DNA of 64,000 nt from Bugula neritina (Eukaryota; Animalia; Bryozoa). Of the stretch, positions 1-64,000 are shown in pieces; position 1 is the first letter of the stretch; every line of letters begins with the position of its first letter. Position numbers and translations under genes: made by a program. The stretch is from positions 10,972,818-11,036,817 of the forward strand of contig OZ037772.1 in assembly GCA_964035545.1 (NCBI GenBank). Direction: 5' to 3'. The notes under the pieces were generated by a model. That model was not told the origin of the DNA. It was given only the letters and a program-made list of their open reading frames with translations, and did not search any database.

Positions 1-141
1 CTTTAAAGACATCAGATATACTAGCCTAATGTAACGTGTGCTGCACCCTTCATCTTGCACATATAACTACAGATTTTCTCTAGTATATCATTATGAATAA
101 TAGTAATGAAACATGCTCTCATCAAATACAATAAAAGTACA

Positions 142-203
142 AATGATATTTTGCTATAGTGGAAATATTGCTAGCAATATTTCCACTATAGCAAAATATC
201 ATT
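142..203. repeat. 62-bp perfect palindrome
   Basis: AATGATATTTTGCTATAGTGGAAATATTGCT|AGCAATATTTCCACTATAGCAAAATATCATT, 31-bp arms with no spacer. Confidence 0.92.
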
Positions 204-308
204 GATTGGTACTTTATCAATATAAAAATGTGTTAATCATAGTCCAAATTAGAAGTAGCTATCTTAGTGTTAGCTGAATAATACTGGGGCACTAATTGTA
301 GCTAAGAT

Positions 309-3300
309 TCAGTCATCTTCTCCTGAAGAGCTCAATGAATCTTTGGAAGCATAGAGGTCATTGTCAAGCATCTCCACTCTGGGTTTATTAACGACTGCGT
401 ACACAACTTCACCACCTTTTTCTTCCTCCACCTTATTAGGAGCTCTAAAACACAATTTCTGTTTTTCAGCAAACATAAGAATGTAATCTGTATGGTGGGT
501 GTGTTTGATAATTGTATATATAATATAAACTACCACCAATTTTTATAACAGCAGTGTAATTAATATTCTACTATACAATAGTTTCAACTGATGACATTAC
601 TATAGCAGGTACTTGCTGACACTACAAAGTAAGAACTTGTTGACACTACACAGCATGTAGTTATTGAGACTATATAGTAAGAGCTTGCTGACACTACACA
701 GCAGGTAGTTGTTGACACTATACAGTGAGTGATTGTTTTCATTAAAAAACTTTCAATACTCACGTATATAGTATATTATATATCTTTTTACAGTTTTAAC
801 TTATACGCAGTTTTTGCAATACCATGCAGGTACTTGAAGTATTAAAAGTACTGAGTATTTTTACATTTTGACACCCCTAATTAAAATTGTAATATGTATC
901 AGCATGCTGTTGTACCCTTACCCCTCTACTCTCGCTTTATCCACCACTGTTTCAGTGACATCAGTAGCAGGTGCTTCCCCAGGTTTTACTGCAGAGTAAT
1001 GCAAGTCTACACCATCAACTCTCACATCCTCTTCTGAATACTGAGTTGGTGTCAATTCCACAGAGGAATAATCCATACCTGCAGTACATTACCAAGTAGT
1101 ATTATACCTGCAGTACACTACCAAGTAGTATTATACCTGCAGTACATTACCAAGTAGTATTATACCTGCAGTACATTACCAAGTAGTATTATACCTGCAG
1201 TACGTTACCAAGTAGTATTATACCTGCAGTACACTACCAAGTAGTATTATACCTGCAGTACATTACCAAGTACTATATTATACCTGCAGTACATTACCAA
1301 GTACTATTATACCTGCAGTACATTACCAAGTAGTATTATACCTGCAGTACATTACCAAGTAGTATTATACCTGCAGTACATTACCAAGTACTATTATACC
1401 TGCAGTACATTACCAAGTAGTATTATACCTGCAGTATATTACCAAGTAGTATTATACCTGCAGTACATTACCAAGTACTATTATACCTGCAGTACATTAC
1501 CAAGTAGTATTATACCTGCAGTATATTACCAAGTAGTATTATACCTGCAGTACATTACCAAGTACTATTATACCTGCAGTACATTACCAAGTAGTATTAT
1601 ACCTGCAGTATATTACCAAGTAGTATTATACCTGCAGTATATTACCAAGTAGTATTATAATTTATATATTCAACTTTGCATGAAGTTGATAGCAGGTAAT
1701 TGTTTAATAAAAATCACTATTAAACTTTTTTAACTGTATACACACTTATTCATTGTTGATCTTATCTGATAGAATTTTATAGTACAGCTCTGCTACCCAA
1801 ACAGGACAAAGGGGAGATAACTATAAGTGAGGATCTCATATAGTACAGCTGTTCTTGAAACAATTTAAGCTAATTACTATGTACTACCAGAACTACCAGA
1901 ACTACCAGAACTACCAGAACTACCAGAACTACCAGAACTACCAGAACTACCAGAACTACCAGAACTACCAGAACTACCAGAACTACCAGAACTACCAGAA
2001 CTACCAGAACAACCAGAACTACCAGAACAACCAAAACTACCAGAACAACCAGAACTACCAGAACTACCAGAACAGGACAAAGCAGAGATAGGTTAGAAAA
2101 TATGTACATGTTACTGGTGGCTGGCTTCCTAATCCAAAATTCTATAGATATATTTTAGAGCATTTATTGTATTTTATTTTATCCTCACATGCTGTAATTT
2201 ACCTTTTACTAACTTTTAGCTGTTATGGATTGGGTCTACAGTTCATTAGGCTATAATTGATATAGATTTTACAGCTTTTGCTGTTGAAATAAATCTAAAG
2301 TTATTAGAAAATGATCCATTTTTTGAAAGAATGACAATTTTGTTGGATCTAAATACAAAGAAAAACTTGCACCTCTACTTAATTATGTAACAATTAAGTA
2401 GCCAAACATATTTTCTGTTCCAGCCATATCATTTATCATCATGATTTATCCTATATTCCTATTAGGTACTATATATGTTTACATTTACTCATGTTTTCAA
2501 GAAATATTTATTACGTACACTATAGGTTTTCTGTGAGGTTTTAATAATTGATCCCGGCCAAGTCAAAATTTCCAACATAACTTGGACTGCAAGTTATAGG
2601 TACATACTATTTGCCATACCTTCGGTGTAGAACTTGCCAGTAGTTCTGTTGGATGGTTGGGGCGCTAAATCAGATGCGATGTCCTTATCTTGTATTATGT
2701 CATCAGTATTTCTACTAAAGACAAAACAGAAGAACGCTACATATTGATACTTTTTTATGCCAGATGGCATGCTATATAATAATAATTGTTGCAAAAGCAA
2801 TAGTTTGTAAAATAACATGTTAAGTTAGATACCATGTTGAAATCACGCTGTCTTTACACAGAAATTTTTAAAACCTTGTACTCAGTATATTATTCCAAAT
2901 AAATTTATTGTTTACTTTCTGTCTAAATATTTAGTATGACATTATTGAAAAGCATCAAAATATTCATATATTCCTTACAGACAATTAAATGATATCTCAT
3001 TGCTACTGTTTATAGAATATTTCTGTTTTCTCATATACCATATAATGTACTTCTATTAGGTAAAAACAGTATATTGTTTATAACTATTGAGCTATCAAAT
3101 ACCAGGACCTAAAAATATTTGATGAAAAGGATCTGCTCTAGACATATATCATGTAAAAACTATAGTTTTTAAACTGCATTAAGGTTACTATAATGATTAT
3201 TTTAAATCAAAATAAATCGGCAATTTTATCAGGAAAATGACTATAATTTGTTATTTATATGCATTCTAATGAACTTCATATAATTTACAAAAAAAAACAT

Positions 3301-6300
3301 TGTATGAAACCTTATAAGTTTCTACTAGTCTCACCTTCTTCTAAACTTTCTACAGAGCAAACAAAACAGTACTATAATAACAACCACCAGTATCAGTCCA
3401 CCTCCACCAGCTGCCACTGCAATTATGTTGGTCTGCTTCTCAAAAAACTGTTTTAGTGCATTTGGAGTCTCTTCTAAAATATAAGAAAGCAATATGGTGA
3501 GCTGCAATACATACATTGTTACTTTATTAGACGCTTTCAAGAAGTTACTTATTTTTTTGAGACTCAAATTGAACAGTATTAAATTCATTACGATGACAAA
3601 ATATTTTTTAAATTAGATATAAACAACAAAGAACATTAAATAAATGCTCTATAATATTGGGAATCAAAATCAGTTAACAATGCAAGTTACTCAGAACTTT
3701 ATTACACACATGCTGCTTGGCTTGTAGAAGTCTTTGCTAATATTGTGTTTGAAAAGTATTTTGTTATTGTTGAAATAGTTGGATCTGTGGTGCTGTTATT
3801 AGTAACACTTGATTTGGTACTTGTGCTAGTAGTCTTACTCGTGCTTGTAGTCTTACTCATACTTGTAGTTGTACTAGTACTTGAACTGGTGCTAGTTCTA
3901 GTTGGAGTAGTAGTACTGGTGCTGGTAGTTGTACTAATTGGAGTTGTAGTAGGAGGAGTACTAGTGGCTGATGAATTGGTAAAAACTGCAAAAAAAATTC
4001 AACAGCTCATAACTCTTAACTTGTATTCTAAACAGCATACATGTATATTATTCTAAGATAAGAAAATCAATTAGATATTACATGTATGTTTACTTTTATA
4101 TTTTATTAGGAAGCCAGGAAATTCGTCAGCAGAATTTGTAGTTAAACTAAATAGAAGAGAAGAGGTGTCAGGGTTGATGGGCAGGTACTGAGGGGGAGGT
4201 GGCATTCTGATGTTTCGGCATGAATAGAGGTCATCAGTTGGCTTTGAGCTCAGTCTAAATTCATCACCAGAAGATTCACATTTTGTTAAAGATCCAATAG
4301 CCATGAATATGAACTCTAACTGTATTCCTGTAATTCCTCTGAGATCTGTCAGGTTGAGTCTATAATGTTGATTGTTACCATAGAGATTAGCATTCTGTAT
4401 ATTAAATTCTTTATGACTCATGATGTAACCACTGGAAGATATTGAGGCTGGTATAATAGCTAGATTTGATGTTTTCATAAAAGAAAGTGGCAGAGCTGCA
4501 AAAAAAGAAACAAATACAGTCTCGGTTAACGAATATTATTGAGAAAGTATTAAATTATTATATTTTTAAATCAGCACCACATAAAGTGTCATAAAAACTT
4601 TTTTCAACGAAGCATTTTCTAGTTAAATTATTACTCAAAGTTGAGCAGGATTTCTGGGCAAATTTAAAAATAAATTTTATAAGCAATTAGAAGTGACCTT
4701 TCCTCCATGCTGACAAATTTACAATTCAATTTACAAACTTCAGTGATCTATAATGTTTTTATGTAACTCAACAAGAGTAAAACTGTGACAGCTAGAGATC
4801 AAATACGCCACTTTATAATGCCATAGTTAATATTAGAGCTCATTGTCTCTATGTAGATCTGTTTTGAACTTCTGGCAGTGTACAAAACTTAATCTTATAA
4901 TTATAAACTTTGGCCGCAAAACAACTCAATAAAAGTAGCAAATGTAAGTGAAGTTGCGTTTATACCTCTGCTGAAAAAAGTACCGAGTTTAAGTTAATAA
5001 TGCTTGTCCGGGTACCCCTTTATAGTCAAACCGAAACTCGTTGAAATCATATTGATGCGGTTGCTCACTTTCTGAAATTGAAATTTGACTCGCATAATAG
5101 CTATTTGATGCCCTTTGTAAACGTCGTGAATTAGTGAAGCGGAAAGCATAAAAGCGATAATTGAGAAGGCGTAGGCTATGTAATTATAACCGTATAAGTA
5201 CGTTGTCTAATCGCCAATGTAATAACTAAATAACGATGTTTACAAGGAGTTATTACTCCTATTCTAAAATTGGCCGATTAAGTTATCACAGTACAAAAAT
5301 TTCAACGGGTGGCTTTTACAATGCAATGCAACTCGGAGAAATTTCAACCCGGCCAAATTGAAATTTTGACCGAAAATCGTGAAGGTATAAACGCAACTTA
5401 AGCTTAAAATTGAAAAGTAGTAATGAATGACTTAAAACATCAACAAAAACATTTTTTTTAAAAAATCAAGATACTATTTAACTCATGTGGCAAAGTTATA
5501 TAATTTTTATATGCAAATTATTGAATATACAAACTTTATGCTGGTGCATATGTCGATAAAATAAAATTGCACAATTTATGACATATAGGTTTTTTAAATG
5601 CAGTTAATTAAGTATTGGGCAAAAGTTATACACCACAGAGAGTAGATACAAGTAAATAGTGGGAAAATTAGTAATACATCTGATAAAGGGTCGAATCCAC
5701 CAAATAAAACAACAAACTAAATTTTGAACTAAATGGCTCAATTTATAGTTGATCTGACACACTAAAAATAGAAATGTTAAAACAAAAGCTAACATATATG
5801 AAACTATGTACATTTCGCTTGAATTAACAGCTAGAAATGACTCAATAACTCAAATCTGTTCACCTGGAACCATATCCAATGATACACTGAAATTATACAT
5901 GCTTTATCTGCTACAAGTATTATTTAAATTTTATATCAACGACACATAAGTAAATGGATACCATTAAATAAAAGTATTTTATAATGGTATATATAACATT
6001 ATACTAAAGAATTAAGCTAGCTTGCAGTACCAAACACGAAATATCATATTTCTTAATTAACATTATATGGAGTAAATTAAAGTTAGTTCAATTCAAATGC
6101 TTAATTGATATGTATAAAAAGAGCACACTCATGAAACCTTACCTGTAAAGGTCAAGGTGAATCCCAGTGTTGAACCAGCAGGCAATCTAAGTTTAACTCC
6201 TGTCTTACTGTATGATTGATGTCCATTAATAGCCGCTTTATCATCATTATCTGGACTACAGTTTGGTTTTCTAGGAATGGGACTACCACTAGAGTCTACT

Positions 6301-7307
6301 ATGAGGTAATCAATCTGACATTTAGATGACTCATCTCCAAGATTTCTTTGAACAATTCTAAACCCAACTCTCTCAGTACCTTCTATGTCTATATTTATCT
6401 CACAGTCATGTGATATATTGTAAGTAGAACTGGGGTAGTCTGGACTAGTTATGTTGATAGAACTTCCAACTGTGTAAGATATGGTCTGTACTGAGTTGGT
6501 GCAGAACTCAGTTACACTCTGACAATCTAAGAAAGGTAAAAATGTATTTACAGAGTTAACTAGTACTATACATAGTGCTTTTAGAACATAATTATAAATA
6601 TGCTATAACCTACGACTCTTTAATATAATTACTACATTACAATAGTTCATATTTTGAACATGTGCACTCGATCAATCTCTATAAGCAATATTTTTGACTT
6701 AATTTTATAATTTTCTGCACTGCATAAAATAATGTTAGCTAACCAGTTCAATAGAGCTAAACTCAGATATTTATAGCATGGGCAATTAATTGGTTAAAAG
6801 TGAGAAATGCTATAGCATCCTTTTACTGTTCAATCACATCAATATTTTGCGTTAACAATTTTTGCAGCACTTTATATTTATAATTCTTTGGTCATCACAT
6901 TATCTTGAGGAGAATATAGTTCTAATTGACTGATGATTTTCACTGCAGATCCATCTGATCAACTTGATTGGCACTTTGAAAAAAAATGTTTTGGGCAATT
7001 CTAGAGACAGCAGTAGTTAACTCAAATCAAGTCAAACAGTTTGTAGAACTTTAAATATATATACTGGTTGACACACCATAAGCTGATCAGAGCAATAAAC
7101 TGCACACCATGTAAAGTATATGATTGATGAGTTACATTTAATTGTGTCCGAAAAGAAATAAAAACTATAAATTTCGGTAGACAAATGAATAAACTATAAT
7201 AAGGATTAACTCGAAAATAATGAAATATAAGTAAACTCACCATATTGTTTGATGAGAAACAGAGTGGTGAATAGCCAGAGCACCTCATTACATAGTTTAG
7301 AATCCAT
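309..7307 (-). CDS. CUB-CUB-mucin-TM receptor with ITIM-like cytoplasmic motifs (paralog A)
   Basis: Exons (minus): signal peptide 7241-7307 (MDSKLCNEVLWLFTTLFLIKQY); CUB1 6143-6526 (FC..ITSPDYPSSTY..C..C.IDYL..C..GFTLTF); CUB2 4094-4495 (SGYIMSH..C.SSGD..C..PGFLIKY); Ser/Thr-rich stalk ~3710-3985 (donor uncertain); TM 3335-3473 (IIAVAAGGGGLILVVVIIVLFCLLCRKFRR); cytoplasmic 2620-~2712, 922-1078 (MDYSSV, LHYSAV) and 309-444 (VVYAVV, DNDLY). GT-AG boundaries, phases compatible except the stalk/TM junction. Confidence 0.8.
1078..1658. repeat. 29-bp minisatellite, about 20 copies
   Basis: Unit CCTGCAGTACATTACCAAGTAGTATTATA with minor variants; the first copy overlaps the acceptor of the 922-1078 exon. 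Confidence 0.95.
1883..2072. repeat. 9-bp tandem repeat (AACTACCAG)n
   Basis: About 21 units seen directly; intronic in receptor A. Confidence 0.95.
4951..5399. mobile_element. Non-autonomous DNA transposon (MITE), copy 1
   Basis: Perfect 17-bp terminal inverted repeats AAGTTGCGTTTATACCT / AGGTATAAACGCAACTT; highly similar second copy at 51998-52445. Confidence 0.85.
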
Positions 7308-9524
7308 GGTACAGAGTCTACATAAACTGAAGTCAATACTCACTTTCTACTACACAGTGAACTAGTAGCTAGCAGCATGCAGTAGTTATACAATATATTC
7401 TCTCTTTAGTACAGTATTGTATTACACTTCCTTGTTAATGTTGACATAATAATATTGTTATTGTTCAAGAAAATTACTGCAAGAATTGAAGAAACTGATT
7501 GACTCATGCATTCAAGATAATGTATTTTGATATCTAATTTGTGGTTTGAAAAAGTCACTGCAGGAAGTTCCTTATTCATTGGCATTGGAATCATCATTGC
7601 AAAGTCTACTTGGTGTTTGAAGCCTTGGGCAAAAGCTAGCTAACTTTAACACAAGTTTATAGCAAAGAATGCAATGTAAACATATACTACATCTTGAAAG
7701 CTACTGGCATTAGCTTTTGTTATGGAAAAGCATTGGTACTTGACTTAATTAGAAGCCATAAACTGTATAAATCTGAAATTATTATCTGAGAAAAATCAAA
7801 TCTATACTTCCTATTAAAAAGAAATTTTTGCTGAAAGTTACAAGTCACTTGTTTTAGCTGCGAAAAACAAAAAAGGCTTTAAACTTGACAAATATAAACA
7901 GGTGTCTTATTTCAATCCTTTCAACTCTTTCAATTAATATATTCTCTCCAATTATAGGGATAAAATAGATATGCTATTTGTTGTGTAGCAAAACAGTGTA
8001 TTATAGCTAAGAAGTACAACAACTACTACACTATTTACCTCATAAGGTACTACAGTAAGATTTAAATTGGTTGAGGAAGGGAGACAAATCTGAAAATGAA
8101 TTTCTAAACTATAATAATAAAGGCACACATCCAGAAAGCTTCATCATAGCAAGTTGTCATACAAAAGCATTATATAGCCGCAGTGCCAGCCTATTTTTGT
8201 ATAGACAATATTTCTTCCAATCAGCAAGCACAGGCTAACTTCCTGGTATGTGAAAGAGAATTGTCATAGCCTTTGATCCAATCAATTTCTATTCTTTGCC
8301 ATGAGGGTTATTATTATTATTCAATAGCACGTTTTTTCTGCTATGAAATTATAAAAGAAACTAAAAACACCCCTTTTATTTGCACATGCTATGAATGATG
8401 TTTTATTTGCCTTAACCAAGAAATGTTAAGGAGATTTGTGTTAAAGTTAATACATGTATAATATTAGTACAGGCCATTTGTACTTGTAATTCTCTACCAA
8501 GTTCTAATTATTTATGTACCACAAAGGTCTGCTCATATTGAAAAACGTTGATGAAAAAACAAGACCATAACGAAAACAGAATCATAATGACAGGAAATGC
8601 TTTTTTAGTTTAAATTTTTTTTGCAGGCAAAATCTGCGTTCTCAATAAAAACAGAAAAACATGCTTGGGCTGCAATTGTTAACTTATATTTATTTAAAAG
8701 ATTAATTACGTAAGAAGTTGTGGTATCTTGAAGTTTTTTTTATGTTGCAAATAAGTTGGGGTAACATATCTTTTATTTCAAGTATATCATAAAGGGCATA
8801 AAAATCGAAAAAGAAATTCAAAATTTCAATTTTTTTCATAAGTTGCAATCACATGTGTTAATTGACAATGAAATTGTAAAATAAATGTGCATTAAACAAA
8901 TTTGTATAAAAGATTTGAAGTTTTAGGCATAAAATCTGAATAGAAATAATTTAATTCTTTGCCAAACTCAATTAATAAAATAATTATGATTATGGAATTT
9001 ACACAAAGTTATTAACTATTGGCATACAGTGTTATTATTAGTAACAAGCAGTGTTAGTATTAGCATAGTATATTGTCATTATTACTGGCATGGGCCATAC
9101 AGAAGTTTGCATGTGGATTTTAATATGGATAAAAACATGATCAAAAACAATTGCTATGAATATTTAAATTCATATTACAGCATATCATGCACCTTGAGCC
9201 ATCAATCATATTTTTTTTTGTAGTTTCAAAACCCACTTTTGCAAAATTTTCTTTAAAAACTATAAATATGAATATTGATAATTAATTGATTACATATAGA
9301 TATGACAATTTTCCAAGTGTTATATGTGTAAAAAATATAAAATGTAGTTTGTTGAGCATAGACTTGAAAATAAAAGTTGAAACCATCAATATTTTGAAAA
9401 ATAACCATAACTACATACAAGTTGCTTGTATCGTCTGAGTACAGCAGCTAAAGAACAGTTTTACTCATTTTGTTCCGAAGAGCTCAAGGACTCTCTTGAA
9501 GCGTAGAGATCATTGTCTATCATC

Positions 9525-12500
9525 TCAACTCTGGGTTTGTTTACCAACATAATTACTGCCTCCACTTACACTGTTGGCTTCTTCCATGTTTTCATACACT
9601 TTGTTGTGTTGACCAGACTGACAGGCATTCCTCCTGTGGAAATAATTCAATTTATGCAGAATATTTATACTTTCTTATGAACTCAAATTTGGAGATCTAA
9701 CAAAAGCTAAAGTTTACAGATCATATATACAACAACAAGTACTATTATGCTTACAAAAGTTTAATGTATACTCCTACTTATTATTATATGTTACTAGTAG
9801 TTACTTTACCCTAATTGTGTATTCCCCATAGACTCCGTGTTCATATAGTTACTACTAGAGTTATCTACTCTTGTATCTTCCTGTGTTGTGGTGAAACTGG
9901 CTGAGTTTCCTTTGAATTTGACAACAGAATATCGGTGATTGTCTCCCTCTGGTGAAAGTCATAATAATGTAATTTTATATTACAGCATATGCTAATGTTA
10001 TTGAAATGTTGAAATTTAAGACTAATTATTATATTACCATTATTTACTTGATTCATCTGTTCATATTGTTTATCTGATGTGCTGGTGTTTGTATTCAATG
10101 TTTGACTTTCAGTTCCATGTCTAGTCATGAATCTTCTGTAATGGAAAAGTTGAATTTATATTTTAATTTATGTCAAAGGTTAGGCATTATATTTAAATGT
10201 TTAATTCACAAAGTATGTAATTATAGCTTTGACCACTTTATGTTGGATTAATATAGCATATTATAGGCCATATGCAATAGAAAATATAACTAAGCTATAA
10301 TTAAGCTATACAATACAGCATGTTTAGAAATTTTGAAGTTTAAATAAATGTATTTGGGGTATGTAAAAACATAATTTGGCTTTTAAACATTTTCAAATAT
10401 AATGAAAAATATACAGCTTTGTTTTGCAAAATGTCTGGTCAGCGCTACAGTTCATGTGACGTCATATTCTTGCAGATTAAATACAACTATTAATACGTCA
10501 TTTAAGATATAGGCACATATTTCTTTTTTAAAACAATTATCATGCAAAACAGAGCTGTAGTACTATATACACTTGAGTATATTTTAGTATATTACAATTA
10601 CTCTTACCTTCTCCATAGTAGACACACAGCTATGTTGATGATAACAATACAACAGATCACAGCCACATTTATTCCAACTATTACATTGGTGTTTATTTTA
10701 TAACATCCTGTAACATAAACAGTGTATTAGCATTAACATGTATAAATAGTTGATCAGTAATTTATTTACGGGCAGATTAGCATAATATGACATTTTTATT
10801 TAAAACTGATACCAGATTTTGCCTAACAAAATAAAACAAACTATTAAAAATTTCAAAAGTGCCTTAGCATATAATTTTGAGCCTTTCTTATGCATGGTTA
10901 AGTTATTAATGCATTTAAAATTTTGTTAATTATAGTAATTAAAATCATAGGTTTGTTTTCTTAATTGCATTAACTGTTGTACGAAAAACATGCAAAATTT
11001 TGGTTTGATTGTTTATTTATCTAATATATTATTATAATCAATGCAGGCAAGCTAGCAACCTGCTTTTTGTCCTTCGGCAACTGCTTATATTTATTTCTTT
11101 GTGCATTGTTTTGCAACATTAAAAACATTAAAAATTATCTTTTATAAGATTGAAAAAGTTTAAAACTTTCTATGATTGCTTTCATTATAATGACAAAGAT
11201 TTTAACCAAATAATGTCATGGGACTTTTTTGTTATTCTTTTCAACATTGCAATTATTTTACTCTGCTTTTTATATGTACCGTACTATTTTGAGTGTCTAC
11301 TTATATAGCTATACTTGGTATGGAAATATAAATAAGGAGAGACATGTTAAGTAAACATTATGATACATTTTTGTGAATAACATTTTTAAGACCACGCTAT
11401 AGTTTGTTATGTTTCTCTGTAAAATTGTGCTTATACTCACCTGCTATTTGCTCTTTAGAGGTCATTGTTGTAGATGTAGTTGTTGAACGAGTTGGATCTG
11501 CAGTGGTAATGCTAGTTATGCCGGTACTAATAGTAGCACTACTACTAGTACTTATATTGCCAACACTACTGCCAGTAATAGTGCTGCTAGCGGTTCTGGT
11601 TGTGGTCCTAGATGTTGCACTAGTTGTAGTAGGCCTACTAGAGATTCCAGCATTGGTAAAAACTACAAAAAGTATCAAGAGATCACAACTCTAATCTGGC
11701 ATTCTACACAAATATATTTTGCAATCATAATTATATTACTTGTCTACATACTTGTATATTTTAGTAAGAAGCCAGGATATCTGTGGAAAGAGTTTGTGGT
11801 TAAACTGAATAGAAGAGAAGAGATAGCTGGGTTGATGGACAGGTACTGAGAAGGAGGTGGTTTATTGGTGTCGCGACATGAATAGAGGTTGTCAGTTAGC
11901 ATTGAGCTCAGCCTAAATTGATCACCAGAAGATTCACACTCTAATGAAGGTCCGATAGCCATGTATATAAACTCTACATAGAGCTCTGTAACTCCTCTGA
12001 GGTCTGTCAGGTTGAGTTTATCATGTAGATTGTTACCATAGTTCTTAGCATACTGTATATTAAACCCTTTATGACTCATGATGTAACCACTTGGTGACGT
12101 GACTGCTGATACAGTTTGAGTTGATGATGTCATAGAGTAGAGTGGCAGAGCTGTAAGAAATAAAGGTTTAAAAGATTTTAAAGCATAAAATATAATCAAC
12201 AGCATGAAGTGCAAATCTGCCCATTATAAAGAGCTGCATAAAGATTTATCCTGTTTTTGGAATCCTTTTTTAATTACAGTATATAACCATCTGCATGAAA
12301 AAAAGGCTCTACTACAAGACATCCTTTTTAATGAATGCAAGCAAATGTTTTCAAAAGACCTTCAAAGTTGAAATATAATAGAAACATGCAAAAACCAAAA
12401 TATCAATATTTTCTTGCACACATTTTACAATGTTGAGTGCCCAGTTAGTTACTTTCAAACATATATGGCATTGTGTTGTGTTACTCCATTTCTGTTAAAG

Positions 12501-13967
12501 TAAAATAAATAGAAAATCAGATACGACTTAATGGGTTATAGTAACATATCATAGTAGCATATATGCACCTATAATAGGTGCATGCCGTAGGTCAAAGCTA
12601 ATAAACCACATGTACCTTCAATAACCTAAATTTAATATCCTCACAATAAGTTGTATCATTATACTGCATACAGATCTGATTGTATGTTGACAGCATTAAA
12701 TATACAAAAACTATAATCAAGTTCTAAATACTGATAAAACTTAAACAAGTACTACCTATATAACTAGCAAATAAACTTTTGAATAGTGATTTCTCATACT
12801 ATATATAAGAAACTAAGTATAAATGTTGGCATTGAGATAACATATCATCATTACCTGTAAAGGTCAAGGTAAATCCCAGTGTTGAACCAGCAGGTAACTT
12901 GAGGTTAAATCCTGTCTGACTATATGTATGATGTCCAATAAGAACCGCATCATTATCATTATCTGGACTACAGTTTGTTATTCTAGGAATAAGGTTACCA
13001 CTAGAGTCTTTTATGAGGTAATCCATCTGACATTTAGATGACTCATCTCCAAGGTTTCTCTGAACAATTCTAAACCCAATTCTCTCAGTACTTCCTATAA
13101 TGTCTATATTTATCTCACAGTCATGTGATATACTGTAAGTAGAACTGGGGTAGTCTGGACTGGTTATGTTGATAGAACTTCCAACTCTGTAAGATATGTT
13201 CTGTACTGAGTTGGTGCGGAACTCAATTACACTCTGGCAATCTAAATAGATACAAATGTAACGTATTCACAAAGTTAACTAGTATTACATAGTGTTTTTA
13301 GAATATAATTATAAATATGCTAATCTACTACTCTATATAATTACTGCATTACATATTACAGTTCAAATATTGAAAATGTACACTCTCAATCCTAGCTATA
13401 AGTAATATTTTTGACTTGATAACTGGACACTAAACAAAGCTGTTCAGATTGTTAAACAAGTCACAATCTTTCTAAACTACATAATTGAATTTGCTGTTTG
13501 AATACAGAAGGCTTGATTGAATTTAACAACTACATACTGCTAACAATTTTGAACTTTATTTGTTAGGCTGGTGCTACTCTGTCTTCAGATGAAATAAATA
13601 CCATGAAAATACAAATATTTTCAGCTCAGCAGCGTTTCATAATTTCAAGACTCAAAAACCGGCAAATTGAAAGAAAAGATGACGATGCTAATATATAAAA
13701 TATTTTAAGGATTTTAAGTTAATTAATGCTATTTAAAGTAGAAAAAATTATGCTGCTCAACATTTAAATATATATATGATAGACAAGCTACATTTAATTA
13801 TGTCTATAACAATAAATAGAAACTATAAATTGGGTTAAAAAATTAATATTCTATAACATAGATTTACTTATAGGAAATGAATAAATCTAAATAAAGTTAC
13901 CATAGTGTTGGATGATCAGCAGAATAGTGAATAGCCAGAGTACCTTACTACATAGCTTAGGATCCAT
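9525..13967 (-). CDS. CUB-CUB-mucin-TM receptor with YxxM/YxN cytoplasmic motifs (paralog B)
   Basis: Exons: signal 13901-13967 (MDPKLCSKVLWLFTILLIIQHY); CUB1 12855-13241; CUB2 11752-12150; Ser/Thr stalk 11441-11662; TM 10608-10707 (VIVGINVAVICCIVIINIAVCLLWRR); cytoplasmic 10038-10135 (YEQM), 9810-9948 (HRYSVV, NYMN) and 9525-9633 (VYENM...QTQS-stop). All GT-AG and phase-compatible. Confidence 0.78.
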
Positions 13968-16070
13968 GGTACAAAGTCTACGTAAACTGAAATTAATACA
14001 CACTTTCTACCACACAGTGAGCTAGTAGCTAGTACAGTGCATGCAGTAGTTATACAATATATTCCTAATTTAGTGCAGTATGGTATTACACTTCCTTGTT
14101 AATGTTGACTTAGTACTAGTGTTATTGTTCAAGAAAAGTCACTGTAAGAAACAATTATTGACTCATGCATTTAAGATATTTTGATATCTAATTTGTGTCT
14201 TGGAAAAATCACTGCAAGAATCTCATTATCCATTGGCATTGGAATCCTTACTACTTAGTGTTTGAAGCCTTGGGGGAAAGCTAGCTAACTTTAACACAAA
14301 TTTATAACAAAGAATGTGATGCAAACTGCTATATCTTGAAAGCTACTAGCTGCTAGCATATTAGCTTTTGTTATAAAAAACCGTTGGTACTTGGCTTAGA
14401 AACCACGAACTGTGTAAAGCAAAAGTTAGTACCTGAAAAAAAAAACAAAATGATGATTTTTATTATTATAAGGGAAAATATTTGCTGAAAGTTCCAAGCC
14501 ACTTGCATGTATAACTGCCAAGAAACAAAATAGTTTTGAGCTTGGCAAATAAAACAGGTGTCTTATTTCAATCCTAGGTTACTCGTTCAATTAATATGTT
14601 TTATGAAACTGCATGAATAAAATCGCAATACTATTTTTTGTATAGCAAAACAATGTATTATGGTTTAAGCACAGCAACCACTATACTATATACCTCATTA
14701 ATTACCATTGGTTAAGGGAGGGGAGACAAGTCTGAAAATGAATTTTTAAACTATAATAATAAAGGCACACATTCAGAAAGCTTCATCATAGCATGTTACC
14801 ATACAAAAAGCATTATATTATAGCCGCAGTGCCAGCCTATTCTTTTATAGACAATATTTCTTCCAATCAACTAACACAGGCTAACTTCCTGGTATGTGAA
14901 AGAGAATTTTCATAGCCTTTGATCATATTACTTTCTATTATTTGCCACGAGGGTTATTATTATTATTATTCAATAGCACGTATTTTTCTGCTACGAAATT
15001 ACAAAAAACTTAAAGCACACTTGTTATTTACATGCTATGAATGATGTTTTATTTGCCTTAACCAAGAAATGTTATGAAGATTTGTGGTAAAGTCAATACA
15101 TTCAATATTAGTACCATATAATTATACTTGTAATTCTCTACCAAGTTCTAATTGTTTATGTACCACAAAAGTCTACTCATATTGAAAAACTTTGATAAAA
15201 AACATAACCATAACAGAAGTAAAATCATAATGATAGGCGATGTTTTTAATCTAAATGTTTTCTTGCAGGCAAAATCTGAGTTCTCAATAGAAACAGGAAA
15301 ACATGCTTGGACTGCAATTGTTAACTTATGCTTAACTTATCTTGAACCTTTTTTTATTATGTTGCAAATAAGTTGGGGTAACATATTTTTTATTTCAAGT
15401 ATATCATAAAGTGCATAAGAATTGAGAAAGGAATTCAAAATTTCAACTTTTTCCATAAGTTGCAATTGCATATGTTAATTGACAAAGAAATTGTAAAATA
15501 AATGTGCATTAAACAAATTGGTATAAAAGGTTTAAAGTTTTAGGCATAAAATCTGAATAGAAATAATTAAAATTTTAATTAATAAAGTCTAATTGTAGAA
15601 TGTGCACCAAGATACCAACTATAATTAGTGTACAATGCTATTGTTAGTAGCAAACAGTGCTATTATTAGCTTATACTGTTATTATTATTGCCATGGGTCA
15701 TAAAGAATTTTGCACGTGGGTTTTGATATGGGTGAAAACATGATCAAAAACAATTGCTATACATATTTGATTTTCATATTGCAGCATATCTTACACTTTG
15801 AGCCATCAATCATATTTTTCTTTGTGGTTTCAAAACCCACTTTTGCGAAATTTTCTTCAACAAATATGAATATTGATAATTAGTCACATGCACATATAAA
15901 TATGACAATACTTGCTAAATGTTATAAATGTAAAAAAGAGTGTAAAATGTAGCTTGTTGAGTATAAACTTGAAAATAAAAATCAAATAATAAAATAATTT
16001 ATCTGAAACTATACGTGACACTACATACAAGTTGCTTGTATAGTCTGAGTGCAGCAGCTAAAGAACAGTT

Positions 16071-21495
<5,425 letters not shown>

Positions 21496-21574
21496 GTTGG
21501 TGTCTAGGAGCTAAGACTATGTCTACCTCAATGCTTTCTATAGAGTGGTGAGTAATGCTATGCAAACACTTTTT

Positions 21575-21770
21575 GACGAGTATAGAGTATAGAGTATAAA
21601 GTTTAGATTATAGAGCATAAAGTGTAGAGTATAGAGTGTAGAGTGTAGAGTGTAAAGTGTAGAGTGTAGAGTGTAGAGTGTAGAGTGTAGAGTATTGAAT
21701 ATAGAGCCTAGAGTATAGAATATAGAGCCTAGAGTATAGAATATAGAGCCCAAAGAGCACAGAGTATGCT
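21575..21770. repeat. Degenerate (TAGAGTG)n heptamer / 21-bp repeat
   Basis: Directly visible, upstream of the receptor C signal exon. Confidence 0.8.
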
Positions 21771-22949
21771 ATAAGCAGCAGGTACAACTACTTCCATATA
21801 ACTATACTTTATGTTGAACTTCCTAGTTCATGTTTACTGAATGTAAGAAGCTTTAATAGCTCTCAGTAATAAAGCTCTTTGACTATTCTATTGTGTATAC
21901 TCATTGGTATATAATATTATGTATGTTAGTCCATGTGCTATACAAACTTTCTTTTCTATGCCACATTCCTACGTATGTTACTCAAGTGGGTAGTTTTACA
22001 CTAAACACAATGCACAGCAATGTAGTGGCATTGTATGCATGACTTGGAGTTTACTTTTTCTTTAGAAAAACTACGGACAAATCTTGATATATGCAATATT
22101 AATTTAAATGATATAAAAATGTTTTAGTAAAGCAAATTCATAATATGCAGTATTTATATTGAATGCATAATGTTGAAGAGAAGATTTAAATTTTTAATGT
22201 TATAAGATTTGTAAATGATTTGTACTCATGTGGTATTAATATAAACAATAGAAATTTAACATTGTTGCTAATTTCTCTTTAGTAATAGATTTAAAGGGAA
22301 CTAGATTTTTAGTTTTATGTAATTAATGGATAATACAATTTAATATAATATAATATAACATAATATTATATAATATAATATAATTACAATATTTGTAATA
22401 TAACATAAATGCATTAAACTGAAAACTTGCCCCCCTTTTAAGTATATTGCTAAAATATGCACTTTTGAGACCAATCTGAATCAAATATCAGTTGATTTCA
22501 TTACTGAAAGACATTGGACTGAATCTTAACACACAGCTTATTATATTTATTTAATTAATTCCAACCACACAAATTGTAACAATCGTTATACCATATTAAT
22601 AATAAATGGCCATTTATCAATAGCTAATAAAACTGTGTACCAACCATAATATAATTATATTATATGCATTCTTATTTATACCACCTAATATTAATATGCT
22701 TTGTTCAACACAATAAACAGTGGTTATAAATATTTTGTACTCCATTTATTTACCAGTATTTCATAATTATATTATTATATAAACCATGGTAAATGTACAA
22801 CATTAAAGCATTACATAGCACATGCAAGTTCATTACTCAATGCAAAAATACATTACAGCTATGCAGCACTGAACAAAATATTGAGAATTTAAGGAAGGAT
22901 AAATTCTATTGTACGTTGTTCAGTGTTTTAGGTGACTTCACATAGAGTT

Positions 22950-25900
22950 TTACACTATCATGATGGTAATTGCTGTAAACATTATTAGAGCTCTTTGTAA
23001 GCTGGAAGATTGAGTGAAATCACAACCTAAAAGACAAGTAAAGAGTACTTAACATAGTATATACTAATGATTTATCTGCTAATATTTCTATACAATGAAT
23101 TTGAGTCCCTTTTCTTAGTAGTTGGTTTTAACTTCTTTTATAACTAATATAGTCGTGGAGTAAAAACTGACACTATTTAGAAGATTACAAAAAGTGAGAA
23201 ATTATGAGTTTTTACCGTCAAAAAAGAAGTTGCATCAAAACAAAAGGATAATTTAAACGTTTGCAGGTTAAAGAAAGAGTTGTAATTTTAACAAGGTTTA
23301 TGAATTTTTTATGAACAAAATATTTACACAAATTATTGATGATATGTTTTTTGTAACATAAATGTATTAAGCTTCGGATTATAAAGAAAAAAGCTAATAA
23401 GAACACATCTGAAGTAGTACAACCTTTAGCTAACACTGATGAAAATAGATTGGAATTTCTTACCTGCCTTTCCAACAGTGTCTATGTGTATTTTTGTAAA
23501 AGAAACTTCTTCTTCTACAATAACAGGTTGGTAGGTAGAGGTAACCTTGCAGGATATCCATATCGTGTCATTCTCAGATACTAAAGCTGTAACATAAATA
23601 CTACATTATAGCTTTAAACAGCCTAGCATTCAACTTTAGTACTTTACTAAAAGTTATTGCATTGAATCCGATTTTGTCATATTTAAAAAATATTTATGGC
23701 TAGAATATTTCAAGTTATCAAAAGATTTAATAAATTACTATTGTAAACATTTAAAATATATTTATTAAGATCATGTTGTTTTGCTTTTATTCTAAATAAA
23801 AGTAAAGTAACCTGTAGCCATTATTTCCTATACAAGAAGTTTGTTGTAGTAAAAACCAGTAGGGCTACTGTAAAATGCTGCTAAAAATACTGAATAATAT
23901 TATATAGATCTGCAATTCAATATAAATCAATATGATGACACTTCAAAAGAACATTTCGATGAGTACACATAGCTATGCATACAGTAAGTTAGTTATTACA
24001 CCAGAGAGAAGACAACCACTTACCCTGTAAGTCAGTTATCTCTACTGTTTGATAGTGATAATCAACATCATTTCTAGTAAGTTCCGTCTCCACAACCCAG
24101 TCACTGTCGAAGGGGATAGGAACCCCCTCCACAGACTCACTTTTATTCAGGAGAGAAATGGCTATGCTAGTGGGATAAGGGTAGCTCTGACATAAGCATT
24201 TCACTACCACCTTCTCACCATCAAAGAATGTAAAGTCACCGTTCTTGTTGTTGGTTAGTTCAACCCGAGGTTTGCCTGTTTAATTAGGTACATTAAGTAC
24301 ACTACACTGCTGTACATACATTGTAAGTCACATTGTGTCATTAGTGTACTGTTATCTACACTGCTGTACATACATTGTAAGTCAAATTATGTCATTAGTG
24401 TACTGTTATCTACACTGCTGTACATACACTGTACGTTAAATTATGTCACTAGTGTACTATTATCTACACTCCCATATATACACTGTAAATCAAATCTATT
24501 TTGAGCTACTCAACTAAAGATACGAGAGGAAAAAACTACTCAAAAAAATGCAGGCTTCAATAGTAAAGTAAATCTTCACATTTGAAGAGCTGATAAGCAA
24601 TATTATCTGCTGCTACTTTTAGAGGGTGGGTTACTCCGTCTTACTAGAAATGCATGCTACCAGGTAATCACAAACTTTACAAAGCTTCTTACTGCCTAAT
24701 AACATAGTTCCGCTGTTGTAGGGGTCCGCGTAATCTTTGAAGGTAACTTTACACTCATAATTGCCTCCGTGTTTGATTGGATCAAAATCGGTGAACTTTA
24801 GGATTGACCTCCGTCCATTGTTGGTCCTTTCTACTATGACCGAGCTGTCCGTTGTCAAATTTGTTCGTTCTGTGCCATTCTGTTTATACCTTCAAATGTA
24901 ATCATGCCTACCTATAGCATAGATCGTTTTATGGAGATATACTATTATTGCTATAGCATGTTTTGTTGTATTACATATATATATATATTACATCATATTC
25001 GTAGAATTGTGGTTTTGCATTTACCCGGTCGTCCTAGAAGTGTAGTGGTTAGCATGCCTGCTTACAAGCCGAAGGTCTCGGGTTCGAATCCCATGAGTGG
25101 GTGCAAAGGTTTTATAAACATCAACTCTTATAGCATTTTATATAATCATTAAATTACCTGTTATATGTTCTAATGTATTCCTAAATATAATGTGTAATGT
25201 ATTGTGGATGATCTGTAATATAGTGTTTATAGTGTAAATATAGTGTGTTTGTGTATTAGTGTATTGCGAATAATGTATTGCGTATAGTGTATAATATATT
25301 GTGTATACACATTGTAATATATAAATTATGCACCATGTGTAAATATGCTGAAAATTATATATCCGTTTTCAGAGCAATAGAGTCATATATTGCATATATG
25401 ACTCTATCTCCATGAACAAGTTTACAATACCTTAACTGTGTTTTAGTTTAAATTGCTAAAAGTATAGCATTGGTGACATTTCACATGCTTGAAGTACTAA
25501 AAATAAGTGTTATATTATATTATTATGTCACAATATTTATACTAATTATCTTATACAAATAACAACCATTATTATTATATCATATACATATAATGATAAT
25601 GAAATACACATAAATAATTTTATTGTTGCATAATTTGTATATAATATAATATATATTATATTATTTGCATTAAACAAATATAAACATTACTTATAATTTT
25701 GATATTTGCAATATATTATTTGTATTAAATACATATAAATATTATTAATTAGATTGTTTGTATTTATTGTGAATATATTGCACTAGTTGTATTAGGTTCA
25801 TAAGTATTATTTATCAATATAATATACGTATATAATTATAAGAATAATGCAGCCGTGGTCTAGGGGTTAGAGCGTTTGCCTAGTAAACACGAGATCATGG

Positions 25901-28596
25901 GTTCAAACCCCGACAAAACCCATTGGTGATGTTAGGAAGAGCATTCAGTCATAATTACTTCTGTGCCAAATCTGAATAAGTTCTTGGCCCACTTTAAAAA
26001 ACTTTTTTTATCAGGAGTTCTCAGAGGAATGGCGACTATAAAGTTTTTTTTATATAAGAACAATGCAATATAGTGACTATTAAAGGTTTACCAAATAAAA
26101 CTCAAAAGAGAGTTGTAGTCGACGTCTACTGGCGCCACATCTAGCTCAGCAAAGAGCTCTCCAGCCAAAGTGGATCCATTGTTCTCTATCAACACCTGAC
26201 TGGAGATGACCACGGCTATAACAACCGTATAACACTCTTTAACATTTGACATCAGTTGCAAAAACAACTATTAAAATTTGATGCAACATTTGGAAGTTTT
26301 TAGCCACTATTATGAAGAAGCTGTGATCATAGTTTTGTGATTAGAACGGTGGCTTAGCAAACAAAAAGTTAACAATTTGATTCATCCAAAATATGATTCA
26401 TATGAGCCACAACCGAGCTAATATGTGATTTCAGAAAGGGCATAGACTTATTTCCTTTTATACAAGAAAAAACCTTCAAAACATGTTGTCATAACAACTG
26501 CATACATAGCGATCTATTGCTATTGGGGTTTTTGCATGTAAAGACAATTTAGAAAAAACTTGATTTTATTTACTAAATCCAACATTTCCCACTTTAATCA
26601 AAAATAAAACAAAAACTTCCTATTTACTGAGCACTTACCTTTGTTTACCCAATAGATATACAAAGATTGGTCCCGGGTGTGCAGGCACGCATATATCCCA
26701 GCTTTACTCTTTGACCAATTCTCTATTCTGTCTATCAACTTCTCACACTTATAGATTCCGGAAAATGCATCACAGCTAGACGTTTGTGCAGCCACACTGC
26801 TGATTTTACCTTTAGAACACAGTCTACAGTCTTAGCAACTTGTATAAACTTCTCTATAGCTTAGTTTATAGTCACCATCTCTGTGAGAAACCTCTGATGG
26901 AAAAGGTTTTTGTTAAAGCAGGCTAAGGACTTATGTTTAAATGCGGCACAGGAGCAATTATAACTGGATGCTCTTCCTAACATCACCAATGGCCTTTGTC
27001 AGGGTTCGAACCCATGACTTCGTGTTCACGAAGCAAATGCTTTAACCCCTAGACCACGGCTTCTCCTTAACCCACTCTATAACACTCTACTAGATATTAT
27101 TGTTGTAATTATCAGCCATATTGCGTATTGTAACTCATGGCTACTCATTTATTTAATTTAAGTTCCAAATCACAAAAATCAGCTTCAAAGCTGCCTTGCA
27201 TCTGAGTTTTACGCGGTTTAAAATATATTTTAAAATAGGCAAATATCAAAATATTCCGGAAAAATTATTTCAGCTAAAATTGTAGCAACTTGCAAATCCG
27301 TCTACTAAACATACTTTCTAGCTTAAACTCAAGCCTAGGAAAATTATATACACATAATATTATGTTTCTCCCAAAATGATTATACATTAATTATAATATT
27401 ATAGTTAATGTATAATCATCTTGGAAGAAATAGTCATCATACAAATTGCTTAAACAAGTTGTTATTATGGTGATAGTAAAATGCTTGAACACACAGTTGT
27501 GATGTTAAAATTCTCCAGTAGTCCCTGTAGCATCACAAGTCGAAGATTGGCGGTTCGATTCTAGTTGAGGGGAACATATTCTACAAAAGTGTTTGTCTCT
27601 AACTTATAATATTCAATATTATATTCTAAATTATTCAATAACTCACTGTACGAGGTGCTCAACAGACTGTTCAATTTGACTAAACTATTTCTGGTATTGT
27701 CTGTGTTTTCTATGCAAGTGTACCTCAGCGTCTGTCCGTTTGTCAGCACGTTGTTAGAGACGCTGAACGCTGCGCCAATTAGTTGCCTGTCTGTAAAACA
27801 AAGTAGTTTCTCTTAAATAACTATACTGTACTGTACTACACTGCACTGCACTGCACTGCACTGCACTGCACTGCACTGCACTGCACTGCACTGCACTGCA
27901 CTGCACTGCACTGCACTGCACTGCACTGCACTGCACTGCACTGCACTGCACTGCACTGCACTGCACTGCACTGCACTGCACTGCACTGCACTGCACTGCA
28001 CTGCACTGCACTGCACTGCACTGCACTGCACCGCACTGTACTGCACTATACCATAATATCCTATAATGTATTCTACTATACTACACTATACTGCACTGCA
28101 CCGCACTGTACTGCACTATACCATAATATCCTATAATGTATTCTACTATACTACACTATACTGCACTGCACCGCACTGTACTGCACTATACCATAATATC
28201 CTATAATGTATTCTACTATACTACACTATACTGTACTGCACTGCACTGCATTGCACTATTCTACACTACATTGTGCTATACTACACTATGCTGTACTATA
28301 CTACATTATACTATACTACACTATACTCCACTATACTCCACTATACTACACTACATTATACTACACTACACTACACTGTTACCTGTACTGTACTATAAAA
28401 TTTTACCATACTATACTATACTATAATATAGTATTTACTGTACTACACTATATTACCCTAGTATAATATGTATTTTAGTGAAAGTATACTTACCGTCATT
28501 AAACACTAAACCTGGTGAAGCCATAGGCTTTGATAGGCTGAGCTTTAGTATCACACTGCAAGCTACAATAACCAAGTACAGTATCCGTGTCATCAT
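22950..28596 (-). CDS. Divergent three-Ig-domain cell-surface protein, probably GPI-anchored
   Basis: Exons: 28494-28596 (signal MMTRILYLVIVACSVILKLSLS), 27647-27790 (GQTLRYTC), 26639-26809 (KAGIYAC), 26092-26215 (..SFIW), 24693-24889 (WYKQ..SILKF..HGGNYECKV), 24024-24275 (KPRV..GEKVVVKCLCQSYPYP), 23464-23586 (IWISCKV) and 22950-23026 (GCDFTQSSSLQRALIMFTAITIMIV-stop, a hydrophobic C-terminus with no cytoplasmic tail). Phases compatible. Confidence 0.78.
25027..25105 (+). other. Degenerate tRNA-like element (pseudo-tRNA or head of a second SINE family)
   Basis: GTGTAGTGGTTAGCA (A box/D-arm) and GGGTTCGAATCCC (T-arm) are present, but the acceptor and anticodon stems do not pair properly. Confidence 0.5.
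25848..26043 (+). mobile_element. tRNA-derived SINE copy
   Basis: GCAGCCGTGGTCTAGGGGTTAGAGCG (A box)..GGGTTCAAACCC (B box)..shared ~200-bp body. Confidence 0.8.
26863..27061 (-). mobile_element. tRNA-derived SINE copy
   Basis: Same family on the minus strand; B box GGTTCGAACCC. Confidence 0.8.
27822..28440. repeat. (CTGCA)n pentamer microsatellite grading into (CTATA/CTACA)n
   Basis: Directly visible; first intron of the Ig gene. Confidence 0.95.
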
Positions 28597-29669
28597 TATG
28601 TAAACTTGCTTATGTCAGCTACACTTTTTCAGTTACACTCAAAACTGTTAAAAAATGCAACAATAATAGCGTGTTATTTCCATCCAACAATCGTATACCA
28701 TCTATTGTTGAATTACTTTTGAATTTGAATTGAATTGTTTTATTTTATTTCTCTTCCTATTTGCATAGCCTAAATCAAATTATTATATTATTATAAAAAT
28801 AAAAAGGCTTCCAGTCATTTTAAAATACAACGTGCAGATAATTTCAACTAACCATTGCATATGTTTCAACAATTAAGACAACAAAAGATGTAGCTTGCAT
28901 TGCCATATTAGCGCTTTTATTTTATTGATAACTCCATATATCTTTTACCAATAAATCTTTTAGTACTCTGATCAATTACTATAAAAGGATAAGCTAGTTA
29001 TTTAAAAGTAATTTAAATTTCACCTAGAAGAGCTGAAGTAAATGCACCCACCTATGACCATCAATTACTACTGTGTATTAACAGTATACTTTTACCAAAT
29101 TTAGCTATAACCAAAAAGTACTTAAAGCTATCTGTACAAAAGCTGTTTTTTGAAACTGTGGTTTTCAACACTTAATAAAAGAAATTATTATTTTTCTAAA
29201 AGCTCTGTTTATTTGCAATAAAGTGCTGAAAATGTGAATTTATGAAATGCATGGCTATATTTCATACAATAAAACCAGTTTTGTGATCATCATTTCCCTT
29301 CTGTTAGAGTAAAAGGAATATCAAATAGACAAAAAAAGGTTTTAAAGCATTAGTGAAAAGTAGTAGAGTGCTGAAAAAAGAATAAAATATATAATTATTA
29401 TGCAAAAATAATAATAATCATATAACTAAAAATGAATTCTAAAATAGAATTACTAAAAAGAAATATTAAGAGATCATGGCTTTTGCTTCAAAATAATGTA
29501 ATTTTTTTTTGAATTTAGAATAAAAGAGAATAAAGTTGCAATCAGAGTTTTATGAGCTTTTAAATCAAAACTAGACCAAAACTTTTTAAAATGACTAACA
29601 CACTTCTTCTGATCAATTTATCAACTATGAGTCATAGTGTGGATTAGTTACTAGGAAAAAAGAAAACAT

Positions 29670-32600
29670 CTATGAGTATGTCTCGCAGCATTGTATTGGC
29701 CCAATCGATGCAGACATTTGATTGGCTGCCGCTGGAGTAGCACCATTGTCAGCAATAGTGTGTCGGGTAATTTGGTAGCTGGTAACAAACTGAGGTTTCT
29801 CTGCCGTCAAGTACTTGGTAATAGTGTCACTGGTAGCGGCTGATGTCGCCACGTTTCTTGTACATTGACATCTAAAGACACAGAACTGTTAATTCAGAAA
29901 ATGTTTAGTCAATTAAACTTTAAATAAGTAGCAATATAATAGTAATATTATATTGAATAATAATTTGGTAGCATGTATTGGATAGTGGGAGAAGTTGTAG
30001 TCAAAGGATTAGAGCGCTGGCCTAGTAAACACTTTTTAACAACCCCAGTAAAAGCCATTGGGGATGTTAAAAATGCATTCATTCATAATTGCTCCTGTGC
30101 CACATCTGAATAAGTCCTTAGCTCAATTTTAAAAGAAGCTCTTTCCATCAGGGAGTTTCACAGAGATAGTGACAATAATCTTCCGTGAGTTTTTTTGCTG
30201 GCAAATACTCAACAAGATAGTTGACTCCTCATTTATTATGTGTTATATTAGGGGCTTTATAATGTATGTTACCGCTGTTTAAATCCTAAAATCAATTGCT
30301 CAAAGCCAGGTGATACACATAAAGTAAAACAGGCATTTCATAAGTCATTTATTTCCACATTAAGCAACAGCTCACCCGTCTTCACAAGAGGCAGCAGCAG
30401 CTACTGCAGATCCTGTGACAGCGCAGTCACACGCTGCCCCAGTGTAGGCGTAAGGATTCACTGAAATCTGCGTACCGGCCGCAGTTCCTCGGCCGTCAAA
30501 AGCATTTGTTCCGTACAGGAAACCACTTGGCTCTCCATTAACTCTCAGAGCCAGGGATTGAAGATGCGAACCGGCTAAGCAACTGATGCTTGTCTGTAAA
30601 ATCAATATATATTTTGTTTTAGTCTTTACTTACCTTGTCATAAGGCAGCGCTGCTTTAGTTTTACAATCACTGTATTCTAAATTATGATATATTGCAGCT
30701 ATCGCAAATTCTAGTCAAGTGTGTTTGGTTAAAAATGTTGGACAGCACAGCAGTTAGCATTGGGTTAAAAAAGGTCACGAACTTTTAAATCGTGCTGCTA
30801 CTCACCACTTGACTGCAAGTCCCGGTAGTGCTTTGAATCATGGAAGTTATTTGTGCGCTGTCGATAGGATAGCTCACAGTGACAGCGCTGTCACAGGCTG
30901 CCGACTGGGCAATTGCAAATGTGGTAGATGGCAGAACAGCAGAGCTGACGCCGGTACAAGCAGAAGCAGAGACACTAGTAGATGTACCAGCAGTAGGGGT
31001 CACCTACAATACATACGTTGTATATGATGTCATATCCTAAGCCAGGATGCTCAGAGTAAACTGTATGCACTGAAGAAGTATGGTCAATTCATTCAGATAG
31101 GAAAAATACAGATGAAGACTATTTCCACCATTTACAGGTAAACTTAGAGAAACAGAAATTAAAAACCAGTTTTTGAAAAATGTTTTATTTTCCAGCAGCA
31201 AAAATGTTAATACAAAAGGTTTGTTCACAACTTCTGGTGTACCCAGTAACGAATATTGATATTTAGCATGTAAAATTATTATTATTATTCAACATATGTG
31301 ATGAACCAATTTACAAATTTATAATCAATTTGCATGAAGTAACAATTCACGAATTGGAATGCAGGTGACATACCTGGGTGCAGAAAGTAGTGGCAGATGT
31401 CTTACAGCACTGAATGGTTGCTGCAGGAGGATTGGTTGCGTCAGCAGGGTTCGGGCCCTTGGGATCAATGGTGACTGAAACACAGCTGGTGGCAGCAGTC
31501 GCAAACAAGTTATCTCTTGAGAAGTAGTCCTTACAGCTCTCAGGGTGTGTGTCTGCAGATAATTGTGGAAACATAGCAGGTAGTTTTATTATTCTAGTGA
31601 ACAGCTATTAGTCATAGCAAGACTTCTGGCTAAATTTTATACATATATGAGCTTTATTATTAGGCAAACAGACAGCGTGATCTGTAGGAGCTATTTTTGA
31701 AGGAAGTCGTAACGTGCCAGTTTTTTAGAAAGCACAGTTTTTAAAGCTCTTATTCAGGCAGAAGCATTTAAGGTATTAATCTGTAAAAGACAGATCAGTA
31801 AAATTTTTCTTTGTCAGATTTATAATTTCTTGATATACTGCACACTACAGACTACATAGCATACACACTGTATGCACTATGCACCACACACCACACAGTA
31901 TAACTTACAAACACAGGTAAATGCCAGATCAGTGAAGGTTCCATCAGCCTGACATGTGACAGTCTGGTCTCTGGTGGTGGTGGTTGGAGTCGCAGGAGCT
32001 ATTCTGTAACCAATCCTACACTTGTAAGCTATGGTCGCTCCCACAGCCACGTCTTGCGCCAAGTAATCGGCATTTGCTAGAGCTTTCAGCGATGATCCTT
32101 TACACATCTTCTCTGAAAGTGAAAGTGGTATGAGACTTGCCATTTTAAATGTTTCAGTGTTTTTAATTATTATTGAAAATAATTATATATGAATGCAGTA
32201 GATAGGAAAATCTCTCTTGCAATATAAATGTTTCATTATTTTCAAAATAATTCAAAGTATTAAAACTACACCTGTAAGATAAACAGTTTAAGAATTTTGA
32301 AAATAAATTAATCTCTGCAGTTTAGATGTTTCAGTAATTTTAAAAAAAGTCTGAAATTTGCAATACCAATGTTTCAGCAATTTGAATATTTGTTAAAGAT
32401 ATATTATACAAATGTAATAAAACACAGCTATATTGTTGAGACTCACGGGTGCAGGTGGGTGCAGGTGTGAGAGACCACTTCCCATCGGCCAGACATTTAC
32501 TCTCCAAAGAAGAGGAAGTTTCGTAGTTGTCCTGACAGACGTACGTGTAGGAGCCGGGGTAGCTGATGGTGGCTGCCATCACTGGCTTGGTGTTTGTTCC

Positions 32601-35600
32601 AGAGGGAGGCACTCCACACACCACAGCTAGATGTTTAGAGAGAATCTATTACTGTATTATTATATTACATTATTGTATTATTATATTATTGTATTTTTGT
32701 TATTGTATTATCATATTATATTATAGTATTATTTTGTTATTATATTATAGTATTGTTATACATTATAGCATTATTATATCATTGTATCATTACATTATTT
32801 TATCACTGCATTATTATAGTATTGTTACATTATAGTACTATTATAGTATTGCATTATATTATTTTTGAATTATATTATATTATTGTATTATTTTTTTATA
32901 GTATTATTATCTTAATATATTACAGTATTGTTATAAATTATAGCAATATTATCAGTGTATATTATTACATTATTTTATTACTGCATTATTATAATATTGT
33001 TACATCATGGTATTGCATTATAATATTATTGAATTATCATATTATCATATGATTATATATTATAAAATTATTGTATTGTTGCATTTTTGTATTACCTATT
33101 ACTGTAATATTATGTTTTTGTATCTGGGTTAAAATTAATGTGAAATTAAATATTCCTTGAGCACACACCATATTAATAATATTATTAATCAGTTTCATAT
33201 AGAATAAACTAAATAAAAGCCAAGTAAAATAATCACTGTGCTGTCAAACAACAACAGTTCATTGCTTTGTAGCTGCGCCAGATTTTCTAGCACAGTTTGG
33301 TAAACACTAAGGCTAACTCACGTTCACAAGTGGGGGTGGTAGTCCAGCTCCCGTCACTCTTACAGTAAACGTTTGCGCTGTTGTTAGTATTGGAGTTTGA
33401 TCCCACAATCCTGTACCCAGTGTTACACGTGTATTTCACAGAGTTTCCAACCTGAAAGGGATAAATGACAAGTTCTCATAAGTTAGTGGCTTTCAAATTG
33501 CATGATGCTTAGACATATCAAGCAGAAAAAACGACATAGTACTAACATTCTTCATAATTGCAAGCAGTTTCAAAAACTTATTATATAACACTCTATTTCT
33601 GCACGCATAAGGGTAAAACTTGAGGAGATATAATATAGATTTGGATGAATATGCATCTGTCAATACTTGCCACTTCTTTAATAGGTGTGGCAGAATTTAG
33701 TAGTGCATCAGTGATAAACTTGAAAATCGCTCGACACAGCACTCAGTCTAGAGTCACTGATGTTGTGTATAGAAAGAATGCACTTAGTGACCTCAAATTA
33801 AGTGCTGTAACTAGTGATCTGTAGTAAGCTTACCATATATGAGTCACCCACGGCTGCCCGGTTAATATTGGCACCTCCACAAGGGGGCGCTTTCAAACAC
33901 TTGGTTGGTGCAGGATTTACTGCTGGATTTCTTTCTACAAGTATAACAGACAGTAATTACTTTATACTTAAAGCCAGGCTATAGTAAAAAAAATTCATTT
34001 TTCAACTCACAAGTAAAAATGAAACATTTAAAGTAGTTTTGTTTTAATTTTTTGATTGCAGGAAAAATTACTGCAAAAGTTAACTTTAGATTATTATAAA
34101 GGCACTAGTAGCTATTGAATAATTAGAAAAAAAGAAAAAGACTATTGTTAAATGTGCCATCAATATAATTTTATATATCTGTCATGAGAAGACAACTTGT
34201 AAGATGAGGGCATTGGAGCTATGAAGTGTTCTACAAAGAGGGAATAACTCTCACACCAACTCACCACAAACAGGTCTCCCAGTGGCTGGCCACATACCAG
34301 ACGTACAGACCAATCTACTTGGTGTACCAGCTTTCAACCTGTACCCAGTGATGCAGCTGTACGTAGCAACGTTGTTAGACACGGTGGATATGGCATTGCT
34401 GATAGAGGGGGGCCCGGAGCACGTGGCCGTCGGTATTGCTACAAGAGATACTCAACTAAATAAATGCTTTGTTAAGTATGAATATATTTTCAACGTTCTT
34501 GTCCCTTTTTAACTGACATTCTAGCCTTAGACAGCACACAGTGTATCTAAAATTTCTATCAAAGCAGAACTTTTAGTAGTTAAATTATTATTTTCATAGT
34601 AACATTTAAAAATGGTGAAAATCACAATAATATTGGCAAGTAGGCATTAAGAGTTTTTGCCCATTAAACTAGTGGACCAAATGGATCTCATTTGCTAAGT
34701 CTCGGCTTACAAAAAAAGCTTTTAAGTTGGCAAAAATTAAAAATATGACTTGAAAATAAACCAGTTGATGAAAAAATTGAAAAATATAAAGATTAAGTGG
34801 TCTACCAGTGAAGTTAGGCAGACACAATAAAATATTCTATATGTGATAATTGTACTAGGAATGGCATTATTGATAGAAATGATTTTATAGGTCAGTGTAC
34901 AGTAGAGGAATGGTCTATAACAATATTCATCAGTTATTATCTAAATTACCAGACTACTAAATTTGTTGACTTGTTCACTGAAACCTGTCGTAGAAGAAAA
35001 GTATTTAAAAAGTTGTTTTGGCTCTCACTAAAATGGCAGACTTACGTTCACAAGATGGCAGGTTAGGCCAGAACTGACTGGCCGTAGAACAATGTATCGT
35101 AGCTGTAGTTACTCCATTTCCTCCTTTTATTCTGTAGCCTGAGAGACATGTGTATGAAGCAGTAACCCCACTGTTGGACAGCTGGGGAGCTTGAGCAAAT
35201 GGGACGTTGGGTGGTAGGGGACACAACTCTGAAAAGACAAATATTTTCTGATGAGAGCTTTGTATATATTATATTTTATATATTTTATTATATTTTATAT
35301 TACATTTCATATCATTTAATGAAATCTTACAGAGGAAGTTACTGAAACTTAAAGCAGTTCTAAATTTTGTAAAACTTTTTGTTTTAAAACCTGCAGTTTG
35401 TAGATGCTCATAAAGTGCTATAAATAGAATGAATTATATATAGTAATACATTTATGTATACATAATATAAATTACATATAACAATATATTTATGCATGCT
35501 GTATGCATATAGTGAATTATATATAATAATACATTTATGTATACATGAAAAACAATATATACCTGTACTATAATGGTATATTAATTTAAATTCGTATTTA

Positions 35601-36778
35601 TATATATATAAATATATGTATTTATATATATAAATATATTATATATATATAATATAAATTATAAGATACTACATTAATTTTAATTAATATAGTTTTATAG
35701 AACTTTTCAAAAGCTCATGAGTCATCATCATGAAAATAGCCCACAACTCACTTCTGCGGCATCTCGGGGCAACCGTCCACCGCCCGTTAAGACACGTTAT
35801 GACCTGAGTTCCTTCAAGGACATAGCCTGGTTCACAGGCGTACTGCACAGTGTTTCCTGTGTCTAGACCTTGGCCATTGTCAATATGCGGGATGGGTGGG
35901 CATGGTCCTGAAATATTAAGAAGAACTCAGGTTAAAGTTTGTTTTATACAGCTAATCCACTTTGTTCTTATAGTATATGGCAAAACTTTGTGAACCAGGA
36001 TAAATTAGAGAAAAATGTACAGAAAAACTACACCAAGAAAAAACAAAAAATTGGCGCATAAACAAAATATTAATAAGTATTGAGTAAGAGATAAAATTGT
36101 GCTAATGTATGCAGAACACGTATTAGTTATTCACAAGCATTTGAATAGTTAATTAGTGTTATAATGTAGGAGAAGAAAATGTGCTGAGTTAAACATGGTG
36201 ATGTAATGAGTTTGGTTAATCAAGTCTTCACTCTTTCTCTGCGATAGCTTAATTTTGTAATATGCTACGTTTTATAATATAATATTTGCAGTTGAAAGTG
36301 CACCAAATCTAGTGTACGAATAATTAACATGACATACTCAAGTGACAGTAAATTCAAATTAGCCAAATGTTAATGCTTAGGACAATTTCAATTTTAGCTG
36401 CAAATTATTTTTAAATGCTATTTAAAATTATACACATTATAAACAAACTTATAAACTGTAAGGATAGATGCTCTAATGAAGAACTATCTTCTCTTTTAAT
36501 TAGGGCAGGGCTATGGTTAGAATAAGATAGCAATATTATTAAATGCAGCCTAATTACATTGTGCTGCTGACTTTATATAACCTAGTGCTGCCGTCTCTAT
36601 ATAACAATTAAGTCTTACTTGGTGCTGCCGCTGTTGTAGTCCTGATTCTTCTATTTCTCCTGTTCCTTCGATTTTGATTTCTTCGTCTATTTGCAGGTCT
36701 CCTTTGAGCTTCCGCATTGTCCACTAGCAACGCCAATACTACCAAAACTGTGCACAGTGTTCCTACATACACTCTCAT
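29670..36778 (-). CDS. Secreted protein: Arg-rich N-terminus, 6 sushi/CCP domains, C-terminal Caspr/neurexin-IV-like fibrinogen-type domain
   Basis: Exons: 36619-36778 (signal + RRPANRRRNQNRRNRRNRRIR); CCP exons 35752-35907, 35046-35228, 34265-34438, 33834-33934 + 33322-33451, 32447-32626, 31909-32112 (C-P..Y-x-C-x-x-G-Y..C...W..P-x-C); then 31374-31552 (PESCKDY..TIDPKG..C), 30806-31003, 30376-30593 and 29670-29871 (..CQC..SDT..IGPIQC). Confidence 0.83.
29993..30188 (+). mobile_element. tRNA-derived SINE copy (degenerate)
   Basis: TTAGAGCGCTGGCCTAGTAAACAC..CATAATTGCTCCTGTGCCACATCTGAATAAGTCCTTAG matches the family body; B box deleted. Confidence 0.7.
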
Positions 36779-37219
36779 CTGCGTTAATAGATAAACAATA
36801 ACCATAGAATAAGTTTAGTGTAGTATACTATACACTATTCTTTAAACATCTGCTCTCTAAACCAACATGTTATATCCAAAAGCTCTACAAGGAAAAGCTG
36901 AAAAGCTTTACAAAATGTTTCAAGAGCATACACATATGTAGTTTTTCAAACATTGCTAAGTGACATCTAAAAATACAAAACATAATCATGAAACAGAATG
37001 CATATATCGAGAGGTTTTAAGAACTTGCCTTGAAAGTAATTTCAGTCTAAAGTTTGGTATTAGTAGATGACACTTTGACTGTGCTGACTAGGCTGACACC
37101 CTGATTATATGCTGACACCCTGACTATATGCTGACACCCAGACACTATGCTGACACTCAGGCTGTGCTGACTAGATGAAACCCAGACTAGATCTGTTCTC
37201 TCTCCAGAGCTCTCTCCAG

Positions 37220-37226
37220 TTTTATA
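37220..37226 (-). promoter_or_regulatory. Candidate TATA box of the sushi-domain gene
   Basis: TATAAAA on the minus strand upstream of a putative 5' UTR exon (~37029-37195) that ends in an AAG|GCAAGT donor; CCAAT at ~37295; the coding exon starts immediately after an acceptor (CAG|ATG at 36778). Confidence 0.45.
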
Positions 37227-39653
37227 CCATGACGGCTGCCACCCAAACCCCGTGCTCTGTAATCTGCCATCTTCAAGAACTAATGGAGTGTCTCATTGGT
37301 TTGGTGCAGAACCGCATAAAGACTCTCCTGTCAGCCTAATCCCTAGATGAAACAGTGCACTGCAGTTTGCTGTAATGACTTGAGTGCAAATACAAGTGGC
37401 TGCAGCATTTTCAGTACCTAAGTTGAAGGCAGCAAGTTATCTGGGCGAGAAATATTCTTTGAATATTCCAGATTACAACACAATGTTTTATAACTGCGTT
37501 ACTGATAATATATAATTATGAAATATATATATATGTTATATATTTTTATAATATATAATTCATAGTATGCTGCATCATATGCAAGTTATAAAAAGATATA
37601 ATATATAATTTGTTGTATTATATTTTGTATATTGCATAATATGTATTATATTGATTCTATTATTTTGTTTATAATATATTTTGTAAGATACATACTGTAT
37701 AACATATACAAAACTTGAATAATTGATGACATTCTGTTGGCACTAGTAAAGCTAATTCACTCTTCAAATGTAATAGTATAATAAAATAGGTTGTTAAAAT
37801 ATAATGATATGAAAATTGTATAATGCAATATATACATATTATATTATGCATTACAGTATGTTCTATAAAACATTATAATTGATTATACATTAGATTATTT
37901 TTTGTTATTTTATATTATTTTAATTACTTTAGATAAAGGCTAGTGTATAATTGTTTGTAAGTAGTTACGTGCTATTACTATAATGCTTTGCTTCTGTGTT
38001 TTTAATAACATGTTATCATTAAATGTCTCAAATAATTTTCATGGAAATCATTTCAAACATTTGACTATAACATGTTATTAAAAACACAAGATTTCTATGC
38101 TACCAGAAGCTAAGAGTATGAACAATAATAATTATCAAACACTTTTATGAGCTCAGAATTTGGTTTTAATGCATACAATTGCTGGGCGGGTTAAAATAGA
38201 GCTAATGGATTGTTTCCCCTTGACTAGTAATTTGGATAATTAGTAGTTAATGAATTGCAGATTAAGTCTTGGGGGTAAGTGGGCGGAACCTCTAATCCAT
38301 GAGGATAAAATACAAGATAATCTCTTAAAGCCTTAGATCCTACCTGTAGCTGACAATTGTATCGCTATTGGGAACACCTCTCTTCATTGTGGTAAATATT
38401 TCAGCTAGAACTAAAGATATGAAGAAAGGTTGTTTCACTTTCTAAGATTTTGAAAACAATTATGTAATAGAATAGTGGAGATGTTATCTTTCCTAAACAC
38501 ACAATGGTATTACACCCATGTGTTGCCTTGTACCAAGTGAGCTGATGCTTGTTGTAGTGTAGAGATAATTAGCCAATGAAGAGCAACAATTAACTCTCAG
38601 TTTATCTCTTAGATCTACTCAGTTTGAGCTGCAGAATTGCAAGTTCATTTCTTACAGCTATTACGCTGTAAAATGGGTAATAAAAGTGAATCTTTAATGT
38701 TGTCATCTACCTTGTGTAAACTTTAGCTACTGTCAGTGGCAAAACCAGTTTTACATTACAATAATAGAATAAAATATTTTCTAATTTAGTTATAATATAG
38801 AATTGTAGCTGAGTCATGAAATGTATCAATATAATGTCAGACGTGAAGAAATATATAATGAATAATGGGAGAGTATTGAAGACAGGGGAATGAAAAAGAG
38901 GCTGGTTATCAACAAATCTTTAACCCTGATTGGTGGCTTTTAAATGTTTCTATCTAACATTAACAACTTGAAGTCATTATTTATAGCACCAGCCAGTAAA
39001 ATCTCAAAGAATATTATCAAAGATAGTTTATTTTTCAGTTTTGTTTGAATAATTATATTTCAATTATCATTCTTATGGGTTACATATTATTGGTGATATA
39101 TTATTGATTATAGTTTTTGTTATATTTTATTGAAAACTAATTAGCAGCTGGCGTTGAAGGCAATATTTTTATTTAACAAAGATGTACTAATTTTTGATAA
39201 GAAAACATGTAGGAAGATATATAATAGGTTTACTATATAAAAGTAGTAATGTTTAAGTACAAATAAGCAACATCATTTCTGTAGAAAAGCACATTTGTCT
39301 TCTATTAGCAGTGCATAAAAGTAGAAATTAAATATTGGCATTAAGTTTGACCCTTTAACAGCAATTTCTAAGCTCAATAAAACTGGACGATTTATGATGC
39401 CTTCAAATGGCATTTATTCAACTCAAAAAATGAAAATTTTGAGTTAAATACCTTCAGTTGATCAGGAAATTCTTAACAACTTTATAACAATAGTTTAGCT
39501 ATATTAAATTGACTCAGTTTTGTATCTCGCTAATGGTGACATGCAATAAAAAGTATTTAATAGATTATATTCAATAATGACAAGAATAGCTATAAAAAGG
39601 CACTAACCATATTAGAGTATATAGAATGTATGAGTTTTTTTACTTAGGGAACT

Positions 39654-42600
39654 CTATGCATCAGAATTTAAAGATTTGGATTCTGGGTTAAAATCTTCTT
39701 TACCAGAGTGATGTTTCTTCCACTTCTTGTACAGTTCAGTGATTATCTCCCCAGCAACAACGTCTGTCGTATTTTGGGCAATCAGTCTCATGCAAAACAC
39801 TCCATCCAGACATAGGTACTGCCCTGTAAACACATGTTATATGAGAGTGAGTGAGTGAGTGAGTGAGTGAGTGAGTGAGTGAGTGAGTGAGTGAGTGAGT
39901 GAGTGAGTGAGTGAGTGAGTGAGTGAATGAGTGAGTGAGTGTTACTGATTTAATAAATGAAAGAGATAGTTGTGAGTTAAGGTAGAGTAATCAAGTATTG
40001 GCTACGTAAGAAAGTGAGTCTAATATCATAGAGTAGTTAGTGAGTATAAATATTAGGCAGGGAAAGTTATAACCAAAAGGAAGAAGAACGTCACACCTAC
40101 CAATAAAAACGTCCACATCATGCATATCAGAATGGCTGTCTGCGTCCACCACTCTCATGATATTCAGATACTTCAAGATAAAGTTCTTGCCAGCTCCTGG
40201 TCTCAGTGTCTTTAGCAGCCAAATCAACAGTCCTAAACACAATCACTCTTTCACTTAGTATACGCACTCTTAGCCAGTGTTTCTCAAAGCACAGTTATAC
40301 ATGAGGAGCATAGTGATATCAACCTACACAACCTCATGAGACAAGTAAAGAACATTTTAAGAACCCAGATGCAGTTTTGCAAATTTATTTATATAATAAA
40401 TTGAAATTCCTTCCTAGTTTTATAAAGTTGATTTGGATTATATGTCCAAAATACTTAAAACGGTTTATAAATGGTGTAAATGCAGTAGTGTAGAAATTGA
40501 GCAAAGTCTACTTTTTGGATGAAAATTTAGCAAAAGAAGTTCTCAACCCTTGCCCACAAAAAAGTATTTATTAAAGAATCAAAGAGCCTAGGCTATTAGG
40601 ATTTGCCTGCTACAGCACCTTAATATGCTATAAACAGTGTCTAAGGTGAAGTGAAAAGCCTCAGGGTGATAGAGAGAGCTTACCCACAATGCTGAGAGCC
40701 GCTACAATCACCAGCCACCACCAAATCACCAAAAATATCTTCTCATTAAACAGGTTCACGGTCAACACACATTGCAGGGTGTATCTCTGGATGTTACTGC
40801 CCATTCGTCGTACCTACAACGTGGACACATATATTGACTACCACCTTCATATCTCTACTAGTTTTATTTTGATGTAATAAGGTAGTTGTAAAAAATTTCT
40901 GAAATAATATTGGTAACTTTATAAAGTAATTGATGCATTTTCTACATATTATTAGGATAATAGGATGCATATGATTATAGTTTCAAATAAAATTCTATGA
41001 AATATTCTTTCAATTTTCAATAACAGTTTGTAGCTTTCTGTCAAATGCTCTATCAGAAGATCTATTCAACCAGATCATACAAAAAAAGTTAGCCATAAAC
41101 TAAATTCTTATAGAGCCCATCTGAATTTAGGGGACATCTATTTGAGCACCCTTATAAACTTTCCTGACTGTAGAGCTCCATGTCTATATCTAACAACCAC
41201 CATAAGCTAAAATTTCAGCTACATGCAGTCCTATGACTTTGAAACTCATTAATGATACTGACCGCAAAGTCACAGTAAGTAATTCTCGGGAACATCGGGT
41301 TCTCAAGGTAAGCTCCGTCATCTTTCATAAGTGTTTGAAGGGCTCTGTATCCGTAGTCTGCATATCCGTCACCTGTATCATACCCACTAGTTATAAGAAT
41401 AAGCTAATAATAGAGTGCAAACGATATCTTAAGTTGGAGTTGTGGCCCACAAGAGTGTAGAGCATTTTACTTCATATAATTAGTGCACTTAATAGTCATA
41501 TTTAATCATTTTTTGCCATTTTTAGCTATAAAAAACATTAATAAGCTCAGTTTTTCGCTACAGTAGAAGCACAGTAGATAAAGTTGGAGTTGTGCTCTTT
41601 CACGCTGAACTATAGAGGTAGAAATAAACAAAGTTGGGAAATGTAAATCTTACCCATCATAAGTTGAAGCATGAAAATAAGTGCAATGGGTGCGGCAATG
41701 TACAGCAGCTTGGTGATCAGATACATGAAGAACAGGTATCGGCCATATTTGTTTCCCAGAGGAATCTTTGTCTGTAACACAGAGTTATCCTTCCTCTACC
41801 AATTTCACTACTTAGCAGTTATCTTTCTTTGAATTGTTACTATTATTTGGTTAATAATTTGCACAACTTTTAAAGCAGTCATGAGTTGGTTATAAAATTT
41901 CTTCAATTCATGACTCGATAATGTGCAAAAGGCAGCCATTTTTAAAATGGCTGCCTTTTGCATGATATATAACCTCAACTGGAACCAAATTCACAGAGTA
42001 CTCATATGTTTATGGTGTATCAAGTATAGCATTTATTGAGCTATTCAGATGTCTATGATATATAAAGTAAAGGAGCTATACTAGATTATTCAGATGTCTA
42101 TGGCATAGAGTACATAACACTCACAGAGCTACCCAGATGTCTATGGTAGGTGATGTGGCGGTCTAGCTGCTCTACTAAGTACTTGTTGGTGTCGTCTCTA
42201 GTGGCCGGGTTCAGATTATCAGCACTGCAGGCTACTTTGGTAATTGCCTCCACATCATAACCACTGGTTGCCATGGCAAACTTCCAGAAATACGCTGTAA
42301 ACATCATTGTATACTAATGCTACTGTCTCTGTCCCGGTAAGGCTATAGACTGTGTTACTTATCATGCTGACAACATCGTTTGAGGGCTTTCAACGTGGCC
42401 CATAAGCAAGTATGAATTAATGCCTTTTCTGACATCACCAATGTGCTACTCGAATTTGACCAATCACATGCAATGTTCTATCTACCCAGTGCTTTAACCA
42501 TTAGATGTCATAAACGATTCTATAATGCATTATAATGAAAAAATATTTTACAACATAAATAACACTATTCATTAACTACTATAATAATAACATTTATTTG

Positions 42601-45600
42601 ACAGTAAAGCCATAATCTCAAGTTTCTGGTTGTTATGTTGTTATTTTCTGCTATATTTTATGCATTTCACGCAGTTTTGCCAAATTGCCAAAGCTTTGAG
42701 TGTTGTCATAGAAATGATAATACTTTGTACTGCAGCAGACATGCCATGAATTATCATATTTCGAAATAAACCAGGAAAAATCCTTGAAGTTATATATTCA
42801 TCAGCCAAAACACTTGTTTTAAGTATTATCAATGTTCAAGGCTTTAGCAATCAATTGTATTACAGACAAAAAATTGGAGATTTGAATTTCTAATTGATTA
42901 GTCATGGGTATCATTCTACAAGTTGAATTTGAAATTCTGCCAGAGGTTTGAACTTTAGGTCTAAAGTTTCACGGGATATGTTACTAAACTAGGTTAACAA
43001 ATATATAGATATAGTCGCAGTACCCGCCAGAGATTTGAACTTTAGGTATAAAGTTCTCATTGCTCTTACAGGATGCCACTAACACTAGGTCAAAGAGTAG
43101 AGGAAGACATAGCCTTAGTACCTGGGATAGCGATAACCAGAATCATGAATCCGAGTATGATGGGCACCCACTGGTAGTAGGGCAACTCCTGATGTCTAGC
43201 AGAGCTGTGGTCTGGACTCGCCAAGTTTACAGGTCCGGGCAAGTTGGCGTCTGGTGCAATGTAGTACGTGTTTTTGATCTGTAGAACAGAAGAGCAAGTT
43301 GAAACAACATGCTTACCATGAATGAATGCAAATTGAAGGGTTATTTTTGTTGTAGAGTTTAGGCTATTGAATGATTTGCGGGCATTCTCTTTCACACTAC
43401 TTTTTTCATCTCCGTAAAAAACACACACCCAGGCAACAAACAAATACTACACACTGGATGAATTACATATAACTTTTACTTATGTAAGCTAGAGTTGAGC
43501 AACTACAATTTTTCAATGTAATATTAATTTCATAGCGAAGCTTGTGCTTTGAAAAAAATTTTATTTTATAAAAGTACAACAAGTACATAGGGGTTATATA
43601 CCTTTTGTAAAAACTGAAATAATGTTCTAAAGATTGCGATGAATTTTCAATATATAAAAAAATACATCTTCCAGAATGGCTTAGCCAGGTATATATACAA
43701 AATGTTAGTAATTTTAGTATAAATTTCATTAATAAATCACAGAATTTCACAATAAGTTACAGCAGGCTTGACTTATAATTTTTTGTCATGGAATTTACAT
43801 AAACACAAGTTTAAATCATCACTTTTATTATTAAAAAATAAATATTGGTTTGCAAAAGTTATAGGTTTAGGTAAAAAGCAAGTTTTTAGTATTATTAGAA
43901 TAGTATATATAGTAGTATTATGAATTTTTTCTGAGAAAATAACTTCTTTTGCTACATTTTCAAACTATAACACAGGCTTTTCTCAATTTCTCCATTACTG
44001 CATCAAACTCTAAAACTTTTTGAGAACTAAGTGGAATTGCTCACATTATTTTGCATGGAAACAGCAAAAATTTTGCTAAAAGCAGGGCAAAAAGCATGCA
44101 AGAGAAATATAGAGTCCTAGTATAAGACGAAAGCTTCACGTCCATGGCATGATTACGTACTGTAGGTATATAGTTATACTACTTAGAGACAATTCAACAG
44201 GTAGACTTGCTACATGTTGTATAGTTATACTACTTAGAGACAATTCAACAGGTAGACTTGCTACATGTTGTATAGTTATACTACTTAGAGACAATTCAAC
44301 AGGTAGACTTGCTACATGTTGTATAGTTATACTACTTAGAGACAATTCAACAGGTAGACTTGCTACATGTTGTATAGTTATACTACTTAGAGACAATTCA
44401 ACAGGTAGACTTGCTACATGTTGTATAGTTATACTACTTAGAGACAATTCAACAGGTAGACTTGCTACATGTTGTATAGTTATACTACTTAGAGACAATT
44501 CAACTGGTAGATTTGCTATAGGAACACATTTTTTACTGATTGATAAACAAGTGACAATAGCAGTTCCTGCTGACGCGAGCTGCTTCTAGTCAGCTGACCT
44601 TTAAAGACATCACTAAATATCTGTCTCCTATCCTGGCATCTTTACCCTAGCCTTAGTTCCCTGCATACCATCTACCAGCAATATTATTATTATAGTTGAA
44701 TGCTGAAGAGCTAGCTGGTCTTGAGGCTATATGGAAGCAAGCCATGATAGCACTAGAGGGTTGTTTACATTTCTGTTATAAACAGTAGTTACATGAGTAT
44801 CAAATGATCATCAACTACTGTCAACAGAGCCTATGTAAACTAAACTGTGTATATGTAATGACACAGCATAATAAACACAAGATGGCTCCTGGATTCTTTC
44901 AAACAGAATACATAGAGCTGTTCCTGCTAGAGTGCTACTAAACTGTGTATTTTGTGATGCTGTGATGCAAAATTTTTCATAGAGTTTTGTAAGCAACTAA
45001 AAAATATACCAAGGAGTCAAGCTGACTGCAAAGTTGCAGTATTTTCATTTATACTTGTGTATATAAGTTTTCATTATACTTGTGAAAATAGCTACCAATG
45101 ATAGCCAAAATAAATTTTAAATTATAAATTTTTATTACTATAAAATAAGTTTTTTAGATGTGCCCAACACACCGTATTCACCTTCATATCTGATTAACTA
45201 TGTGCATAGAGTATAAACCACTGAACTGAAACTATAACCCTTATAGTTCAATGGTATAAACTACATTACAGAGAAACGGGACTTTTCAGAACTTTATAGG
45301 GAATCGTCTTCTTTTTAATGTTGAATTGTGACAATTTAACCTCAATATTAACGCTGTTACTTTTTATTGATTGAAAAATTAGTTTTAAATTTTGACCTAT
45401 AAACACAATTTAAATTTTTTATCAATAATAATTACATACTAGTTAGTCAACATAAAACCTCATTTCATTCCTTTTTCACCAATTACTTTTCTTAGATGCT
45501 TAGCTCAAGCCAAGTCTGTTTAAACCAAAATCTAGGTCAACCAGGTAAGTTAAATTATTTATAAAAGTTTACCTTATATGGGAGTACTCAAGTATCAAAT

Positions 45601-48600
45601 GATAGCCAGGCTGATGCCCTTGTAAGCTAGTGTATAGTGTAATATTATTATCTTTTTATTAGTTAGATGAGCTTTGTGTCAATATACAATGTCAATTCCA
45701 ACTGATAGCTGTAGCATAGGAGACAGCCAGTTAGCCGTTAGTTGCTGTAAATGCGTTGAAGACTTGTTGCTTTATATCTACACCAATCCCACAAGCTGTG
45801 GAATAAATGGAGCACATTTGAAGTCAGAAGAAATGAGCATATGTTTTCATTAAAATTCAAAAAAAACTTTTAAAGTTGATTTACATTTGAGGAAGAGTGC
45901 ACATCTGAAAAGTTTTAATTTGTATATTTAGTTCAACTTATTACATAATGTTTTGCAAACCCGAAGTTTGGCTCCACTATTTAGCATAAAAAACCAATTT
46001 TCCAGCATCTGACAGAATATAAAAAAAACAATTACTTGTAAACCAAGTTTTTTTCATTAAACTTTATTAATATATTTGACTAGCAGCCAACTAGTGAACA
46101 AACAATGTGTTTGTCACAATACTATATGATCAACTGCAGATTTCACTTGTATTGCCTCTACACTGAATGCTTTACTGTAGATATCACTTGCTGAACTTTG
46201 AAACCTCCTGCTGGTTCACACAATAGTAGATGCATACAATCTAATGTTTTTACCATTCATAATAAAGCAATGTAAGTTACAGATAAATTAACTAAAAAAC
46301 TGTGAGCAACTTTACTGTATACATGACCACCCAGGACAAACTCTAGTAAGATTAAAAATTGATTCAAGTTTTTTATGGCTGACAAGCTTTGAAAATGGTT
46401 TCCAACATGAAATATCTGGTTAGGTGTGGATTTGTCATTCCAAACTTAATACTCCCTTACAACAGAAGTTAACTCATTAATATTGTTGATTATTAAATCT
46501 TTTTCACCCGTAGAGCAATTTTTGCAGGTGAACTGCTTAATATTTCGAAAAGCTTCTCAGAATTTCCTTAAATGGCTATGATCTAAATAATAAGGATGGC
46601 AAACAGCAATCAACTTTGGTACAGTATAGTGGAGAAATCATGAAAGCCTTCTTTCCATATAAGAAAGATGATATGTAAAATAAGTTTAAACTTGTCCCCT
46701 TCAAACGCAATTCCATTAAAGAACTCTCGTTAACCATAATTTAATTAAAGAACTTAAGCTATCAAAATTTCTCTATTACTGCACCTAAATGTAGGTAAAA
46801 GTTTTGCAAAGGTCACCAAGGTCGTTTCCACGGCAACCTGATGCCATACCTACCCAGCAGTAATTGTCAGCGTACTTTATCCAGTTGTCGTGAAACTCTT
46901 TGGGTGTGAAACAGTCAATGGGGTCACCGACATACGTCTTGGTAACCAGAAAGAGGGAGGATACAACTATGAGCCCTACACATAAAGAGCTACAGGTTAG
47001 AAATCACGGGCTAAGCTGGTGAAAGTACATGTAGATTATAATAAAGCTCACTGAAAATGGGTTAGAACACGGATGTCCAACCTTTTCAGAGTACTGGCTA
47101 CCAGAAAGGAATATTCTGTGGTGAGGGCCACATTGTAAACTTTAGTTTGAGCTGGAGGGCCACAGCGTCAATATTTTCATATTATTTTATTCAAAATTTT
47201 AGGAGTCATTACACAATAAAGTCACAATAGTTAATGCTGGCTACATGTTTTGTAGAATGTGTATGAACAAGATGTTTAAAAGGTGGTTTTTACTCTAATT
47301 CATGTATACTGTAAAAAATAATTTCAGTTGTATATCTTTGAGGGCCACATAAATGTAGGCTAAGGGGCCACATCCTGCCCTGGGGCCGCCTGTTGGGCAG
47401 CCCTAGGTTAGATGACAGAAATATCAGTCTCTACATAAAGAGTTGTGCCCTCGTAACAAATGATGCCGTGGTATGCAACTATAGGAGGACAATACAGAAA
47501 CTGGTAGGGAGGGGTTACAGTACCATTCAATAGAGAGTGAATGCATTGCATCACCCTGTTTGGTCCAGATTAGATAGGATGTTGAGAGGCTGCCATGTCT
47601 ATGACACTGAATAAATATTTGTATAGCTTAGTATTATAGACCTACACTCCTTGAGCACTGCTTAGACACATGTTAAGGCGTATCAACTCATGTTACCATC
47701 ATTTGGGAAATTGACTCTAAATTACAAAATCATCAACTGATGTTGGTTGATAAGGAGTGGATATCAAATTTCACATTAGGCACATTTTTACAATCATTTT
47801 CAAAAGGTTTGATAAAATCTAATTAAACTCTCTCATAAGTATTTATAGTTTGCAGGAGCTTTTAAACCCTGAAGTATTTAATTCTTCAATCGGCTGGGGG
47901 TAAAAATCTCCCTCCCCATAAACTCCCTCCATCTTTACACTCTTCTACAGGCCTGCATTGTAAATTCATGTATAATGCTTTTATATACCAACAAGCAATC
48001 TGGTTTTATTGTACTTTGTAGTTTAATTTTGGTCTTTCATTGATAAGGAGTAACAATATGTATGCTCTTCTACTTCAGTGGTTAAAGATGAAAGGTTAAA
48101 AGTTGGTAACTCAGTTGATACAAACTGAAATGAGAAGCTGTGTGAGTCAGAGTTTGTCCCTTCCCTACATGCTAGACTACAATCACATAGTAATTGCTAA
48201 CAAGTAAACCTGAAGAGTTATTGAGTCTATAATAAAGTTTACTTCTAACTAGTATAACAACCTATTTTAAATTAAAATGCAAATTCTATTTGATGCTTCA
48301 AGTCACTCAGTGCACTTCACTTTGTTCTTGTGATAAAAAATAACTTGATAGATCAAGGTATAATAAGTCACACTACAAGCTTGGCCAATTTAAAATCAAT
48401 TCTCCAAAAATTATCTAAAAGAGGTTGTGACTTTGAAAAGTCAACATTAATTATCAAAGCTTTACAGTGGCTAGGAATTCAAAAATGAATTTAAATTAAT
48501 AGTAAGGAGTTGTGAGTTACTGCAAACAAGGTAGTTCTAGATTATTGGCTTAAAATGACAAACCACAGGCTATAAAGAACTAGGAAGAATATGCAGAGTA

Positions 48601-50193
48601 GAAAGTATATGTGAACTTTGCATGAAATGATGTTAAGATTATTTAATACTCAAAACAAATAGAATGACAAAGTCACATAATAACATGACAAAGAGAATAA
48701 AGAAGTTACATGATTGAGGAAGCAGAAATTAGAATGAAAGAGTAGAATTAAAGAGAGTAGAGAGAATAACTACAACATAAGTTAATATAATAGCGGTGGA
48801 GTGGGGGGCAAAGTGGGGAGGAGGGGGACAGCGGATGGAATTCACAGATAGAAATCTAGAATATTCCAGTGGGCCACGCTGTCTCTTACCCAACAATAGT
48901 TATCGGCATAATTTATCCAGTTATCGTGAAATTCTAGCGGAGTAAAGCAGTTGATAGGGTCACCTACGTATGACCTTGTGCCAATGAAGAGAGAGCAGCA
49001 AATGAAGAACCCTGTTGTGAGGTACACACTGTCATGGCTGATTTACAGAGCATATTGCACAAAAGCTACAAGCTAAACTTGTCCACAATTTTTAATGTTT
49101 ACTATCGGAATCTCTTAATATATGAAACTTAGCAACAACTTTTACAGAATATTTGAAATTATATTTCGACTGAGAGGTTTGCGAATTTAGGCAGCCGTTA
49201 CAGGACTAGAGGCTTATTAGAAGCTCAGTCCACTCATACTCATAGCTGTATATTAACACTATTACATAATACTAATTTTCATGTTATTGCAATAATTTTC
49301 TATAACTTTATACCAGCATATCTGTGCTAAAGAAAAGAGGGATACAGGCTTTTCTTACACTGTGTAGAGCTTATACTTTAGTGATCTATTAACACATGAC
49401 TAGTTATAACAATTCTTCATTCAAACTTATGTATTTACACTGAAAGGAATTACATCAAATATAAGAATATTTGAATAATGTTCAATATGAGATTATACCA
49501 GCAATGAGCCTATTCAAGCATTCAGTTCTACAGCTGACAACATAATACAAGAGTAGCTATTTTCTAGAGTTTTAGGCTTTTATTTTACATAAAACTAGGC
49601 AAGGTGTTAAGATGGACCAGTTTTTCAATGAAGTGACTGTAAATCCACTCCAAGATAAAATCAAGCATATTCCTGCTAGCATTAATACATTATTATTTAA
49701 TTCTTTTTCTAACATTTTCTTGAACAAATATTGTTCTGTAAAACGTGACACATCAAATTACCTTACATGGTTTTAGGGCTTTGAAAACTTGTTTTGCTGA
49801 AAATTCTAGCATGACGATGTCAAAATGCTATATATTTAAACTAACTCTAACTCTTGTTTTAAGTTAATAACATATTTTAGAGTGATTAGCAAAAAGAAGA
49901 TTACTATTAGTAAAACAAAGTTTTAGGGTTGCCACAAATAAACTATCAATGATTGCTGTATTTTCATTCAAGCAACATAGTTGTTGAAAAATTTGCTTAA
50001 TAATCCAAACCAACTTTTACCAAATAAAACTTAAAACAAATCGTTTTATTTAGCTTTGACCGAGTTGCAGTGTTATACCCCCCCTTTTTTTCTCACCTAT
50101 TGTGTATCTGTTACTCAGTCTATCAAACATGTCATCATCTCGCCTCTTCAGCATAGACACTCCCTTCTTCAGGGACTCCACTAAATCCGACAT
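39654..50193 (-). CDS. inx: Innexin (gap junction/hemichannel protein)
   Basis: Exons: 50097-50193 ([20 protein letters not shown]); alternative exon 2 at 48890-49011 or 46854-46975 (YVGDPI.CFTP.EF..NW..Y.DNYCW); 43122-43278 (signature YYQWVP); 42125-42294; 41654-41771 (YLITKLLY); 41263-41372 ([10 protein letters not shown]); 40684-40813 ([20 protein letters not shown]); 40101-40232; 39654-39823 ([13 protein letters not shown]). Confidence 0.93.
39843..39941. repeat. (GAGT)n microsatellite
   Basis: Directly visible; last innexin intron. Confidence 0.95.
44169..44515. repeat. 51-bp minisatellite, about 7 near-identical copies
   Basis: Unit TATAGTTATACTACTTAGAGACAATTCAACAGGTAGACTTGCTACATGTTG; innexin intron. 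Confidence 0.95.
46854..46975 (-). CDS. inx: Innexin alternative exon 2b (TM1/EL1)
   Basis: 122 nt, TAG acceptor, GTAGGT donor, encodes [41 protein letters not shown]; absent from the ORF track. Confidence 0.88.
47068..47405. mobile_element. hAT-type MITE
   Basis: Imperfect TIRs CACGGATGTCCAAC / GTTGGGCAGCCCTA, internal GGGCCACA subterminal repeats, 8-bp target-site duplication GGTTAGAA / GGTTAGAT (7/8 match). Confidence 0.7.
48890..49011 (-). CDS. inx: Innexin alternative exon 2a (TM1/EL1)
   Basis: 122 nt, CAG acceptor, GTAAGA donor, encodes [41 protein letters not shown]. Confidence 0.88.
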
Positions 50194-51997
50194 CTTGAAT
50201 TCTTGTGTGTTTCCTCTCTCAGAATTTTAATGGACTTCCCTCAACATCTACGTCTGCTTCAACGTCTGCTTCTACACCACCTTTGCCTTCGCAGCCGCAA
50301 CTAGTTCTAAGCTGTTATTATTTAGTGATGTAACTTCGCTGCTATAGGTTAGACTGCGTGCCTAGATTTAACGAAGTCACCCTACACGTTATGCCTGACT
50401 GCACGCGATAATAAAGTATCAAATGCTCGGCAGGCTAACAACACGCGAGGCTATGAAGTGAAACATGGAGGACGTGCTATGCTTCTAATCATTTCAAATC
50501 TATTGAATGTATAGATCACGTATTGAAATTGACACACAAGCTAAATCTTGTAAATTTATAATCAATTCTTTATCTTTCTAAACGTAATATGCATGACAAA
50601 TTTAGCATAATACCAACTTGGTGAAAACAAAGCACTAAACGATGTAGTATCAAATATTTGCCTTATTTGTGTAAATACTGTAACATTTCATGATGCATTG
50701 CTCAACCAACAAAATAATTGATAAAGTATTAAATAATAACTAGACCAGAGTCATATAGGTGTACGAAGCGTGCAAACTTTTTACCCTCAACTTTATAGCA
50801 GGTTGCTACATGTGTTGCCTGACCCAACCCATCTGTTTTGTTTCTAAAACAAGTACAAGCCAAAGTAAAAGGACATTGAAGTAAAAACACTGATACGGGC
50901 AGCTCCAAATGACTTTGTGCTGATGTAACTTCGAAAGTAGAACTTAAAACTGTGCTCTGGAAGTGTTAACCTACCAATGGCTGAATCACAAGAATCATAC
51001 CTCACAGAAAATGTTCAGGATTTAAAAAGCTGAATGACAAAAGCTTCTACATTCCTTTCATATCTCACCTTTCTTTCAATACATGAAACATAATATTCTG
51101 TAGGAATAGCATAATATCTCAAGACTAAATATAGCGGGCAGGTGAATGTAGGCTATCCCATTACAATATCAGTTGCTGTTTTAGAGCCCAGTCTATACAA
51201 TAAAATGGTGTGATACACTGAACTATAGTTGACCAAATTGTAATACAGATGAAAATAGTATACTTGCTAGGTTTCATTCAAAACTTGTAGGCAATAAAAT
51301 AATATTTCAAGTTGCTGCTAGACAGTTAGCTTACAGGTTTGGTGACTGTTTTTTTCAGGATATTACATAACATAGCATAATATAGCATAATATATTGTAT
51401 ATGAATACAATGGATATATGTATATGATATAATAATGCAGTATGATATAACATAATATAATATAACATATGCATATAATGAATATATGTTAATAATATAG
51501 TGCCATAATAGCTTGAATTAGACTGTAAATAATTGTTAAGCTGTATATTAGAGAGCTTTGAAATTAGAGTGGTAACTATACGCCATAACATGCTATCATA
51601 ATATAAAGGGTAAACTTCTGTTATCTGTGTATAACGATTGATAACACAGGGTTATTGTGAACCAAGTAATCTTTAGTGTTTGCACTGTGAGTAAAGTATA
51701 TATCAAATAGCATGCCCTTTAGAGACTAAAGACAGCTGTATGGTTCACTGGAGACATGCTAGGCCCATACGTGTAATATACTAAGAGAACTATAAATGAT
51801 ACTCCTTTAGAAAAGAGCACAGTTAGTTGCAGGTTAGAATCCCGGTTGTTTCACAAAAAGATTTAGCAAGATTTTTCCTTCCCCAACTTTTTTTAGTCCT
51901 TCACGCATTTAAATTACCAACAATTACTTTCTTTTTAAAGAGTGTCAGCACATGTATGCAGGAAGCATTAAAAAATCCCTATTTTAAAGTTGGGTTA

Positions 51998-52445
51998 AAG
52001 TTGCGTTTATACCTCTGCTGAAAAAAGTACCGAGTTTAAGTTAATAATGCTTGTCCGGGTACCCCTTTATAGTCAAACTGAAACTCGTTGAAATCATATT
52101 GATGCGGTTGCTCACTTTCTGAAATTGAAATCTGACTTGCATAATAGCTATTTGATGCCCTTTGTAAACGTCGTGAATTAGTGAAGCGGACAGCATAAAA
52201 GCAATAATTGAGAAAGGTAGGCTATATAATTATCACCGTATAAGTACGTTGTCTAATCACCAAAGTAATAACTAAATAGCGATGTTTACAAGGAGTTATT
52301 ACTCCTATTCTAAAATTGGCCGATTAAGTTATCACAGTCCAAAGATTTTTACGAGTGGCTTTTACAATGCAATGCAACTCGGTGAAATTTCAACCCGGCC
52401 AAATTGAAATTCTGACCGAAAATCGTGAAGGTATAAAGGCAACTT
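51998..52445. mobile_element. Non-autonomous DNA transposon (MITE), copy 2
   Basis: Colinear with 4951-5399; TIRs with one mismatch; TTAA adjacent to the left end. Confidence 0.85.
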
Positions 52446-54984
52446 GATTCAAATTCTTGCACTTATGGTCCTGAATAAGATTCATGATAACATCGAAGTT
52501 ATATGTCACTATGTTACTGCATAGACTATAGTCCCTGTATATTAGAGTATAGACACTGTGTATTATAGTATAGTAACTGTGTAGTATAGTCACTGTGTAT
52601 TAGTGTACAGTCACCAGGTATAGTGTGTAGTGGCTATGTATGTTACTATGCATACAATGTGGTGTTACTTATTTTGACTAAGTTTAGTTGATTTCCTTTC
52701 CACTCATATTTCAAAGTGACTTACACAATAGCTATATCATGTAGAATTTAGATAGAGTGATTACATCATATATAACCCACGTGACAAAACCCATGTGTGA
52801 CAGGTGCAATTCTCTCACAGACAAGCACCTGGTCTTATATGTCATATATACTGTATATCATATACTCATGTGACAACATTAGCACCTGTTCTCAGTCGTT
52901 GGACAATTTTCCACAATTTTAAAGTTGGGAATTTGTCTTTTCCAGTTGTTTGGAGGTTGTATTGTAAGATTTATGTTGTGGCTCACCAGTCTTTAAATGT
53001 TCTTGCTTTGATTGGTTTATTAATTTTCTGCCTGATTAGCAATAACCTACTTGTTGGTAAACTTGAAATGGGACAGAAAACAGAGGGAGATAACAACCAA
53101 ACTTGGTTGCTATTGAAATCTGCAGAACATTAGAAAGTAGCTGTAGCAAGAGCAGCCAATAAAACTGCAGTAGAAACTTATACTCACGTATCAATTATCA
53201 GGCAGAAGTTCTGCATAAGCATAAAAAAACTAATAATCTAAGATCTTGAACTGCTTATAAACTTTGGTTTGAGGTGCTGGTTACCCTACCTACCATGTTT
53301 ATTTGTACCATCATACATAATCTTTCTAACTTGTGTAAAATCCATAACTTGTAAGGGCATCAAATTAAATGATTGCGCTCCTGTGAAACAATTAGGCTAA
53401 TTACATCTGCAGGTATAAAAGAGTAGATTGTCTGGTAAAACTTTATCAGTTGCTAAACATGGAAGCTTTTTTATCAACTAAGTAATAACATGCAGGCAGT
53501 TTAAAAGTTCAATTCTTGCAACATAAAAATAATTTAATTTCTATCAAATAGTGCAGGGTAACTGCTATTGGCATTTGACAACGAGCAACCAATCAAATAC
53601 ATGCATGAAACTAAGCTACGTTTGTGCAGACTTTTGCTGTTTAGTTGGAAGCATGGGTTACCCCTGCCTGTCAAGATTAGAAACCACGGGTTAGATATTA
53701 GGCTTACCTTTAAGACTTCAAACTTCCATATACCTCAGGTATTTCGGATTTTATACCAAGTGATTGATACCTCTGTTTTCATTTTGATTTGCGACAACGT
53801 CCACCAGTAAAATGAAAATAATGACTCATATGACAATAACAATTATGAAATCTACAAACTGAAGGCTTTATAATATATTGCCAGCTATAATATTGAACAT
53901 TACTTGCTATTCTGCTTTTATAGATTGCCCAATACATCAATGCAGGAATTCCAATATTGTTTATTTGCAAACTCACGTAGGCTTGTAAAGAGTTTCTGGC
54001 AAGGATACAGATAGCTCTGGCTACTCTGTCTGCTATAAAGTAATAATGGTTGATGTGCTAACTAATATATAAAATAGTGTAACATTACTATAATTCAAAC
54101 TATAATATACAAGGAAATGGTGGCATTTAAATAATATTATATTATGTTATATTATATTGCTGTAGCTGTTGAATTAGTCTGACATCTAGCTATATAGAAC
54201 TTGCTGGTATCTGCTAAATATCTGAGTTATAGGTCATGTATAGAAGGAAATAATACCTTGCTATGAGGAATTATATAGAGTATAGAATAATATGGGTTCC
54301 TGTGGGGTGTTTATTTGCAACAAAAGTTCCTTCTCTATTGGCTAAAATGTAACTTAGCTACAAAATAGACGTCATGCAAGCAACTTATAATACTGCTATG
54401 TGTTATTATTGCAAGTTTGATACATGCTTTAGCTGTTTGATCAGCTTTATAGTATGTGAAGTTTGTTTGTGGGGCCATTCAAACTCAATGAGTGATGAAT
54501 TGAAAACTTTTTAATTATACACTTCAAAGTGCCAGCATTGCAATTAGTTTTAATTTTTGCATCTTTTGCATGCAATAGCTTTATGAAATATTAACGCAAT
54601 GGAATATAATGTAATATACTAATTAGGATTCTAATGAGACCACAACTCCTAAAAAATAGAAACTACATTTTATTACAAAATAAATAGAGGTATTTGGTAT
54701 TCAAAAAATACTGGCAGCTACTTTGACATGCATGTAAATGTATACAGAAACAGCCATGCAAGTTGATGGTGTACATGAAGCCTGCATATACTAAAATGAC
54801 GGGCAGTAAAATGACATGTATAAATATTTATTTCATTGTGAAACGATTAGTATGTAGTCTAAGTGCAGCTACTGTTTACAGATATCTAAGGAGGTCACCC
54901 TGTATTTATACACAGAAATGTATGTTTATTGAGTATGGTAACCTTTGTACAGAAACATATAAAAAAGTTATATAAACTCATGCA

Positions 54985-55179
54985 AGTTTATAGTCACCAT
55001 CCCTGTGAGAAACTCCTAATGGAAAGAGCTTTTGTTAAATCAGGCTAAGAACGTACTCAGATGGGGCACAGGAGCAATTATGACTGGATGCTCTTCCCAA
55101 CATTACCAATGGCTTTTGTCAAGGTTCGAACCCATGACTCCATATTAATTACTAGGTAAATGCTTTAACCCCTAGACTA
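54985..55179 (-). mobile_element. tRNA-derived SINE copy
   Basis: Colinear with 26863-27061. Confidence 0.8.
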
Positions 55180-55457
55180 GTTATATATGCAGGTGAAAAG
55201 GCATGCCCCTGTAAACTTTAATCTGAATGCTTCCTCCTTAAATTTTGTTCTAAACAAATATGAAGGATGGTTTGTAAACTGTTATATAAAAATGTTTAGA
55301 TAAATTAAAGGTCAAGATCTCATATGCAAATTTTAGTAGTCTCAATGTGACTCTTACAGCTCTTTATTAATTCTGTTTTCAAATGGCTGTGGAATTTTAT
55401 TGAATTTTCAAAAACATAGATTTAGGATTTCCGTGCTTGATGAACAAAGAGTGTATA

Positions 55458-55551
55458 AATCAATACCAAATCAATACCAATCAATACCAATCAATACCAG
55501 TCAATACCAATCAATACCAAATCAATACCAATCAATACCAAATCAATACCA
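55458..55551. repeat. (CAATACCAAT)n repeat
   Basis: Directly visible. Confidence 0.9.
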
Positions 55552-57391
55552 TCACTGACTGTATTTCAGTAGAACAGATCTGATGAATGGAGTAAATACA
55601 AAGTCTGTTCGATTTAAAGTAAAAAGGTTTCAGACAGACTAAATAATTTAATAAGTCTGAAACCTTTACAACTTTCTTAGAATAACTTTTAAACGCTTTG
55701 AATGGGAGGATAACTCTAGTAATACTTTTTATTGCATCAACTGTGGTAGTTGGGGCAGTAAGCATGACAGGTAAACCCGAAAAAGTTAAAGCTAAAATTT
55801 TGTATGGCAATAACCAAAAAAATTTTTTGTGAAAATTTAAAACTGGATGACATATTAATTTCTTTTATGTAGTTACTCCCAATCTGTGAACATGCAGCCA
55901 ATTGCCAAAGATTTTTAGTTGGTTGTACTAGTTTGAAAAACAAATTGGCTTTTATGCTAGCATATAAATTATAGTCTAGCTGCTGTTCTTCAGAGCTGGA
56001 GAATTATAATGCGCCAAGCTAAACACAACTATATATAATATACATAATCTAAGAGAGCAGTTTGCTTATGTTATGGTCTAAACAAGCTAGCAGGTGATTG
56101 CAGATATGGGAAGAAATACTTTGTTTTGCTAAACAGCTGCAGGATGGGACAACTACCAAGTATCCACTTATACTGTTGGTCACAGGGTTGAATAAATAGA
56201 TTGACAATAATGATGTACATCAGTGTTTACACTGTATTAACTGACTTTATGAAATTATTACTGGCTAGTGCAATTATGTTTCTCAGTGCTGGAGATTCTA
56301 TTTTATACTTCTTAATACAGCAGAATTTTATGCAGGAATAAAGCAATTTCAGGTTTGAGAGTTGTCTGTCTACAAAATAATTGTAAAGTTGTATAAGAAA
56401 AATTAGGAGCATGAAAAGGACTTCACAATACTAAGCAACTCAGCATCGATTCATGCATTTTATTAGTTAGTGATGAATGCGTGGTAAGCAGTCCAGCTAT
56501 GTTTGAAGTTTGAGTCCTGGTTTTTGTCAATATCATCACAACATTCAGGAGAAACAGTTACTAGCTACTATTAGCAGCTATGAAATTATATCTCCAACTA
56601 CAGCTATACTGTAACAGTTTATAATGGTTATGGGACTCTGCCAAACTATAAGTAGAAATGTTGATATTAAGTTGACCCTGTGACATAAATAGCCGGCCAG
56701 GGTTAGGTTAGATAATATAAGTTGTGCAAACAGCTGGATTAGACTGCAGTTGGGTTAAACCTCTCAGCTCCAGTGAAACAGGCTAACAGGAGCAGCTTAA
56801 ACTGAGATTGTCTTGTTATACCCATATCTGGGGAAAAGACAGGTAAGCATTGGCAGTTGAGAGATAATAAATAAGCTTTTATAATATACATTCATATTGA
56901 TGTAATGGCAGAAATGATATGCTTGAATAGTGATGATCCTGTTATTTGTACTAGCATTTATCCAATCAACAATTGTAGCAACTTTGATGTAGTTTTAAAG
57001 TTTTTTAGTATAACATACAGTAGCACATTAGAGTGGAGTAGTTATACCAATAGAATTTGTGACACCTTGTAAATTTATACTTTAAGTGATCTTTTTAATT
57101 TTTAATAATTCTACAGAGTTCTGACTTTTTTCCACTTTTGTTCAGGTCTAATTATTAAGGCCAGTATTTACACTGAATTTCGCAACACGTTTCATGTCTG
57201 TGATATGTAATACATCAATCAATCAATCAATCAATCAATCAACGAGCCTGCTTGATGTTTGTAATGTTCATGGTTTAGACAAAGGGAAAAAAGCACTTGG
57301 CATTATATGTTATAGTAGACATGCATATAGTATGAATGTACTTCATAATTCCAATACAGTATAGCCTTTGATTTCTCCTGTTCAGAGAGAA

Positions 57392-62008
<4,617 letters not shown>

Positions 62009-64000
62009 ACTGGATCACAATTATTTTAGTTTAGTTGGTGTCGAAAATTTTATATTTCAACACAATCTGCTGCAAACACTGTTTTGAATTTGTAAAAGCT
62101 TTCACACATTCTACAATATTTTGGCAATTATTTAACCTAAGTTTTTGAATACAAAGTTAATTGAAGGGCAGAAAGAAAATAAGTCTGGAAATAAAAATTT
62201 TAAATGAGGCTTTTAAAATATGAAACAAATATGAACTAAAATTAAGTTCTTTAAAGTTAATATACTCCAATACAGAGCGTACATAGCCTGTATAATCTGT
62301 ACCTTTAAATTGATGCTATATTTGTCATGAGAAGATAACTATATGAATAGCTGAAGGGTTAATTCAACATTCTGAAAATTCCATATGACATTTATTACTC
62401 ATTGTTTAGAGGGAAAAGAACATAATATATATGTAAACAAATGATTAAAAAATATACTTATTATAAATATTGACTTCAAATTATATGGAACTGTTATTAT
62501 ATTTATTTTTATAGTTGCAGTAGCAAAAAATTATAATATAATATTATTTTTGTGTTTTTGTACTTTTATTCCAAGATAAATAAATAAACAGGGCACAAAG
62601 TAAACATTATGCATTGCTTGCATAGATCTTTCAAGATTAAACTATAAATGTAATAAACACAAATAGCTAGGGGAAAGCCTCAAATATATGACAAGGCATA
62701 GCAAGCTATATTGCAATGTTCTAACAATTAATGTAATTTTACTTGATATACAATATAGCAAAATACACTATAATATAACACGATTTTATATAATAAGTTG
62801 CATTAAGCAATTGTTATGGATAACTACATTTCGACTTGAAGGTAGGCCTATTGGTTTTCAAAACAAAATTAAACGTCAAAACCCTTATAATTTGATAACC
62901 ACCATTTGTGAAAATTTGTTCCTAAACTTTAAATCAACATTATAAATTTAGTTCAATCAGAAAAAAAATGTAGTTTTTTCAGATTATAAATGCCACTCAG
63001 TAGTTAAGTTGTGAGAAAGCAACCATTCAAACATATTAAAACACAATATTGTGTCACCTGGCTGATATTTTCTCATTCATGCAAAATATTTTATAGTTAA
63101 AATAATTTTATACATTAGTCACACAGCTACAACAGACACATATAAAACTTCTATATGTGGGAGGCAATGAAAGAGCTCCCCTACTATGTATAGCTTTGTG
63201 TATGGAGCTCAGACTACAAGCACTTGCAGAGTGATGACACAGTATTTGATAAATTGTCGTCACATGATGTGTCAGTGTACTTGATTGGCTGAGGACTGTA
63301 GGGCCTATAGACTAGAGTTGTTATGTGTCAAATTGTAAGAAATTCATTGCTGGTGCAAGCACTAATCTTGAATGTTCTTCACAAGAATAGAAGTGACAGG
63401 TGATAGCAGGTGACAGCAGGTGACAGCAGGTGACAGAAAAGAGACAGTGCTATTAACTTCATGAAATATTCAAAATGTCTAACAGACCAGTAAGTATTAC
63501 ATCTTTTTATAGATCTTTCTTGTCCTATTGTGTTGCAAAATATATAATTATATAAAATTTATTTACTTCAAAAACAGTAAAATTGTGCAAACAGCACAAA
63601 TACCATATTTAACTTTTTCAACCTTTTTGTATGAAGCAATTCAATTTTGAAATGCTTTCTTTCAAAATCTCGTAAAATTTGCTAATGTGAGTTGAATATA
63701 AATTGCCAGCTGCTCTTATTCAAAGCGTATAGTAAGCTTTCAAGAAAAATTACTTTTTCTGGAATAAAGTAATTAATATTTTCTATTAAAACATTGAAAC
63801 AATAAAAAATTTACTTGCTTATGCTCACTTCCAAGCAGATGTTGAGTTACTAAAATGCAGTTTTGAAACTTTAAAAACGTTCTCAATCATGCCTGTCCAT
63901 TAGCAAAACTTCTGAAACTAGTTTTCAACTTTATCTCAAATGCCAACTGCTTTCTGCACATATTTTTAACTTCTGAATTTGTCTTGTCGCTCAAAATCAA

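What the first reader, a model, noticed from the sequence alone, without database searches (positions are those of the whole stretch)
46854..49011. Innexin with tandem-duplicated, mutually exclusive exons encoding TM1 and extracellular loop 1
Seen: two intact 122-nt exons with identical phases (1 to 0) lie between a single exon 1 and exon 3. Including both or neither frameshifts the protein. They are heavily diverged at synonymous sites yet keep both EL1 cysteines; differences include [13 protein letters not shown] vs [13 protein letters not shown] and [12 protein letters not shown] vs [12 protein letters not shown] (charge changes). Established: TM1 lines the pore and extracellular loops govern hemichannel docking; alternative N-terminal exons of Drosophila shakB give isoforms forming rectifying heterotypic junctions. 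Inference: one gene makes two channel isoforms with different docking or permeability through internal mutually exclusive splicing.
Basis: partly seen in the sequence, partly recalled or inferred. Interest (0 to 1): 0.8.

Follow-up and report, generated by a model that had tools for sequence, protein, structure and literature searches.

The report
Innexin gene with duplicated TM1/loop exon
A gap-junction (innexin) gene of an invertebrate, probably a bryozoan, carries two old, intact tandem copies of the exon for its first membrane helix and first outer loop. RNA data show the second copy in use, but use of the first copy, and so true either/or splicing, is still only inferred.

Summary
A minus-strand, 9-exon innexin gene (401 aa with either copy) has two 122-nt versions of exon 2, 2a at 49011-48890 and 2b at 46975-46854. 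Both have the same phase and canonical AG/GT sites, and both match Pfam Innexin positions 15-54. Including both copies or neither shifts the frame and gives an early stop. The copies share 28/40 residues. Their synonymous sites are saturated (25 of 38 differences fall at third codon positions), both loop cysteines are kept, and the flanking introns are unrelated. This is an old duplication held under purifying selection.

The only RNA data available are assembled contigs of one sample from a ~95%-identical organism. They join exon 1 to 2b to exon 3 at exactly the predicted sites. They do not cover exon 2a at all. Contigs drop minor isoforms, so this shows 2b is the dominant form there, not that 2a is silent.

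No second exon 1 exists in the window. No other innexin locus in this genome has such a pair. A tree hints that the duplication predates related species (84/84 support; AU p = 0.095). No paper describing this was found.

Verdict: a real and probable mutually exclusive exon pair, half verified. It is a new member of a known kind, of moderate interest.

The parts
50097..50193 (-). Exon 1, coding part (ATG at 50193; 32 codons plus 1 base). It encodes the N-terminal helix with the DRLSNRYT motif. It is the only exon-1-like sequence in the window.
   Evidence: An RNA contig covers 50096-50260 and joins it to exon 2b.
50194..50260 (-). 5' leader, colinear with the genome at least this far. The same RNA contig has about 800 more letters upstream, some of which map to 50950-50921.
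   Evidence: (record 3, pieces and length).
48890..49011 (-). Exon 2a: 122 nt encoding TM1 and extracellular loop 1 (G + [40 protein letters not shown]). It has intact AG/GT sites. It was not seen in the RNA contigs.
   Evidence: PF00876 positions 15-54, E 4.8e-11; aligns to INX-6 residues 46-77; no RNA cover.
46854..46975 (-). Exon 2b: 122 nt, the same phase and the same profile positions as 2a (G + [40 protein letters not shown]). It is spliced to exon 1 and to exon 3 in RNA.
   Evidence: E 1.9e-11; joint 46974/50096 in X1 and X2, absent from DNA run X3; the loose end at 46854 is the start of exon 3.
43122..43278 (-). Exon 3: the rest of EL1, the YYQWVP motif and TM2. It starts in phase 0 and accepts either exon 2.
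   Evidence: PF00876 positions 55-105; loose-end letters; conserved in relative L032.
42125..42294 (-). Exon 4 (cytoplasmic loop).
41654..41771 (-). Exon 5 (TM3).
41263..41372 (-). Exon 6 (EL2, first cysteine).
40684..40813 (-). Exon 7 (EL2 second cysteine, TM4).
   Evidence: E 1.7e-14.
40101..40232 (-). Exon 8 (C-terminal cytoplasmic part).
39654..39823 (-). Exon 9, coding part up to the stop codon.

Best explanation
This is one innexin (gap-junction or hemichannel subunit) gene. An old tandem duplication made two interchangeable versions of the 122-nt exon that encodes the first transmembrane helix and the first half of extracellular loop 1. A mature mRNA carries one version.

Exon 2b is the default. 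It is of the ancestral type, with Asp/Lys/Lys at the three variable loop positions, as in paralogues and relatives. It dominates in the sampled RNA.

Exon 2a is a derived version. It has Asn/Leu/Asn at those positions, so it has two fewer loop lysines and one fewer aspartate. It also has two extra cysteines in TM1. It is most likely used in a cell type, stage or condition not represented in the available RNA, or only at a low level there.

Exclusivity is enforced at least by the reading frame. Because 122 is not a multiple of 3, mRNAs with both exons or neither meet an early stop (codon 76 or 60) and should be removed by nonsense-mediated decay.

The swapped segment aligns with the TM1/E1 segment of INX-6 and the pannexins. 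From published structures (cited from memory), that segment lines the pore and helps hemichannels dock. The two isoforms would therefore differ in permeation, gating or docking partner.

Shown here: the gene model, the frames, the selection on the exons, and exon 1-2b-3 splicing. Inferred: use of 2a, decay of the frameshifted forms, and any functional difference.
For: - Exact gene model and frame arithmetic.
- Both exons hit PF00876 positions 15-54 with equal strength, 42.9 and 44.2 bits.
- The other exons follow in profile order.
- Synonymous sites are saturated while pN is 0.158 overall and 0.059 in the loop. Both cysteines and the YVGDPI motif are kept.
- Neutral drift cannot keep this similarity.
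- The exon 1-2b joint and the 2b-exon 3 continuation appear in two RNA runs and are absent from the DNA run.
- There is only one exon-1-like sequence in the window.
- 2a and 2b are each other's closest relatives in the genome, at 74% against at most 58% for paralogue exons.
- The 2b-type exon of a relative (L042) has the same boundaries. It shares 24/40 third positions with 2b but only 13/40 with 2a. The tree puts 2a outside a (2b, L042, L034) group with 84/84 support. This suggests that 2a has stayed intact since before those lineages split.
- The exon aligns to INX-6 residues 46-77 and PANX1 residues 51-85, with both cysteines in register.
Against: - No RNA contig covers exon 2a in either run. 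Depth is 0 over 48758-48946, and the single piece at 48952-48981 is misplaced 5'-leader sequence.
- In X2 the contig runs from exon 1 into 2b without branching.
- No 2a-type exon or protein was found in a search of 1.84 billion representatives or by the word search.
- A more distant relative (L034/L038) has a 2.8-kb intron 1 without a second copy.
- The AU test does not reject a young, lineage-specific duplication (p = 0.095).
- Only one RNA sample, from a ~5%-diverged organism, was available, and only as contigs.
Confidence: 0.6

Rival explanations
1. Exon 2a is no longer a working coding exon. It was used for most of its history, which explains the old purifying selection. It is now silent, or is spliced in only rarely or unproductively, for example together with 2b to give a decay-targeted mRNA. 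The gene then effectively makes one protein, the 2b form.
For: - Exon 2a has zero cover in the only RNA runs, while the 2b form has contig depth 1001 and 442.
- No 2a-type sequence was found in any protein collection searched.
- The relative L034/L038 has a single copy after a 2.8-kb intron 1.
- All three charge-changing loop substitutions lie on the 2a branch when polarised against paralogues and relatives.
Against: - The exon still has an open frame, canonical AG and GTAAGA sites, both cysteines and every family-invariant residue.
- Its loop part has only 4 amino-acid changes although its synonymous sites are saturated.
- Neutral decay would give stops in about 73-84% of cases and about 4-16 of 40 residues identical.
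- Assembled contigs drop minor isoforms of equal length as bubbles. The tool itself warns that contigs show presence, not absence.
Confidence: 0.28
2. Exon 2a belongs to a separate transcript with its own promoter and first exon, as in Drosophila shakB. The two TM1 versions would then be chosen by promoter use and not by internal alternative splicing.
For: The RNA contig shows a long 5' leader of about 0.9 kb. The X2 contig breaks one base short of the ATG, which hints at more than one 5' structure. A short first exon of about 31 aa could escape similarity searches.
Against: - Only one exon-1-like sequence is found in the whole 64-kb window at E <= 5.
- There is no other N-terminal innexin match near the gene.
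- Exon 2a starts in phase 1 with the same 'GG' as 2b, so it needs an upstream exon that ends exactly as exon 1 does.
- Exon 1 is shown to splice over 2a to 2b, so 2a lies inside the same transcription unit.
Confidence: 0.07
3. The pair is an assembly artefact or a chance similarity.
For: None found.
Against: The copies are 32% diverged at the nucleotide level and have unrelated flanks. The DNA run X3 covers the whole interval with contigs identical to the window. Both copies score 43-44 bits against PF00876.
Confidence: 0.01

Closest known systems
Drosophila shaking-B (shakB) isoforms Neural, Neural+16 and Lethal
   Same: One innexin locus gives partially identical transcripts and several proteins. 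Heterotypic pairing of the isoforms produces rectifying electrical synapses (PMC2663713). My recollection is that the isoforms differ in the N-terminal part, up to about the first loop. This was not checked: the paper's text had no hit for 'N-terminal' or 'extracellular loop'.
   Different: From memory, shakB isoforms arise from nested transcripts with different 5' exons. Here there is a single ATG-bearing exon 1. The choice would be made between two internal, equal-length, frame-incompatible exons. Function and rectification are not tested here.
Mutually exclusive tandem-duplicated exons in other channel genes (vertebrate Nav/Cav exon pairs, insect para, RDL and nAChR exon pairs).
   Same: These are equal-length homologous exons that encode a transmembrane or pore-adjacent segment. 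One is used per mRNA. They show old duplication with strong protein-level conservation and are often tissue- or stage-specific.
   Different: The gene family is different. I found no paper that links innexins with mutually exclusive exons: one incidental hit in about 8.4 million texts. Among listed isoforms of 10 mollusc and brachiopod innexin clusters, none differed by such an internal block.
C. elegans INX-6 (PDB 5H1Q) and vertebrate pannexins 1-3 (solved structures)
   Same: Exon 2a residues 9-40 align to INX-6 residues 46-77. Residues 6-40 align to PANX1 residues 51-85, with both loop cysteines in register. So the swapped piece is the end of TM1 plus E1.
   Different: Identity is only about 40-50% in this segment. 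Which side chains face the pore or the docking surface in this protein was not modelled.
ADAM10 gene with two alternative active-site exons in the same genome (earlier scan finding s1-442845)
   Same: It is another old tandem exon pair in this genome. It was reported by another agent to be used one-or-the-other in RNA.
   Different: It is a different gene, and I did not check that report. It shows only that such pairs occur in this genome.

Membership tests
Innexin (Pfam PF00876) | Profile match above the curated cut-off (25 bits) | tested here: met
   Exon by exon: 2a 42.9 bits, 2b 44.2, exon 3 25.3, exon 7 54.2. Exons 4, 6 and 9 give weaker matches in the correct profile order.
Innexin (Pfam PF00876) | YYQW(V)P motif at the start of TM2 | tested here: met
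   '[12 protein letters not shown]' in exon 3.
Innexin (Pfam PF00876) | Two conserved cysteines in each extracellular loop | tested here: met
   EL1: C21 and C39 of both exon 2 versions, in register with INX-6 C58 and C76. EL2: 'ITYCDF' in exon 6 and 'LQCVL' in exon 7.
Innexin (Pfam PF00876) | Four transmembrane helices; forms gap junctions or hemichannels | not testable with these tools
   Only TM1 hydropathy was computed (mean Kyte-Doolittle 1.94 for 2a and 2.27 for 2b). The spliced protein could not be sent to the structure tools by reference. Channel function needs experiment.
Mutually exclusive exon (MXE) pair | Adjacent homologous exons of the same length and phase with canonical splice sites | tested here: met
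   Both are 122 nt, phase 1 to 0, with AG|GG...TGG|GT. They share 28/40 residues and the same Pfam positions.
Mutually exclusive exon (MXE) pair | Including both or neither is incompatible with the protein | tested here: met
   Both gives a stop at codon 76. Neither gives a stop at codon 60.
Mutually exclusive exon (MXE) pair | Each exon is found spliced between the same flanking exons in mRNA | tested here: inconclusive
   Exon 1-2b-3 is shown in runs X1 and X2. Exon 2a is not covered by any RNA contig. Contigs cannot show absence.
Mutually exclusive exon (MXE) pair | No, or only rare, mRNA with both exons | tested here: inconclusive
   No 48890|46975 joint appears among the listed joints (9 further joints were not shown), but 2a is not covered at all.
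Mutually exclusive exon (MXE) pair | The pair is conserved in related species | tested here: inconclusive
   Contigs from relatives are too short. L042 (527 nt) holds a 2b-type exon. L040/L041 hold exon 1 and one exon 2 that lacks both lysines. L034/L038 have no second copy in intron 1. The tree favours an old duplication (84/84) but AU p = 0.095.
shakB-type isoform diversity (alternative first exons or promoters) | Each alternative TM1 version has its own first exon | tested here: not met
   There is one exon-1-like sequence in the window. Exon 1 splices across 2a to 2b. Both versions begin in phase 1 and need the same upstream exon end.

The most novel reading that the evidence does not exclude
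A single innexin gene of a lophotrochozoan (probably a bryozoan) uses internal mutually exclusive splicing to make two channel subunits. They differ only in the TM1/E1 segment, which by homology to solved innexin and pannexin structures should line the pore and take part in docking. The 2b form has two more lysines and one more aspartate in the loop than the 2a form. Cells could then build homotypic, heterotypic or rectifying junctions, or hemichannels of different selectivity, from one locus. The arrangement would have been kept since before related species diverged. This would be the first internal MXE described for the innexin/pannexin superfamily.
Probability: 0.45. Interest if true: 0.6.

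Novelty: new member of a known kind. Interest (0 to 1): 0.42.

Why it matters
Innexins are the gap-junction proteins of most invertebrates. How a limited gene set produces junctions with different partner specificity, selectivity and rectification is an open question. It has been answered so far mainly by paralogue diversity and by the promoter-driven shakB isoforms.

An internal either/or exon that swaps exactly TM1 and the first half of E1 would be a natural experiment. The two subunits would be identical everywhere else. The 12 differing residues, including three charge changes in the loop, could then be tied directly to docking, gating or permeability in paired-cell recordings.

It would also add the innexin/pannexin superfamily to the list of channel families that diversify a pore-adjacent segment by tandem exon duplication. 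If exon 2a proves silent, the locus is still a clean example of a long-conserved duplicated exon whose use has lapsed.

Tried and rejected
1. RNA test. The look-up of sequencing runs gave only two RNA runs, both from one 'symbiont metagenome' sample and held as contigs, plus one DNA run. Read laying is capped at one call and 6,000 letters, so exon 1 to 2b was laid without exon 3. The four predicted junctions could not all be tested directly, and no raw reads were available.

2. An apparent RNA match on exon 2a (loose end at 48981) was rejected as evidence of expression. Its neighbouring letters map to 50950-50921 in the 5' leader. The window has a 30-nt stretch there that is 23/30 identical to 2a. 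The bin depth of 159 equals 1001.5 x 30/189, so the match is a piece of the same exon 1-2b contig. I also considered it as a cryptic splice (50914|48974, GT..AG). I dropped that reading because the upstream frame has no start codon.

3. A word search with the 2a ORF found nothing. The search with the exon 3 ORF found only an unspliced genomic ORF from a relative.

4. A profile made of paralogue L001 plus our exon pieces returned 120 innexins. The best is 40% identical to this protein, so neither our protein nor an orthologue is among them.

5. The metagenome scan with both exon peptides returned only distant genes, each with one exon 2. L033 and P0221 turned out to be orthologues of the paralogue at G000:C8:12840824, not of this gene.

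6. A search of 1.84 billion representatives with exon 2a found no 2a-type exon. The contig behind P0228, which has a 2a-like TM1, has a single copy within 13 kb.

7. A search for a second copy in the relatives' introns found none.

8. A scan for RNA-duplex 'docking/selector' structures timed out and was dropped, because it would be unconvincing without conservation data.

9. Looking for MXE-type differences among annotated mollusc and brachiopod innexin isoforms found none.

Full report
**What is there.** Reading the minus strand and aligning three intronless innexin paralogues of the same genome to it gives a clean 9-exon gene.
- Exon 1: 50193-50097 (ATG at 50193)
- Exon 2a: 49011-48890
- Exon 2b: 46975-46854
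- Exon 3: 43278-43122
- Exon 4: 42294-42125
- Exon 5: 41771-41654
- Exon 6: 41372-41263
- Exon 7: 40813-40684
- Exon 8: 40232-40101
- Exon 9: 39823-39654 (stop)

All introns are AG/GT. With either exon 2 the CDS is 1206 nt, or 401 aa. With both exons a stop appears at codon 76. With neither a stop appears at codon 60.

The exons match Pfam Innexin (PF00876) piece by piece and in order. 2a and 2b both cover profile positions 15-54 with almost equal scores, 42.9 and 44.2 bits. The protein has the YYQWVP motif and two cysteines in each extracellular loop.

**The two copies.** They share 82/120 nucleotides and 28/40 residues. The 38 differences fall 8/5/25 over the codon positions (P = 4e-5 for that skew). 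pS is 0.96, which is saturated. pN is 0.158 overall and 0.059 in the loop part. The flanking introns share nothing. In neutral simulations, an open frame with >=28/40 identity survived in at most 7.5e-5 of trials, even at the lowest divergence tried. Both copies have therefore been kept as coding sequence for a long time.

Within this 216-Mb genome the two are each other's closest relatives, at 74% against at most 58% for any paralogue exon. None of the roughly 18 other innexin loci shows a tandem pair.

Polarising the 12 differences with paralogues and relatives shows that 2b has the ancestral loop residues (Asp20, Lys25, Lys33). 2a is derived (Asn, Leu, Asn) and has two extra cysteines in TM1. 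Counting Lys/Arg against Asp/Glu in the loop part gives +1/-4 for 2a and +3/-5 for 2b.

The exon aligns to INX-6 residues 46-77 and PANX1 residues 51-85, with the cysteines in register. So it is the end of TM1 plus E1.

**RNA evidence.** Only three runs were offered. Two are RNA-seq runs of one 'symbiont metagenome' sample (X1, X2), kept as contigs, holding 7-8% of the words of the 9.8-kb query. That share is about what the exons make up. The third is one DNA run (X3).

I laid them on 44600-50260. I left exon 3 out because of the 6,000-letter limit, and started at 44600 to avoid a 51-nt tandem array.
- In both RNA runs one contig joins 46974/46975 directly to 50096/50097, skipping 3,121 nt with GT..AG ends. 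X1 has a 1,274-nt contig at depth 1001. X2 has a 218-nt contig at depth 442.
- The joint is absent from the DNA run.
- The X1 contig continues past 46854 with letters that read [10 protein letters not shown], the start of exon 3, with two synonymous changes.

So exon 1-2b-3 splicing is real. It starts from the single ATG exon. The source organism is about 95% identical in the exons; of the 6 exon-2b differences, the two listed's table are both at third codon positions.

Exon 2a has no RNA cover. Depth is 0 over 48758-48946. The only piece on it ends at 48981, and its neighbouring letters map to 50950-50921 in the 5' leader. The window has a 30-nt stretch there that is 23/30 identical to 2a. 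The bin depth of 159 equals 1001.5 x 30/189. So this piece is part of the same contig, misplaced because my stretch ended at 50260. It is not evidence for 2a.

Contigs drop minor variants, and two equal-length alternative exons form exactly the kind of bubble that assemblers pop. The result therefore says that 2b dominates in that sample, not that 2a is silent.

**Own first exon?** The exon 1 peptide finds only itself in the 64-kb window at E <= 5. No other N-terminal innexin match lies near the gene. Both exon 2 versions start with the same two bases, which complete a codon begun in exon 1. Exon 1 also splices across 2a. A shakB-like arrangement with separate first exons is therefore unlikely.

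**Relatives.** The paralogue L001 is 82% identical to an innexin of the bryozoan Watersipora subatra. The organism is therefore probably a cheilostome bryozoan; I do not name a species.

This gene's own protein and its orthologues were not among the full-length proteins returned. Short metagenome contigs gave partial orthologues.
- L042 (527 nt) has a 122-nt exon with the same boundaries. It shares 93/120 nt and 24/40 third positions with 2b, against 75/120 and 13/40 with 2a.
- L040/L041 have exon 1 (79% identical), a 405-nt intron, and one exon 2 that lacks both lysines, as 2a does (Gln25, Ala33). The contig ends 950 nt later.
- L034/L038 have a 2.8-kb intron 1 with no second copy.

A maximum-likelihood tree of the exon sequences groups 2b with the L042 and L034 exons (84/84 support) and leaves 2a outside. 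Forcing 2a and 2b together costs 4.8 log-likelihood units (AU p = 0.095). Grouping 2a with the L040 exon is not rejected (p = 0.36). This favours a duplication older than these lineages but does not prove it. Conservation of the pair in another species remains untested.

**Mechanism.** The best-supported reading is a mutually exclusive exon pair. The ancestral-type 2b is the default. The derived 2a is a minor or context-specific alternative. The reading frame, with nonsense-mediated decay, removes double-inclusion and skipped mRNAs.
- Shown: the structure, the frames, the selection, and use of 2b.
- Inferred: use of 2a, the decay, and any difference in pore or docking properties.

I put this reading at 0.6. 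The main rival is that 2a has fallen out of productive use; I put that at 0.28. A separate first exon for 2a gets 0.07.

**Novelty.** Mutually exclusive tandem exons in channel genes are a well-known kind. Innexin isoforms that alter junction properties are known from shakB (PMC2663713). I found no paper linking innexins with mutually exclusive exons. No such block difference appeared among listed isoforms of 10 mollusc and brachiopod innexin clusters. The finding is thus a probable new member of a known kind, half verified. Another agent of this scan reported a similar exon pair in an ADAM10 gene of this genome; I did not check it.

Noticed in passing
window 50891-50920 (minus strand), about 0.7 kb upstream of the ATG: A 30-nt stretch in the transcribed 5' leader is 23/30 identical to exon 2a positions 48981-48952. 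Part of the RNA contig was laid on exon 2a because of it. It is probably chance (1 of 300 shuffles reached the score within 500 nt), but a relic of a third copy is not excluded.
   Followed up: partly
window 50194 to about 51175 (minus strand): The exon 1-2b RNA contig carries about 970 letters upstream of the ATG. That is about 111 fewer than the genome has between 50261 and 50890. So the gene has a long 5' leader with an indel or a small intron. The X2 contig stops at 50192, one base short of the ATG, which hints at a second 5' structure.
   Followed up: partly
window 44169-44518: A nearly perfect tandem array (51-nt unit, 6.9 copies, 99% matches) lies in the intron between exon 2b and exon 3.
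   Followed up: partly
window 45167-45355, 46679-46867 and 47057-47434: High-copy repeats lie in the introns. DNA contig depth is 1,100-6,200 against about 150 elsewhere. They are also present in the RNA runs. One lies directly downstream of the exon 2b donor. The 47.1-47.4 kb element has repeated GTGGCCC motifs and many internal joints.
   Followed up: no
window 39845-39941: A (GAGT)n microsatellite, 24 copies, lies about 20 nt upstream of the acceptor of the last exon.
   Followed up: no
window 48908-49261 (DNA run X3): Two DNA contigs of similar depth (85 and 69) cover exon 2a and the intron upstream. One is identical to the window. The other has 33 differences and 2 gaps in 354 nt. This is either a very divergent second haplotype or a second strain. 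The positions of the differences were not listed, so the exon and intron parts could not be compared.
   Followed up: no
L032:1563-1701 (JGI metagenome contig of a relative), versus window exon 4: The relative's exon 4 lacks 13 codons of the cytoplasmic loop (around [13 protein letters not shown]). Exons 3 and 5 are almost identical in protein.
   Followed up: partly
G000:C8:11040353-11046977 (+), starting about 3.5 kb beyond the window end: Another innexin gene lies on the opposite strand, head to head with this one about 16 kb from its 5' end. Its exon 2 is 47% identical to 2a. Several more innexin genes lie on the same chromosome-scale contig, at C8:11.75, 12.83-12.89 and 5.15 Mb.
   Followed up: no
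L001, L002, L003 (G000:C4:22842802, C4:6231727, C5:666722): Three innexin paralogues of this genome are intronless over the whole domain (393-428 aa open frames). The gene studied here has 9 coding exons.
   Followed up: no
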